Part shown: positions 1 to 64,000 of the stretch, piece by piece
How positions within the stretch are numbered: position 1 is the first letter of the stretch
How the letters are laid out: each line of letters opens with the position of its first letter
Source of the DNA: a virus
Lineage: Duplodnaviria > Caudoviricetes
Length of the DNA: 64,000 nt
Reading direction: 5' to 3' (one strand)
Virus record (IMG/VR): IMGVR_UViG_3300033076_001039
Coordinates: 32,001 to 96,000 of that record
Notes under the pieces: model-generated
Database searches by the model: none
What the model was told of the DNA's origin: nothing
What the model saw: only the letters and a program-made list of their open reading frames with translations
Made by a program: the position numbers and the translations under genes

Positions 1-218
1 TTTAATAATTGCTTTATACCTTTAGATGTTTCAACTCTAACTTTTCTATTGGCAGTTGTTTGGTGACCAGCTCTTTCAATAAGACCGTCTCTTTCTCTAA
101 CAGTGTAACAATCACCAGTATCTAAATCACAAACTTGTTTAGTACCGTCACCGTTATCTTCTTGTGAAAATCTTGTAGATTTACCAAGGTAGTTGTCTAA
201 TGCTGTTTTAATGTCCAT
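1..218 (-). CDS. Hypothetical protein, runs off the window start (MDIKTALDNYLGKSTRFSQEDNGDGTKQVCDLDTGDCYTVRERDG...)
   Basis: Translated by hand: ATG at 218, open frame to position 1. Preceded by the TATTTATA motif. Not in the ORF track. Confidence 0.75.
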   Translation of the reverse strand, partial: MDIKTALDNYLGKSTRFSQEDNGDGTKQVCDLDTGDCYTVRERDGLIERAGHQTTANRKVRVETSKGIKQLL

Positions 219-256
219 AATAATGTTTCTATATAAATATATCGTTATTTGTTAAA

Positions 257-3200
257 TTATAACTGTATGTTCAGTTTGAAGAACTGACTAACTTCTTGTG
301 GCGGAGTCGCCAAAACTAATAAAGGTTCGGCATTGAATGTGAACTCACAAATAATATTACAATTTGATGGTGGTGTTTGCCAATTACTAGTTATGACTGA
401 AAGTATATTACTTTGATTCATGAAGAAAGTAGATGGTGATGTAAAATAACCTAAACCTAAACTAATCAATCCGCTTTCATATACTGTATAAGTTTGAGTT
501 ACATTGTTTGATGTGTTAGTTTGAGTTACTTTGAATTTCAAAGTAGGTGGGACTTGAGTTGGTAATAAAGTATAAGATGAGGTCAATACAGGATTAACAC
601 TAACATCAATTGACGCTTGGCTCAGTAAATACGTACCATTTTGTGTGACACCAATTAATGGTAATGGTCCTGTTTGTTGTGGTTGAGTGTTTGAGTTTGG
701 TAATGTGCCAGGTACTGTTGTAGTTTGTACTGGTGCATTTTGTAATGGATTATATGTAAATGTACTTGTAGTTGTACCACTACCGTGAATACCTCCAACA
801 CTTATTGTATTATTTTGAGGCACTATTGTATTACTGAATGGAACAATAACCACAATATTAGTTGAGTTATTAATTGTAATACCTGTAGTTGTTGTTACCC
901 CATTTACTGTAACCGCACTTACACCACTTAAATCAGTTCCTGTAAGATTTAATATAGTACCTGTCACACCAGTCAATGGTGAGAATGATGTAACTTTAGG
1001 TGGTAAACATGACGGTGACGGTGCGTTGGTTGTATTCAAGTTGTTGGTTGCACCCGCACCACCATTCGCAATTTGTTGTGCTTGTTTATCTCCCGCAGTT
1101 TTAATTGTATTTGCTGAAGCAACATTTAATTGTACATCACCCGCAGATTTAATACCTTTTTTAACCGTATCAAATAAAGTTTTAAATTCATTTTGATTAC
1201 TGTCAAAATATGATGGGGATATATTAGGATTAGCACTTGTTGCAGGTGTCCAATAACAAGCATAGTATTTCGGTAATCCTAATGGTGCTTCACCATTTTC
1301 ACCATAGAATATTCTATTGATATTTGGTGTCAATCTTGCAATCATAAAATCCAAGAAACCATCTAAGTTTGTAAAGTTAGCAATTGGTGTTGATGTTGGC
1401 GTACCCGTAGAATTTGACACTTCAACGCATGAAGATTGTTTTTGTATGAAATATTTGGTACTTGGTCCCCAATATACTGTTAAATCGACATTCGCAAAGT
1501 TATTATTATAACCATAGAATTTATCTTTGTTATATGTTTTGATATAACACATTAAGTAAATTAATACTTGTAAATCAGAATTATTTGTCTTATTTCTAAT
1601 TGCATCTGCCAACTCTAATGGTGTTAATCCTGTAGTTGCGGATTCTTTAAAATCACCCCATGCACTATAATTCGTATTTAATTTATTAGTACATGAATTA
1701 ACTGCGGCCGCAGTATTAACTCCTTGTTGGCTTAACAACGCTGTCTTATTAATATTAGTGATTGGTTTGTCAGGTGCATTATCTTTTTTGGTTAAAATTG
1801 CACTTTCAATTTGTGTTAAAAGATTCTGATTAATACTTTGAAGTAAGGTATCAATTGCAGGTAAATCATACACACCTTGTCTGATACCACTAAAACTAGT
1901 TTGGAACTCACCAGCAGTTATGGTATGTGTAACGTCAGTAATTAAATAAGGTCCGTTAAACATTGGTACGTGTCTTAAATTAAAATACATCGTAGGTTGT
2001 AATAACGCATTACCAAAACAAACTATGGTACACTTATAACTTCTTCGTTTATATAAGTTATATAAACCAACATTCTGAGTTGCAGTATTTTTACCATTCG
2101 CTTGATTAACCATATCCAATTGAGCTTGAATAGTTTCGGAAGTTGCTTTACCGCTGTCCATGGATACACTAAACGAATAGAAAATATTTTGATTTCTAGT
2201 ACCAATATCAACATTAAATCCAACACATCTATTAGATACCGCCCAATCTTTTTTACCTGATTGATTTTCAATTAGTGGGTTTTCAGATGCCCTTCTTAAT
2301 TCAAACGCATCACTTCTAAATCTAGCATTACCTTTAGGTAAGTCTAATTGAGATGATGGTAGTCCAGCATAAAAACAAACCATTTTAGGACTTGATTTTC
2401 TGTAGTCGACATCCAAGAACGTACCCCACATGTTATCGGCAAACTGTAATGAACCCTCAGCGTTTTGTGAAATTGTAGTTCCATCCGCATCTTGGACATT
2501 ATAGAAGTTTACGTATGCAGGTAATGGCATAACATTAAACTTATTTTTAATTAAGATACCACTTAAGAATGTAAACACACTCATCTCCATATTCAAAGAA
2601 GTCTCTTCAAAAGTTTTTGTACCTAACAAACTATCTTTTAATGAAAAAATATCTACGATGATAGTATCTCCAATATTTCTTGATGCTCTATCCAAAAATA
2701 AGAAGTCCTCAAATAATGTTTTAGTACTGAAATCACCACCCGCAATCCATTTATCATTCAAAGCTTTGAATACCTCGTAGTTTTCAACTTTACTTTGTTG
2801 ACCATCGATAACACTTTGAATAGATTTTTCAGGAAGTTGTTGTTGGTTTGGTAGGTCAGCTCTAACTCTGTTTAAAACTTGATTCAAGAAAAGATTTTGG
2901 AGGGAGGTTGTCCCATCCAAATAAGTCTGAAGTCTTGTTTTAAATTCACTACTATTTAGTGTTGGTGTTATTAATTTTTGAGTAGCATATTGTTTAATCA
3001 ACTGAGAACATAGGACAATATTATTAACGGAAAATTCAATATTATTATCAATAAAGAAATCCGTAATATACGAACCTTGGTCTGTATAAACTAAATTCTT
3101 AATAGTTGAAAATCCCACTTCTGTTTCTAAAGCTAACCATTGTGATGGAAATTGAGCCTTAGATTGGGCTACTGTTATAGTACCATTTGAGGATGGTAAG

Positions 3201-6200
3201 GTATTAGGAACGTAAGGACTAAACACTATTGGGTCTGTAACCACATTAGGTCCCCCATTCGACGCCAAGAAAGAGTCAACAATCCTACGTTTATAGTTGG
3301 CAGGATTACCATACTTCAAGATAACATCGTATTCTAAAAACGATTTAATCGTTGTGGAAAAAGATGATAATTGAGTATTAGCAACAGAATTAAAATATTC
3401 CGTATTTGTTTGGTCAGTATTACCGTTAATGGACATTAAACTTCTAAATAGGTATTGGAAATTCCTAAATATCGCATTATTATCCACGGGTGACTCGCCG
3501 ACAGGAACTACCACTTGAGGCCCTAAATCTATATCGGCAATTGGTTTACAGAAATTTAAAAATTCTTGCTCAAACTTATCAAGAATACTTTTATCAAAAA
3601 CTGAAAATATTTCTTCAATGTTTGAGTATTCATCAGAATCTAAAAATCTGAAAGCTGATTGTTTAGTATTACCTGTTAAAATTTTATTAACATATTTTTC
3701 AGGACTTGGTTTAACAATACTTGTGTTGTTAAAATATCCATAATTAGGTGCTGACCATAACATTCTCACAGAACCATTATAGATTGATGGATTATCTAAA
3801 AACGGTATTACTTGAATGTTGTTTTGTAATAACTCAGAATTAACTTGATTGATGGGTGAACCAAATGACGGAACCACAAAATATTTAATACTCGTGGTAT
3901 TTTGATTTGGTGAACAATTACCCGACAAAGCATCTAAATCCATTACAGTGTCAGGTAAAATTACTGACCATGTTTGAATCGTGGAAAGTGGCGGATTGCC
4001 AGATAATAAATTAACGATAGAACCACTAGGTATAATATTGGAATTAGTAAAGTTATATACTTTCATTCCTCCCCCAATACTTGCCTGTATTTCCGCATCA
4101 GTATAATCTTTGTATAAGTCATACCCATTATAAAATACGTTAAAGTCATTAATAACTTTAGGATAAAATCCTGTTTGTATTTTTGGTGTCGATGGGTTGG
4201 TTACGTTTTGTAATGTAATATTTTTTACCCCCTCAAATTCAAATTTATATGTCTTTGTATCCGAACTTGTAATTGGGTCAAAATTAGTTTTATAGTCAAA
4301 GTTTGTCCAAGCACTATCCAAGAAATCAACCCCTGTCGATTTGAATGTTTTATATCGATACCATACTGAACCCATTTTAAGAACCCAAGCATATGGCATT
4401 TTATGAATTGCCCCAAATTTCTTAAAACAAGATGCAATATAATCCAATTCACTTGATGCTCCATCTGTACGATATCGTTCTTTTAAAGATGCTAATGGTA
4501 AGGAATTGATGAATAAATAAGCGGCTTGAACATACGGGTACTTATCTTTTTTCCTCCAATTATAGACACCATTTTGAATTGCATTCACCATATATGGTGT
4601 ATTCAACATTGATGTTGTTGTTTCAGTGGTAATATTACCTATAGGTTTTATGTGAGTAACATACCCTTCTGTAGGTACAAACTTATCGGGATTTTTTCTT
4701 CCAGTATAAAAAACATTCAAACCTGTTGCCAAAACTTCAGTAACAGGGTTAGAGACATTTAGATAAGAAAAATTAGTAACAGGTCTGTTTGTCGTATAGT
4801 TATATACACTATTAAAGTTGGATATTACGTTTCTTTCTTTAAAGACAGTTAGTACTTGTTTTGTATTATATACGTCATTACCCTTATTTTTATCACTTTG
4901 ACTCATATTCGCAGAAACCCATGATGGGTCCGTAAATGGATATGTGTCAATTATTAACGGGTCATTAGTTGCGTTTTTAACTAACTGTTCAAGGGCCTCA
5001 TACTTTGCAGTTATTTGAGGTTCTTTACCTAATTCATTTGTGGTTAAAATGTTGAATGAATTCTCCGTTAAATTTCTAATATAAGGTGTAACAAAAAAAT
5101 CTCTTATATATTCTTGATATGCTCGTCCAGTACCTTGGTTTGATATATTTGAAAGGAACTGTTCATAGTTTTGAGCGGTTATATCGTAATTTTTAAGTTT
5201 AAGAGTTAAGAAAGGTGAACTAACACCTAAACTAGTTACAATATTACTTGTTTCTGAACTAAGAACTAATTCAGTTAATTGGCTTAATTGATTTCCATTT
5301 GCACGTATGAATCCAGAATAATTTGAAGTTAAGAATTGTCTCTCCCATATTTCATAGAAAAACTTAATCTCTTCTTTATTAGCATATGCAACACCATTTG
5401 ACGGGTATTCAATTGCATTTATATTAATAATATTTGTAGTCGCCTGACTATCTGTAGGAACTTGAGCAATAGGTGGATTGAACTTTTGAGTTAACCCTCT
5501 CATATATTCCTCAACAAATTCTACTTCAGGCCATTTATCATATAGATAACCTTTAGTAATGTTCACAACTGAAGGGTCTGCAATGTATTTAAGTTGGAAC
5601 CTACCTTTCTTATCATCAGGTGTTTCAACAAAAAATTGAGGCCATGGGTATACTGGTATTTGACCTGTCGATAAACCCTGATTTTGATTTTGGGACTGTT
5701 GTGATGTCTTATAATTATCAACAGTATCGGTGCCAGGTGCCGACGATGGATTATCTAAAATTGCTAATCTTCTAACAGGGTCATATTTTACATTCCAAGC
5801 ATTAGTGTGAACTTCATCCATTAATCGAATAAACGCCTCCGCAGATGCCATGACAACTGCAGAAATATTTCTAACAGTAGGCTTAAACCCAATACCTAAT
5901 GTTGGGTCTTCAATTTTTTTAGAAAAATCCGCAGTAAGTTTTGTTTCATACTCAGTCAACTTTCTATTGGCTTCCGCCTCCATTTGATATATTAAATTTT
6001 CAAATCTTGGAATTGATGAATTTGTTACTGACGAACTTTTAAAAATAAATAAAGGTGGTATTACAACATTTACAGATTTTTCAGGACTAGTAACTAACTC
6101 TTGATTTAATGTAACCTCTAATGAAGGTGATAATGTTTTTTCTAAATAAGTTTTAGTTATTTTTGTATCTGCAGTGGTAGGTGCTAACTTACCGCTCTGT

Positions 6201-7609
6201 TCTATTGTTGTCTTCTCTAAATCAACATCATCAAGAGTAACATTCACTAATAAGGTATTAAAATCAATACTATTTTTAATTGATGCGGGACCTGTCGCGC
6301 CTAAGGTAGGATTTTCCGCCAACAATTTATTATATTCGATTGTATAACCACTTAAAAGTGTTCTAGCACTTTGTTGTTTAGTCACATCAAGTTCACTCTT
6401 AAACGCATAAACATATGTCCCATTTTTTAACACAATAGGTTTTGGGTTCATGTTTATATTGTACCAAGACGTATCCGAACCATAAATTTCGTTGTAGTAA
6501 TTTTTTAACACTTCTTTGTACGCTCGAATATTAGTTAATGGTTGAACGTCGACTTTTGTATAGGTATTAATAATATTTTTTTCTAAATTCTCTAAAGAAT
6601 TCATGAATTGTGCAAAAGTTAATTCAGGAAAGTCAGGGTCTATTAAACCTTTAGCTTTATACTCACTATAAACCTCAATAACTTTTTGATAACCTTTTTC
6701 ACTAACTATTTGGGTAGTAACATTACTTTGACTATTACTCGCTTGGCCTGCAATTGTTGCACTTTGTTTTGTTTGAGCTTCAATATTTTTATTACCACCT
6801 TCAGCAGACGTTGGTGATTTTGAAATATCGAATCTTGTACTGTACATGTGTGGTGCCGCCAATAAGTGTCCCATGGATATTTCATTCAAGATGTTGAATT
6901 TATAACCAACAAACTCTAAACTAATTGAGTAATTACCACTGAACGAATTAAATCTTGCATTAAAAGTTTTTAAATTTAATTGATACTTAATTGCCTGACC
7001 ATAATACCCTTTAAGTGTTAGGTAAAATGGTGGGTATGGTAAGTTAAAAAATGCTGCGTATGGTGAATTATCACCTAATTGAAATAAAGCCCTTCCTTGA
7101 ACATCCTCTAATTCTATAGTAACCGTTGGAATGAATGATGTATTAGTTGTTACATTAATACTTGTTATACCTAAAAGTCCATTGTCTTTTGATGTTCCTC
7201 CAGGATTTACAACTGAAACTTTATTATATGGTCTTGTCCCATTATTTGGGTCAATTAATTGTTCTCGTATTTGATTATCACCTAATCCGTTTCTAGTATT
7301 TTTACCCGTAAGTTCGTCATAATAACCAGTAGTTAATGCAGTTCCTTCAGTTGGTCTTAAAAAATTAATTTTGGCAACCGAGATTGTTTGGACCGTATCT
7401 TCAGGACTTCCTCCAACAGCTAACTTTGTTCTTGGTAAAACTTCAGCTTCAAGGTTGGCGAACATAACCATATTTTCATGGTCAACCAATCTTTCACGAA
7501 TGTTTCCAAATGCATCAATAGTCTTATTTGGGTCAACAACAATTATGTTGTTGTAATCAAATTCTACTAATACATTTCCACTATTGTCTCCTGGTCTATT
7601 ACCTACCAT
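257..7609 (-). CDS. Giant baseplate hub-like structural protein (gp27/late-control-D-like) with a C-terminal IPT/TIG Ig-like domain
   Basis: 2450 aa. Hub-type segment FGNALLQPTMYFNLRHVPMFNGPYLITDVTHTITAGEFQTSFSG. IPT-like segment PPKVTSFSPLTGVTGTILNLTGTDL...FTY. Lies within the tail module. Confidence 0.6.
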   Translation of the reverse strand: MVGNRPGDNSGNVLVEFDYNNIIVVDPNKTIDAFGNIRERLVDHENMVMFANLEAEVLPRTKLAVGGSPEDTVQTISVAKINFLRPTEGTALTTGYYDELTGKNTRNGLGDNQIREQLIDPNNGTRPYNKVSVVNPGGTSKDNGLLGITSINVTTNTSFIPTVTIELEDVQGRALFQLGDNSPYAAFFNLPYPPFYLTLKGYYGQAIKYQLNLKTFNARFNSFSGNYSISLEFVGYKFNILNEISMGHLLAAPHMYSTRFDISKSPTSAEGGNKNIEAQTKQSATIAGQASNSQSNVTTQIVSEKGYQKVIEVYSEYKAKGLIDPDFPELTFAQFMNSLENLEKNIINTYTKVDVQPLTNIRAYKEVLKNYYNEIYGSDTSWYNINMNPKPIVLKNGTYVYAFKSELDVTKQQSARTLLSGYTIEYNKLLAENPTLGATGPASIKNSIDFNTLLVNVTLDDVDLEKTTIEQSGKLAPTTADTKITKTYLEKTLSPSLEVTLNQELVTSPEKSVNVVIPPLFIFKSSSVTNSSIPRFENLIYQMEAEANRKLTEYETKLTADFSKKIEDPTLGIGFKPTVRNISAVVMASAEAFIRLMDEVHTNAWNVKYDPVRRLAILDNPSSAPGTDTVDNYKTSQQSQNQNQGLSTGQIPVYPWPQFFVETPDDKKGRFQLKYIADPSVVNITKGYLYDKWPEVEFVEEYMRGLTQKFNPPIAQVPTDSQATTNIININAIEYPSNGVAYANKEEIKFFYEIWERQFLTSNYSGFIRANGNQLSQLTELVLSSETSNIVTSLGVSSPFLTLKLKNYDITAQNYEQFLSNISNQGTGRAYQEYIRDFFVTPYIRNLTENSFNILTTNELGKEPQITAKYEALEQLVKNATNDPLIIDTYPFTDPSWVSANMSQSDKNKGNDVYNTKQVLTVFKERNVISNFNSVYNYTTNRPVTNFSYLNVSNPVTEVLATGLNVFYTGRKNPDKFVPTEGYVTHIKPIGNITTETTTSMLNTPYMVNAIQNGVYNWRKKDKYPYVQAAYLFINSLPLASLKERYRTDGASSELDYIASCFKKFGAIHKMPYAWVLKMGSVWYRYKTFKSTGVDFLDSAWTNFDYKTNFDPITSSDTKTYKFEFEGVKNITLQNVTNPSTPKIQTGFYPKVINDFNVFYNGYDLYKDYTDAEIQASIGGGMKVYNFTNSNIIPSGSIVNLLSGNPPLSTIQTWSVILPDTVMDLDALSGNCSPNQNTTSIKYFVVPSFGSPINQVNSELLQNNIQVIPFLDNPSIYNGSVRMLWSAPNYGYFNNTSIVKPSPEKYVNKILTGNTKQSAFRFLDSDEYSNIEEIFSVFDKSILDKFEQEFLNFCKPIADIDLGPQVVVPVGESPVDNNAIFRNFQYLFRSLMSINGNTDQTNTEYFNSVANTQLSSFSTTIKSFLEYDVILKYGNPANYKRRIVDSFLASNGGPNVVTDPIVFSPYVPNTLPSSNGTITVAQSKAQFPSQWLALETEVGFSTIKNLVYTDQGSYITDFFIDNNIEFSVNNIVLCSQLIKQYATQKLITPTLNSSEFKTRLQTYLDGTTSLQNLFLNQVLNRVRADLPNQQQLPEKSIQSVIDGQQSKVENYEVFKALNDKWIAGGDFSTKTLFEDFLFLDRASRNIGDTIIVDIFSLKDSLLGTKTFEETSLNMEMSVFTFLSGILIKNKFNVMPLPAYVNFYNVQDADGTTISQNAEGSLQFADNMWGTFLDVDYRKSSPKMVCFYAGLPSSQLDLPKGNARFRSDAFELRRASENPLIENQSGKKDWAVSNRCVGFNVDIGTRNQNIFYSFSVSMDSGKATSETIQAQLDMVNQANGKNTATQNVGLYNLYKRRSYKCTIVCFGNALLQPTMYFNLRHVPMFNGPYLITDVTHTITAGEFQTSFSGIRQGVYDLPAIDTLLQSINQNLLTQIESAILTKKDNAPDKPITNINKTALLSQQGVNTAAAVNSCTNKLNTNYSAWGDFKESATTGLTPLELADAIRNKTNNSDLQVLIYLMCYIKTYNKDKFYGYNNNFANVDLTVYWGPSTKYFIQKQSSCVEVSNSTGTPTSTPIANFTNLDGFLDFMIARLTPNINRIFYGENGEAPLGLPKYYACYWTPATSANPNISPSYFDSNQNEFKTLFDTVKKGIKSAGDVQLNVASANTIKTAGDKQAQQIANGGAGATNNLNTTNAPSPSCLPPKVTSFSPLTGVTGTILNLTGTDLSGVSAVTVNGVTTTTGITINNSTNIVVIVPFSNTIVPQNNTISVGGIHGSGTTTSTFTYNPLQNAPVQTTTVPGTLPNSNTQPQQTGPLPLIGVTQNGTYLLSQASIDVSVNPVLTSSYTLLPTQVPPTLKFKVTQTNTSNNVTQTYTVYESGLISLGLGYFTSPSTFFMNQSNILSVITSNWQTPPSNCNIICEFTFNAEPLLVLATPPQEVSQFFKLNIQL

Positions 7610-7922
7610 AATAATAAAAATAATTTTCTAACGCGGCTTTATAATCCTGTAATGAAGGTAGTAGTGGATATGGAATAATCAATACCGCACCGTCAAATAT
7701 ATTGTTTTCTAAACCACCAAATTGTGGGTTGGCCTGTAATATTAACCATCCAAAATATGGTGAGTTGTAATACTCTTGAGAAACTACATCTAGTCTACTT
7801 CGGGCAACTTTATATATGTAAGATTTGTCTGTTGGTTTTTGAGGTAATTGCACAAACGGGACCACGGTTTGTTCACCATTAATAAGAAAGTCACTATATC
7901 TATTCCAATACTGATATGCCAT
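7599..7922 (-). CDS. Baseplate wedge protein, LysM/T4 gp53-like
   Basis: 107 aa. RLDVVSQEYYNSPYFGWLILQANP...LIIP matches the LysM/gp53/tail-X pattern. Sits between the tube initiator and hub genes. Confidence 0.7.
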   Translation of the reverse strand: MAYQYWNRYSDFLINGEQTVVPFVQLPQKPTDKSYIYKVARSRLDVVSQEYYNSPYFGWLILQANPQFGGLENNIFDGAVLIIPYPLLPSLQDYKAALENYFYYYGR

Positions 7923-10900
7923 TAGTTAAATTTTACTTTTGATATCCATGCGTTACTCGAATATTCATCGTTCCACGTTTTATTATTTGTGTTTTGGTTT
8001 TCCAAAGCGCCTAACCCCTTAATCAAATTAATTCTACCCTCTTCTTTTGCTTGGTATGTTGTATATGTAAAGTTTCTTTTCTTGCTCGGGAATGGTGTAT
8101 ATTTTAAGAAGTTTTGTAACTGATTTTTTTCAACCCAAGTGATAAACTCTTTTGTAATATCGTTTTCCTCAACAAACGCTGGTTTTGCCTTTACAGTCCA
8201 ATAATCATCAAAACTTTTTCTCAAATTATCTGCATTTATTTGCTCACCAATTAAACCCTGATTATTAATTATATTGGCAATCATCGCATTTTTAAAGGTT
8301 TCATATTTTTTACTATCAACAACATCATCAGATAATAACATATAAACTCTTCTAAACGGTGCATCTAAAAATAATCCACCACTAAATGGTACAAAAACTT
8401 TTTGTCCTTCAGGTAGTTTGTATCCTGGACCAAAAACTAAATAACCTTGGTACAATTTATTATTCTTTGGATATAAGAATGTTTTTTTCTCCCAAATCAC
8501 TTTATTGAATTCAGTAATACCACTACTAATTTTTTCAATATCCTTAACTAATTCTACTAAAGTATCACTAACACCTTGTGAACTACTATCAACTTCGGTT
8601 GTTGGTATTGTAATATATGGAATCACATTTCCGTTTTTTTCTTGTTTACCATCACTACCCTTATTTGGAATTGCGGAAACAAAATAAGGAACAGTATTAG
8701 CTTTAGCAATAAATTTAATATACGATTGTTGAACGTCTGTCATGCTTTGGGTTATTGTTGTAACCGCGTTTTGATATGTTCCTTTTTTGTTTTTAAGAAT
8801 GTTTACATAATTTTCTTTCAACTGTCTTACCACTTTAGTTGTAAATAAATTAGAATCCACAACACTCTTAATAAAACCTTCATCCCCATTTTTTACATCA
8901 TCAATTAACTCTTCAAATATATCATCAATTCTTTTTTGATATCCTGTTGGTTTACCAAATAATACAGTATTATCTAATTCGGTTACCAAGAATCTACCAT
9001 CAGTATAGTTTCTTTCTAACATCCATTGTTGACGTAAAGCGTTGTTATATTGGTTAACAGTTTCTCTGTTTTTATTCACAACATTTGTAAAGTATGTCTG
9101 TGTTTCAGTAACAAGGTTATCCATAAACGTCTGATATGTAATTGTACCTGTTTCACCAGATTCAACAACACTACTTGAAATAACCGTACCAATAGTACTT
9201 TCATTTGATTGTCCGTTATTTGGAGCCGCATTATTTATGGTTGGTGGTGCAACGTTACTTAACGCAGCAAACTGTAAAAATTCTTTATCTAAAACTTGGT
9301 AACTTGTGTCAGTTGGGTCTGCTCTGTCATCGTAAATTTCAGTATTAGCATAGTAGTTAAACGTTAATGCATTCTGTAATTTATCAACAGATTCTTTCAA
9401 TCCACTACCACCCACGAAATTAAATGCCAGTGTAACTTTCGCAATCATAGGTTGGACCCCAATCCCTTCAGGGTTAATGTCCAATTGCTCATAAGCCAAA
9501 CTTAAACTTGTTGGTATAATTTTAGTGTTAAAGAAATCACCAATTCTCAATATCAATACTGGTGGTGCCCCAAATGCTGTGTTAGTTGCATTGTTATATT
9601 CTAAAACATCTTTACCACCTATTGATTTAACAACAGGTATTGTATCACCTGGTCTCATACATTGTTGTAAGAATGTTAATCGAGTATTCAAACCTTCAGG
9701 TGTTATTGCGTGAAAGGCTGGTTGGAAGAATTTAAGTTTATCTTTAAGGTTGTCAAATACCATTGGTGTTTCTTCCTTAATAACTTCAAAATAATCACAT
9801 TCAGATAGTAATGACCTTAAAACTCTTTTTGTGATATTATCTCTTACAACTGCAACGTTTTCTATTTGAGTTTGTGTTTCAGTTGTAGTGACAACATTAC
9901 CTGTAACAACTGTTGTTTTCTTTGGTGGTAAAATTGGGCTTGGAGCCTTTAACTGATTGTCTATTTTTGATATAAACGCTCTTCTACATGACATTGCTGG
10001 TGTAGTATAAATGTCTTTAGCACCTACTTGTGTATCACCTCCAACCGCATTTTGATTGGTATCCGTACAGTTTACAGACTGAGCAGGAGACATTTCACTA
10101 ATTGAATATGGTTCTTGTGTCTTCTTTGATTTTAACGGTGCTGATGTTGCAACCTCACCAAAACCAGTACCACTAACAACCAATAATCTTTTCTCTTCAA
10201 TGTATTTTTTTGTTGCAGGATTTTCATTAAAGAATCTTATAACAGATGCAATTCTTCTAGCTGACAAAGATTTGTTATACGCCACAGTTTGTGGTGCCGA
10301 ACAACTTGAGTCAATTGAAATTGTAACAGTACCCGATTCACTATTTTTAATTTGTTCTGCAACATCAATTGCCAATTGTTGAGCAATTTTATAGTTTGGT
10401 GTGATAACCGTATTGTAAAATTCGTCCAATTGAGGTCCGTTTGATTTTTTCAAATATGTTGGTTTTTCACCAATATATTCATCATACATTTCATTGTAGT
10501 TAGGTGCGGTTTTTGGTAGTGGATAATCGTTTGCAAAATAGAAACCGATTTGTTCATAATCTTTTAGATTAATACCACCATTACCATTACTACCTCCAGA
10601 ACCAGTCGCTCCCCCACCACTATTGGCTTGAGCCGCTTCAGGTGTTGTTGTAATTTCACTTACAATATATTGCATTTGTTCTTTTGTTATCTCTTTCGAG
10701 GTAATTGCTTGTTGCATTTGGAACAAATCATTTGGATTGATTGTATAATATTTTTTAGCCAATTCGTAAATGTCATACTTTCTACATCCCGCAAAGAATG
10801 AATCTAATATTCCATCGATTCTTGTCTTATTAGTTTCATTACCCAAAACTTTATTAACGATAACATTCAATACCGATGGGTGGTCAACAACAATATCCCA

Positions 10901-12946
10901 TGTTAAACTACCTGTTCTACTTGTATTCTTGTAAGTATATATTGGTTCGGGTCTTCCGATGAAATCATTTTGATTCCAACTTGCTTGAACTGACTCATTA
11001 AAAGTTAGGTTATATGGTGGGAACCACATTACTCGACCTCCGTTTGGACCTCTTTCACATACCGCCAAATCAGAAACAGAATAACCAGGGGAATTTGATG
11101 TCGCCCATGCCAAGTTTTCCAAAGAGAACATGTATTTCTTCGCATAACCATTATTCATCGTACCAATAATGTTGGTAGAGTCTTGTCCACCTTCTTGTTT
11201 GTTTGGTGCAATATTAAGATTATATGTTTTATCTAACACTGACCATGAGAATCTTCTACCTTCAGTAGTAATACCATCTTGTTTTTGTAAGTCGTTGTAT
11301 TGTAGGTATGGTACGTCTTTGGCAAATACACGACAATATTCAGTCCCTACTTCTTGTCCAATTGCACCAACATAACTTAACACCCTTGAACCTTTAGTAA
11401 GTTCTTTGTACCCGTCGTTGAATACTTTACTAACTTGGTCAATTGCATTACCTGCGTGTTTTAGACGATTACCACCTTGTGGTTGGCTGTCAATAAGTCT
11501 CTGTGTATCATCAAGAATTGAACCTTCTCTAAATGTTCTTTCTGTAGACTCTGTCGTATTATATGATGATGGTTTAAAGTCCTCATCGTCATTTGTAATT
11601 TGACCACCAATACCTACTTTCTTACCAGCATTACCTTTGTATTTAGGAGAAACCCATGTGAATCCACCTTCAATACCCCCACCGTTACTGTATGTAGGTC
11701 CATTAGCACCAAGTCTAATTTCTTTACTTGGACCCTCATATAACTGAGCAAGTTCTTCAGGACCATAAACAGGTGCTTGTACCTCATTACCGTAAGGGTC
11801 ATTTGGTAATGAACCTGATGGTGAGAATATTCTTGATGGTTCAGATGTAGTAGAACCAACATAGTAGTTAGCATTATTAGTATTTGTACCAACAAGAGCC
11901 CCACCCAACCTATCAATTGCAGTTCTGTCGTAGCTTGGCTTATACCTGTTGAAATTGATATTCTTAAACAACAAAGACTTTTGACCTTGTCCTGTATTTT
12001 CAAAGAATATTTGTGAACCTGTCTTACCAGCACCTAATAGGTTACTGATAAACTTACCTCCCGCAGCCAAGGGATTACCCAACAGAGCTTGTTGGATTGT
12101 TGTTGGTTGTGGTGGATTAATACTTGGGTCCCAATAAGAACCTGGTATTGGTGAGAACGGTAATTGTGAACCAGCAAGACTTAACGCAAACTGAGCAGCG
12201 GCACCCAACGGATTATTTGGTACCGTAATATTATAGTTAGGTTCGATTAGTGGAACATTACCTGTTAAGATATTAACAAGGTTTGTACTACTATTAACAT
12301 TAAGAATGTTTGCCCTACCAATAGTTTCTCTAATGATTGCACGTCCAATTCGGTCTTCAAATTCTCTCTTTAAAGTTTTCGCACCTAAACGAGCAATAAA
12401 TGAATCCGAACTTAATAAACCATTACTACCAAGTGGGTCAGGACTTAATAAGATTGAAACCGAACGATAAGTTGATGCGTTAAACGTTGGGTATGGTTGT
12501 CCATTTGGTGGTCTGTCTTGGTCAGGTCTAACCGTCTCTAAAGTTGTAACTGCCTCACCCGCATCAAAGTTGTTAGAACTTGAGTAGGCGTTTAGTGGTC
12601 TCCACTTTTGAGTCGCAGCAAATCCTGTATCCACAATATGAGCATCCTGTTGACCAGGACCATACTCACCTTTGTTTGATACTGTGTTAAGATTTCCTGA
12701 AATATCAGGTGCAAACTCATATCCCCCCTCATTACCCCATTTATTTAAAGGGTATTGTTTGTCGGCAAAGAAAGTTGTGTCAATTAAAAAATCAGGACTA
12801 TCAATTACTGAAATATCTTGTTGAACTACTTCATATGTAATTGGCGGGGTCGCAGGACTTGGTGATTTAGCATACGGTACTAAATTACGCGTCATCAGTT
12901 TTTTTCTGAATCCTTCGGTACTAATATAATCTAATGGACTACCCAT
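7922..12946 (-). CDS. Large baseplate/tail-tube-initiator-like protein with an internal OmpA-like domain
   Basis: Tube-initiator-like segments WFPPYNLTFNESVQASWNQNDFIGRPEPIYTYKNTSR and APPVLILRIGDFFNTKII...QPMIAKVTLAFNF. OmpA-like segment FYFANDYP...YNKSLSARRIASV...GFGE...RRA. Follows the tape measure gene. Confidence 0.55.
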   Translation of the reverse strand: MGSPLDYISTEGFRKKLMTRNLVPYAKSPSPATPPITYEVVQQDISVIDSPDFLIDTTFFADKQYPLNKWGNEGGYEFAPDISGNLNTVSNKGEYGPGQQDAHIVDTGFAATQKWRPLNAYSSSNNFDAGEAVTTLETVRPDQDRPPNGQPYPTFNASTYRSVSILLSPDPLGSNGLLSSDSFIARLGAKTLKREFEDRIGRAIIRETIGRANILNVNSSTNLVNILTGNVPLIEPNYNITVPNNPLGAAAQFALSLAGSQLPFSPIPGSYWDPSINPPQPTTIQQALLGNPLAAGGKFISNLLGAGKTGSQIFFENTGQGQKSLLFKNINFNRYKPSYDRTAIDRLGGALVGTNTNNANYYVGSTTSEPSRIFSPSGSLPNDPYGNEVQAPVYGPEELAQLYEGPSKEIRLGANGPTYSNGGGIEGGFTWVSPKYKGNAGKKVGIGGQITNDDEDFKPSSYNTTESTERTFREGSILDDTQRLIDSQPQGGNRLKHAGNAIDQVSKVFNDGYKELTKGSRVLSYVGAIGQEVGTEYCRVFAKDVPYLQYNDLQKQDGITTEGRRFSWSVLDKTYNLNIAPNKQEGGQDSTNIIGTMNNGYAKKYMFSLENLAWATSNSPGYSVSDLAVCERGPNGGRVMWFPPYNLTFNESVQASWNQNDFIGRPEPIYTYKNTSRTGSLTWDIVVDHPSVLNVIVNKVLGNETNKTRIDGILDSFFAGCRKYDIYELAKKYYTINPNDLFQMQQAITSKEITKEQMQYIVSEITTTPEAAQANSGGGATGSGGSNGNGGINLKDYEQIGFYFANDYPLPKTAPNYNEMYDEYIGEKPTYLKKSNGPQLDEFYNTVITPNYKIAQQLAIDVAEQIKNSESGTVTISIDSSCSAPQTVAYNKSLSARRIASVIRFFNENPATKKYIEEKRLLVVSGTGFGEVATSAPLKSKKTQEPYSISEMSPAQSVNCTDTNQNAVGGDTQVGAKDIYTTPAMSCRRAFISKIDNQLKAPSPILPPKKTTVVTGNVVTTTETQTQIENVAVVRDNITKRVLRSLLSECDYFEVIKEETPMVFDNLKDKLKFFQPAFHAITPEGLNTRLTFLQQCMRPGDTIPVVKSIGGKDVLEYNNATNTAFGAPPVLILRIGDFFNTKIIPTSLSLAYEQLDINPEGIGVQPMIAKVTLAFNFVGGSGLKESVDKLQNALTFNYYANTEIYDDRADPTDTSYQVLDKEFLQFAALSNVAPPTINNAAPNNGQSNESTIGTVISSSVVESGETGTITYQTFMDNLVTETQTYFTNVVNKNRETVNQYNNALRQQWMLERNYTDGRFLVTELDNTVLFGKPTGYQKRIDDIFEELIDDVKNGDEGFIKSVVDSNLFTTKVVRQLKENYVNILKNKKGTYQNAVTTITQSMTDVQQSYIKFIAKANTVPYFVSAIPNKGSDGKQEKNGNVIPYITIPTTEVDSSSQGVSDTLVELVKDIEKISSGITEFNKVIWEKKTFLYPKNNKLYQGYLVFGPGYKLPEGQKVFVPFSGGLFLDAPFRRVYMLLSDDVVDSKKYETFKNAMIANIINNQGLIGEQINADNLRKSFDDYWTVKAKPAFVEENDITKEFITWVEKNQLQNFLKYTPFPSKKRNFTYTTYQAKEEGRINLIKGLGALENQNTNNKTWNDEYSSNAWISKVKFN

Positions 12947-12988
12947 CTATAACTTTATTAATAAATAGGTTAATTGGTATTTTTTTTA

Positions 12989-14830
12989 TCATTGATATGT
13001 AACAACTCCTGAACCTTTTGTATCTTTTCCAAGACCAGCAACATATTGTTTAAACGCATCACTATTGAATATTTGTGTTAGTTGTTGTTGTGTTAAACCA
13101 TTTGCTCCAACAGGCCCGTCAATTGTAATTTTTATACTCCCCGTTACATCATTTTTAACATTATATGATGATGGTTGTTTTGACTCAATTTGTTTAGATG
13201 TAATTTTTGATTGTATATTTTCACCTAAAATATCAGATTCAGATAGGGGTTTAACTTGAGCTTTAGATTTAACCGCTTCCGCAGCACTGTTTGTTTTAGT
13301 ACCTGTAGCACCTAAAGTTTCGTTTATAAAGTTTTTAAATTCTTTTTCAATTCCACTTGTACCCGTAATCTTTTTATTTGCATCTTGTAGTAAATCTTTT
13401 AATGCGTCTACACCTGTCTGACCCAAGCTACTTGCTTGTTTCATTATACTATTTTCTAACTCTTCAACTTGTTTACTAAAATCTTGCTGACTTATTTTAC
13501 CTGATTCTTTTTGAGTAAATAATTGACTCATCTTGTCAACCGCGTCCGTAACTTTTTTAGTAATTTCAGAACTCTCAGGAACCGCCTTGTCGATTGAACT
13601 AACCACCGCTCTACTAATTCGTTCAGCACCAGTAAGATTACCTCTAACTACAGGTGTTGCAGCAACTCCAAAAGTTCCTTTAGCTATATTAGAATCTAAA
13701 GACGCTTGAATATTTTTCAAAACATCTAACTGACTTATTTGTATATCTTCTAAAGTTTTAGGTCTGGTTTCTTGTTGTTCTCTTAATTTTTCAAATTCTT
13801 CCTGGGTTAAATCCGCTAATTTTTTCTGTTCAACATTACCTTTATCATCTTTAATTTGAACAACATATTCACCTTCTTTACCCATTGTCGCCATATTGGC
13901 CAACAATTGTTTATCTTCTTCAGAATCAAATTGTATTGAAGGACTTATTGCGGATATTCTTTTGTCTAAATCCGCAGCAGCCAATGCTGACTTAGATAAT
14001 TCGGCAGCACTGATACCTGTAACATCTGCCATTTCTTTTAACATTAAGATACCTTGAGGATTTATCTTAAATGTTTTTGTTTTTTCATCAAATTCGGTAA
14101 ATTGTTTTGTGGCGTTGATAATACTGTCTTGTAATGCTCCAGGGTCAGTAAGTGATTGGTTCATCAATGCAAATGGGTCAGTAAGATTTCCTATAGAAAC
14201 ACCTAATCTTTGGAATCCAGCTGCCGCTTCAATTGCGCCCTCAGGTCCCATAACTTTATTTGCAAAGTTCGCGGTGTTTTGCATATCAAACCTCAACATT
14301 GAAGCTTGAGCTGCCATCTTTGTTAACCCAGCAACACCATCAGAAAAACTAAATTGGTTCATCAGTGCCATGTTGTCGGTAACCTCACCCATTACAACTT
14401 GAGCATTCAAACCAATACTTTGTACGTAATCTATCGATTGTTCTAAATTAGTACCAATTTGTGATGCTTCGACACCCGCCTGCGCAAAATTTCTAACAAT
14501 TGTTTCGGTGTCTTTATTAATAATTTTACTGGCAGCATATAATTGACTAACTTGTTCTTCTGTAGCTAAAACATTTCTTTCAGACGCCCTGGCAATATCT
14601 GCCATGGTGTTAGAAACATCTTCAACACTCCCACCTAAACGAATTACACCTGCGGCAGACCTTGCGACAGCGTCCGCCATTTCGTCCATTCTGGTTCTAC
14701 CTTGGAGAAATGCGTTGTTGAGGTTTTCAGCACCTTGGTACATATCCCCAATAGATTCCAATATCTTATCGATAGGAGATTTTAAACCTTCTATGGAGTT
14801 TTTTAGATTTTCAAAATCGTTTTCCGCCAT
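12989..14830 (-). CDS. Putative tail tape measure protein
   Basis: 613 aa, rich in A/Q/K/E/M and helical in character. Canonical position downstream of the tube and tail chaperone genes. Confidence 0.6.
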   Translation of the reverse strand: MAENDFENLKNSIEGLKSPIDKILESIGDMYQGAENLNNAFLQGRTRMDEMADAVARSAAGVIRLGGSVEDVSNTMADIARASERNVLATEEQVSQLYAASKIINKDTETIVRNFAQAGVEASQIGTNLEQSIDYVQSIGLNAQVVMGEVTDNMALMNQFSFSDGVAGLTKMAAQASMLRFDMQNTANFANKVMGPEGAIEAAAGFQRLGVSIGNLTDPFALMNQSLTDPGALQDSIINATKQFTEFDEKTKTFKINPQGILMLKEMADVTGISAAELSKSALAAADLDKRISAISPSIQFDSEEDKQLLANMATMGKEGEYVVQIKDDKGNVEQKKLADLTQEEFEKLREQQETRPKTLEDIQISQLDVLKNIQASLDSNIAKGTFGVAATPVVRGNLTGAERISRAVVSSIDKAVPESSEITKKVTDAVDKMSQLFTQKESGKISQQDFSKQVEELENSIMKQASSLGQTGVDALKDLLQDANKKITGTSGIEKEFKNFINETLGATGTKTNSAAEAVKSKAQVKPLSESDILGENIQSKITSKQIESKQPSSYNVKNDVTGSIKITIDGPVGANGLTQQQLTQIFNSDAFKQYVAGLGKDTKGSGVVTYQ

Positions 14831-14858
14831 TTTATATTATCAGTTTGTATATAAATAG

Positions 14859-14886
14859 AAGAAGGACTAATTTTTTAGTCCTTCTT
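14859..14886 (-). terminator. Perfect 12-bp hairpin after the chaperone genes
   Basis: AAGAAGGACTAA-TTTT-TTAGTCCTTCTT. Overlaps the stop of the 14875-15054 ORF. U-tract is weak. Confidence 0.5.
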
Positions 14887-15054
14887 ATTATCTTCGAGCC
14901 ATTTATTTAGTAGATATTTCCTAACAAATATTGGCATTCGTTCAAAATCTTGATAAGTAATACCCAATAAAGTCCTTAAATAGTAAAATTCGTCAATTTG
15001 ACTTTTTCTATAATCAGAAGAAAGGGCGAAAAAAGTCGACCCCAAAACCAACAT
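14875..15054 (-). CDS. Small tail/baseplate assembly protein (T4 gp51-like or gpT-like), possibly reached by a +1 frameshift from the upstream gene
   Basis: Translated by hand: MLVLGSTFFALSSDYRKSQIDEFYYLRTLLGITYQDFERMPIFVRKYLLNKWLEDNKKD* (59 aa, below the ORF-track cutoff). The Y..F..MP...R pattern is typical of gp51/gpT-like proteins. Confidence 0.65.
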   Translation of the reverse strand: MLVLGSTFFALSSDYRKSQIDEFYYLRTLLGITYQDFERMPIFVRKYLLNKWLEDNKKD

Positions 15055-15757
15055 TAACTGTTAGTTTTTCTCCTGACGGGGCCATAATAGTTTTATTCAT
15101 GTCTAATCTTGGTTCATTTTCATTCATAAAATTTCTAATGAATTTTGAATCCATAATCGGCATTGACTCAATAAATTTGGCAATTCCCGCTTTGTCTGTT
15201 GAGCCGTCTACTTCAACAATTTCTCTTTCCATTCTCCAAGTAACTCGTGGAATTGTTCTACCTTGTGGGTACATCGATGCCATTTTGTTAATTTCCATAA
15301 TCTCCCCATAAGTTAATGGTTTTAACTTAATAGTTGATTGAGACTTTGGTAGAAGTACCGTAAATGAACCGTCCTCATTTGGTTTTTGTTTACCCACTAT
15401 TGACAATTCATCTAACATTACGTTTGTTTGGAAAGGTTTTTTTGTGACGGGGTCAGTCACGTTAATTGTCATCTCAGGACCAAATGCAGTATTTCTCAAA
15501 AATATTAGAATTGCTTCAACATCACCTTCAATTAAATCTTCAACTCTAACATCTGGTTCATAGATTTTAGCTCTTAATAAGGTCATGGTTAAATCATTCG
15601 CCCCACCCATCAAAATATTTTCATCCGATGCCGTTAGGTATCCAACTTTCAAGGATTTCTTTTTATTCTTATAAAAGATACCCTGTGATGGTAATTGAAC
15701 CACGTCGTGTGGTAATGTAAAGTTTTCTTGACCGTAGTCTCTTGCTTGATTTTCCAT
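15014..15757 (-). CDS. Baseplate hub assembly / tail assembly chaperone (T4 gp26-like)
   Basis: VQLPSQGIFY...LTASDENIL...DVEAILIFLRNTAFG, ending in GVDFFRP. Lies between the tube and tape measure genes. Confidence 0.7.
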   Translation of the reverse strand: MENQARDYGQENFTLPHDVVQLPSQGIFYKNKKKSLKVGYLTASDENILMGGANDLTMTLLRAKIYEPDVRVEDLIEGDVEAILIFLRNTAFGPEMTINVTDPVTKKPFQTNVMLDELSIVGKQKPNEDGSFTVLLPKSQSTIKLKPLTYGEIMEINKMASMYPQGRTIPRVTWRMEREIVEVDGSTDKAGIAKFIESMPIMDSKFIRNFMNENEPRLDMNKTIMAPSGEKLTVNVGFGVDFFRPFF

Positions 15758-15759
15758 AT

Positions 15760-15796
15760 AAAAAAATAACCGTAAAGTTTATTAGCTTTACGGTTA
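15760..15796 (-). terminator. Intrinsic terminator downstream of the tail tube gene
   Basis: 11-bp stem TAACCGTAAAG/CTTTACGGTTA followed by a T-run on the minus strand. Confidence 0.65.
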
Positions 15797-15829
15797 AATA
15801 TAAGTGAGTATGATTTTATGTAAACAGTA

Positions 15830-16318
15830 TTAGTATACTAACACACATCTATCCATTCTTAAAGAAGCTGTGATATCCGCCAACGCATCCTGACTGTAAG
15901 ATAACGCTCCGAAGTTTACATCAGTTAAGAATGTTCCATAAAGAATCCATTTCTCAACAACAACTCCTGTTGGGTCCAACATTTCAAGGTCGATGTCTTT
16001 TTTATAACCCGCAGCATAACCCATACGACCTGTCACTGATTCAGCGTGTAAACGAACCCACTCCATAAGTGCTTGTGCCGCTGATGGACCGATAGGGTCA
16101 CGGAACTTAACACTGATTGGGTCCCAGTTAAATCTACCTGCAACGAATGTAGATGTATTCAAAAATTGTATTTCAGTTGCACCAATCTTAATAGATGGTC
16201 TTGAAGCGCTTTCAACAAACCACTCGTTGATACCCAAACTTGACGGAAACCTTAAGATGAAACGGTTCTGACGTTTCGGTTCGTAAGGTATCGGCATTTT
16301 CATTAATAAATCAGCCAT
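15830..16318 (-). CDS. Tail tube protein (T4 gp19-like)
   Basis: 162 aa. EPKRQNRFILRF...GRFNWDPISVKFRD...YKKDIDLEMLDPTGVVVEKWILYGTF. Downstream of the sheath gene. Confidence 0.88.
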   Translation of the reverse strand: MADLLMKMPIPYEPKRQNRFILRFPSSLGINEWFVESASRPSIKIGATEIQFLNTSTFVAGRFNWDPISVKFRDPIGPSAAQALMEWVRLHAESVTGRMGYAAGYKKDIDLEMLDPTGVVVEKWILYGTFLTDVNFGALSYSQDALADITASLRMDRCVLVY

Positions 16319-16417
16319 GTTATTTTAAATTTTGTTTTTTTTGTTTTGTTTATATCCTATAAATATAGTCTTGTTAAAAATTTTTTCTCTTTACTTTTAT
16401 TTTGTTAAGGTTATTCA

Positions 16418-17248
16418 TTACTTATATTCCTTCTTAACGCCACCAGCAGTAGAATAAGTTTTAACTATATTATCTGGTTTATCTTTAAAGTGTTTACTCA
16501 TTACTTCTACATTTCTAACATCATCATCTGAGAATCCAATACTAGGTTGCTCTGGAACGAAGTTATTTGAAATATCATTTTTTACAAATGCTTTCTTATT
16601 TAACAAATTTGCCATTCCTTTAATATAAGAAACGAAATCTTCCATCGCTCGAACCTTTGCTTCTTCAGGGTTGGCAGCACCTTCCTCATCTCCGAAAGAC
16701 ACTGGATGATATTTGTTGAGTTCTAAATACGACTTGATTAATTCATCGTCAGTCATATCGTCCTCGTCGACAAACGTCCTGTATTTTTTAAGGTTCTTAA
16801 CTAGTTGGTCTTTATCGATACCATTAAATCCGTCAATAATATAATTGTAAACGGCTTGTTTTAAAGTGTTGGGGTTGTGACCTCTTGCGGTAATGATTGA
16901 AAAGATTGACCCGTTATTAATAGCTTCTCTGAAGTCATTGAATGCTGGTCCAAGTTTTGCTCTCATTGCATCTATAAGAAAATCTTTATCACCCTCAGTT
17001 CTAAAGTTTTTGAATGGGTCATCACCATATCCTACAATAGTTTCACCATTATATTCAAATGGTTCTTTTCCGATGATTCCTCGGTATTCCGCAAAATCAT
17101 CTGTACTCATACCAACCTCATCACCATCTTCAGTTTTTAATATTATCTTTGTCGGCATGTGAACAATGTTATCATCCCAATCAAATGCATAATATTTCAT
17201 ATCTGGTGTACCCTCACCTTTAAATCCCTCTCTTAATTGTCTCTTCAT
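16418..17248 (-). CDS. HAD-superfamily hydrolase/phosphatase
   Basis: HAD motifs FDWDDNI (I), IITARG (II), K (III) and GFSDDD (IV). ATG at 17248 preferred over TTG at 17257. Confidence 0.65.
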   Translation of the reverse strand: MKRQLREGFKGEGTPDMKYYAFDWDDNIVHMPTKIILKTEDGDEVGMSTDDFAEYRGIIGKEPFEYNGETIVGYGDDPFKNFRTEGDKDFLIDAMRAKLGPAFNDFREAINNGSIFSIITARGHNPNTLKQAVYNYIIDGFNGIDKDQLVKNLKKYRTFVDEDDMTDDELIKSYLELNKYHPVSFGDEEGAANPEEAKVRAMEDFVSYIKGMANLLNKKAFVKNDISNNFVPEQPSIGFSDDDVRNVEVMSKHFKDKPDNIVKTYSTAGGVKKEYK

Positions 17249-17257
17249 ACTTGGCAA

Positions 17258-17283
17258 ATAAAGGGGGTACGGTTAGTACCCCC
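17258..17283 (-). terminator. Intrinsic terminator after the tail sheath gene
   Basis: GGGGGTAC-N5-GTACCCCC hairpin followed by TTTATTT on the minus strand, 10 nt after the sheath stop. Confidence 0.7.
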
Positions 17284-17293
17284 GTTAAGTTTA

Positions 17294-20200
17294 TTAGATG
17301 TTTTCAAACGAAGCTCCTGTTGGAGTGATAAAGAATTCGATGTCGATGAATTCTAACGCCTTCGTTGGTTTCAAGTAAATTTTACCAGTTAATGTATTTC
17401 TATCTAAGTCTTCAGGTGAAGAAGATACAGTTACACGGAAATCGTATAAACCTCTGTCTCTTCTAATTGAATCCAAGATAGGGTTAACACTATCTAAGAA
17501 TTGTTGTCTAACAATTTGGTCGTTTTGTTCGAACAATAATCTTACCGCCACTGCTGAAATCAACTTACGTGCTTGAAGTAATAATCTTCTTACGTTTAAT
17601 CTGTTAAGTGCTGTGTCAGCAATTTGTAAAGTTTTGTTACCCCAAATTACAGTTCCTACATCAGAGAAAGTTGCGATAGGGTTAATTCTACCTTGATACA
17701 ACGTATCTCTATCAGTCTGTGTAAGTTTTTGTCTAGCTTTGATTGAATTAACAAGACCTCTTGTGTAACCCGCCGATGCGAACCATGGGAATGAAATGTT
17801 ATCTGTCAACGCTAAGTTTCTACAAACCTCACCTGTTGGTGGTAAGTAAATTTGAGTGTTATTTACAGTATCTCTTGTTAAAATCCAAGGATAGTAAGTT
17901 GCAGTGTAGTTAGAATCAATTCCTGTGTTATCCAAGTTATCAACTGCTTCTTGTGAGTAGATGATATCTTGAGGATTAGAAGCATCTGGTGTATACATTC
18001 TATAGTCAGGAGTTGTACAGATATAAACTGAGTCAGCTCTTGAATACTGAACCATGTCAATTGCTTCTTCTACAAGGTTTGAGTTATTTACGTAGTCGAT
18101 ACTTGCAGTTGCGAACACGTTGATGTTTGTAGCTTCAGGGTTTGCAAATGTTAAGATACCAAGTAAGTAAGCGTAGTAGTCAGTGTTCGCGAAGTCTTGA
18201 GTATTATTTTGAACAACAATTCTCTTGAACATACCGTCACCTGTTGCAGTTGGGTATCTTGATGATGGGAATGCTCCCGCTAAGTAACCCGATGCACCTA
18301 ATTGGAATCTATCTTCGTTAGTTCTCCACTCTCTGTAAATATCCCATCCGTCAAATCCACCTGCAAAACACACTGTGAATTTTCTTGAGTAGATGAAGTA
18401 GTAAGGATTTTCCTGTGTTGCAGGGTCTTCTCTAAATTCTGCTACACCACATTCAAATGCTGTTTGTCCACTTGACATTGATGTATTTGAAATTGTAACA
18501 ACCGTTGCTCCTGAGTCCATGTGGAAACCTTTACTCAATACGTTCCATTTAACTGAATCTGTTGCAGTTTCCCAACCTGTTTGTGGATTTTGTTTTCCTT
18601 TGTAAGTTAAGAATGATTCATCAATACCATATTGTGTTGAGAACCCTAAGTAACTTCTTCTAACGATATCACCTGGTGATTCTACTGAATTTGAACCTCC
18701 TGTAGCAGTACCAAATGGTGGGTTAGCAATTACCTCTCCTGGATAGTCATATTTAGTTTTGAATTTAGGGTATGGTGATGGATATGTTTGTACGTCAGAA
18801 TACTCTCTTTGTGTATAACCATAGAAACCACAAGGTAGTGCATCTATTGGTGCTTCGTCAGCCATTTCAACCATGATGTATTTTGAAATCAAAGCAAACT
18901 CACCGTTAGATGAACCAATTTTTTTAGCAATAAAGTTGTTAGATGCTGGGTCCAAGTTACAATTTGTAAATTTCTCAATAACTACAGGATTAGCATCAGT
19001 GTCAAAGAAGTTTCTAACAAATACATCAAAAGACATATTGTTGTATGACATGTTTGCCAATGAAACTTTAATTTCAGTATTTGCTGAATCACCATCTGAA
19101 ATTGATATGAACTTAAACAAGTTGTAAACTTTATTACCTCTTAATTCAGAAACAATAAATGGTGTCTCAGGTGATTGGTATCTTTCTAAATTCCAAGCAA
19201 TTGATTGACTTGATTGACTTCTAGCACTTGGTAATGCAATTAATTCAGAATTCAAACCTCTGATGTAACCTTGGTTGTATGCGTAATTCAAACTACCTTG
19301 ATAAATTTCTTCTACAAAAATAGGTGTTTCAAATCTTGACTTACCGAAGTTATCAACACCTAAAACTTTAGTTAAATATTTTGCGGATAAAGCCGATAAT
19401 GAAGTCTCAAACGAGAATGTATCACTATCTTTAGTTACACCTGATAATAAGAATGTTGCAAATGGTGAAGTTGTAATACCTGAATATTGTCCTGTACTAA
19501 CAATTTGTAAATCAGTAAGACCACTAACTTGGTAAACAGGTCCGTGGTTTTCGCTTGTAGAACTATTAGAGTATAATGAAATACCTCTTGAACGTAAGGT
19601 ACCAACTACCATGTTATTAAATTCTGTATATGCAGTTCCTGTGAATGTGTAGGATTCACCTGTAACAGTTCCTGTGAATGAACCTGAACCACCTGATACT
19701 AAATCACTAACAGAATAGTAGAATGAATAACCTGTGTAAGCATTTCCTGAAGAAATGTTAAAGTTAGCGTAGAACCATGGGTCGTTTGATGCTGCAGATA
19801 AATCGTTATCATCAAAAGTATTAACACAATTGTATGGGTTAGTAACCGCAGTATAAGTTGTTGTTAAAGAATCGTAATCAGCATTAGGAATCGCACCATA
19901 TACTACCGCAGTTGTTGCAGATAATGAAGGTGTGTCGATAATTTGACCTAAATAAGCATTGAAGTCTGTTTGTAAAGATGAAACAGAACCGTCTTGAACT
20001 CTATACTGTAGGTTCAAGTTTGATTGAACTTGTGTTGGTAATGCCCCACCCACAAATGTAACCGTACTTCCTGATGCATCACCTGTAAATGTTGCAGTGA
20101 AAGAGGTTGGTGTTGATGGGTCACCAATAGTTGTTGGGTCAACATTGGCAATTAATGATAAACTCCAAGATGGACCCGCATCGTAACCTGACAATCCCAA

Positions 20201-20497
20201 TACTCTCGTAACAAACAATTGGTTTGATTGTTGTAAATAAGATTTAGCAATGTATGCTGCCTCATATTTTGGGATTTGAGTGTTATAAAACTTAACGGGT
20301 TCAGTCCCTCCAAAATATGCTTGGAACTCATCGTAGTTTGTTATGAATACTGGTTCAAATGCTGGACCTCTTAAGGTTTCCCCAACAATACCTAATGTTG
20401 TAACCCCTACACTTTGGGCCACAAAAGATAAGTCGGTTTCAGATGTGTATACGCCTGGTGATACGAATACTTTTTGATTTGCTTGTGCTGTTGCCAT
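17294..20497 (-). CDS. Contractile tail sheath protein (T4 gp18-like)
   Basis: N-terminal FVSPGVYTSETDLS. C-terminal PWFASAGYTRG, LYQGRINPIATF, WGNKTLQ, RLNVRRLL, LLFEQND, KPTKALEFIDIEF. Confidence 0.95.
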   Translation of the reverse strand: MATAQANQKVFVSPGVYTSETDLSFVAQSVGVTTLGIVGETLRGPAFEPVFITNYDEFQAYFGGTEPVKFYNTQIPKYEAAYIAKSYLQQSNQLFVTRVLGLSGYDAGPSWSLSLIANVDPTTIGDPSTPTSFTATFTGDASGSTVTFVGGALPTQVQSNLNLQYRVQDGSVSSLQTDFNAYLGQIIDTPSLSATTAVVYGAIPNADYDSLTTTYTAVTNPYNCVNTFDDNDLSAASNDPWFYANFNISSGNAYTGYSFYYSVSDLVSGGSGSFTGTVTGESYTFTGTAYTEFNNMVVGTLRSRGISLYSNSSTSENHGPVYQVSGLTDLQIVSTGQYSGITTSPFATFLLSGVTKDSDTFSFETSLSALSAKYLTKVLGVDNFGKSRFETPIFVEEIYQGSLNYAYNQGYIRGLNSELIALPSARSQSSQSIAWNLERYQSPETPFIVSELRGNKVYNLFKFISISDGDSANTEIKVSLANMSYNNMSFDVFVRNFFDTDANPVVIEKFTNCNLDPASNNFIAKKIGSSNGEFALISKYIMVEMADEAPIDALPCGFYGYTQREYSDVQTYPSPYPKFKTKYDYPGEVIANPPFGTATGGSNSVESPGDIVRRSYLGFSTQYGIDESFLTYKGKQNPQTGWETATDSVKWNVLSKGFHMDSGATVVTISNTSMSSGQTAFECGVAEFREDPATQENPYYFIYSRKFTVCFAGGFDGWDIYREWRTNEDRFQLGASGYLAGAFPSSRYPTATGDGMFKRIVVQNNTQDFANTDYYAYLLGILTFANPEATNINVFATASIDYVNNSNLVEEAIDMVQYSRADSVYICTTPDYRMYTPDASNPQDIIYSQEAVDNLDNTGIDSNYTATYYPWILTRDTVNNTQIYLPPTGEVCRNLALTDNISFPWFASAGYTRGLVNSIKARQKLTQTDRDTLYQGRINPIATFSDVGTVIWGNKTLQIADTALNRLNVRRLLLQARKLISAVAVRLLFEQNDQIVRQQFLDSVNPILDSIRRDRGLYDFRVTVSSSPEDLDRNTLTGKIYLKPTKALEFIDIEFFITPTGASFENI

Positions 20498-20617
20498 TAT
20501 TAAATTATTCTGTTACAGATTTATTTTATTGATAAATATTCAAGTTTTTACGAAAAAACTTTACTTTTACATAAGTATTTATAAACGGTATGAATTAATT
20601 CTACCTTTTTTCTGCCC

Positions 20618-20779
20618 ATGAAAACTAAGAAAGAAATAAAGAATATTAAAATATCCCCTGAATCACATGAAATCCTAAAAAAGTACTGTGATAAACGTGG
20701 AATCAAGATTTACAAGTTTTTAGAAAATTTGATTATAGAAAAGTGTAAAGAAAAAAAAGATATCTACGGAGAAGATTAA
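20618..20779 (+). CDS. Small ribbon-helix-helix-like DNA-binding protein
   Basis: Translated by hand: MKTKKEIKNIKISPESHEILKKYCDKRGIKIYKFLENLIIEKCKEKKDIYGED* (53 aa). Strand-helix-helix RHH pattern. TATTTATA upstream. Not in the ORF track. Confidence 0.6.
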   Translation: MKTKKEIKNIKISPESHEILKKYCDKRGIKIYKFLENLIIEKCKEKKDIYGED

Positions 20780-21819
20780 ACTAGTTTGTTTTCGAATAGT
20801 ATATTAGCAGGTAGAGTGATATTATCTTTTGTTACTTCAATCCTTAATACATCATTTGTGGTAATTTCAATTCTTTGTAAATCACTACCATAATAATCAC
20901 CATTAATGTAGACATCAAAAGTATCTACATTATCGGTTGATACTAAATTCATATTCGCAGTAAAATCAATAACATCTGTCAACATTGTATTTCCTGAAAC
21001 AAATAAAAACGGCATTTCAAAAGTGTCAGGATTTTCAGGGTTTTGGTCTCTTCTTCTTTTTCTTGATGACGTATCAACCTCAATAAGTTGTGTAACTCTT
21101 TGGATTGCAGGTTTAACTTCAAACTCTTCTTCATCAATTAAATAACCCAACATTGTAAAGTCATAACTCTGAACATAATACTTTCTCGCATCCATATTCA
21201 TTTGAGATTCGTCCGATACATTATTTAAAATAATTGGAACGTATTGTCCTTTAATAAATGTGTATGCCTGTCTCGAAGAAAAAGTTTGCATAACAATCTT
21301 ATTCAACTGATTTAATTCCCTCATTCTATTACAAATGATTTTTACTTGGTAATTAATATCAACTGGTACAGGTTGTGGAATTGTATAAATGTCCATACCC
21401 TGTTCGTTTCCGTTCCATGTTGGGACTGAGGCATAATAGAATTGTTTTCTATTTGGGATTGTGTATTGAAGTGATGGATTTGTACCATATTTAACTTCAG
21501 GTGTCCTAACTACCGTAATAAATGGTGGTGCAGGATTGTAATCTAAATCCACAAATTGCCAAGTTTCTAAATATTGTGTCCAGTTTTGTGATGTAATAAT
21601 TATATCCAACATTGGGACTACTTTGCCTGCAGTTACAACTTCAAGTTCTGTCTTAACAAAATCAAGCATTCCCCTATCCAAGTCGGCATGTAATACTGAC
21701 TTTGGCAAATAAGTCCCGTCTTCCTTAATATATTCTAAAAGTTGTTCCCTTCTTTCAGATAATACTTTTTTTGGAACTAAAGGTAATGTTGGTTTTACAA
21801 CTGTTTTAGGTAGTGGCAT
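20776..21819 (-). CDS. Putative tail terminator / sheath stabilizer (T4 gp15-like)
   Basis: QPVPVDINYQVKIICNRMRELNQL segment. Located between the neck and sheath genes. Confidence 0.5.
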   Translation of the reverse strand: MPLPKTVVKPTLPLVPKKVLSERREQLLEYIKEDGTYLPKSVLHADLDRGMLDFVKTELEVVTAGKVVPMLDIIITSQNWTQYLETWQFVDLDYNPAPPFITVVRTPEVKYGTNPSLQYTIPNRKQFYYASVPTWNGNEQGMDIYTIPQPVPVDINYQVKIICNRMRELNQLNKIVMQTFSSRQAYTFIKGQYVPIILNNVSDESQMNMDARKYYVQSYDFTMLGYLIDEEEFEVKPAIQRVTQLIEVDTSSRKRRRDQNPENPDTFEMPFLFVSGNTMLTDVIDFTANMNLVSTDNVDTFDVYINGDYYGSDLQRIEITTNDVLRIEVTKDNITLPANILFENKLV

Positions 21820-22232
21820 TAGTCTTTTACTACAAATAGTTTATTTTGTGAATTAATCATATCAACTTCTGTTGCATTAAAAACAGGTTCTTCATTATTC
21901 TTATAAACAAATGAATCGTACTTATATGGGTTATAGGTTACAATTTTGTCTGATGGTGGACTTGGGATGTCATCACAAGGATATTCACAATAATCCAATA
22001 ATTTTCCAATCACAAATGCATGTACGTTTTTTGCCTTTTCGGAACGAACTCTTTCTTTACCACCTTTTCTAACTCTAAACTCAACATCACCCAATTTAAC
22101 ATAATCGGCATGCATAATTACTTTACCGTCATAGGTAACCGAAAAAGTATGTTTATGTAAGTTGTAATATACCATTACCTTCTTACCTAAAAACAAATTA
22201 TCAAATTGTGACTCAGTTATTAATAATTTCAT
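21819..22232 (-). CDS. Phage hypothetical protein
   Basis: 137 aa. VYYNLHKHTFSV...KNVHAFVIG, with N-terminal MKLLITESQ. Confidence 0.6.
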   Translation of the reverse strand: MKLLITESQFDNLFLGKKVMVYYNLHKHTFSVTYDGKVIMHADYVKLGDVEFRVRKGGKERVRSEKAKNVHAFVIGKLLDYCEYPCDDIPSPPSDKIVTYNPYKYDSFVYKNNEEPVFNATEVDMINSQNKLFVVKD

Positions 22233-22756
22233 TATATACCCCTAAATTCGTTTTCACTCACCCATGTTGCTACAATAGTTCTGTAGAATGGTTTGTAACC
22301 ACCATAAGTGTGTTTATTATCTGACTTAACATAACCGTCATCACTAACAGAATAATATCTAACTCGGTCTTCAGTTTCGTAATATCCAATGTAATCACCC
22401 ATCCATATTTCAACACCCAAATCATCAAGTGTTTTTTGATAAATTGAGAATTGCATACTACCTGGCTCTTGTATTTCAACTTTTGAATTACCGTAGAATT
22501 TATTTGTTGGAGGTAATATTTTTACCAAACCTTTTAATTCTACAGGAGCCATGAATTGAACTCCATCTTCCACAACCTCACCATACACATTATCTTTTTT
22601 GGTTTTGTATCGGTCAATACGATAAAGTACGATTGTAAAATTCATATCACCTTCAAGCCATTCCTGACCCATACCAATATCAAGGTCATAATCCTCACCA
22701 CCGAAGAACATACCCAATCTTGTAATTGGTACCAATTTTTCTGCCGTCTTTTTCAT
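22232..22756 (-). CDS. Putative head closure/neck protein (T4 gp14-like)
   Basis: 174 aa. DNVYGE...PVELKG...LGVEIWMGDYI. Position upstream of the gp15-like gene. Confidence 0.55.
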   Translation of the reverse strand: MKKTAEKLVPITRLGMFFGGEDYDLDIGMGQEWLEGDMNFTIVLYRIDRYKTKKDNVYGEVVEDGVQFMAPVELKGLVKILPPTNKFYGNSKVEIQEPGSMQFSIYQKTLDDLGVEIWMGDYIGYYETEDRVRYYSVSDDGYVKSDNKHTYGGYKPFYRTIVATWVSENEFRGI

Positions 22757-22812
22757 ATATTGATAAATACCTAAACTTTTACTATATTTAGTTTATAATT
22801 TATGAATTTTAA

Positions 22813-24567
22813 ATGAGTGATGTTAGTTTAGAGTCAAAAGCGATGTCTATTCTTGAGTCCTATGAGGGCGGCAACAACTATATCTTGGAATTAAAACGCA
22901 AATCACAAATCAATAAAAAGTTTTATCCGACAAGAAGTCAATCAGAATATATCATTAATTTTCACGACCAAAAACCAAAGGTAGCCAAAAAGTGGGTCAT
23001 TCTTGATGCATATTTTGCACAGAAATTGGCTGATGATAAATTATACACCGAAATACCACAAAAGGTTTGGGTAGAAAAATTATTAGCAGATAAAGAAAAG
23101 GCATATCATATTTGGGGTAGAATATTGGAAACCGAAGAATTACATGATTTTTGGTTACCGAAAGCATCAATTATAAAAGACAACTCTGTTAAAGATGTTG
23201 TAATTGATTATTCTAAATATTCTCATCGTCCACCACTTGAACATCAAAAAGAAGCAATTCAAAAATTGGTTGAGAACAAAAAGTTTATCTTGGCGGATGA
23301 CATGGGTCTCGGAAAAACTACTTCAACTATCATTGCAGCATTAGAGACGGGGGCAAAAAAAGTATTAATCATTTGTCCTGCAACTTTAAAGATTAACTGG
23401 AAACGAGAAATTGAAAATTATTCAAATAAAGAAGTGTTCATTGCTGAAGGTAAAAACTTTAGTACTGAAGAGGACTTTGTAATCATAAACTATGATATTA
23501 TAAAAAATTTCCATGACACTAAGAAAAAAGATGATTCTCAAATTCTTGCTGCCAATTTTGATTTGGTCATTGTCGATGAAGCACACTATATCAAAAATGC
23601 TACAGCTCAAAGGACAAAACTAATTAATGACATTGTTAAGAAAACCGAAAGACTTTGGTTATTAACGGGTACACCTATGACCTCAAGACCAATCGATTAC
23701 TTCAACTTGTTGAGTTTAATTGACTCTCCTGTAGCAAAGAATTGGATGGCCTATGCGATTCGTTATTGCGGTGGATACCAATTCAAAGTTGGAAACAGAA
23801 AAGTTTGGAATGTTATGGGTTCATCAAACTTGGAAGAGTTACGTGACCGAACATTAGGTTTAACATTAAGACGATTAAAAGAAAATGTACTTGACCTTCC
23901 TCCTAAGATAATTACCCCAGTATATTTAAGATTAAAGTCGAAAGAATATGAAAATGTTATGGGTGAGTACTACGATTGGTATGACAAGAACCCTGAAGAG
24001 TCAAAATCTTTAACAGTTCAATTCACGAAATTAACAAAGGTTAGACAAATCATCGCCGATGAAAAAATTAAACAAACTATTGAGCTCGCTGAAAACATTC
24101 TTGAACAAGACAAGAAAGTTATTATTTTCTGTAATTTCACTGATTCCTTAAATAAAATTGTAGAACACTTTGGGAAATCTGCGGTTAAACTTGATGGGTC
24201 AATGTCAAAACCTGAACGTCAACACGCCGTTGACCAATTTCAAGAGAACCCAAAAGTTAAAGTTTTCGTGGGTAACATTAAAGCTGCAGGTGTTGGTATT
24301 ACACTTACCGCAGCCGAAGCGGTTATCATGAATGATTTATCATTCCTACCATCAGACCATGCTCAAGCTGAAGACCGAGCATATCGTTACGGTCAAAAAA
24401 ATAATGTTTTGGTTTATTACCCAATATTCGAAAATACAATCGAAGGTATCATCTACGATATCTTAAACAATAAAAAACAAGTTATTGCCACGGTTATGGG
24501 GGATGACCAACATCCTGCAGATATGGCAGAAGAAATCCTACAAAGAATCAACGAACTGCGACATTAA
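22813..24567 (+). CDS. SNF2-family helicase/ATPase (SMARCAL1/HARP-like)
   Basis: LADDMGLGKT, DEAH, LTGTP, GVGITLT, QAEDRAYRYGQ. Confidence 0.92.
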   Translation: MSDVSLESKAMSILESYEGGNNYILELKRKSQINKKFYPTRSQSEYIINFHDQKPKVAKKWVILDAYFAQKLADDKLYTEIPQKVWVEKLLADKEKAYHIWGRILETEELHDFWLPKASIIKDNSVKDVVIDYSKYSHRPPLEHQKEAIQKLVENKKFILADDMGLGKTTSTIIAALETGAKKVLIICPATLKINWKREIENYSNKEVFIAEGKNFSTEEDFVIINYDIIKNFHDTKKKDDSQILAANFDLVIVDEAHYIKNATAQRTKLINDIVKKTERLWLLTGTPMTSRPIDYFNLLSLIDSPVAKNWMAYAIRYCGGYQFKVGNRKVWNVMGSSNLEELRDRTLGLTLRRLKENVLDLPPKIITPVYLRLKSKEYENVMGEYYDWYDKNPEESKSLTVQFTKLTKVRQIIADEKIKQTIELAENILEQDKKVIIFCNFTDSLNKIVEHFGKSAVKLDGSMSKPERQHAVDQFQENPKVKVFVGNIKAAGVGITLTAAEAVIMNDLSFLPSDHAQAEDRAYRYGQKNNVLVYYPIFENTIEGIIYDILNNKKQVIATVMGDDQHPADMAEEILQRINELRH

Positions 24568-24608
24568 CGAAGAATGGATTATTTATATATAACGGATAAT
24601 CCAATTAT

Positions 24609-26138
24609 ATGAAAAAGACAGAAGAGAAAATCCAACAACTAGAATTACAGATACTTGAAAATCACGTAAAGAAAGAAAAAGAGTTGTTGATTACAGAAAT
24701 GAAAAAAATCGGAATAGAGAAACTACCTTATTCCTACTCAGCCCTCAAACAGTTTATTGACCCCGAAACTATGAGTTTCCATTACAATAAACATTATAAA
24801 GGGTATGTAGACAAATTAAACGACGCACTTTCAAAGAAAAAATACGGGGATTTAGATTTAGAAAAAATCATCAAGACAATTAGTCGTTTTGATAAAACAA
24901 TCCGAAACAACGCAGGTGGGGCATTTAACCACGCTTTGTTTTGGAATATGTTGACACCCGACCCAAAGAAACTTACTGGTGACCTTTACAAAAAGATTAC
25001 AAAACAGTGGGGGACATTCACAAATTTCAAAAAAGAATTTGAAAAAGTTGCCAAAGAAAGATTTGGTTCAGGTTGGGTGTGGTTAGTATTAACCTCCAAA
25101 AACACTTTGAAGATTATGTCTACACCAAACCAAGACAATCCATTAATGAATGTGATTGAAGGCGGGGGATTTCCATTGTTGGGATTAGATTTGTGGGAAC
25201 ACGCATATTATTTGAAGTACCGAAACAAAAGAGACGAATACATTACAAACTTTTGGAAAGTTGTGAATTGGGATTTTGTTACTAAAATGTACGAAATGAA
25301 AATTGAAACCAAATTATTAGAATCCACAAAAATGAAACAAGTTTTAAGTGAAGGTAAATCTGAAATGTGTTCCAAATCAGAAAATGAATTTTATAGAATG
25401 TTATTTAATGTCAACCAAGAAATTAAATGGACATATATGAATGCAATCAATAAAATTATGAGGGAAGTTTTTAGTGATAATTTTATTGAGAAACCTGATA
25501 ACAACCAACTTTCGGGGGTTTACGACCTTGAGGGTCCTGGTAGGTCTGTTATAAACAAACTTAATACTAACTACACATCATTCTGTATTTTACTAAAAGA
25601 TGTTAACCAAGTTATCGCAACTATACCAAATAAAAAACCTATTGTCTTTATTGATAAAACTCCCGCAGAACAGAAAAAAGAAATAGAAAGATTTATCGGA
25701 GCGTTAAATCATTTTAAGTATAGAATCTTTGATAAAGATAGTTCTACATTACATAATCTACTAAGAACATTAACTGAAAAAGATAAAGCGGGTAGTAAAA
25801 GAGAAGAGATTACCGCAGCAATACTTAGAAGATTTTTTGGTAAATCTGCAAAGGTTGAGTTAGTTGGTGAATTAGGTAATAAAAAAGATGCTATCCAAGG
25901 AGTTGATTTAGAAATTACTAAGGACGGTCAACTACACACAGCACAAGTAAAACCATTCAGAGAAATGAAAATTGGTGATGATGGTATTACTTTAGAAGGT
26001 ACTGCAAGTGTTAAATTATATAAGACAGATTGGATGGTTTTTCAAAAAGGAAAGAATGTTTTAGTCTTTAATCAAAAACCAAAAATTGTTGGTGGTAATT
26101 TTGTTTTCCCACCTGAGTCACTTTTATATAACATATAA
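24609..26138 (+). CDS. sod: Fe/Mn superoxide dismutase fused to a C-terminal domain of about 270 aa (PD-(D/E)XK-like)
   Basis: LPYSYSAL, HYNKHYKGY, NNAGGAFNHALFW, FGSGWVWL, DLWEHAYYLKY: all four metal ligands present. C-terminus has GVDL...AQVKPF. Confidence 0.88.
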   Translation: MKKTEEKIQQLELQILENHVKKEKELLITEMKKIGIEKLPYSYSALKQFIDPETMSFHYNKHYKGYVDKLNDALSKKKYGDLDLEKIIKTISRFDKTIRNNAGGAFNHALFWNMLTPDPKKLTGDLYKKITKQWGTFTNFKKEFEKVAKERFGSGWVWLVLTSKNTLKIMSTPNQDNPLMNVIEGGGFPLLGLDLWEHAYYLKYRNKRDEYITNFWKVVNWDFVTKMYEMKIETKLLESTKMKQVLSEGKSEMCSKSENEFYRMLFNVNQEIKWTYMNAINKIMREVFSDNFIEKPDNNQLSGVYDLEGPGRSVINKLNTNYTSFCILLKDVNQVIATIPNKKPIVFIDKTPAEQKKEIERFIGALNHFKYRIFDKDSSTLHNLLRTLTEKDKAGSKREEITAAILRRFFGKSAKVELVGELGNKKDAIQGVDLEITKDGQLHTAQVKPFREMKIGDDGITLEGTASVKLYKTDWMVFQKGKNVLVFNQKPKIVGGNFVFPPESLLYNI

Positions 26139-26161
26139 TAAACTAAAAGATATTTATTAGT

Positions 26162-27283
26162 ATGTCAGTTATACCAGAACCAGAAAGGTCAAAAATTTAT
26201 ACAAGAGTAAAACATCTCTTGGGTGCTCCATTACGTAGTGTTGAAGTCACTGACGAAATGATGGATTCATTAATGGAATTATCTATTCAGGATTATGAAC
26301 AATACATTCTGAATTGGTTGATTGATAGCCAATGGGTAAACTTGGTGAATCTTAACATGACGGAAAAATCAGTTGCACAAGCATTGATAACAAGAACTAT
26401 GGATTTCGAACAACAGTTCTCATACTCGTATTCCAAAATTGTTGGACTACAGGCAATGGGACCTTGGGTTTTGAAAAAAGATTATGTTATTCTTGAAAGA
26501 GATAAACAAAACTACGAAATACCTGCTGGTCGTGAGATAAATGAAGTATTATGGTTTAGTAATCAACCATGGACTGCATTTGGTTTAGGGGGTATTGGTG
26601 GATTTGGTGGTGTTGGTTTAGGTGCTAACGAAGCTGGATTTGCACAAATGGGATACCAAGGTTCTTATTTTATGATGTCAGGTTTTGACTATTTGATAAG
26701 AATGCAAGAAGCAAACATTCTAAATAGAATTCTTGGTGGTTCGTTAACTTATAGAATTACAGCACTACCTGATGGTAAAAAAGATTTACAACTTTATAAC
26801 ACACCTGGCGGAAATTTCAATTGGAGTAACTATAGTGAATATGTTGGTAAAGCCGTTTGGTATTGGTATTATGATGTAACACCTGACAGTAGAGCGGATT
26901 GTTTGAAAAATAATCCTGATGTAATCAAAATGCCTAATGACGTTCCATTAGAAGAACTTACTTGGAGTGACCTTAACGTACCTGCACAACAGTGGGTTAG
27001 AAGGTGGTTTACCGCTTATGTAAAAGAAACTTTAGGTAGAGTTAGAGGAAAATATAGTGGTAATTTAAAAACTCCTGACTCTGAACTACAAATGGACTAC
27101 ACAAGTTTATTGACTGAAGGTAAGGATGAAAAAACAAAACTAATTGAGGAACTTACAGGTGCTGAAGGTTGGTTAACAAGATTAAGACCTGAAAAAGTAA
27201 TGGAAAAAGAGGCCTTAATTGCAGAAAACTTAAATAAACAAATGAAGTTTAGGGCGATGCCTCGTCAAATATATGTAATTTAA
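26162..27283 (+). CDS. Putative neck/head-tail adaptor protein (T4 gp13-like)
   Basis: LLGAPLRSVEVTDEM at the N-terminus, WVRRWFTAYVKETLGRVRGKY and LLTEGKDEKTKLIEEL at the C-terminus. Confidence 0.65.
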   Translation: MSVIPEPERSKIYTRVKHLLGAPLRSVEVTDEMMDSLMELSIQDYEQYILNWLIDSQWVNLVNLNMTEKSVAQALITRTMDFEQQFSYSYSKIVGLQAMGPWVLKKDYVILERDKQNYEIPAGREINEVLWFSNQPWTAFGLGGIGGFGGVGLGANEAGFAQMGYQGSYFMMSGFDYLIRMQEANILNRILGGSLTYRITALPDGKKDLQLYNTPGGNFNWSNYSEYVGKAVWYWYYDVTPDSRADCLKNNPDVIKMPNDVPLEELTWSDLNVPAQQWVRRWFTAYVKETLGRVRGKYSGNLKTPDSELQMDYTSLLTEGKDEKTKLIEELTGAEGWLTRLRPEKVMEKEALIAENLNKQMKFRAMPRQIYVI

Positions 27284-27286
27284 TTT

Positions 27287-27622
27287 ATGGCAATTCTTAA
27301 AACAATACCATCAAGAAGAATAATAAATGGTCAAGTTATTGATACATCTGAAATTTCAATAGTATCAGAAAGAGAGTACAGAACAGACGGTGAATCTTGT
27401 ATTGTCGTTAGAAACGTTATAGATTCCACCGTAATCTTGGATTCAAAAACCACAGACCATGTTGTTATTAAATCTATGACAAATTTAACAATTAGACCCG
27501 ATGTTGGTCGAATCGATGAAGATTACGATGAAATTGTTGCCGACAAATACGCTTGTATTGAATTTAGATTTTGTGCTGGTAATTGGTATATTATTTCATC
27601 AGACGGTCTCAAGAATTCCTAA
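27287..27622 (+). CDS. Hypothetical protein, beta-rich, possibly structural
   Basis: 111-aa ORF directly after the neck gene. Confidence 0.55.
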   Translation: MAILKTIPSRRIINGQVIDTSEISIVSEREYRTDGESCIVVRNVIDSTVILDSKTTDHVVIKSMTNLTIRPDVGRIDEDYDEIVADKYACIEFRFCAGNWYIISSDGLKNS

Positions 27623-30328
27623 TTTTTCTTCCCAACCCTCTTCAGCTAAATCATACATATAGTCTGGTTTCAAACCACGTTTTTCCCAATATTTTAATTC
27701 TTGTTCTGTAATATCAAGAACGTCTTCATTTAACCTATCTTGGTCGCCTTCACCTAATGGATGTCCATTAATCAATTCACATTGTGATTTAGTGAAAATA
27801 CCTCTTTTTTCAGGGTCATTAACAATAAGGTTATGCCTAACCTCATCTTGAAATACTACCATCAAAGGTTCGATACGTTTGTTAAATGTTGTGATTGCTC
27901 TTGGAACATTATAGTCCCCTGTAAGATTTGGGTCTTTCTCTAAAATGTCTTTATCCAACATATAACAATTCAGTTGTACCCCATCTCCTTTTTTCTGAAC
28001 ATCACCATGAGATGCTTTCAAACCATTATTAACATACATGATTACATCACCAAGGTTCACACTCAAATTTTCATGTAAAGCTAATTCCATGTGAGCCATA
28101 CGACTCATACTATTACCCGCTTTGGTTTTTGTGGTTAACCTTTTCTTATAATCCTCAAGAGTTAATTTAACTTTTGCTCGTTGAGCAATCTTACTTAATG
28201 GTATTTGTTTATCAAATATTTTCTGAAGGTATTCATAGTAATATTCTACAAACGCTTGTCCGTCACCTTCTAATAACATCTTAATACCCTTATCCAAAAA
28301 CTCCTCAATATATAATGGAAGTTTCTTTGATTTGATACTGTTACCTGTCAATTTGATTTTACCTTTGGCGTCCATAACCGCATAATTCTTACGAGCCAAG
28401 TTAATACAAGATGGCCAAACCCCATCCGTATCGAGAGCCATCTCACCTCTCATGAATATATCGTTATACTCCGCAACATCTGCTTCAGGTCCATAATATT
28501 CTTTACCTTCCTTAACCTTCCAATTTAATCCACGACCAACATAAACTCGGTCTTTTGCATCATCAGGGGTTGAGAAGTTCACACCGTCCGTATCCATTAC
28601 CAAAGGAACATACCCTTTTGACATAAAGAACTTAATCATCTGACGAAGGTATTGTCGACCTGTACAGGTAATCTGTTCACCCATATACATGTCACCCCAA
28701 GCATAAACTTGTGGCGCTGACAACGCACCGAACATTGAGTTGATAAAGATTTTAATCGGTAACTGTTTGTTTCCGTATGATTCGGATAACTTACGGTCAG
28801 TCTCATAATACTGTTCTGCAAGTTGTTTGTATTTGATACGAGTATCACGGAAGTATTTTAACATTCCTTTCATCGCACCTGTTACATCACATTTGGGGAA
28901 TACATCGTGAACCAACTGAATAGATGGGTATAGAGACGAGAAGTCGAGCTTAAGTACGTTCTTACTATAACCAACTTTAAGAAGTCGTGAAAGACCACCT
29001 ACGAAGTCAGTCTTACCTTGTTTTTCGGGGATTGCAAGTCCATGTTTGTAAGACCAAGCCAACATCAACATTTTCCATAGAGTTGCAGTACCCATCGTAG
29101 ATACTCGTTCATAGGTTGTTGGAATCATTGCCGCAAGTAGGAATGAACCTTGGTTGAACTCTTGGTCCACTTTTAAGGTTTCATCTAAGTCATCGTCAAG
29201 ATACATCTCAACAATCTTATCTCCCGTAACTTTTTTATATACGTTAGGGAACCTAACATCCAAATCATTATATTCAGGATTGTCGGCTTTTTTATATTTA
29301 CCGTTTTGAGTATTTAACCAATACTCCTCTCTGTTGATATAAAGTTTACCGATATTGTCGTGGTCAATATAAACACGACTTGGAGATTCAGCGTTGATGT
29401 ATTTGGTAATATACTTCAAACCCGCAGCTTTGATACTTGAATTGATTGCTTGAGCTCTACGAACTGCGTGGATAATGTCAATTACATTATAACCCCAAAT
29501 AGAAGTTTGAGTATATGTCTCCACTTCGTTTGCAAGTTTTAGCATTGAGTCTTTTCTTGTAAATGAATGTTGGGGGTGTAATGACTTACAAATCTTCTTT
29601 GGGTCAATTCCTAATATTCTACAACGTTCAAAAATCCAATGCCAGTCGAAGTTTGCTGAATTGTAACCACCGATGATACTTGGTTTTAGTTCGTTGATTA
29701 CGTTGAAGAATTCGATGATTGCGTTTCGTTCTTCGGACTCATCAATACATTCGATAACTCTGTGATAACCCTTATTCGTTTTAATTCCAATCATGAAGAT
29801 ACGACCGTCCTGTGGTTCAAGAGCGGTCGTCTCCAAGTCATATACGAGTCGGGTCACTTCATCGTAGTTTTCAAATCCTTTAAATAGTCGTTTTTCTTTT
29901 GAGATGAGGTATTGTTCTACAGGTGGAAGGATAATAATCTTATCCTTTGTCTTTTCACCCCAAGGGTCACAACCACCTTCTCTAAAGAACTGAATAAGTT
30001 CTCTATACCCTTTAAGAGATTTAACCATAAAGGTCATACCTCGTTCTAATCGTTCATCCCCGTGAGTTTCCAATTTATCAATCACGATGCCGTGTTTCGT
30101 CATCGCTTCTTTTTGTTTTGGTTTTGAACCACCATAAAAGTTAATGTTTCTTAAATCACCAACCCATGCAAATGGTGTAAACGTATCCTTACGGATTTCT
30201 TTACCCTTACCAGGAATTTCTTTGATTTTGTAAATTGAGTTGGATGCGTAGTCAAATTCGATTGCTACTATAAATTCTTCAGGGTCATTACCGTGCAAGA
30301 ATGCTTCGATTTCTTCGTTTGATATCAT
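27599..30328 (-). CDS. DNA polymerase, family B
   Basis: Exonuclease motifs YDLETT and GYNSANFDW. Polymerase motifs DFSSLYPS, KIFINSMFG and MDTDG. Confidence 0.95.
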   Translation of the reverse strand: MISNEEIEAFLHGNDPEEFIVAIEFDYASNSIYKIKEIPGKGKEIRKDTFTPFAWVGDLRNINFYGGSKPKQKEAMTKHGIVIDKLETHGDERLERGMTFMVKSLKGYRELIQFFREGGCDPWGEKTKDKIIILPPVEQYLISKEKRLFKGFENYDEVTRLVYDLETTALEPQDGRIFMIGIKTNKGYHRVIECIDESEERNAIIEFFNVINELKPSIIGGYNSANFDWHWIFERCRILGIDPKKICKSLHPQHSFTRKDSMLKLANEVETYTQTSIWGYNVIDIIHAVRRAQAINSSIKAAGLKYITKYINAESPSRVYIDHDNIGKLYINREEYWLNTQNGKYKKADNPEYNDLDVRFPNVYKKVTGDKIVEMYLDDDLDETLKVDQEFNQGSFLLAAMIPTTYERVSTMGTATLWKMLMLAWSYKHGLAIPEKQGKTDFVGGLSRLLKVGYSKNVLKLDFSSLYPSIQLVHDVFPKCDVTGAMKGMLKYFRDTRIKYKQLAEQYYETDRKLSESYGNKQLPIKIFINSMFGALSAPQVYAWGDMYMGEQITCTGRQYLRQMIKFFMSKGYVPLVMDTDGVNFSTPDDAKDRVYVGRGLNWKVKEGKEYYGPEADVAEYNDIFMRGEMALDTDGVWPSCINLARKNYAVMDAKGKIKLTGNSIKSKKLPLYIEEFLDKGIKMLLEGDGQAFVEYYYEYLQKIFDKQIPLSKIAQRAKVKLTLEDYKKRLTTKTKAGNSMSRMAHMELALHENLSVNLGDVIMYVNNGLKASHGDVQKKGDGVQLNCYMLDKDILEKDPNLTGDYNVPRAITTFNKRIEPLMVVFQDEVRHNLIVNDPEKRGIFTKSQCELINGHPLGEGDQDRLNEDVLDITEQELKYWEKRGLKPDYMYDLAEEGWEEKLGILETV

Positions 30329-30416
30329 AATAATATTTCGTTGGTTTATTAGCTCTCACACCGTCGTGAGGTTTACCTTCGTAAATAAATATAAATGAAA
30401 AAACGGATTAATCAAA

Positions 30417-30794
30417 TTAACAACACGCAGTTTCTTTAATAAAACTTGGTTGTATGTTAATATATAATTCCTCCCTAATAGGTAATATTAAATCTCCTTC
30501 ATCATTCTTAATTAAGAACTGACCAACATATCTACCAGGTGTGTTAGTGTCTCTCGCTGAAAATTTATAGTAGATATAATATTCGGGTGCGGCGCCTAAT
30601 GGTAGTATAAGTGAAACGATTTCACAAGGGGCCGACACTATTTTAGGAATTTCAGTTTCAACGTCAATCATAGTGAAGAAAATAGTAGAAACTTCTAAGT
30701 CTTGCATCAACTCTAAGTAACCTGCTCTACCATCTTTAACTACTTGCATTTTTAATACAGGTAGTGTCGCATTTTGTTTAATAAAGAATTCCAT
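30417..30794 (-). CDS. BppU N-terminal-like structural adaptor protein
   Basis: FFIKQNATLPVLKMQV...YKFSARDTNTPGRYVGQF...ILP pattern. Confidence 0.5.
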   Translation of the reverse strand: MEFFIKQNATLPVLKMQVVKDGRAGYLELMQDLEVSTIFFTMIDVETEIPKIVSAPCEIVSLILPLGAAPEYYIYYKFSARDTNTPGRYVGQFLIKNDEGDLILPIREELYINIQPSFIKETACC

Positions 30795-30810
30795 AACAAT
30801 AAATATATTG

Positions 30811-32487
30811 TTATGACTCTTTTCTTAAACTTCTTTCGTAATGTTCAAATCGGTCATGTTCTGTTGGTGTCATTAATAACAATCCTGGATATAATTCACC
30901 TTTTTTAACGAGTTGATACATATGACTCATCCATGTTTGTTCAAATGGGTGACCCCATGTTGTATCCAAAAACATTTTTTTATTTCCTGTTCTTGTTACA
31001 ATTTGAGGCCAATTACAATAATAAACCTCACCTGTCACATATGGAATCCCTTGGAATGAGTTAATAGAGTCGTAAACAGCTCTTGGCGCATTTGGGTCTA
31101 GTCCTACATTAGGTAATCTATTTTTACCTGGCCAAAACTTTTCCCTAACATCTTGTGGTACATTATACCAAGACCACTGAGTTCCATTATCACCAAAGAA
31201 TTCACTATAATTAAGTTTTAAAAAATCAAAATTTTCTTTTTTAACAATTTGTAATGTTTTAGAATAAAGATTTGGAACGTATCTATTGAATCCATTTCTA
31301 CAAACTTCACCTTCATGGGGGTAAAAGAACATATCATCTTCGAAGAACAAATAAAAATCTAAATCTGTTTCATTTTGAAAATGTTCTGCAATCCATTGTC
31401 TACCACCACAAATACCTAAGTTGTCTTTCTTGATATGTTCGAAACCATATTCTTCGCAAATTTCAGCATAGTCATTAAATGTTGATTCGTCAGTTGAGTT
31501 ATCTAATAAAAACTTTTTGGTTTTTAGAATATAATCTTTATCATACGCATTCATTGATTCAATCAATGTTAAGAATTGCTTTGGACTATTAAATGTAATT
31601 ACATATAAACCAACTTTATTAACATCCAAAGAATTTGTAATATTTCTTGGGCTTTCCGATTTAGGGACTAAAGTATCATTTTTTAATTCCTCAAAAAATT
31701 TACCAACTAAACCGTTTGATTCAATTTCAAAATAATTAATCAAATCAGAATGTTTATAACACATAATACTAAAGATTGATTCTTCAGTACCCATATAACC
31801 TTCTTCTAAAGTGGTTTTTAATAGGTTATAATAAATCCCATTAATATCTGCAATTGTATGTTTTGGACCACCAAAGAAACCACCACGAGCAACTTTATTA
31901 ACCTTGGCACCCGCAAGTGAATTTAACTTATTATATTCAAAACCATGAATTTCTTTTTCTGCATCATAAGGGAAACAAATGAATGAAAATTTTGAAATAT
32001 ATTTTGATAAATTATTTAATACTTTATCGTGAGTAAAATAACCTTGGTGTACTGTATTAGTTAATCCACCGTCAATCCAAAACATATATTCAGAATTAAA
32101 CTTATCCATTATTTTTGCATCATGAAGTAGAAACACTTTAGACATAACTAATGGATTGTAGTTTTCTAATCTACCTTGAGTCGATTCTTTTAACCATCCT
32201 GCCAAGTTCTGCCAATTTTCATCTGTCCTAATTTCTTGGATTTTATTAAAGAATTCTGAGTCAGTAAACCAAGACATAGGTCTTAATATGAATTGAGTAT
32301 TTTCATGACTCCTTCTTTCAAATACAAATGTTTGAAGTTCTTCATCACCAAAAATAATCATGTTCTCCTCACATTTAAGCAATTGCTCAAACTTATCTAA
32401 ATAATGTTGGAATGGTCTTGACCATCCTTCGGATAATTGACCTCTACCAATATCCCAAATACCTGTTACTAAAGTTATATTACTCAT
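30811..32487 (-). CDS. HtrL/YibB-family glycosyltransferase fused to a C-terminal GT-A (GT2-like) domain
   Basis: ITLVTGIWDIGRG, FWIDGG, GGFFGG, GTEESI. Second domain has FLLDNS...FFEDDM. Confidence 0.7.
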   Translation of the reverse strand: MSNITLVTGIWDIGRGQLSEGWSRPFQHYLDKFEQLLKCEENMIIFGDEELQTFVFERRSHENTQFILRPMSWFTDSEFFNKIQEIRTDENWQNLAGWLKESTQGRLENYNPLVMSKVFLLHDAKIMDKFNSEYMFWIDGGLTNTVHQGYFTHDKVLNNLSKYISKFSFICFPYDAEKEIHGFEYNKLNSLAGAKVNKVARGGFFGGPKHTIADINGIYYNLLKTTLEEGYMGTEESIFSIMCYKHSDLINYFEIESNGLVGKFFEELKNDTLVPKSESPRNITNSLDVNKVGLYVITFNSPKQFLTLIESMNAYDKDYILKTKKFLLDNSTDESTFNDYAEICEEYGFEHIKKDNLGICGGRQWIAEHFQNETDLDFYLFFEDDMFFYPHEGEVCRNGFNRYVPNLYSKTLQIVKKENFDFLKLNYSEFFGDNGTQWSWYNVPQDVREKFWPGKNRLPNVGLDPNAPRAVYDSINSFQGIPYVTGEVYYCNWPQIVTRTGNKKMFLDTTWGHPFEQTWMSHMYQLVKKGELYPGLLLMTPTEHDRFEHYERSLRKES

Positions 32488-33361
32488 ATATTCTATTAAA
32501 TTCTTCTAATATTTTATAAAAACTTTTATTTTGTTCAAACAATTCATCAGTTACACCCGCAGGTGCATTGTCTCTACACCACCAAATGTCAAAGTGTTTA
32601 CGTTCAAATAAATCACGATGATTGACATACATTAAAGACATCACGTGTTCTTCGTGTGGTAAACCTTTGTCTTCTTCAATAATTCTTTTTGTGTAATCCT
32701 CAAACAAGTTAACAACTGTGTCCCACTTATCTCTATGACCACCAAACATACCACCAATGACGTGGATACTTCTATCGTATTCAGTATACCATTTTCTATC
32801 AACAGTACCTGACCAATAGTTACGGTCATTTTCTTTACCAAGGATTAAAAATTTATCACCAGTATCTTCAATAACATTTTTAAGAAAGTCGTTATTAAAT
32901 AAATTACTTTCATAGTATCTGCCTTGAGGGTGTTGACTTGTCAAATATTTTAAAGGAATTAATCCACAATGAGATAAACCAGCGTCTATCCAATAATAGT
33001 AGTCGTAAGATTTATCTTCATTCCACCACCAATGGAATTTACTATATTGAACCTCAATACATCTATCAGATTTTTTAGTTTCTTCAATATTTTTATACTG
33101 ATTAATCAAATCTTTAAATTTGGTATTACCAATATCAAAAATTTTAAATTCTAATTTCTCGGGTGATATATTATTTTCATTATAAAAAAACTCTTTTAAT
33201 GAGTCTATTTCTCTATCTGAAGTATAACACAAAAAATCTGCATCGGTCATTTTTAGTAATGATAGAAGACTATATCTATAGTGTCCTCCTCTACCTACTC
33301 GACCTCCGAATTCCGTACCATACAAATCGCTGTAAATTGATGTAATAAATTTAACTGACAT
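32480..33361 (-). CDS. HtrL/YibB-like glycosyltransferase
   Basis: YWIDAGL, IGGMFGG, HEEHVMS. Start placed at ATG 33361 (MSVKFITSIY), overlapping the upstream stop. Confidence 0.6.
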   Translation of the reverse strand: MSVKFITSIYSDLYGTEFGGRVGRGGHYRYSLLSLLKMTDADFLCYTSDREIDSLKEFFYNENNISPEKLEFKIFDIGNTKFKDLINQYKNIEETKKSDRCIEVQYSKFHWWWNEDKSYDYYYWIDAGLSHCGLIPLKYLTSQHPQGRYYESNLFNNDFLKNVIEDTGDKFLILGKENDRNYWSGTVDRKWYTEYDRSIHVIGGMFGGHRDKWDTVVNLFEDYTKRIIEEDKGLPHEEHVMSLMYVNHRDLFERKHFDIWWCRDNAPAGVTDELFEQNKSFYKILEEFNRIYE

Positions 33362-34094
33362 AATACACTTCTTTATATTCTTTATTGTTTTTAATTTCTT
33401 GATTTCTGTATTGGTCCATGAATTCACCAGGAATCTTTACAGGACTAAAGACATTCCAGTTATAAGTTTGTAAATAAAAATTATTATACACTCCATCTGA
33501 AATATTAGACAAATCATTTCCTTGGGGTGCAACTGGTAAAATAGGACAGTAACTTTGGTATTTAGATATTATAAATTGGAAAATAAAATCGTCTATCGCA
33601 TAAAAATAGTCTCCACTTGGAAATGCGGTTTCTTTTATTTCGAATAATTTATCGTAAATTGATTCATCAAAAATAATCATATTACATGCGTATATGTCCC
33701 GTAAATGTTCAGGTTTTTCAGGTAAATTAGTCATGTCCAATAACATATCATTATCTGAAGACATATTAATGTGTCTATTTAAAGTCGGTGCCAAATTAAA
33801 CACACCAAATTCTAAACCCTCACATTTTTCTTCTAATTTGGTTAATAAATCTTTGGCATACGGCATAAAACCAATATCATCTTCAATAACCATAACCCGT
33901 GGGTATTTACGTTCTTTAGCGATTTTAATAATTTCTAAAATTGAACGGGTAATACCCATATAAGAATTGGTATCTATTGCTTTAAAGACTTCATAGTCCC
34001 ATCCAATATATTCCATCTCCTTTTTAACTTTCTCAAGTCTATCGGGTCTTCTTTCTAAATTGACTACGAATTTAGGTATATTATTGAATTTCAT
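33351..34094 (-). CDS. Glycosyltransferase family 25-like
   Basis: VVNLERRPDRL, VFKAID, VIEDD. Confidence 0.75.
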   Translation of the reverse strand: MKFNNIPKFVVNLERRPDRLEKVKKEMEYIGWDYEVFKAIDTNSYMGITRSILEIIKIAKERKYPRVMVIEDDIGFMPYAKDLLTKLEEKCEGLEFGVFNLAPTLNRHINMSSDNDMLLDMTNLPEKPEHLRDIYACNMIIFDESIYDKLFEIKETAFPSGDYFYAIDDFIFQFIISKYQSYCPILPVAPQGNDLSNISDGVYNNFYLQTYNWNVFSPVKIPGEFMDQYRNQEIKNNKEYKEVYYVS

Positions 34095-35359
34095 TAACTA
34101 ACGTGATTGTGAGTTAATCGACCTGTAATTCTATCACACCATCCTTTGGATTCTGAGTGAGGCCATACCACCCAATAAGATGGCATCTCATCAGTTTGGA
34201 ATTCTCTCCATACTTTACAATAACCGTCAGGGTCTCTCATGAAACCTGCAATTTCATTTTTGTCCGCATCTTTACGGAAAAGAGTATCATCTTTATCATT
34301 GTGGAATGCAACAACCCAAAAGTCATAATCAGTTTCAGGTACTTGGGAATACCCAATATCGATACAATGTTTAAACATCATACAGAAACTATCCTTCCAT
34401 TCTTGTTCAGTTTCAAAATTGTATGGATTTGGAGGATAATTTTTATCTAAAGTATATTTGTCAATCGCACGTTTTTCAAATAAAATGCCCGCATATTTTT
34501 CATAGTCAGTCAAAGTTCTAACAGGACCAAAACCATAAGGTCCATCATGACCCTCTTGTTTTTCACCATCCATACCAAACAATTTTCTGTTTGTTAAATG
34601 TGAATGAGTATTTCTTTGACCCCAAGTCTTATCATCATCCCACTGTTTTGTTCTACCCTTACGAGTGTACTCATGGTAAACAACAGGAATGTGTGGGTGG
34701 AATAAATCATATCCCCAAGTGTAAGCTCTTGCTGCAATTGAAATTTCTTCTCCGTGGAAATAATATTCAGGGTTGTGTTGAACTTCAGTTGAGAATTGTC
34801 CTAATGTGAAACAGAAGTGAGCTGAGTAGAATCTTGCAGTAACAGGTTTTTTCATCTCTTTCCAACCTGGAATTGTTTCAGGTAAGAAGAATACCGCACC
34901 TTCAGGAATGAATCGGTCAAACACCATTCTCCAAGCATCTGTTGCTCTTCCCGCAGGGTCATTATCGGGGTCAAAAGAAGGAACGTAGCCCGTAAGTAGA
35001 GGCTTCTTATACCCGTCCTTCTGTAACCCCTTTATCATTTTGATAAGGATGTCATCCCAATCCTTAACAAATCTCATATGAGAATCAATTTGTAATGTAT
35101 AAGTTTCTCCTTTATATAGTTGTTGTACTTGATGTCTTGCCCAACATACCCCTTTGGCATCTTGATAAGGAATATCTAATATTCTAAATCTTTTGTCGTT
35201 TCTATATTCGTCTAAATTATCAAACCCATCTTCTTCACTGTATTGTCTTGCAATACCAATAACAAGGTTATTCGGTTTCTTGGCATTTGCCAACATGTCT
35301 TTAATGGTGGGGACCAACTGTGGGTCGCGGTACGATGCAATCTGAACAAAAATTTTCAT
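34094..35359 (-). CDS. GT60-family polypeptide N-acetylglucosaminyltransferase (Gnt1/GnT2/OGNT-like)
   Basis: IFVQIASYRDPQL, GVCWAR, LQIDSHMRF (DxH), FHGEEISIAARAYTWGYDLFHP, VYHEY. Confidence 0.85.
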   Translation of the reverse strand: MKIFVQIASYRDPQLVPTIKDMLANAKKPNNLVIGIARQYSEEDGFDNLDEYRNDKRFRILDIPYQDAKGVCWARHQVQQLYKGETYTLQIDSHMRFVKDWDDILIKMIKGLQKDGYKKPLLTGYVPSFDPDNDPAGRATDAWRMVFDRFIPEGAVFFLPETIPGWKEMKKPVTARFYSAHFCFTLGQFSTEVQHNPEYYFHGEEISIAARAYTWGYDLFHPHIPVVYHEYTRKGRTKQWDDDKTWGQRNTHSHLTNRKLFGMDGEKQEGHDGPYGFGPVRTLTDYEKYAGILFEKRAIDKYTLDKNYPPNPYNFETEQEWKDSFCMMFKHCIDIGYSQVPETDYDFWVVAFHNDKDDTLFRKDADKNEIAGFMRDPDGYCKVWREFQTDEMPSYWVVWPHSESKGWCDRITGRLTHNHVS

Positions 35360-35384
35360 GTAATATTATTTTATATATAAAAAT

Positions 35385-35415
35385 AAAAAACCCTCCACGA
35401 AGGTGAAGGGTTTTT
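35385..35415 (-). terminator. Intrinsic terminator between the Thr/Pro-rich genes and the GT60 gene
   Basis: Minus strand CCCTTCAC-CTTC-GTGGAGGG-TTTTTT. A/T runs on both sides, so possibly bidirectional. Confidence 0.7.
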
Positions 35416-35436
35416 GTTTATATTAGTTTTGTTTTT

Positions 35437-36543
35437 TTAACATCCGTTAGGGTCACCACTTGTGATTAACCCTGCTCCACCTGTCACTAAGTACCATCCT
35501 GTACCGTTAGAGTAATAACCGTTAGATGCTGGAGTAGTTAATGATGTGTCAGTATAGATTGTATCACCTACGTTAAGAGGGTTTAATGATGGTGACAAGT
35601 AGTAGTTTGTAGTTGAACCTGAACAAGCTGCTGCTGATGAACCAGCATCATAAGATAAACTATACACATAATATCCTACTGTCGGTGTTGGTGAAGGAGT
35701 ATTTGTTGTTGTCGCTGTTGGAGTTTGAGTATTAGTTGGAGTTGGTGTTGGAGTTTCTGAACTTGTTGGTGTTGGAGTTAATGTTGGTAATGAAGAACAA
35801 AGTGTAAATCCTCCTTGTTCAGTACCTGTAGAATCTAAATAAACCACAAGACCTGCATTTGCATAATAACCTGTCATGTCGATTGTTACAGGACCTGTAA
35901 TTGAATTAAAGAATTGGGTGTTATTATCAAATATTGGATTTTCAGCATATATTATACCTGAAACTCCGAAATCACATGCAACATTTGAAGTTGAACCTGA
36001 TGTTACGTTAAACGCGACTCTAACATTTGTAGGTGTCGGAGTTGGAGTTTCTGTATTAGTTGGAGTTTGAGTGTTAGTAGGGGTTTGAGTGTTAGTTGGT
36101 GTTGATGTGTTAGTAGGGGTTTGAGTATTAGTTGGAGTTTGGGTTGGAGTTTCTGTATTAGTAGGGGTTTGAGTATTAGTAGGGGTTTGAGTATTAGTTG
36201 GAGTTTGAGTATTGGTTGGTGTTTGAGTATTAGTTGGTGTATTAGTTGGGGTTGGTGTGTTAGTTGCCGTATTGCTTGGTGTTGGCGTATTAGTTGGTGT
36301 GGTACTTGGAGTCATTGTTGGTGTTGGTGATGGGTAAACTGGTGGGAATACCTCACTTGTTAACACAACATTACTTTGATAAATTGGCGCGATTGAATAC
36401 GTACCATTAATTAACCAAATATTTTTTGTTTGATTAGGGTTTAATTCTACCTGGTATTCCCACATAGAATCGTCACATCTTCTATAATTAAAATTTATTA
36501 TAGTTGAACCAGTGTTCGTCAAAGTATATTTACTACAAGCCAT
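35437..36543 (-). CDS. Mucin-like Thr/Pro-rich modular protein, probably a virion appendage
   Basis: Small Cys-containing beta domains separated by long TPTNTQ repeats. Confidence 0.7.
36030..36330 (-). repeat. Coding tandem repeat with an 18-bp unit encoding [12 protein letters not shown]
   Basis: Near-identical GAGTATTAGT(A/T)GG(G/A/T)GTTT units with synonymous variation. Confidence 0.9.
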
Positions 36544-36570
36544 CGTTTTTTTCTTTAAATATAAATAGTG

Positions 36571-36783
36571 TTAATTAGGTGGAAATACACCTTCATTTAC
36601 CAAAACAACGCTAGCTCTGAATAACGGTGCAATGGAATAAGTGTCGTTTATCAACCAAATATTTTTAGTTTGATTTGGTTCCAATTCAACTTGATATTCC
36701 CACATAGAGTCGTCACATCTTCTGTAGTTGAAATTTACTTGGGTTGTCCCAGTGTTTGTTAGATTATATTTACTACAAGCCAT
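36571..36783 (-). CDS. 70-aa stand-alone copy of the N-terminal domain of the 35437-36543 protein
   Basis: MACSKY.LTNTG...[35 protein letters not shown] is shared between the two. Confidence 0.8.
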   Translation of the reverse strand: MACSKYNLTNTGTTQVNFNYRRCDDSMWEYQVELEPNQTKNIWLINDTYSIAPLFRASVVLVNEGVFPPN

Positions 36784-36804
36784 AATTTATTTTTTTAATT
36801 TCTA

Positions 36805-38562
36805 TTAGTCAATTGCAACTATAATTGGTGTTGTTGCATTTATAAATACATTAGTAAATGTGTATGTTGCAGTTGTTGCAGATATACCATATACTGTTTG
36901 GTTTAAGTTCGAATCTCGAACTCTAAGATTATTAAATGCAACGTTATTAGTGGTAACTCCTACCTCAACAGTATATGTTCCACCAAATTGAGTTGTTGAG
37001 AATATACTGTTACCAACAGGAATGTATGGTACTGGGAAATCAGGAGGAGATACGTTAGTTACTAAAACTGAATTTATAGTTATTCCTGATATCTGAGAAC
37101 CGTTTGTTGAATCGTTATTTCCAACATATAAAATAACATTTGATATTGTGGATGTTGGAGTAACTGTTGGAGTATTAGTAGGTGTACCTGTTGGAGTTGT
37201 GGTATTTGTTGGTGTTTGAGTATTAGTTGTGGTATTTGTTGGTGTTGGAGTGTTAGTTTCAGTATTTGTTGGTGTGTTAGTAGGTGTTGGTGTAGAGGTG
37301 CTTGTTTGTGTCGGTGTTACAGTTGGTAGACCTGAACAAAGAGATACGATTCCAGCAATACCTAAAGAATCCACGTCAATTACCAAACCTCCGTTGGCAT
37401 AATATCCTGTCATATCTATTGTAACAGGACCTGTCGGATTATTGAAGAATTGCGAGTTGTTATCAAATACAGGGTCTTCACCATATATTGTACCCGAATC
37501 TCCAAAGTCACATGCGATATTTGCAGTTACTCCTGAAGTAATACTAAATGAAGTTCTATTTCTTGTTGGAGTTACAGTATTTGTTGGAGTATTAGTTGGA
37601 GTTTCAGTATTAGTTGGGGTTTGTGTAGTAGTGTTAGTTGGGGTATTTGTTTGTGTTGGTGTACTTGTGTTAGTTGGTGTAATTGTGTTAGTCGGAGTAT
37701 TAGTTGGTGTTGCAGTATTTGTTGGTGTTACACTTGGGGTATTAGTAGGTGTTGAGGTATTTGTTGCGGTATTAGTTGGCGTTGGTGTTTTTGTTGCAGT
37801 ATTGGTTGGAGTCGCAGTTGGGGTAGGTAATGGACATCCACCCAAATAAGTTGCACTACCATCTCCGTCAATAATTGTGACAGATTCTGCACAGTAGATA
37901 ACACTATCAAGAACATTAACTGTAAATTCAACAATAACTCCTTCACAGTTTCTAACACCAAATCTAGTGTCATTATTAACACCACCAAATAATAGGAATG
38001 TTTTACAAATTGCGTTTGTTGGTGTTTGAGTATTAGTTGGAGTGTTTGTTGGTGTTGTAGTTGGCGTTGAGGTATTGGTTGGTGTTTGAGTATTAGTTGG
38101 CGTATTAGTCGGAGTTGTTGTTGGTGTTTCAGTGTTAGTCGGTGTGTTTGTTGGTGTTATAGATGGCGTTGGTGTATTACTTGAAGTTGCAGTTGGTGTC
38201 AACCCAACGGTTACTGATGGTGTTGGAGTTGAAGTATTAGTAGGTGTAACTGTAGGTGTTGAAGTGTTAGTTGGTGTTTGTGTTGTAGTTTCCGTAGGTG
38301 TTGGACTTAAACCTGGAGTAACTGTTGGAGTTTGAGTATTTGTTGGTGTTGGACTTGGTGTAGGTCCTGGTACCACAATAGAATAATTATACCCATATAA
38401 TGGAACATAACAGTTATATGTACCGTAGTAATAATCTGAAATATAATTAAAAGGAAATATTTGAGAACCTAAATCAATCGTACCTCCCGTGTCAGGTAAA
38501 TACGTAACATTTGCGGTTTGACCACTCAAATCATCACTTAAAATTCTTACTCCAATTGCCAT
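36805..38562 (-). CDS. Mucin-like Thr/Pro-rich modular protein
   Basis: Three long TPT(N/T) tracts separating four small domains. One domain is shared with 35437-36543. Confidence 0.7.
   Translation of the reverse strand: MAIGVRILSDDLSGQTANVTYLPDTGGTIDLGSQIFPFNYISDYYYGTYNCYVPLYGYNYSIVVPGPTPSPTPTNTQTPTVTPGLSPTPTETTTQTPTNTSTPTVTPTNTSTPTPSVTVGLTPTATSSNTPTPSITPTNTPTNTETPTTTPTNTPTNTQTPTNTSTPTTTPTNTPTNTQTPTNAICKTFLLFGGVNNDTRFGVRNCEGVIVEFTVNVLDSVIYCAESVTIIDGDGSATYLGGCPLPTPTATPTNTATKTPTPTNTATNTSTPTNTPSVTPTNTATPTNTPTNTITPTNTSTPTQTNTPTNTTTQTPTNTETPTNTPTNTVTPTRNRTSFSITSGVTANIACDFGDSGTIYGEDPVFDNNSQFFNNPTGPVTIDMTGYYANGGLVIDVDSLGIAGIVSLCSGLPTVTPTQTSTSTPTPTNTPTNTETNTPTPTNTTTNTQTPTNTTTPTGTPTNTPTVTPTSTISNVILYVGNNDSTNGSQISGITINSVLVTNVSPPDFPVPYIPVGNSIFSTTQFGGTYTVEVGVTTNNVAFNNLRVRDSNLNQTVYGISATTATYTFTNVFINATTPIIVAID
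37145..38370 (-). repeat. Three Thr/Pro-coding repeat tracts (about 37145-37325, 37565-37830 and 38015-38370)
   Basis: Degenerate GTTGGTGT/ATTAGTTGG repeats on the + strand. Confidence 0.85.
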
Positions 38563-38588
38563 GTCTATAAATACTTATTTTTTTTATT

Positions 38589-39152
38589 TTATCCACACAC
38601 GCCGACATTAATAATTAGAGTACCTGAAATTTGAATAAATCTCGCACCATTTGATATTGTTGATACAGGGTTAGTTGGTGGTATTGTTAAAACTTCGTTA
38701 CCATAAACGTTATCTCCCACTTGTAAATTACCGAATTCTTTTAATGAATATATTGTCACATTTGCAGGATTTGCAAACATGTTTACAGAATTACATACAT
38801 CTTGATAATATCCACCACCTCTTAAGTTATAACGATAAATTATAACAGGAGTTCGAGTCGGTGTAGGCGTTTGAGTTGGAGTTACTGATGTTTGAGTCGG
38901 GGTTGGGGTTACTGATGTTTGAGTTGGAGTCGGAGTTATTGTCGGAGTTGGTGTATTTGATGGACATACTCCCATATTAACAACGTCCAACGGAGCTGCG
39001 TAGTTCTCCACATATAATCCATCGGCACACACATAACTGGTTTGCAGTGGGTTTACTCCCGTAACACTGACAATACCAGTACACCCTGTCCATCGATAAA
39101 AACCTTCTTGGACATTATTGTAATTGGTTATTCTATAGTAATAGCAACTCAT
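38589..39152 (-). CDS. Short Thr/Pro-linker modular protein
   Basis: Cys-containing N-terminal domain, (TPTPTQTSV)x2 linker, C-terminal domain. Confidence 0.7.
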   Translation of the reverse strand: MSCYYYRITNYNNVQEGFYRWTGCTGIVSVTGVNPLQTSYVCADGLYVENYAAPLDVVNMGVCPSNTPTPTITPTPTQTSVTPTPTQTSVTPTQTPTPTRTPVIIYRYNLRGGGYYQDVCNSVNMFANPANVTIYSLKEFGNLQVGDNVYGNEVLTIPPTNPVSTISNGARFIQISGTLIINVGVCG

Positions 39153-39154
39153 TA

Positions 39155-41110
39155 TTATAGTGTTTGATAATATAAATCATTCGCAGGTACACTCAAATAA
39201 TACAAATCATTTCTTGGTATGAATATATAAACCAAATCATTTGCAGGTATTTGAATTCTACAGTTAAGACAATCAGGATTTAATAAATCGTATTTTGCCT
39301 GAAGTATTCTGAAATTATGTTTTATTTGAGAAGCGTTCAATGGTTCTGTATACATTCTAAATGCACTAATATCTCCAATCATACTTCCACCAAAATATTC
39401 TTCTAATTTAACATGTGTTGTTAATCCTGAATATATCGTATGATTTAAATCGTATGTCGTTAAACATTCAGGGTCTTGTTGGTAAACAATTTCATCGATT
39501 GTTTCAGGACATCCACCTGAGAAAGTTAAATTATCGTGTAGTCCTTGAGTTCCTCCTCCGATTGAAATGTTATATCCGACCCCAATTTGTTTTTCTTTCT
39601 CAACATTTAAAAGTCTTGGAATTATCTCTTCAAAGTTTTCCGTTACCATGAATAACTTTCCATTAACATAAAATTTAAGTGTACCTAATCTATATTTTTG
39701 TTCTTCGGTCCACATGTCGTTAAATGTTACTACTTCAGTCGATGCTGGGTCATAAGGTTGTTCACGAGTTATTGGAGGTTCAATAAGAGTAACACTTCTA
39801 TTTTCTAAAGTTGCAAAATAAACATCCTTAACTAACAGACCTAACCCACCTTTATCGTATAAGTCACAGGTGTCAAACCATTCATATCTTTGGAATACCG
39901 CATCAATTTGAACCCAATGTTCGACATTTTGATATGTTGTTCCTGAACAATCATCAAAGATTCCTCTCGTTGAGCACCATTCGGTTAGTGATGTTCCTGT
40001 CACATAAGTTAAACCTGTAAGACAAGTTCCAGTACTTTCACACCCACCAGTTATTCTGTATGTTTTCACACATAATCTTGGACTACCTGTGTCCCCACTT
40101 AATCTTAATGATAGGGCATTTGAAACCCCATCATATAACGGGTCTTTTTCAGGGTACTTGGCAGTTGTGGTACAATCACAAGGACATCCACAAGTACAAG
40201 TTGTTATTGTCCCACCTGAAGGTTGGTAAACCTGCATACAATCCGAAGATGTGTTTGCGGTACTCGCACAACCACAAGTGTGCATACAAGTCAAACCTGA
40301 TGTAACTCTTGTATATCCCGTATCTTGAACAGGACTACCATCAGCATAATGATAGAATTTATTCTCGGCTCTTGCCCCCATATAAAAGAATGTTCCTTTA
40401 TTATCAGGGTATCTTGCGTTTAATCCAACAGACGTATCACCTGTCCATCTATATTTTAATAAAAACTCTGCGGTCCAACCTAACGGAACTCTTTGTGGGA
40501 ATACTTGATAGTCATATCCCGCCAATTTATAAAACCCTTGGAAAAACCCTCCATTTAATCTCGCAACATATCCAACGTCGCCACCAGTATTCACATAAGA
40601 TAAATTATACGAATACGAATTATCATTCCATAAACGATTTGAGGTTGTTGTAAATCCTGTGATAGGGTGAAGTTTCATTCTCCTATCATATTTATATCTA
40701 CTGTATTTGTCTGAATTATTGGTATATAAACCTGTAGTGATTTGAATAGTTTCTCCTGACATGTTTTGAACTAAACCATTATCAATACCTGTCAATCCTA
40801 CATCACATAAATTTGTTACGATTGGACAAAAGTTAGGGTCAACATCATCAGGGTTCCAATAATTTTCTGAAACAATAGTTTGATAATCAAAAGAACATGC
40901 AGATGTTTGACAAAGAGTTGTTCCCGAACTATTGAAATCAAATTTAAATGGCATTCTATTACCATCGTTCACACCAATCAAAAATGGTGAAAAAACGACT
41001 TCTTGGTCATAATCCCTCTCGTCCGATGCTAAACAAATATCGGTTACTTCGTTCACAGGTTTTATCCCCCATCTACGAAAATTATACTGATTAATATTCT
41101 GATATGCCAT
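39155..41110 (-). CDS. Cys-rich LamG/concanavalin-A-like structural protein
   Basis: LKFYVNGKL...ISIGGG...GDISAFRMYTEPLNASQIKHNF is a typical LamG C-terminus. Clusters of CxC motifs. Confidence 0.6.
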   Translation of the reverse strand: MAYQNINQYNFRRWGIKPVNEVTDICLASDERDYDQEVVFSPFLIGVNDGNRMPFKFDFNSSGTTLCQTSACSFDYQTIVSENYWNPDDVDPNFCPIVTNLCDVGLTGIDNGLVQNMSGETIQITTGLYTNNSDKYSRYKYDRRMKLHPITGFTTTSNRLWNDNSYSYNLSYVNTGGDVGYVARLNGGFFQGFYKLAGYDYQVFPQRVPLGWTAEFLLKYRWTGDTSVGLNARYPDNKGTFFYMGARAENKFYHYADGSPVQDTGYTRVTSGLTCMHTCGCASTANTSSDCMQVYQPSGGTITTCTCGCPCDCTTTAKYPEKDPLYDGVSNALSLRLSGDTGSPRLCVKTYRITGGCESTGTCLTGLTYVTGTSLTEWCSTRGIFDDCSGTTYQNVEHWVQIDAVFQRYEWFDTCDLYDKGGLGLLVKDVYFATLENRSVTLIEPPITREQPYDPASTEVVTFNDMWTEEQKYRLGTLKFYVNGKLFMVTENFEEIIPRLLNVEKEKQIGVGYNISIGGGTQGLHDNLTFSGGCPETIDEIVYQQDPECLTTYDLNHTIYSGLTTHVKLEEYFGGSMIGDISAFRMYTEPLNASQIKHNFRILQAKYDLLNPDCLNCRIQIPANDLVYIFIPRNDLYYLSVPANDLYYQTL

Positions 41111-41118
41111 ATACTAAT

Positions 41119-41147
41119 GATAAATACCTTATGAGCTAGTATTTATA
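41119..41147. promoter_or_regulatory. Back-to-back divergent TATTTAT motifs (candidate late promoters)
   Basis: TATTTATC on the minus strand (41119-41126) and TATTTATA on the plus strand (41140-41147), between divergent ATGs at 41110 and 41164. Confidence 0.6.
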
Positions 41148-41163
41148 GATAAAAAAAGAAGAG

Positions 41164-42075
41164 ATGATTAATACAGACCAAGAATTTTATTCGTCACCAT
41201 ATTATTTTTTATTGAGAGATAAAGGAAATAAGTATTCTTTATACTTCTCAGTGGAAGGAAATTTGAATGAAGCTCGTGAAAAAGATGAGGTAATTCATTT
41301 TGAAAAAAACAAAGGTGAAAAAGTTAAGAAACACCTGAAAAAAGTTGCCAAAGAGAAAAAAATTAAATCCACTAAAGGATTGAAAAAAGATTTGGAAGAA
41401 TTGGTAAACTTGGATGGGGCGTTGTCTAATTCAAAAATTCCAATCCTTGACCCAAGATTACACCCACAGAAAACCATGGACCAAACTGTTGCTGCCGCAA
41501 GAATTACCAACGACCCAATTTCTCGTGGATATAGAACATATTATGGGGAATCTGTTGAGGAATCTATCTGTCCTGAACATATTAGTCCGAGTGGTAGAAA
41601 AACAAATATGTGTCCTGATGATGATGACTATGAAATCAATTATGGTAAAAATGCGCCTAAACTTAAAGAAATTGATATGTCAGGGGCATTTGGGTATGAA
41701 GAAACTGAAGATATGGATGGTGAAGAAACTTTCAAATATTTAGTTAAAAAAATGGGTATGGAACCTGATGAGGCGAAAGAAAGAACAAAACAAAAAGGTC
41801 AAGACCCTACAGGTAATAAAGACAAAAAATCACCATACTATAAAGATAAAAATTTTATCACAAGAGCAACTTTATCTGAAATCCAAAAACAAAAGATGAT
41901 TAAAGTTGTGGAAGATATTTTAATGAAGAAAAAAAATTCAGACGATTCTGAAGTCGGTAAAAAAGATACTGAAGTTTCAAAAGTATTGAAAAAAAATATT
42001 TCATCATTAAAGAAACAAGCAGAAAAGGAAGGTATTTCTATTTCTGAATTACTTAAAATGTTAAAAAGTGAATAA
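41164..42075 (+). CDS. Hypothetical protein (K/E-rich)
   Basis: 303-aa ORF, first gene of a plus-strand unit. Confidence 0.7.
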   Translation: MINTDQEFYSSPYYFLLRDKGNKYSLYFSVEGNLNEAREKDEVIHFEKNKGEKVKKHLKKVAKEKKIKSTKGLKKDLEELVNLDGALSNSKIPILDPRLHPQKTMDQTVAAARITNDPISRGYRTYYGESVEESICPEHISPSGRKTNMCPDDDDYEINYGKNAPKLKEIDMSGAFGYEETEDMDGEETFKYLVKKMGMEPDEAKERTKQKGQDPTGNKDKKSPYYKDKNFITRATLSEIQKQKMIKVVEDILMKKKNSDDSEVGKKDTEVSKVLKKNISSLKKQAEKEGISISELLKMLKSE

Positions 42076-42535
42076 AAGTTTATACGATAAAGAAATTGAG
42101 TTTCCGTCTGACAAAAGAGACCACATGACAAAGTGTTTTCATATGGTTAAAGGTGCGGATGAAAATACCGAGGGGTTCAATAGAAATAAAGAACTCCAAG
42201 GTCAGAAATTCATATCATATAAACAATTAAAAAGAATTAAAAACTTTTTTGATAATTTCAAAGGAAACCAAAAAGAACCTTCATTTATTTTAAATGGTGG
42301 TGTTGAAATGAAAAATTGGGTCGATAATGAACTTAGAAAAATGAGGGATTACATTAAAAATACAAAAACCAATAAAATGAATGCAGGTATGATGAATCAG
42401 TTTATTGACCCTCATGAGAAAAAAGATTTTACAAATGTAAGAACATCTCAAGAACACTCAAAGACCGTGGACAAATACAATCCATCGGTTAATGAAAGTG
42501 TTAAGAGAATAAACGAACTAATATCAAAAATATAA
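42068..42535 (+). CDS. Hypothetical protein
   Basis: 155 aa, GTG start overlapping the previous stop. Confidence 0.7.
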   Translation: MNKSLYDKEIEFPSDKRDHMTKCFHMVKGADENTEGFNRNKELQGQKFISYKQLKRIKNFFDNFKGNQKEPSFILNGGVEMKNWVDNELRKMRDYIKNTKTNKMNAGMMNQFIDPHEKKDFTNVRTSQEHSKTVDKYNPSVNESVKRINELISKI

Positions 42536-42539
42536 AATT

Positions 42540-42833
42540 ATGGCGACTAAAATTACAGTAGATTTAAGTCAAACAGAACCAAACGCACTTACTGCGTATG
42601 CTGACCAAGAAAGAGCTAAGTTAATCCCTAAAAACGATTACAATGCAGTTGGTAATGAATACTCATCGGTAAACAGAGATGCTGTCGCAGATGGTGACTC
42701 CATGGGTAGAGGTACTGGTGCATTCTTGGATGTTTACAATGTAAATGCAGGTACTATCGACGACGTTGTTGAAAGAAAAAACGAAATTAAAATTAACAAA
42801 TTTAATTCATCAAAAACATATCCTAATTTCTAA
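42540..42833 (+). CDS. Hypothetical protein
   Basis: 97-aa ORF within the operon. Confidence 0.65.
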   Translation: MATKITVDLSQTEPNALTAYADQERAKLIPKNDYNAVGNEYSSVNRDAVADGDSMGRGTGAFLDVYNVNAGTIDDVVERKNEIKINKFNSSKTYPNF

Positions 42834-43291
42834 TGAAACTTCAAACCGCACTTAAAGGTTTAATATACGAAATCGCTTCTTTAGATAGTATTGTAGACGC
42901 TATTAAGAAACGACAAGTTGTTGTAATTTACTACGATGGTGACGAACCAGGTGGTAGAGGACTTCGTGAAATTGAACCTGTGTGTTTAGGAGTTAGTAAA
43001 GCGGGAAATAAAGTATTAAGAGCTTGGGATAGTGAAGGAGCTTCTCACACAGGGTATAAAGGAGAACAACCACTACCAGGGTGGAGAATGTTCAGATTAG
43101 ATAAAATACTATCAAACAAACCAACTGGTGAGGTTTACAATACACCAAGACCTGGTTATAATTTTAATGGTGATAAGAGCATGGTTAGTGTCATCATAAA
43201 CGCAAGATTTGATAATCCGAGTCAACCACAACAACCAACACCACAAGAACCTCAAACACCACCAACACCTGAAGAAGAAAATATAACATAA
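42833..43291 (+). CDS. Stand-alone WYL-domain protein
   Basis: AIKKRQVVVIYY...REIEPVCLG...LRAW...WRMFRLDKI. No HTH domain. Confidence 0.8.
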   Translation: MKLQTALKGLIYEIASLDSIVDAIKKRQVVVIYYDGDEPGGRGLREIEPVCLGVSKAGNKVLRAWDSEGASHTGYKGEQPLPGWRMFRLDKILSNKPTGEVYNTPRPGYNFNGDKSMVSVIINARFDNPSQPQQPTPQEPQTPPTPEEENIT

Positions 43292-43292
43292 T

Positions 43293-43925
43293 ATGGACAG
43301 ATTAATGGAAAAATTGGCTTTATCTAAAGCAATTATGGATAAAGCAGATAATATAAAATCAACAAATTCTATGAATGGTGGATTACCACCAACTTCATTA
43401 CAACAATTAAATTCACCTGAAACGTTTGACATCCCAAACGCAAAGTATAATATTCCTGCAGAATTTTTACAAGAAACATCATCACCACAACAACCTTACT
43501 TGTCTAACGTACCAAGGGAGAATACAAAGCCAGTTGGTGTTCCTACTGTTGATGCAATCAAGAATTCAAAATTACCTGATGAAATTAAAAGGTTAATGAT
43601 GGAACACCCGATTGCACAGCCACAACAACAAACAACAACAATTTCAAACGAATTAGTTGAGAAAGCTGCAAGGTTGATGAAAAAAAATGACGGTAATTAT
43701 TTACCTGAATCAGCAAAACCAAAACAAACTCAACAAACACAACAACCATCAGGTAATATTGATTACAAATTACTTCAAAAAATGATTAATGAAGCAGTTA
43801 ATAATGCCTTAAAAGAAAATGGTTTATTAGTTGAAAGTTCAGAAAAATCAAACGAGGTATTTAACTTCAAGGTTGGTAAACACGTATTTGAAGGTAAAGT
43901 GACCAAAATCAAAAAATTGTCTTAA
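43293..43925 (+). CDS. Hypothetical protein
   Basis: 210-aa ORF, Q/P-rich. Confidence 0.7.
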   Translation: MDRLMEKLALSKAIMDKADNIKSTNSMNGGLPPTSLQQLNSPETFDIPNAKYNIPAEFLQETSSPQQPYLSNVPRENTKPVGVPTVDAIKNSKLPDEIKRLMMEHPIAQPQQQTTTISNELVEKAARLMKKNDGNYLPESAKPKQTQQTQQPSGNIDYKLLQKMINEAVNNALKENGLLVESSEKSNEVFNFKVGKHVFEGKVTKIKKLS

Positions 43926-43977
43926 CGTATTTCTTTATTCGACAACAATTACTATATTTTGAACAAATATATTAATA

Positions 43978-45192
43978 ATGTCAAAAATCAAAGTTTTAGT
44001 AGTCCCATCCGATAGAACAGGTGTGGGTAAATTTAGGTCTGTGGACCCTCACGTATTCTTACAGAATTTATACCCTGACGATTTCCATGTAGATATCGTA
44101 TATGAACCACCATATGATGACTTTTCATTTTGGCAAAACTATCAAATAGTTGCATTCCATAGAAGTATTGGACCCGACTTTGAACAGGCAAATAGATTAA
44201 TCCAAATGTTAAATTCATTAGGTGTAATTACTATTTGTGATATTGACGATTATTGGATGCCAGGTAAAGAGCACCCAATTCACGATATAATTCGATTCAA
44301 TAAAATTAACGAGAAAATTGTTGCAAATCTTAAAGTAGCATCTTATGTTACCACCACAACAAATTTATTCGCGAATGAAATTAAAAAATTGAATAAGAAT
44401 GTTGTTGTGTTCCCAAATGCGATTAATCCAAATGAACCACAGTTCAAAGAACCAACATTAGAATCAGACAGACTTAGAATTGGATGGTTAGGGGGTTCTT
44501 CCCACTTACACGATTTACAGTTGTTAGACTCTCCTTTAGCTAAAATTACACACTTAAAAGATAAATTACAATTTGTTCTTTGTGGATTCGATACACGAGG
44601 TACTGTAACTGAAATCAATCAACAAACAGGTGAACATAAAAAGAGAGATATTCTTCCACACGAAACCGTTTGGGCTCAATATGAAAAAATATTCACTCAA
44701 AATCATTCTTTGGTCTCTGAGGACTACAAGAAATATTTGTTAAAATATACTCAAGAAAAATACCCGAATGAACTTGATGAATCATACGTAAGAGTTTGGA
44801 CACAACCCGTAACATCATACGCTAAAAACTACTCAAAGTTTGACGTGTCATTGGCACCAATCAAGAACACCATGTTTAACCGTATGAAATCACAACTTAA
44901 AGTTATTGAGGCAGGTTTCTATAAAAAGGCAATTATTGCTTCCGATTTAGGTCCATATACTTTAGATTTGAAACATTGTTTAGACCATGGTAATTTTGTT
45001 GACGGTAATGCAATGTTAGTTGATGAAAATAGAAACCACTCTGATTGGGCAAAGTATATCAAAAAACTTGTTGAAAACCCTAACATGGTTAAAGATATGG
45101 GTGAAAGACTATATGAGACAGTTAAAGACACATATGATTTAAATGTCGTAACCAAAAACAGAGCAGAATTTTATAAATCTTTAATCAAATAA
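43978..45192 (+). CDS. GT-B fold glycosyltransferase (GT4-like)
   Basis: DIDDYW, IGWLGGSSHLHDL, LAPI...FNRMKSQLKVIEAG. Confidence 0.8.
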   Translation: MSKIKVLVVPSDRTGVGKFRSVDPHVFLQNLYPDDFHVDIVYEPPYDDFSFWQNYQIVAFHRSIGPDFEQANRLIQMLNSLGVITICDIDDYWMPGKEHPIHDIIRFNKINEKIVANLKVASYVTTTTNLFANEIKKLNKNVVVFPNAINPNEPQFKEPTLESDRLRIGWLGGSSHLHDLQLLDSPLAKITHLKDKLQFVLCGFDTRGTVTEINQQTGEHKKRDILPHETVWAQYEKIFTQNHSLVSEDYKKYLLKYTQEKYPNELDESYVRVWTQPVTSYAKNYSKFDVSLAPIKNTMFNRMKSQLKVIEAGFYKKAIIASDLGPYTLDLKHCLDHGNFVDGNAMLVDENRNHSDWAKYIKKLVENPNMVKDMGERLYETVKDTYDLNVVTKNRAEFYKSLIK

Positions 45193-45193
45193 T

Positions 45194-45649
45194 ATGGATT
45201 CAAAAAAAGGTAGAATAGGATTCACCGCAGGTAACTTTGATTTACTACATCCTGGTTACATATACACATTCGAAGCAGCTAAAGAACATTGTGATTATTT
45301 CATCGTGTTCTTACAGAGAGACCCTTCATTAACAAGGTTCACCAAATATAAACCTGTAGTTCCATTATATGAACGTTATAGAACATTAATGTCTATCAAA
45401 TACATTGATGAGGTTGTTTGTTATGACGATGAAGATGATTTGTTAAGAATGATTGAATTCTATAAACCTGATGTAAGAATTCTTGGAGATGATTACATAG
45501 GAAAAAGATTTACAGGCGACCATTTACCTATTGATGTCGTTTATACAACTCGTTCTCACGGATGGTCAACTACAAAAATCAAAGACTTAATTACAATACA
45601 AACTTTAAAACAAAATCCCGAAATAACTAATTTAGTAGAAAATGATTAA
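45194..45649 (+). CDS. Cytidylyltransferase (TagD-like)
   Basis: GNFDLLHPGY (HxGH variant), ILGDDY, RSHGWSTT. Confidence 0.82.
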   Translation: MDSKKGRIGFTAGNFDLLHPGYIYTFEAAKEHCDYFIVFLQRDPSLTRFTKYKPVVPLYERYRTLMSIKYIDEVVCYDDEDDLLRMIEFYKPDVRILGDDYIGKRFTGDHLPIDVVYTTRSHGWSTTKIKDLITIQTLKQNPEITNLVEND

Positions 45650-46343
45650 TATTCCTTTACACAAAATTTTATTCTTAGACATCGAAACCGTTGGGGTACA
45701 CCCCGATTGGGAAACTTTAGTTAAAGAAAATGAACCTCTGTCATTCCAATTTGAACATTATTTTGATTGGTTCCAAAAAAGATTTCCCGAAGACGCCGAT
45801 AAAGGTGTTGGTCAAATGTTTGTTAACAGGTCTGCATTGGTGCCGGAATTTGCAAGAATTGCCTGTGTTAGTGTAGCATTTGTTACGGAAAAAGGTGAAG
45901 TTAAAATGCAATCATTTAGTAATGAGAATGAGAAGACAATGTTATTAGAAGTTCAAAAACTTCTTCATAGAGTTGGTGAACTTGGATTCTTTCTATGTGG
46001 TCATAATGTTAAAGGATTTGATATTCCAATGTTAGCCAAACGTATGATTATGAATGGAATTATGCCACCAAAAATTTTACCAGGTCATGACACTAAACCA
46101 TGGGAAATTAAAGCCTTGGATACTAAAGAAGTTTGGCAATACGGAGGGTACGGTTCAATCGCATCCCTTGAATTGATGTGTGTTTGTTTAGGTGTTGAAT
46201 CATCTAAAACAATGGAAGTTACTGGTAATAAAGTTCATGAGGCGTTTTGGGTGAAAAAAGATATTGAGGGTATTGTAAAATACTGTGAAAAAGACGTATC
46301 TGTATTGATTGATGTTATAAAAAAATTAATCGCATTAAAATAA
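45642..46343 (+). CDS. Stand-alone PolB-type 3'-5' exonuclease
   Basis: FLDIETV, GHNVKGFDIP, YCEKDV (DEDDy). Confidence 0.85.
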   Translation: MINIPLHKILFLDIETVGVHPDWETLVKENEPLSFQFEHYFDWFQKRFPEDADKGVGQMFVNRSALVPEFARIACVSVAFVTEKGEVKMQSFSNENEKTMLLEVQKLLHRVGELGFFLCGHNVKGFDIPMLAKRMIMNGIMPPKILPGHDTKPWEIKALDTKEVWQYGGYGSIASLELMCVCLGVESSKTMEVTGNKVHEAFWVKKDIEGIVKYCEKDVSVLIDVIKKLIALK

Positions 46344-46963
46344 TGGAAAATTTAAATAAGATGGGGTTGAACTCCGAAATGTACGACGAAATCCTAAAAC
46401 AATTTGAAAAAATTAAATCTGAAGCAGGTATTGAACCTGATGATGAATATCAAAAAGAATTAGAGGATTTGTTAGGTCTTGGACTTGAGGAATTGGAGGA
46501 TGAGATTTACCAACAAGCCATGACTAAACATGTTAAGGTAGAAATGACTGCTGCCGATGCAGTTTTTCCAAAATACGCATACCCTTCTGATTCAGGTTTT
46601 GATTTACATTCAACACAAGATTTAGAAATTGGACCCTTTGGTAGAATACTTGTGCCAACAGGTATTAAAGTTTCATTTCCTGAAGGATATGAGATACAAG
46701 TTAGACCTAAAAGTGGTTTAGCCATCAAACAAGGATTGACTGTTCTTAATACCCCTGGTACTGTTGACCAAGGTTATACAGGAGAAATTCAAGTAATCGT
46801 ATTTAATACTAATAACCATACGGTGGTAATACCAAAAGGTATGAAAGTTGCACAAGCAGTTTTATGTCCTGTAGTTAATGGGAAATATGTTAATTTTGAA
46901 AATGTAAGTTCAATTGAGGATAAGGATAGAGGTGATAACGGATTTGGTAGTACAGGAATTTAA
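46343..46963 (+). CDS. dut: dUTP diphosphatase, trimeric type, with an acidic N-terminal extension
   Basis: SGFDL, RPKSGLA, GTVDQGYTGE, RGDNGFGSTG. Confidence 0.95.
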   Translation: MENLNKMGLNSEMYDEILKQFEKIKSEAGIEPDDEYQKELEDLLGLGLEELEDEIYQQAMTKHVKVEMTAADAVFPKYAYPSDSGFDLHSTQDLEIGPFGRILVPTGIKVSFPEGYEIQVRPKSGLAIKQGLTVLNTPGTVDQGYTGEIQVIVFNTNNHTVVIPKGMKVAQAVLCPVVNGKYVNFENVSSIEDKDRGDNGFGSTGI

Positions 46964-46974
46964 CACATAACAAA

Positions 46975-48603
46975 ATGATTACAGTAGGATATTCAACAAG
47001 AGAACACAACCCAAAATTTATTGAATACTTGAAAAAAAGTTCAGGGTTCAAAAAAATTGAGGTGATTGAAAAAATAAATAATGGTGAGAAGTCATTATCT
47101 GAAACATATAATGAGATATTAAATGAATCTAAAACTGATATCGTAGTATTGTGTCACGACGACATTTATTTCGATACTTCAAGTTGGTTTCATAAAATTA
47201 AAACTCACTTTGAAAAAAGTGATTTTGGTATTTTAGGAGTTGCTGGCACAACCAACATGCCCGAAACTGGTAGATGGTGGGACAATAGAAAAACCATGAT
47301 TGGAATTGTTAATCATGAAAATGAAGGTAAAAAATGGACTTCAAAATATTCTGATGACCACGGTAAGTCTATTAAACCTACAGTTATTGTTGACGGTTTG
47401 TTTATTGCACTAAGTAAATCAAGAATCAAACACACATTTGATGAAGATTTTAAAGGTTTCCACTTTTATGACATCGCATTTTGTTATAGAAACTATTTGG
47501 AAAATGTTAAAGTTGGTGTTATTAGTAATGTTAGAATTACACACAAATCAATAGGTCAAACAAACCAACAATGGGAAGATAATAGACAATTCTTTGTTGA
47601 GAAATATGGTCAGTCTTTACCAACTAAAATTCCTTTTGATAAAAATAAAAGATTGAAGGTATTACTGTCTTGTATTTCATTTAGAAATTTCACAGGTTCA
47701 GAACTTTACGTATTTGAATTGGCCAAAAGTCTAATTAAGTTAAATTGTAGTGTTACCGTTCTTTCTCAAATTGGGGGTCCTGTAACAGACATGGCAAAAA
47801 AACTTGGTATTAAGTGTGTTTCATTTGAAAATGCACCAGGGTTTAAACTTGGGGACGGTCAGTGGGGTATGAATACACCTGAAGGATTTAAACCTTCAAC
47901 ACCAAATATGTTATATCGGGTTTCTGATGTTGATTATGATATTGTTCATTTCCAACACAAACCAGTTGCAGAACGTATATTAAATATGTACCCCGAATTA
48001 CCAAAAATTTCGGCAATACACTCTGAAGTTATTTCTTTAGAAGACCCTGTTACTGACCCAACGATTAAAAAATACATTGCAATTAGACCAGAAATTAAAG
48101 AACATATTGTTAATAATTTTGAAATACCTGAAGAAATGGTTGAGGTAATATACAATCCTGTTGATAATGAAAAATTTCAATCAAAGGATGTTACTGAAGA
48201 AAATTATGTGTTGTTTGTTGGTACAATCGACTATTTGAGAAAAGAAGCAATATTAGACCTAATCGAATATACAAGGGAGATTGGAAAAGAATTATGGTTG
48301 GTTGGTGAGAATAATGGTAATTATTTGGAAAATGTCCTGTTAGAAGACCATGTGAAACATTTCCCATCAACTTGGAATGTAGAGAACTTTATATTAAAAT
48401 CTTACGAAACCGCAGGAATTCAATTGGGTAGAACAACTATTGAAAGTTGGATGTGTGGTAAATCAAGTTGGATATATAAAGTGGATAAGGGAGGTTTTAT
48501 CTTATCTAAAGAAAAATACAATCCACCAAGTGATATTGAAAAATATTATGCGATGAATGTTGCGCAACAAATAAAAGATGAATATATTAAAATTTTAGAA
48601 TGA
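46975..48603 (+). CDS. Bifunctional glycosyltransferase (GT2-like N-terminal domain plus GT-B C-terminal domain)
   Basis: LCHDDI, DGLFIA, FHFYD. Second domain starts FTGSELYVFELAK. Confidence 0.75.
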   Translation: MITVGYSTREHNPKFIEYLKKSSGFKKIEVIEKINNGEKSLSETYNEILNESKTDIVVLCHDDIYFDTSSWFHKIKTHFEKSDFGILGVAGTTNMPETGRWWDNRKTMIGIVNHENEGKKWTSKYSDDHGKSIKPTVIVDGLFIALSKSRIKHTFDEDFKGFHFYDIAFCYRNYLENVKVGVISNVRITHKSIGQTNQQWEDNRQFFVEKYGQSLPTKIPFDKNKRLKVLLSCISFRNFTGSELYVFELAKSLIKLNCSVTVLSQIGGPVTDMAKKLGIKCVSFENAPGFKLGDGQWGMNTPEGFKPSTPNMLYRVSDVDYDIVHFQHKPVAERILNMYPELPKISAIHSEVISLEDPVTDPTIKKYIAIRPEIKEHIVNNFEIPEEMVEVIYNPVDNEKFQSKDVTEENYVLFVGTIDYLRKEAILDLIEYTREIGKELWLVGENNGNYLENVLLEDHVKHFPSTWNVENFILKSYETAGIQLGRTTIESWMCGKSSWIYKVDKGGFILSKEKYNPPSDIEKYYAMNVAQQIKDEYIKILE

Positions 48604-49382
48604 ACCGAATAGTTGATTACGAAAACCTATCAAAAAAAATCCAAACATGGATTATTGATTATGCGGATACGCATAATATTAAAACATTAGTTGTTGGTGT
48701 TTCAGGTGGAATTGATTCCGCAGTCGTGTCAACATTATGTGCATTAACGGGTATTGATACAATTGCCGTTGGGATGCCGATTAACTCCAATTCCGATAAC
48801 ACAAAATTATCGAAGAAACAATTAGAATACCTTTCCATGTCATTTGGGATTAATACTGATGAAATAGATTTAAGTTCAATTTATAATTCATTTAATAAAT
48901 TGATGTCACCGAATTTTTCGTCTGATTTGGGATTTGCCAATAGTAAATCAAGACTTCGTATGATTACTTTATATCAAATTGCGTCAAGTTTAGGCGGTAT
49001 TGTTGTTGGTACAGGAAATAAAGTTGAGGACTTTGGTGTTGGATTTTATACAAAATATGGTGATGGTGGTGTGGATATTTCACCTATCGCAGATTTATAC
49101 AAATCAGAAGTAAGGGAACTTGGACGTTATTTAGGTGTACCTCAAGAAATTATTGATGCCGAACCTACTGATGGTTTATGGGATGACAATAGAGTTGATG
49201 AGACTCAAATAGGTGCAACATATGAAGAACTAGAATGGGCCATGGAATATGGACAGAGTAAATCAGTTTACACTGAAAAAGAATATAATATATTAAACAT
49301 ATATCAAAACTTTAATCAAAAAAATAAACATAAAATGGTTCCAATCCCAATTTTTGATTTAAAAGAAAACGAAATTATATGA
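48600..49382 (+). CDS. nadE: NH3-dependent NAD+ synthetase
   Basis: GVSGGIDSAV, SRLRM, GTGNKVE, TKYGDGG, PTDGLW. Confidence 0.95.
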   Translation: MNRIVDYENLSKKIQTWIIDYADTHNIKTLVVGVSGGIDSAVVSTLCALTGIDTIAVGMPINSNSDNTKLSKKQLEYLSMSFGINTDEIDLSSIYNSFNKLMSPNFSSDLGFANSKSRLRMITLYQIASSLGGIVVGTGNKVEDFGVGFYTKYGDGGVDISPIADLYKSEVRELGRYLGVPQEIIDAEPTDGLWDDNRVDETQIGATYEELEWAMEYGQSKSVYTEKEYNILNIYQNFNQKNKHKMVPIPIFDLKENEII

Positions 49383-50539
49383 AAATAGGTGTTATTGGTG
49401 CGGGAAGACTTGGTCTAACATTTGCACTACTTTGTGAAAAAAATGGGTACGACGTATTAGTATCTGACGTGAGAGAAGATTATGTTTTTAATCTTAATCA
49501 AAAAATTTGTATAACTAATGAACCTTTAGTCCAATCAATGTTATTGGACACGACTAAATTTAGTGCAACAACTAATAATATTGAAGTAATTGAAAATTCA
49601 GACATTATATTCATTTTTGTTGCCACTCCGTCAACTTTAGACGGTAACTATGATACCGCCAAAGTTTTTGAAGTGGTGTCTGATTTCTACACCGCAAATA
49701 GTTTAGACGTTCAACTGTACGGTAAAAAAGTTATTGTAGGATGTACAACAAATCCTGGTGATACAGAACAAGTACAGCAAAGATTGAATATGTTTAATAT
49801 CCAAGTCGCATATAATCCTGAATTTATTGCACAAGGTGAAATTGTAAAAGGTCTTGAAGAGTCTGACATAGTTTTAATAGGTACCAATTATACTGAATTA
49901 GGTAATGAACTAATTGAAATTTATAAGAGAATCCAAACTACTTCAGTAAACGCCTACGTAATGTCCCCTAAAGCCGCAGAATTAACTAAAATCGGTATTA
50001 ATTGTTTCTTAACTACTAAAATTAGTTATGCAAACATGATGGGTGATATTATGGTTAAAGCTGGTTTGGAAGATGAAATCAATATGGTTTTAACCGCAAT
50101 AGGTGGAGATACCAGAGTTGGTAAAAAATACATGAAATATGGGTTTGGGTTTGGGGGACCATGTCTTCCTAGAGATAATAGAGCTTTGGGGTACTACGCA
50201 AAAAATTTAGGTATGGAATTAAACTTACCATTAACTGTGGATAATTTTAATAAAGAACATGCTAATTTCTTAAAAGAATACTACATCAGCAAAAACCCCG
50301 ATAAATCAGTACCATTTGTCATGAACTATATCACATACAAAAAAGGTACGGATATTACCGAAGAATCACAACAGTTCCAATTATGTATCGATTTATTAAC
50401 TGAAGGTTATTCGGTCAACGTTATAGAAATTGATGCTGTTTCCAAACAATTAAATTCATTAAGTGAATCTTACAATGGTAGACTGAGGTTTTTTAAACCA
50501 GGTACAAATCCTGAAGGATTTAAAATTAATTTACAGTAA
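49379..50539 (+). CDS. ugd: UDP-glucose/GDP-mannose 6-dehydrogenase family
   Basis: GAGRLG, YNPEFIAQG, AELTK, GFGGPCLPRD. Confidence 0.85.
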   Translation: MKIGVIGAGRLGLTFALLCEKNGYDVLVSDVREDYVFNLNQKICITNEPLVQSMLLDTTKFSATTNNIEVIENSDIIFIFVATPSTLDGNYDTAKVFEVVSDFYTANSLDVQLYGKKVIVGCTTNPGDTEQVQQRLNMFNIQVAYNPEFIAQGEIVKGLEESDIVLIGTNYTELGNELIEIYKRIQTTSVNAYVMSPKAAELTKIGINCFLTTKISYANMMGDIMVKAGLEDEINMVLTAIGGDTRVGKKYMKYGFGFGGPCLPRDNRALGYYAKNLGMELNLPLTVDNFNKEHANFLKEYYISKNPDKSVPFVMNYITYKKGTDITEESQQFQLCIDLLTEGYSVNVIEIDAVSKQLNSLSESYNGRLRFFKPGTNPEGFKINLQ

Positions 50540-51267
50540 TGATTAAAGTTGTAAGTTGTTTTTGGAATGCAGAACAATATATTCCAAACTGTATCAGAAC
50601 ATTAAAGAATCAAACCGATAAAGATTTTAAAGTTTATCTTATAGATGATGTGTCTACAGACAATACTGTATCCATAGTCCAAAAACTAATTGAAGGTGAT
50701 GAAAGGTTTGAATTAATCTCAAATCAAGAAAAAAAATTTAAGTTAAAAAATTTAGATGACTTGATATCAACATTTGATGATGAAGATATTATAATCGAAT
50801 TGGACGGAGATGATTTTTTGTTGGGTAATGAAGTGATAGGTGACATTAGAAAAATTTACTCAGACAAATCCGTATGGTTAACTAATGGTTCTTTTATGTA
50901 CACTAACGGTTCACAAGGGTTTTCTTCAAAGGCAAATCCAAATAATGTTAGGTCGGCAGTATTCACATTTTCACATTTAAGAACTTGGAAATCTTTTCTT
51001 TGGAAATCCATACCTAAAGAATATTTTAAAGACGAAGACGGTACATATTTTAAATCAGCCGCGGATGTTGCATACACTATCCCTCTTTTAGAATTATCAG
51101 GAGAGGAACACTATAGATTTAATCCAAAAGTAGTTTATGTTTATAATGGAAGTTCACCATATAACGACCATAAGGACGGTAGCGCATCTGGTGGAGGACT
51201 TCAAGAACAATCAAGATGTGCTAATATCATAAGAAATAAACAAAAATTAAATAAATTAATTAAATGA
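50539..51267 (+). CDS. Glycosyltransferase family 2
   Basis: LIDDVSTD, ELDGDD, SHLRTWK. Confidence 0.82.
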   Translation: MIKVVSCFWNAEQYIPNCIRTLKNQTDKDFKVYLIDDVSTDNTVSIVQKLIEGDERFELISNQEKKFKLKNLDDLISTFDDEDIIIELDGDDFLLGNEVIGDIRKIYSDKSVWLTNGSFMYTNGSQGFSSKANPNNVRSAVFTFSHLRTWKSFLWKSIPKEYFKDEDGTYFKSAADVAYTIPLLELSGEEHYRFNPKVVYVYNGSSPYNDHKDGSASGGGLQEQSRCANIIRNKQKLNKLIK

Positions 51268-52073
51268 ACAATTTAATATCGTGTAATTTAATGGGTGGTT
51301 TGGGTAATCAAATATTCCAAGCCGCTCACGCATTGGCACAAGGTATGAAACATAATAGAGAAGTCGTATTTGTACCTCAGTCATGGACCCCAATGCAAGG
51401 CAGACAAGCGTCAAATTATGTTAACAACGTTTTTAGAAACCTTAAATTTGTTGACAGTATTGATGGATTTGAAAAAGTGGTTGAAGGACCTTGGGAATAT
51501 AGCGAAGTTCCCCCTAAAGACCATAATACAGTATTCGACGGGTACTTCCAAAGTAGTAAAAACTTTTTAGGGTTTGATGAGGAAATTAAAAAAATATTTT
51601 CACCTACTGAAGAATTTGTTTCCGAAATGTATGAGAAATACCCTGAACTAAATCAAGAAAATACTTTGTCAATCCATATCCGTAGAGGTGATTGTTTTAT
51701 GAATCCTGATATTCACCCAATAGCAAATGAAAAATATGTTGAGAGAGCATTGAAAGAGATTGGGGATTATACTCATGTTTTTGTTTTCAGTGATGACAAA
51801 AATTGGGTTATGGATAATCTTAAATTTGAAAATGTTACTTACGTTGATGATGAGGATTATAGAGAAATGTGGTTAATGTCTTTATGTAAAAATCATATTA
51901 TGGTTAACTCTACATTTTCATGGTGGGGAACTTTTCTAAATACCAATCCCAATAAAAAAATAATCGCTCCGTCAATTTGGTTTGGTCCAAGAGGTCCTCA
52001 AAACTATAAGGATATTTACGAATCAAATTGGACGGTATTAGATGTAAAATACGAAGACGGATGGTTAAGTTAA
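51264..52073 (+). CDS. Alpha-1,2-fucosyltransferase-like (GT11)
   Basis: GGLGNQIFQ, GYFQS, HIRRGD, FSDD, NSTFSWWG. Confidence 0.9.
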   Translation: MNNLISCNLMGGLGNQIFQAAHALAQGMKHNREVVFVPQSWTPMQGRQASNYVNNVFRNLKFVDSIDGFEKVVEGPWEYSEVPPKDHNTVFDGYFQSSKNFLGFDEEIKKIFSPTEEFVSEMYEKYPELNQENTLSIHIRRGDCFMNPDIHPIANEKYVERALKEIGDYTHVFVFSDDKNWVMDNLKFENVTYVDDEDYREMWLMSLCKNHIMVNSTFSWWGTFLNTNPNKKIIAPSIWFGPRGPQNYKDIYESNWTVLDVKYEDGWLS

Positions 52074-52879
52074 ATATGTTGTCCACAAATTTTGCTCATG
52101 ACAAAGGTTCTACGGCAAATAAACCACCAGTACATATTGAGTGGTGTTTTAATAGTTATGACAATCCCATTTCGGTTTATTTAGATGGAGACCTTTTTAA
52201 AGGAATCCAAGACCACAAAGTTGATGGAGGGGCAAAAAAGAAATTTTTATGGGTTATTGAGTCTCGTAAGTTTGATGGTGGAGCGGTTGATAACATTAAA
52301 AATAATTTAGATGATGTCCTTAATACTTTTGAACAAATATGGACACATAATGATGAATTATTATCATTACACCCTAAATTTAAATGGACACCTGCTTATG
52401 GTTCTTACATTAAAGAATTTGGGATTTACCCAAAAACTAAAATGGCATCTATGATAACATCAAATAAAAGATGGACTCACCAGCATGAAATTAGACATGA
52501 TTTTGCAATGGCAAATCAGGACAAAATTGATGTATACGGTAGAGGTATTCATGAGATACCAAACAAAGAAATTGGTCTAAAAGATTATAGATTTTCTTTT
52601 TGTGTTGAAAATGACACATATGATACATATTTCACTGAAAAGATATTAGATTGTTTTGCAACAGGTACTATACCAATCTATATGGGTACGAAAAAAGTTG
52701 TTGAATATTTTAATCCTGACGGGATTATATTTTTTGAAGGTACTTTTGATTTATCAACATTAACTGAAGAACTATATAATTCAAAAATAAATGCAATTAA
52801 AGATAATTATGAAAGAGTACAAAAATACAGTGTTCTTGATGATTGGATTTTTGAAAATTACTTAATTAATTATGTCTAA
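52061..52879 (+). CDS. Alpha-1,3-fucosyltransferase-like (GT10)
   Basis: YRFSFCVEN...YFTEKILDCFATGTIPIYMG. ATG at 52061 preferred over TTG at 52028. Confidence 0.8.
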   Translation: MVKLNMLSTNFAHDKGSTANKPPVHIEWCFNSYDNPISVYLDGDLFKGIQDHKVDGGAKKKFLWVIESRKFDGGAVDNIKNNLDDVLNTFEQIWTHNDELLSLHPKFKWTPAYGSYIKEFGIYPKTKMASMITSNKRWTHQHEIRHDFAMANQDKIDVYGRGIHEIPNKEIGLKDYRFSFCVENDTYDTYFTEKILDCFATGTIPIYMGTKKVVEYFNPDGIIFFEGTFDLSTLTEELYNSKINAIKDNYERVQKYSVLDDWIFENYLINYV

Positions 52880-53579
52880 AATTTGTTTGATACGCCAGCC
52901 AGCGGGTATTGGTGATATTTTCTTTTTACAAAAAATTGCTAAACATTACTTATCATTAGGATATGAGATTTTATGGCCAGTAATTTCTCAATTCAGTTAT
53001 ATTAAAAATTACATCAAAGTAGATGGTATTACATTTGTGGATGAAAATGATTCGTTCCCACATAAAAATATCTACATGCAAGGGTACTCAACACCAACTC
53101 AAATAAGTGATTCGTTACTTTATCTACCAATTCAAAATTTTGATAGAAATTATCCGAATCAATCTGTTATGTATTCAAAATATAAACTATTAGGTATCGA
53201 TTACCATGATTGGTCAAATTATTTTGAATTTGAAAGAAATATAGAGAAAGAAGAACAATTGATTGATTTATTAAACATAAGAGGTACTGAATACAATTTT
53301 GTTAATCGTCAGTATGGGTCTCCACCAAATACTCAAGATTGTCTTCACATGGGTAATTATGAAAATTCAGTTGAAATGAGGTATATTGATGGGTACACCA
53401 TTTTTGATTGGATTGGTGTAATCCTTAATGCGAAACATATCTATACCGCAGAAACATCATTACTTTACATATTAACAAAATTAAACCTTAATAATATAAC
53501 CGTTTATTCTAAACATAACCCTCCGAACTATTTTCACGTTTCGGAACTATTCCCTAAAAATTGGACTTACACATTATGA
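52872..53579 (+). CDS. Hypothetical protein, possibly a GT-B glycosyltransferase
   Basis: QPAGIGDIFF N-terminus and glycan-operon context. Confidence 0.45.
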   Translation: MSKICLIRQPAGIGDIFFLQKIAKHYLSLGYEILWPVISQFSYIKNYIKVDGITFVDENDSFPHKNIYMQGYSTPTQISDSLLYLPIQNFDRNYPNQSVMYSKYKLLGIDYHDWSNYFEFERNIEKEEQLIDLLNIRGTEYNFVNRQYGSPPNTQDCLHMGNYENSVEMRYIDGYTIFDWIGVILNAKHIYTAETSLLYILTKLNLNNITVYSKHNPPNYFHVSELFPKNWTYTL

Positions 53580-54211
53580 TTGAAAACATTAAAGAAGAGT
53601 TAAAAAAGTATTTTGAATCCGAAACTTATTTGGATGATGAGACAGGATACACCAAAGATGGTAGAGGTGTTGATTGGATGATTGATAATCTTTTACCTAA
53701 AGTTGAAAGATTGATTGATAAAAATTTACATAAGAACTGTTTGGATGTTGGTTCAGCTCAGGGGTATTTTACAAGAGTTTTAAAAGAACATTTTGAAAAT
53801 GCATATGGTGTTGATTTTTCCGAAAATAGAATTTCTTACGCAAAAAAATATGAAACAGATAATCTAAAATTTGTTGTTGCGGATTTAACTGAAAGTCTTT
53901 CGTCTAAAATACCTATGAAGTTTGACTTTATGTTTACAAATGCAGTTATCCCTCACATTCCAGCACAATTTAAATCAGACGTATTTAAGAATTTGGCTGA
54001 GATTGCAAACCCTGGTTGTATTTTTACAATCTACGACGGTATGATTCCTGAAGGTGTTGATTTAACATTTAATACTTGGAAACCAGGACAACATATCAAT
54101 GTCACTTTTTTTAGTAAGAGTTGGTTGGAAGAAAACGCAACTGATTGGGAAATTGTTGAAATTAACAATATCGGTAATTTAACTGAAGAAATTATATTAA
54201 AAAGAAAATAA
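53576..54211 (+). CDS. Class I SAM-dependent methyltransferase
   Basis: CLDVGSAQG, GVDFS, FDFMFTNAVIPH. ATG at 53576 overlaps the upstream stop. Confidence 0.85.
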   Translation: MIENIKEELKKYFESETYLDDETGYTKDGRGVDWMIDNLLPKVERLIDKNLHKNCLDVGSAQGYFTRVLKEHFENAYGVDFSENRISYAKKYETDNLKFVVADLTESLSSKIPMKFDFMFTNAVIPHIPAQFKSDVFKNLAEIANPGCIFTIYDGMIPEGVDLTFNTWKPGQHINVTFFSKSWLEENATDWEIVEINNIGNLTEEIILKRK

Positions 54212-54218
54212 TTTTAAA

Positions 54219-54872
54219 ATGAGTTTATTTGGTGCATTTTGGGATAAAGACCCTAATCCTGTTGGTAGTGAGAATTTTGGAAACAATAAAGGATTGTTTT
54301 ATAATTTAAATTGGGAACCTAAAGGTGTTTTACACATTGGAGCTTGGGACGCATGGGAAGCAAAACAATATGCTCACGTTTGTGGAAACAACTCAATTTT
54401 TTTGGAAGCTAATCCAAATTCATACGAAAGATTTAAAAATGAAATTGAACAATTTGGTCAGAGAATTTACAATCTGGCGGCTTGGAATGTTGATGATTTA
54501 GAGATGGATTTATATTGTCCACCACATAATCCTGATTCAAGTTCTTTGGTTGAAAGAATCGGCAACCCAATTAAAACAAAAACAATAACAATTAAAACAT
54601 TATTTGAACGAGAAAATTTATCATTTAATGATTATGATTTACTAAATATAGACACAGAAGGTGCGGAATTACAAGTTCTTGAAGGGATTGGAGAAGAAAT
54701 TAAAAACTTCCAATACATCATTATTGAAGTTTCTGACTTGGGTTCTGAATCAGATTTGGCAGTAACCAACTATATTACTAACATGGGTTTTTCACATTAC
54801 AAAGATAGTACCGTTCATAGAAGCAGTGTTAATGGTAAAATGTTTTGTGATAGATTATTTAAAAAAGATTAA
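54219..54872 (+). CDS. FkbM-family methyltransferase
   Basis: LHIGAW, LEANP, LNIDTEGAELQVLEG. Confidence 0.87.
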   Translation: MSLFGAFWDKDPNPVGSENFGNNKGLFYNLNWEPKGVLHIGAWDAWEAKQYAHVCGNNSIFLEANPNSYERFKNEIEQFGQRIYNLAAWNVDDLEMDLYCPPHNPDSSSLVERIGNPIKTKTITIKTLFERENLSFNDYDLLNIDTEGAELQVLEGIGEEIKNFQYIIIEVSDLGSESDLAVTNYITNMGFSHYKDSTVHRSSVNGKMFCDRLFKKD

Positions 54873-55706
54873 ATGAAGAAAACAGCAATACTAACATCAA
54901 GAAATGATAACTATGGTGGTAATCTACACCATAGAGCCCTAATGTGTTTAACATCTTTAATTGAAACTCATGACGAAGTTATTTTTGTCGATTGGAGAAC
55001 TAAAGAGGGTAATGGAATTATTGAAAACATTAAAGACAGATTACCTCACCAAAAAAAATTAAAGAGTATTCACGTCCCCAAAAATTTATTAATAGAAAAA
55101 TATCCTAACATTTCAATGTATAGTATGATTGAATCTATTGGAAGAAATGTTGGTATTAGAAGAGCTGAAGGAGATTATATCATATCAACAAACATTGATA
55201 TTTTGTCATCACCAATTAACGATGATATATTATCTGAGGATACTTTTTATACGGTACCTAGACGTGATGTTGATGAAGGTTTTCATTTAGGATTTACATC
55301 CTTCAAAGATTTATATAACGAGATATGGAATCGTAGAGATTCCTACCAACAAAAAGAAAGGTCAAGCAGTACTACAGATATATGGTCTTTAATAAATTGT
55401 TGTGGGGATTACCAAATAGGTCATAGAAATGTTTGGGAAAAAATGAAAGGATTTGAAGAATCTATCTTATTTGGGTGTGGTATTGATACAAATGTAATGA
55501 AGAAAGCATCATTTTATTCTCAGATAAAAGTTTTAGACGAACATTACGTTTTCCATCTTAACCATGGAAAGAACGGACATAGAGATGAGGATGAACAAAT
55601 CCCACCGATGTCAGACCAAAAATCAATAATTGAAAATTTCACATCAACATCTAACTCAGATAATTGGGGGATGTATAATGAAGATTTACCTATTGAGTTA
55701 ATATGA
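54873..55706 (+). CDS. GT-A fold glycosyltransferase-like protein
   Basis: SRNDNYGG, FVDW, RNVGIRRA, STNIDI, GDYQ, FHLNH. Confidence 0.65.
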   Translation: MKKTAILTSRNDNYGGNLHHRALMCLTSLIETHDEVIFVDWRTKEGNGIIENIKDRLPHQKKLKSIHVPKNLLIEKYPNISMYSMIESIGRNVGIRRAEGDYIISTNIDILSSPINDDILSEDTFYTVPRRDVDEGFHLGFTSFKDLYNEIWNRRDSYQQKERSSSTTDIWSLINCCGDYQIGHRNVWEKMKGFEESILFGCGIDTNVMKKASFYSQIKVLDEHYVFHLNHGKNGHRDEDEQIPPMSDQKSIIENFTSTSNSDNWGMYNEDLPIELI

Positions 55707-56341
55707 GTGAACCAAAATCAATAATAATTGTTGGTGGTTCTGCAGGTGCCAAAATTGCAACAAAGATTTTTAACTTAACCCACCCACACCACATAATTTA
55801 TTATGTTGAATGTTTTAGTGAGGACATCACACAAAATATATTGTACCCGACAATTGATAAAGCACTTGACCATATAATGTTACCAAATGTTGAATATTTT
55901 ATTGCGACGGGAGATAATAACATGAGGTCAGAACATTATAGATTAATTAAGAATTATACAAAAAAAGAACCTCTTAATTGTATTCATCCATCATCAGTAA
56001 TTTCTTCAAAACGAATTGGGAATGGTAATTTGATTTGTCCAAATTCCGTTGTACATGTCGATGCTTATGTTGGAGACTGTACCATAATCAACACTGGTGC
56101 TGTTGTTGAACATGACTGTCATGTCGGGGATTTTTCACAAATATCACCAAATGCAACACTTTGTGGATACGTTAAAATTGGTGATTACTCATTTATTAGT
56201 GCTGGCTCAACAATTATTCCTAAAATCAAAGTCGGGGACCACTCGACAATTGCTGCAGGTTCTGTAGTCATAGAGGACGTTCCTTCTAATGTTATGGTTG
56301 CAGGAGTACCATCAAAAATTAAAAAAAATTATAAATCATGA
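55703..56341 (+). CDS. Hexapeptide-repeat sugar acetyltransferase (PglD/NeuD-like)
   Basis: ATGDN..R, IHPSS, INTGAVVEHDC, AGVPSK. Confidence 0.88.
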   Translation: MSEPKSIIIVGGSAGAKIATKIFNLTHPHHIIYYVECFSEDITQNILYPTIDKALDHIMLPNVEYFIATGDNNMRSEHYRLIKNYTKKEPLNCIHPSSVISSKRIGNGNLICPNSVVHVDAYVGDCTIINTGAVVEHDCHVGDFSQISPNATLCGYVKIGDYSFISAGSTIIPKIKVGDHSTIAAGSVVIEDVPSNVMVAGVPSKIKKNYKS

Positions 56342-57492
56342 ATATTCCAATTTTCAAATTAAATTTCGATTTAAAATCAAAATTAAAATTTATTAAAGGG
56401 TCTTGGGACATATTGTCATCTGACAGGCCATTAGGGGAATCGAAATATGTTTCAGAATTTGAAACCAAGTTCGGTAAATTAATTAACTCAAAATACACCA
56501 TCGCATGTTCTAATGGAACTACTGCAATTGAATTAGCATTAAAGGCGATTGATGTTAAAGGTAAAAAAGTTATAATCCCATCTAACACATTTTTTGCAAC
56601 TAGTGTTGCGGTCACTAATTCAGGAGGTATTGTTGAACTGGTCGATATGGAGTCAGATTCGTTTTCAATATGTCCAAAAGATTTGAAATCAAAATTAACA
56701 CCTGATGTTGGTGCGGTGATTATTGTTCATATTGGTGGTATCATTTCACATAAGATTTCTAAAATCGTTGATTTATGTAAAAAAATGAATGTTCCCTTAA
56801 TTGAGGACGCGGCTCACGCACATTTATCATATCGAGGAAAATATACCGCAGGTACTATTGGAGATATTGGGTGTTTTTCATTTTTCCCGACAAAGGTTAT
56901 GACAACAGGTGAGGGTGGCATCGTCTCAACAAACAACAAAAGATTTTATGAAAAAATGAAATCTTTAAAGAACTTTGGTAGGGATATTAATGATGCCGGA
57001 ATTATTGTAAATCCCGAAGGTAACAATTTTAAAATTAATGAATTCACAGGTTTGTTAGGTAGTATTGAATGTGATAGAGTTATTTCAAGGATTGAAAGAA
57101 GAACAAAATTACTTGATAGATATTATGAAAATTTAAAAGATACTAAGTACTCTGTGATAAAGCAAAAGGGTGATGGTCGTTGTGCATATTATAAAGCAAT
57201 TGTTAAAACTCCTATTGATAGTTCATGGTTAAAAACATATTGTAAAGAACATAATATTTCACTAACAGGTGAAGTGTATAAAATACCTGTTCATTTACAA
57301 CCTTTATATAAGAAACAATTTTCCTATGTAAATTTACCAAATACTGATTATTATTATAATCATCACATCTGTCCGCCCTTATACCCTGAATTAACAATTA
57401 AAGAGGTGGATTATATTTGTGATGTATTAAAACAAGCTTTAATTGATTATGAAAAACAGAGTAGCAAAACTAACAGCAATAAGAAAGATTGA
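56338..57492 (+). CDS. DegT/DnrJ/EryC1/StrS PLP-dependent sugar aminotransferase
   Basis: SNGTTA, IEDAAHA, FSFFPTKVMTTGEGG. Confidence 0.92.
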   Translation: MNIPIFKLNFDLKSKLKFIKGSWDILSSDRPLGESKYVSEFETKFGKLINSKYTIACSNGTTAIELALKAIDVKGKKVIIPSNTFFATSVAVTNSGGIVELVDMESDSFSICPKDLKSKLTPDVGAVIIVHIGGIISHKISKIVDLCKKMNVPLIEDAAHAHLSYRGKYTAGTIGDIGCFSFFPTKVMTTGEGGIVSTNNKRFYEKMKSLKNFGRDINDAGIIVNPEGNNFKINEFTGLLGSIECDRVISRIERRTKLLDRYYENLKDTKYSVIKQKGDGRCAYYKAIVKTPIDSSWLKTYCKEHNISLTGEVYKIPVHLQPLYKKQFSYVNLPNTDYYYNHHICPPLYPELTIKEVDYICDVLKQALIDYEKQSSKTNSNKKD

Positions 57493-58477
57493 AATCTTTG
57501 AAGAAGAAATTCCAAAATTACAAGAAGGTCAGATATTAGTTGCAATGAAATCAGTTGGGATTTGTGGTTCCGACATGCATTACTTTAAAGAAGGTGGTTT
57601 AGGTTCATTTAAGAATCCACTACCTATGTATATGGGACATGAACCTGCAGGTGTTGTAGTTGATTCAAATGGGTCAACAAAATTTAATGATGGTGATAGA
57701 GTTGCAGTTGAGCCAGGTATGCCATGTGTAACATCCTATTGGTCTTTAAAAGGAAAACATAACCTTTGTGAAAAAGGTACATTCATGGGGGCAAACGCTC
57801 AAGGAGCATTTGCTGACTACGTAATTGTTGAAGAATTACAATTAGTTAAAATCCCTGATTCGATGTCATTTAATTTAGCAAGTTTGTTGGAACCGTTAGG
57901 AGTATGTCTTCACACCGCAAACTTAATTGAACCTAAATTTACCGAATCTGCAACAATATTTGGAGCAGGTCCTATTGGACTTTGTATGTTCTCAATACTC
58001 AAAAAAATGGGATTAAAGGACATTTACATGATAGACAAACTACCATATAGAGTTGATTTTGCCAAAAAATTTGGTGCAACTGAATCATTTTTATTAGCAG
58101 ATGATTATAACAAAAAAATCAAAGAACTTAGTCATGGTATGGGTACTACTATTACTGTAGATACTGGTGGTACCGTTGAATCAATTGATGGGTGTATTAA
58201 TGTTGCATCAGTTAATGGTAAAGTTGCACTAATCGGTATTCCTGAATCTGATTTTGTTTCTTACAATCCACATAGAATGAGGACTAAGGAATTAACAATT
58301 AAGAATGTTAGAAGGTCAAATCAAACCTTAGACGATTGTGTTAAACAATACACAGGAGATACCGAAATTGAGGGTATAGTTTCGCATGAATTTAAATTTG
58401 AAGATATTCAAAAGGCCTTTGATTTAGTTGCCGACTATGGTGACCAAGTATTAAAATGTATTATAAAAAACAACTAA
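57449..58477 (+). CDS. Zn-dependent medium-chain sugar/polyol dehydrogenase
   Basis: GICGSDMH, GHEPAG, LEPLGV, GAGPIG. Confidence 0.88.
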   Translation: MKNRVAKLTAIRKIEIFEEEIPKLQEGQILVAMKSVGICGSDMHYFKEGGLGSFKNPLPMYMGHEPAGVVVDSNGSTKFNDGDRVAVEPGMPCVTSYWSLKGKHNLCEKGTFMGANAQGAFADYVIVEELQLVKIPDSMSFNLASLLEPLGVCLHTANLIEPKFTESATIFGAGPIGLCMFSILKKMGLKDIYMIDKLPYRVDFAKKFGATESFLLADDYNKKIKELSHGMGTTITVDTGGTVESIDGCINVASVNGKVALIGIPESDFVSYNPHRMRTKELTIKNVRRSNQTLDDCVKQYTGDTEIEGIVSHEFKFEDIQKAFDLVADYGDQVLKCIIKNN

Positions 58478-58478
58478 T

Positions 58479-59087
58479 ATGAAATTAAATTTAGATTATA
58501 CAGGCGACCCAAGATGGGATGATATGTCAAGAGAACATAGGGAGACATCATCTTTACCCAATCTATTTTTAGATATTTTATACAAATATCAAAATGAAAT
58601 ACCAAACTTACAAGATATTAGTTTTGCCGTTGAGACGGGAACTCATGATGCAAGAACTTCAAAGTTTTTAGCAGAACATTTTGATGTTGTGTTTACGATT
58701 GAGTTATTCCCTGACAAGAATCCTTATGATGGTAAAACTTTCAGAGAGTTGTATGAAGAAATAAATAAGACTTATGAAAATCTTACATTCTTATTTGGAG
58801 ATTCAAGGGACGTATTAGGGACTGTTTTGTCTGAATTACCTGATGAAAGATTCTTCATTCTTTTAGATGCTCACTCAATGTTAGACGGACCATTAAAACA
58901 CGAATTAGAACTTATCAAAAATTCAAGTAATAGAAATGACCATGTAATTTTAGTTGACGATTGTCGTGATTTGGGTCAGGGAGAATATCCAACATTAGAT
59001 GAATTTACAGAACTGATAAAATCAATAAATCCTAATTATACAATTAAAAATACTTTAGTTGGTAATCACGTATATCTAATTTATTAA
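58479..59087 (+). CDS. Putative SAM-dependent methyltransferase
   Basis: VETGT, TIEL, GDS, LLDAH, ILVDD pattern. Confidence 0.6.
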   Translation: MKLNLDYTGDPRWDDMSREHRETSSLPNLFLDILYKYQNEIPNLQDISFAVETGTHDARTSKFLAEHFDVVFTIELFPDKNPYDGKTFRELYEEINKTYENLTFLFGDSRDVLGTVLSELPDERFFILLDAHSMLDGPLKHELELIKNSSNRNDHVILVDDCRDLGQGEYPTLDEFTELIKSINPNYTIKNTLVGNHVYLIY

Positions 59088-59088
59088 T

Positions 59089-60024
59089 ATGAAAAAATTT
59101 ATAGTAACCACAACAATTAATGAACCAACAGAAGCAACCCTTAAGTTTGGAGATATTGCAGATAAAAAAGATTTCACATTTGTAGTTGTTGGAGATTTAA
59201 AGACTCCACATCACATGTACGAGTATTTAGAAAAACACTACAAGAACTTTATTTATTTACACCCTGACAAACAAACAGAATTATATCCTGAACTATCTGA
59301 AATAATCGGATGGAGAACAATCCAAAGAAGAAATATTGGATTTGTTTATGCTTATCAACAAGGAGCTGAAATTATTGCAACCGTGGATGATGATAATATC
59401 CCATATGATAGTTGGGGTGATAATATCATGTTAGGTCAAGAAATTGAAGTTGATGAATATGAAAACACTTCTTGCCCTTATTTCGATGCAATTTCAACTA
59501 CAGAACACAATGATTTATGGCATAGAGGATTCCCAATCGAATACCTTCAAGTAAAAAATAATATTGAATACAAAGGTAAGACAAAAATTAAACCTTTGGT
59601 CCAAGCAGAATTTTGGGACGGTGACCCAGATATTGATGCAATTTGTAGATTAAGTAAAAAACCAATTGTTAAGTTCAAACCATTTGAACCGTTCACAACA
59701 AAACAATTAACACCATTTAATTCACAAAACACATTTATCCATAGAAGTGTTTTAAAATACTACACAGTGTTTCCATACACAGGTAGAATGGACGACATAT
59801 GGGGCGCATATGTTATGCAACACCACTTCCCTAACTCCGTTATGTTTACAAAAGCATCTGTTTATCAGGCAAGAAATCCACAAGATTTAGTGAAGAATTT
59901 AGAAAATGAAGTAATCGGATATAGAGGTACTTTACCTTTATTGGAGAATTTACATAATTACAGGGATTTACTTCCTGAAAAAACTGTCGAATATTTTGAC
60001 ATATACCAAAAATATTTTAACTAA
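59089..60024 (+). CDS. STELLO/DUF288-like (GT75/RGP-related) glycosyltransferase or mutase
   Basis: IVTTTINEPT, VVVGDLKTP, RRNIGFVYA, DDDN, DPDIDAI, PFNSQNT, RMDDIWG. Confidence 0.75.
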   Translation: MKKFIVTTTINEPTEATLKFGDIADKKDFTFVVVGDLKTPHHMYEYLEKHYKNFIYLHPDKQTELYPELSEIIGWRTIQRRNIGFVYAYQQGAEIIATVDDDNIPYDSWGDNIMLGQEIEVDEYENTSCPYFDAISTTEHNDLWHRGFPIEYLQVKNNIEYKGKTKIKPLVQAEFWDGDPDIDAICRLSKKPIVKFKPFEPFTTKQLTPFNSQNTFIHRSVLKYYTVFPYTGRMDDIWGAYVMQHHFPNSVMFTKASVYQARNPQDLVKNLENEVIGYRGTLPLLENLHNYRDLLPEKTVEYFDIYQKYFN

Positions 60025-61106
60025 TGAAAAGAGTAGTAGTATTAGGCGGGGGAGGGTTCATAGGTGGACACCTCGCAAAAAGATTAAAAGATGAAGGAAA
60101 TCACGTTAGAATATGTGATATAAAAAAACACGAATATTTTCCACATGAAGAAATATGTCATGAGTTTATCTTAGGTGATTTAACAGACCCTAAAGTGGTT
60201 GAGTTAGTAATTGAAGATGGTGTTGATGAGGTTTACCAATTAGCCGCAGATATGGGTGGAGCACTTTATATCTTTACTGGTGAAAATGACGCAAACGTAA
60301 TGTACAACTCAGCAACAATTAACCTTAACGTTGTTCATGAATGTGTTAAAAAGAAAGTTAAGAAAGTATTCTACTCTTCTTCTGCATGTATGTATCCTGA
60401 GCACAATCAACTTGACCCATTAAACCCTAACTGTGAAGAATCTTCAGCATACCCTGCAAATCCTGATTCAGAATATGGATGGGAAAAATTATTCTCTGAA
60501 AGATTATTTTTAGCATTTAATAGAAATTATGGGTTAGATGTTAGAGTTGCAAGATTCCATAACATTTTTGGACCTCAGGGAACTTGGACAGGGGGTAGAG
60601 AAAAATCACCAGCGGCAATGTGTAGAAAAGCCGCAGAAACTGAAGATGGTGGTGTAATTGAAGTTTGGGGTAATGGTTTACAAACTCGTTCATTCTTATA
60701 CGTTGATGAATGTGTTGAGGCAGTATTAAGATTAATGGATAGTGATTTTGTTGGACCTGTTAATATTGGTTCTGAAGAGATGGTAACCATTAACCAATTA
60801 GCATCAATGGCAATTAACATTTCAGGGAAAAATATTTCAATTCAAAATATTGAAGGTGATGAGTTTGTTGAAAAATACGGATTTAAATGTCCTTTAGGTG
60901 TTAAAGGTCGTAATTCAGATAATAAGTTATATAAAGAAAAAGTAGGATGGGAAGTAAACCAACCTTTATCGGTAGGACTTCAAAAAACTTACGAGTGGAT
61001 TTCAGAACAAGTCGCAAATAAGAAATGGATATATGAGAGTCCTGATAAGGGAGAATCAATTTATCGTAGAGGAATTTCTGAAACTAAAAGAGAAAAAATT
61101 AAATAA
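60024..61106 (+). CDS. NAD-dependent epimerase, GDP-mannose 3,5-epimerase-like
   Basis: GGGGFIG, LAADMGG, YSSSACMYP, YGWEK, GGREKSPAAMCRK, GVKGRNSDN. Confidence 0.85.
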   Translation: MKRVVVLGGGGFIGGHLAKRLKDEGNHVRICDIKKHEYFPHEEICHEFILGDLTDPKVVELVIEDGVDEVYQLAADMGGALYIFTGENDANVMYNSATINLNVVHECVKKKVKKVFYSSSACMYPEHNQLDPLNPNCEESSAYPANPDSEYGWEKLFSERLFLAFNRNYGLDVRVARFHNIFGPQGTWTGGREKSPAAMCRKAAETEDGGVIEVWGNGLQTRSFLYVDECVEAVLRLMDSDFVGPVNIGSEEMVTINQLASMAINISGKNISIQNIEGDEFVEKYGFKCPLGVKGRNSDNKLYKEKVGWEVNQPLSVGLQKTYEWISEQVANKKWIYESPDKGESIYRRGISETKREKIK

Positions 61107-61855
61107 TGGCAAAACCAACAAGAAAGTCACCAACGCCAACACCTTCTTTACAAGAAGAGAGACAGGCAAAAACAAAGAAAGAAATAATTTGTTCAATCAT
61201 TAAAAGAAAAACCAAAGAAAAGTTTTTAACTCAGACACAGAAAAATTATTATGATGTGTTAACGTCAAGTGAGGTGACTATTTGTTCAGGACCTGCGGGC
61301 GTGGGTAAAAGTTATATCACGATGAAAGCTGCGGTTGATTTATTAGCAGACCCTAACACACCTTACGAAAAAATTATTATTGTAAGACCCGCGGTTGAAG
61401 CGGAAGAAAAGTTAGGTAGTTTACCTGGTAATGTTGAGGAGAAATTAGACCCTTATATCTTCCCATCATATTATCTTTTGAATAAAATTATTGGGAAAGA
61501 AGCGAGAGAAAAATTAAAAGATTTAGAAATTATTGAGGTTTTTGCATTAGCATTCATGAGAGGTATGAACATCGACAATTCAATTTTAATCTTTGAGGAG
61601 GGTCAAAATGCAACACCAAGTCAAATGAAATTATTATTGACAAGAATTGGGTTTAATAGTAAATTTTTCATCTCGGGAGATGTTGAGCAATCCGATAGAT
61701 ACAAAAATAAAACACATAGTGGTCTATGGGATGCTATTGAGAAATTTAGAGACTCAAGTGTGATTTCAACTTTCGAATTTAAAGACAAAAAAGATATTGT
61801 AAGGAATCCATTGATTACTAAAATTTTACAGAAATACGATAACGAAATAGAATGA
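61106..61855 (+). CDS. phoH: PhoH-family ATPase
   Basis: GPAGVGKS, RPAVE, LGSLPG, FMRG, EEGQN, GDVEQSD, VRNP. Confidence 0.93.
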   Translation: MAKPTRKSPTPTPSLQEERQAKTKKEIICSIIKRKTKEKFLTQTQKNYYDVLTSSEVTICSGPAGVGKSYITMKAAVDLLADPNTPYEKIIIVRPAVEAEEKLGSLPGNVEEKLDPYIFPSYYLLNKIIGKEAREKLKDLEIIEVFALAFMRGMNIDNSILIFEEGQNATPSQMKLLLTRIGFNSKFFISGDVEQSDRYKNKTHSGLWDAIEKFRDSSVISTFEFKDKKDIVRNPLITKILQKYDNEIE

Positions 61856-62448
61856 GAATAGGTATAGAATTAAATGGTGTTTTACGAGACACTTTAAAAA
61901 AAATCCAACAGGAATACGAAAAATGGTATTTAGACAATCCATTTAAAGAAGATGAGGAGAAATCTCATTATGAGGTAATATCCGATTTAACTTCTTTGGA
62001 TATTATGTCTCATCTTAAATTTAAAGATGAGGATGAGTTATATAATTTTTTATATAAAGAACATACTATGGAAATTTTTGGTCATGCTGGTTCGGTAGAA
62101 ACTTCAAGTATGATGGATTTTAATAATTTTTATTTAGATATGAGAGACAAACACGATATTCTAATTGTATCGGATGAGATGGGTAAGTCAAAACCAGCGT
62201 CATTATTTTTCATATCTAAATTTGGGTGTTTAGTAGAAACAGTTAAATTTTATAGTGAATCTACAATAAATTCTCTTTGGGACTCTGTAGACGTTTTACT
62301 TACGGCGAATCCTAAACTATTATTAGATTATCCAAAAGAAAAAACAATTATAAAATATGAAACCTCATATAATAAAGAAATTGAGGTTGAACATTTTATA
62401 ACAACATTAAAAGAATTAAATAATAAAATAACAGAACTATATGATTAA
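61852..62448 (+). CDS. 5'(3')-deoxyribonucleotidase-like HAD protein with degenerate catalytic motifs
   Basis: MRIGIELNGVLRD in place of IGIDxDGVL. LLTANP in place of LIDD. SYNK near the C-terminus. Confidence 0.55.
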   Translation: MRIGIELNGVLRDTLKKIQQEYEKWYLDNPFKEDEEKSHYEVISDLTSLDIMSHLKFKDEDELYNFLYKEHTMEIFGHAGSVETSSMMDFNNFYLDMRDKHDILIVSDEMGKSKPASLFFISKFGCLVETVKFYSESTINSLWDSVDVLLTANPKLLLDYPKEKTIIKYETSYNKEIEVEHFITTLKELNNKITELYD

Positions 62449-62725
62449 CGTATTAGGAGAAAATTATTATATCGATTTAGACAAAGTAGAAGAATATCTC
62501 GATATGTCATCACAATATGAAGATGACGAAACAGTGTCGGGGTCTACCGAAATGAAAATCAATATTGTAAAATTTGAAATGGTTAAAATGTTAATGGACA
62601 CTATTTTAACTGAACATGAAGACATTGATGAAAAATTAGCAATGAAGTCAAGTACAAACACTAGCATACCTTTTAGGTTGGCTTTCAACAGCTTATTAAA
62701 TAAAAAACTTATAAATTATTATTAA
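62441..62725 (+). CDS. Hypothetical protein
   Basis: 94-aa ORF overlapping the upstream stop. Confidence 0.7.
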   Translation: MINVLGENYYIDLDKVEEYLDMSSQYEDDETVSGSTEMKINIVKFEMVKMLMDTILTEHEDIDEKLAMKSSTNTSIPFRLAFNSLLNKKLINYY

Positions 62726-62726
62726 T

Positions 62727-63779
62727 ATGGACGCATCGTTAAACGAAAAAGTAAAAGAATCAATTAAAAATCTTAGGGATAAGAAATCAAGAATTTATTT
62801 CTTAGTTCAAGACACTAAAGGAAATGCGAAAGCATCTGTTAGATTTATTTATCAGATGGCAAAAACTTTATTAGACTCTGGGTTTAATCCAATTATCCTT
62901 CATGAGAAAAATGACTACGCAGGAGTTGTTGCATGGATGGATGAAGAATATATGTCAATTCCACATAAATCTATTGAAGGTCAAAATTTAGAAATTTCAC
63001 CTGAAGACTTTATCGTTATTCCTGAACTTTTTGGGTATATCATGGAACAAATCAAAAATTTACCTTGTGGTAAAATTGTATTAACACAAAACTACTCTTA
63101 CATTGTTGAGACACTTCAGCCAGGTCAAAATTGGGCTCAGTATGGTTTCTTCAAATGTATTACTACAACAACAAAACAACAAGAATATATTGAAAATGTT
63201 ATGAGGCAAAGTAGTTTTGATATTGTTAAACCATTAATTACTGATAGTTTTTACCCTAAGGAATTACCTGCAATGCCAATTATTGGTATTCACACTAAAG
63301 AACAATCAGACGCAATTAATATCATCAAAACTTTCTACCTTAAATTCCCACAATACCGTTGGTTCACATTTAGAGATTTAAGAGGTCTGTCTGAAAAGGA
63401 ATTCGCAAACTCATTAAGAGATTGTTTTGTTAGTGTATGGATGGATGAACAAAGTGGTTTTGGTACATTCCCATTAGAGTCCATGGCGTCAGGAGTTCCT
63501 GTAATTGGTAAAGTACCTTACTTACAACCTGAGTGGATGAATGAAGACAATGGTGTGTGGTTAACCGACCCAAATATGATGTGTGATTTCATTGCAGACT
63601 TTATCCAAAATTGGTTAGAGGATAACATCAAACCTGAGTTGTATGAGAACATGAAAAAAACAGCTGAAAAATATACAAATAAACAAGAATTTGACTCAAC
63701 AGTTATTACCTTATTTGAAGAATACTTAAACGTTAGAGCAAATTCATTTGAAGAACAAATTTCTAAAACCGAAGAATAA
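62727..63779 (+). CDS. GT-B fold glycosyltransferase-like protein
   Basis: IVIPE, GFGTFPLESMASGVPVIG. Confidence 0.72.
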   Translation: MDASLNEKVKESIKNLRDKKSRIYFLVQDTKGNAKASVRFIYQMAKTLLDSGFNPIILHEKNDYAGVVAWMDEEYMSIPHKSIEGQNLEISPEDFIVIPELFGYIMEQIKNLPCGKIVLTQNYSYIVETLQPGQNWAQYGFFKCITTTTKQQEYIENVMRQSSFDIVKPLITDSFYPKELPAMPIIGIHTKEQSDAINIIKTFYLKFPQYRWFTFRDLRGLSEKEFANSLRDCFVSVWMDEQSGFGTFPLESMASGVPVIGKVPYLQPEWMNEDNGVWLTDPNMMCDFIADFIQNWLEDNIKPELYENMKKTAEKYTNKQEFDSTVITLFEEYLNVRANSFEEQISKTEE

Positions 63780-63780
63780 T

Positions 63781-64000
63781 ATGAATACTAAATTATCACT
63801 ATCCGTAATTTTACCAATTAAATCGTCTAAAGCTAGAAACTTTGACGAATATTTTGAAAAAGCAATTACATCTATTAAAACACAGACCGTAGGTATTGAA
63901 GAATTGATTATCGTACATTCTTCTGAAGAAACTTTAGTAAATTTTTTGAATGACTACGATTTTGAATCCCTGAATGTTGTTAAATTATTGTGGGATAAAG
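63781..64000 (+). CDS. GT2 glycosyltransferase, truncated at the window end
   Basis: Translated by hand: MNTKLSLSVILPIKSS...FEKAITSIKTQT...ELIIV, a GT2-type N-terminus. Frame is open to 64000. Confidence 0.65.
   Translation, partial: MNTKLSLSVILPIKSSKARNFDEYFEKAITSIKTQTVGIEELIIVHSSEETLVNFLNDYDFESLNVVKLLWDK

Follow-up and report, generated by a model that had tools for sequence, protein, structure and literature searches.

A phage gene block that pairs a GT60 glycosyltransferase with Thr/Pro-tract proteins: a candidate mucin-type O-glycosylation system

The window analysed is a 64,000-nt stretch of record IMGVR_UViG_3300033076_001039 (record positions 32,001 to 96,000), which derives from a large uncultured phage (Caudoviricetes); all coordinates refer to this stretch. 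Positions 30417-41110 carry ten genes, all on the minus strand and in the order described in the first-pass annotation (Table 1). The block adjoins a family B polymerase (PolB) gene. A large second sugar cluster maps to 43978-65000, and a long Gly-Thr-Ser protein made of GTSGSSG repeats is encoded on the same contig.

Table 1. Genes and signals of the block, listed in the direction of transcription
Feature	Position	Strand	Remarks
TATTTAT motif	41120..41126	-	upstream of 651-aa gene
Cys-rich 651-aa protein, possibly LamG/ConA-like	39155..41110	-	conserved; fixed upstream anchor of block
187-aa protein	38589..39152	-	candidate substrate, in which a 41-residue Thr/Pro tract links a pair of small Cys-bounded modules
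585-aa modular protein	36805..38562	-	candidate substrate, with 164 Thr and three long tract regions of TPTNT type
70-aa stand-alone module	36571..36783	-	80% identity to N-terminal module of 368-aa protein
368-aa modular protein	35437..36543	-	candidate substrate, with 92 Thr and two tract regions
Intrinsic-terminator-like hairpin and U-tract	35386..35415	-	between tract genes and GT60; z = -5.5
GT60/PF11397 polypeptide alpha-HexNAc-transferase homologue	34094..35359	-	GT-A domain ~1-324, C-terminal all-beta domain ~326-415; proposed initiator
GT25-like gene	33351..34094	-	exchangeable cassette member
HtrL-like single-domain putative GT, 293 aa from likely ATG	32480..33361	-	exchangeable cassette member
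558-aa tandem GT-A protein	30811..32487	-	HtrL/YibB domain (GT6-like fold) and GT2/GT13-like domain
125-aa conserved protein	30417..30794	-	own upstream motif
Further TATTTAT motifs	~38567-38573, 36561-36567, 30799-30805	-	same block

The Thr/Pro tracts are genuine tandem repeats. The contig encodes five tract proteins, whose tracts taken together are approximately 48% Thr and 22% Pro. TPTNT tracts had been ascribed to three proteins; two of these contain TPTNT units (13 and 26), while the 187-aa protein has none. The 368-aa and 585-aa proteins have a module in common (70% identity), and the 70-aa protein is indeed a stand-alone module copy, as had been claimed. No structural-family match was obtained for any tract protein. 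Strongly hydrophobic segments were not found in them, and neither signal nor membrane segments are evident.

In relatives, Thr/Pro tracts are also seen on the proteins at the two ends of the block. They are appended to the 651-aa protein in 33 of 43 relatives, and are fused to the 125-aa protein in several distant relatives. The LamG identity proposed for the 651-aa protein is weakly suggested by an Atlas feature score of 0.93 (113/256 features in common); searches gave no match to LamG (PF13385) or any other Pfam family, to PDB entries or to annotated phages. Assignment of the 125-aa protein to BppU-type adaptors would likewise be a weak call, as the BppU family (PF10651) is matched by 1 of 23 homologues, at a Pfam E-value of 0.14.

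The assignment of the initiator candidate to GT60, and its kinship with ppGalNAc-transferases, were borne out by profile searches, motif conservation and fold comparisons. The ORF matches PF11397 with E=9e-68 (229.7 bits, curated cut-off 21). The DSH (D92-S-H94) and GEE (E204-E205) motifs, as well as the C-terminal histidine (H229), do not vary among 50 close homologues or among 40 distant ones, the latter being 36-50% identical. DxH is the metal motif of GT60 enzymes, in place of DxD (PMC7185993). No PDB chain was matched by the sequence, and structural relatives emerged only by folding. The best Foldseek matches of the predicted model (pLDDT 86) are to GalNAc-T2, and VIA matched it to ppGalNAc-transferases (GT27) with Z-scores of 20.6, for mouse GalNAc-T1 bound to a Muc5AC glycopeptide, and 19.9, at a structural identity of ~12%; the best match outside GT27 has a Z-score of 16.9. 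These fold searches barely cover the C-terminal beta domain, and the ORF has no Pfam match to the ricin lectin domain. By sequence, the ORF appears to lie outside the GT27 family. The catalytic domain begins at residue 2 and the maximum 19-residue hydropathy is 0.88, values that point to a protein devoid of a membrane anchor. Judged by the missing type II anchor, the phage enzyme is not a member of the protist Golgi OGNT subgroup, although its proposed mode of action is alike.

Both genes described as HtrL-like encode GT-A enzymes or homologues thereof. Residues 3-252 of the 558-aa protein match HtrL/YibB (PF09612, E=4e-21) with a score under the NCBIfam equivalog cut-off, and a PDB sequence search with this protein gave no match. 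The 558-aa protein is a near-constant partner of GT60. Out of 50,697 phage records, 4 are matched by GT60, and the full-length 558-aa protein matches exactly these. The HtrL domain of the 293-aa protein was reached by profile-profile comparison only (hhalign, 98.8%). The GT25 designation of the neighbouring gene stands on a match of E=7e-9 that covers residues 6-44 only; its status as a core component was rejected, as the gene is exchangeable among kin loci. Genes located between GT60 and the tandem HtrL-family gene are swapped extensively, with 43 architectures in 131 loci, in the manner of a serotype cassette. Cassettes of related loci feature GT10, GT11, GT34, methyltransferases and carbamoyltransferases, whereas the one described here consists of the GT25-like and the HtrL-like genes.

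The genes of the block are co-oriented, yet probably not co-transcribed, in view of the conserved terminator that lies between the tract genes and GT60. The hairpin is kept in relatives despite changes in the stem. TATTTAT is found upstream of the 651-aa gene in 23 of 23 relatives, and the upstream motif of the 585-aa gene is present in 33 of 40. The motif is common to sheath, tube, neck and tract genes and is absent before GT genes. On the strength of the terminator and the differing classes of upstream motifs, a single operon is considered improbable and was rejected as a reading. Sigma-70 promoter predictions were at chance level (63 vs 53 ± 6).

The association of GT60 with Thr/Pro tracts recurs in related viruses, in relocated copies, in cultured Xanthomonas and Stenotrophomonas jumbo phages and in bacteria. 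A tract gene is located within 3 kb upstream of GT60 in 91 of 99 related viral loci, a count that overstates independence because many of the loci are close kin; eight viral GT60 loci carry no tract gene inside 3 kb. Among loci at 60-75% identity, the tract gene lies within 3 kb in 15 of 22. In the distant relatives L482, L487 and L488 (37-42% identity), GT60 has been relocated to the tail-gene region, and a tract gene is found at most two genes away. The GT cassette is absent from the corresponding site in one kin fragment (L278). PF11397 was detected in 11 of 45 viral contigs picked only by a Thr-Pro DNA pattern and in none of 46 collagen-pattern controls; since the [TS]P x4 DNA pattern misses the TPTN-type tracts of this genome, it was replaced by a six-frame scan. 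In bacterial genome records, the tract lies within 3.5 kb of GT60 at 22 loci and only farther away at 6 (p=5e-5). Roughly two thirds of bacterial GT60 loci have no nearby tract, and exported tract neighbours, featuring a T9SS tail or Tat-like leaders, are frequent. Tracts do not need GT60, as evidenced by five of six near-complete tract-bearing viruses that lack the enzyme. The lineage is very common (more than 7,000 homologous protein clusters).

Xanthomonas phage XacN1 is a cultured relative of the system. Its ORF330-334 include a homologous GT60 (46%) and HtrL-like and tandem HtrL genes (41%). In contrast to the present block, a carbamoyltransferase fills the cassette, and most tract genes are far from the GT genes. 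XacN1 carries at least 10 tract ORFs, one of which, ORF325, adjoins baseplate wedge genes. The accessible text of the XacN1 paper reports at least two Schiff-positive glycoproteins in virions; in that text the bands are not assigned to ORFs, ORF334 is not assigned to GT60 and its substrates are not named (PMC5852040). ORF345 resembles an oxygenase by eye and was discarded as such, having neither a Pfam match nor a homologue in the present lineage. Mel-JY01, a distant myovirus lacking GT60 used as a control, carries no tract.

We consider it probable that the block directs a phage-encoded mucin-type O-glycosylation of virion appendages. The GT operon, transcribed separately, would be expressed in the infected cell, and the pathway would be cytoplasmic. 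With a divalent metal and a UDP-HexNAc donor (UDP-GlcNAc, if protist GT60 is a guide), GT60 would place an alpha-linked first sugar on tract threonines; extension and decoration would then fall to the HtrL-family tandem GT-A protein and to the cassette enzymes. The tract proteins, presumably late, signal-less and modular, may become part of the particle, where their densely glycosylated tracts would form stiff stalks between small Cys-bounded domains. Exchange of the cassette would vary the glycan. A broader proposal, which we hold as a serious but tentative possibility, is that GT60 with a beta domain, a tandem HtrL GT and tract substrates make up an undescribed, widespread prokaryotic branch of mucin-type glycosylation moving between bacteria and jumbo phages; in the present, abundant phage lineage, virions would bear a glycocalyx of mucin-like stalks subject to serotype-like cassette exchange, and HtrL/YibB proteins would acquire a first function as extending GTs.

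GT60 might glycosylate tract proteins that are not virion parts (scaffolds inside the cell, decoys released from it or host-envelope proteins), or it might act mainly on a different phage product, for example the protein with Gly-Thr-Ser repeats encoded on the same contig. The missing structural-family matches of the tract proteins and the frequent export of bacterial tract neighbours agree with this scenario. We regard it as unlikely, given the structural-gene motif upstream of tract genes, the lack of evident signal or membrane segments in their products, the position of ORF325 beside baseplate wedge genes and the glycoproteins reported for XacN1 virions in the accessible text of that paper. 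It is also quite unlikely that the GT operon alters host surface glycans (LPS/LOS or capsule, for superinfection exclusion), with tracts serving as bare linkers and adjacency reflecting inherited synteny in a hypervariable island. HtrL/YibB and GT25 enzymes are known from LPS/LOS loci, and both the second sugar cluster and the terminator between the two gene groups fit such a role. The cassette also resembles polymorphic cyanophage sugar clusters, which have been interpreted as surface-modifying (PMC7824862). However, every characterised GT60 or GT27 enzyme has polypeptide substrates (PMC8724618, PMC7185993), the GT60-tract linkage persists after relocation and recurs in unrelated phages and in bacteria, and the block contains no flippase, polymerase or membrane GT.

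The Pro-rich tracts and a GT60 that appears soluble and cytoplasmic, like Gnt1, would also suit an enzyme acting on hydroxyproline, the tract prolines being hydroxylated and then glycosylated; moreover, among 39 long relatives of the short type, 16 carry a fused 2OG-Fe(II) oxygenase. This acceptor is very unlikely. Oxygenase (prolyl-hydroxylase)-fused GT60s form a separate clade (support 97), which argues against it, and the C-terminal domain of the present enzyme is seen in none of them (0/74 vs 11/76, p=7e-4). PF13640 matches are absent in two complete relatives and in the XacN1 group, in a search that a diverged or host hydroxylase could escape. Hypermodification of phage DNA by these GTs is hardly credible. 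The adjacent PolB gene and a weak match of the C-terminal domain of the 558-aa protein to the beta-glucosyl-HMC glucosyltransferase PHROG (E=0.004) hint at it, but polypeptide transferases are the nearest fold relatives of GT60, the gene lies away from PolB in distant kin, and bacterial copies are unlinked to replication genes at the loci seen. Complete kin gave no Tet_JBP match, in a weak search in which the controls gave none either.

Mucin-type O-glycosylation is regarded as belonging to the Golgi of animals and protists; if virion glycosylation by GT60 is correct, a phage would direct such a pathway in the cytoplasm of bacteria. Variable sugar coats would then be displayed by a group of large phages that is very common, and could affect adsorption, stability, grazing or immune recognition. 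No known acceptor for any prokaryotic GT60 was found in our literature search, and the tract proteins supply candidate substrates; HtrL/YibB proteins would gain a testable function. The soluble single-gene initiator could be useful for producing mucin-like glycoproteins in bacteria. The claim lends itself to immediate testing, as XacN1 is in culture, shares the enzyme set and has mass-spectrometry data of its virions in public archives (PXD008065 / JPST000339, named in PMC5852040), although Lys and Arg are scarce in the tracts.

Among known systems, protist GT60 alpha-GlcNAc-transferases (T. cruzi TcOGNT and the Dictyostelium Golgi enzyme; PMC8724618, PMC9472816) share with the phage protein the Pfam family, the DxH motif and the GT-A fold. 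Thr-rich mucin-like substrates, proposed for the phage, and an initiator followed by variable extension are further likenesses. In contrast, the phage enzyme has neither anchor nor Golgi, carries an extra C-terminal beta domain, is linked to its putative substrate genes, and its activity is predicted. Skp1 Gnt1 of Dictyostelium and Toxoplasma, also a GT60, is a soluble cytoplasmic initiator whose chain is extended by further soluble GTs; it requires a prolyl 4-hydroxylase and has one target, whereas no hydroxylase was found in complete phage kin. Animal and apicomplexan GT27 enzymes feature DxH, an xE-type base motif and a C-terminal His in equivalent order, but identity is ~12%, and the phage enzyme has a small beta domain with no ricin lectin match. 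Moraphages (PMC12619734) are large myoviruses from aquatic habitats for which Bacteroidota hosts are predicted, and their core genes include four putative GTs; the likeness is by description only, and the moraphage paper mentions neither GT60 nor mucin tracts. A literature search, whose scope was outside subscription journals, found no paper describing GT60 tract glycosylation in phages, in line with the first-pass annotation, which knew of no such arrangement in a bacteriophage. Glycosylation of virions by phage-encoded enzymes is in itself not new, given the glycoproteins of XacN1 and the mycobacteriophages, whose GTs decorate virion proteins (Freeman et al. 2023, as cited in PMC12619734 and PMC10877033). 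According to the accessible accounts, mycobacteriophage glycans sit at the C-termini of capsid and tail-tube proteins, whereas multi-site mucin-like tracts, GT60 and an exchangeable cassette are proposed here. The novelty lies in the family of the enzyme, in substrates of mucin-like type and in a cassette that varies.

Independent genomic and structural evidence backs the reading of the block as a phage mucin-type O-glycosylation system, a reading that is well supported but unproven. The first-pass observation of this block was confirmed as a whole, and all ten genes were found on the minus strand in the order claimed. The GT60 ORF matches PF11397 (E=9e-68), and its DSH, GEE and H229 residues are unvaried across homologues with identity as low as 36%. 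Replacement of DxD by DxH is a published hallmark of GT27 and GT60 (PMC7185993). In the AlphaFold model (pLDDT 86), a GT-A domain is followed by a beta domain at the C-terminus. Foldseek ranks GalNAc-T2 first, and VIA ranks GalNAc-T1 bound to a Muc5AC glycopeptide first (283 residues, rmsd 3.8, Z 20.6), ahead of the best non-GT27 match at Z 16.9. Profile and model thus bear out both the GT60 identity and the kinship with polypeptide GalNAc-transferases proposed earlier.

Coordinates of the features discussed (positions in the window unless a contig or locus is named)
Feature	Position	Strand	Remark
GT60 ORF	34094-35359	minus	
558-aa gene	30811-32487	minus	
Hairpin with U-tract	35386-35415		z -5.5; conserved ahead of GT60
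Short divergent intergenic region	41111-41163		TATTTAT on both strands; serves 651-aa and 303-aa genes
Second, larger sugar cluster	43978-65000	+	
Tract protein	G000 C1:4014-5273		outside window; TATTTAT motif present
Tract protein	G000 C1:119785-121017		outside window; TATTTAT motif; module shared with 585-aa protein
Open frame, >1,300 codons	G000 C1:1-3900	minus	outside window; cut by contig end
Bacterial precursor-like protein	L157:8510-9235		
Bacterial precursor-like protein	L160		
Bacterial precursor-like protein	L175:4189-5064		
Bacterial precursor-like protein	L179:4503-5015		
Bacterial precursor-like protein	L195:6880-7476		
Bacterial precursor-like protein	L176:6664-7284		
T9SS-tailed tract protein	L148		
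T9SS-tailed tract protein	L150:8504-9649		
T9SS-tailed tract protein	L152:7997-9751		

GT60 is a large family (4,547 clusters at 50% identity), whose characterised members either start mucin-type chains on Thr or use a hydroxyproline acceptor in Skp1 (PMC8724618, PMC9472816). Among 150 GT60 representatives, 74 carry the C-terminal domain and 11 a prolyl-hydroxylase-like domain, and none carries both (p=7e-4); in Pfam counts, oxygenase fusions occur in 0/21 of the type with the C-terminal domain versus 16/39 long relatives of the short type. Oxygenase-fused GT60s form a clade (FastTree support 97) separate from the one containing the phage enzyme, that of the cultured Xanthomonas jumbo phage XacN1 and the tract-linked bacterial copies. 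PF13640 has no match in two complete kin or in the XacN1 group. Domain exclusion, separate clades and the absence of PF13640 in kin favour Thr rather than hydroxyproline as the predicted acceptor, a diverged or host hydroxylase being the possible alternative. Multi-domain proteins such as P0122, in which two to four GT60 domains are fused to prolyl-hydroxylase-like and AhpC domains, cluster as a clade of their own. In other viruses (L479, L480), short GT60s of about 330 aa (28-31% identity) have no tract neighbour and are surrounded by genes that look oxygenase-like by eye.

The block contains three modular tract proteins, as had been claimed, but the 187-aa one lacks the TPTNT unit. The 368-, 585- and 187-aa proteins have a beads-on-a-string organization, in which modules of 60-110 residues, often bounded by Cys, are linked by Thr/Pro tracts. 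These proteins share modules with one another and with a further tract protein encoded at a different place on the contig. None of the five tract proteins on the contig has a strongly hydrophobic segment, and no match to a structural family was obtained for them. The conserved flanking 651-aa protein has gained tracts in 33/43 relatives, and the flanking 125-aa protein in several. The truncated open frame at the contig end carries very long Gly-Thr-Ser (GTSGSSG) repeats, and may encode a second glycosylation substrate or a fibre.

The motif TATTTAT, scored within 60 nt upstream of genes (chance about 1% per such stretch), is probably a late-promoter motif. In relatives, 23/23 copies of the 651-aa gene, 33/40 of the 585-aa gene, 59/64 of the 70/368-aa module genes, 88/91 of the 125-aa gene and 59/59 of the neck gene have it upstream, and it is seldom found upstream of GT60 (9/97), GT25 (0/53), the 558-aa gene (1/99) or PolB (1/79). 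The sheath and tube genes are preceded by it as well. From this distribution and the conserved hairpin, the GT operon is predicted to be a unit apart from the tract genes, which group with structural genes.

The first-pass annotation had called for a check on whether GT60 and tract genes co-occur and stay adjacent; they are adjacent in most kin and in relocated copies, but some loci have no nearby tract. A tract gene lies ≤3 kb upstream in 91/99 viral loci (58/58, 18/19 and 15/22 by falling identity), although these loci are kin and much of the linkage is explicable by synteny alone. In kin with 37-42% GT60 identity, GT60 has been relocated and now sits in the tail region, where a tract gene is once more found no more than two genes away (L482, L487, L488). 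PF11397 was found in 11/45 viral contigs picked solely by a (Thr-Pro)5 pattern versus 0/46 collagen-pattern controls (p=2e-4), many of the 11 being of the same broad lineage. Against strict linkage, 5/6 near-complete tract viruses are without GT60, and eight viral GT60 loci are without a nearby tract. L278, a 22%-complete fragment, has no GT cassette at the site of the block. In favour of linkage, the distant myovirus Mel-JY01, a single genome whose capsid, portal and tail genes match, has neither GT60 nor tract.

Searches with GT60 and with the full 558-aa gene each matched four of 50,697 phage records, in both cases XacN1, Xoo-sp13, CM1 and RAS14. XacN1 has at least 10 tract ORFs; six of them form an array, and one, the 3,313-aa ORF325, adjoins baseplate wedge genes. 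Its virions contain at least two Schiff-positive glycoproteins, tentatively credited by the authors to phage GTs (PMC5852040).

Across 131 viral loci, GT60 and the 558-aa gene stay constant, and the genes between them fall into 66 clusters and 43 architectures, featuring GT10, GT11, GT25, GT34, GT2, methyltransferases, carbamoyltransferase, DegT and UDP-galactopyranose mutase. This pattern is as would be expected for a constant initiator with variable elaboration. The 558-aa protein is modelled (AlphaFold, pLDDT 93) as two GT-A domains, one the N-terminal HtrL/YibB domain of unknown function, nearest GT6 (BoGT6a, Z 13.0), the other a C-terminal domain nearest B4GALNT1, POMGnT1 and GnT-I (Z 14), values that are evidence of fold, not specificity. 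By hhalign (98.8%), the 293-aa protein is a homologue of the HtrL domain. The second sugar cluster encodes glycosyltransferases (a GT2+GT4 fusion, GT2, GT11, GT10 and GT1), UDP-glucose dehydrogenase, methyltransferases, a PglD-like acetyltransferase, DegT aminotransferase and an epimerase, accompanied by NAD synthase and dUTPase. This cluster shows that the phage engages in further glycan work, perhaps at the host surface. The GT60 cassettes of relatives contain homologues of its GT10, GT11 and FkbM genes, and the cluster and the block could share donors.

Among 80 loci from bacterial genome records, a few of which may be viral contigs, a tract lies ≤3.5 kb from GT60 in 22 and only further away in 6 (p=5e-5, per locus); a nearby tract is missing in about two thirds. 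Proximity is commoner with a 558-aa homologue (12/22 vs 9/44, p=0.01). Some of the bacterial tract neighbours bear a T9SS tail, others a PqqD domain or Tat-like leaders. In Saprospiraceae-type Bacteroidota (L148, L150, L152), whose GT60s are the nearest bacterial relatives of the phage enzyme, a T9SS-tailed tract protein is divergent from a GT60-HtrL pair. Other GT60/HtrL clusters adjoin small precursor-like proteins, in which the Thr/Pro tract comes after a PqqD domain or after a Tat-like leader that has a twin-Arg and bears a W-x-KP...PAHA motif; these clusters look like leader-guided (RiPP-like) glycosylation. In Burkholderiales loci (L172, L194, L220 and others), GT60 lies close to a Clp-type ATPase and to proteins that resemble VgrG, some of which end in long Thr-Pro tails. 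This suggests glycosylated spike extensions of type VI secretion systems, identified by resemblance only.

The source is a large myovirus: the 128-kb record, 43% complete, encodes a tail sheath and tube, a baseplate hub and neck proteins, and complete relatives measure 304-309 kb. A Bacteroidota host would fit the closest bacterial relatives of its GT60, which come from Saprospiraceae/Lewinellaceae. The first-pass annotation knew of no description of this arrangement in a phage, and we likewise found none: the combination of GT60 initiation and phage virion glycosylation, with tract proteins as dedicated substrates and an exchangeable cassette, was not met with in the literature searched. Glycosylation of phage virions is known in itself, as is mucin initiation by GT60.
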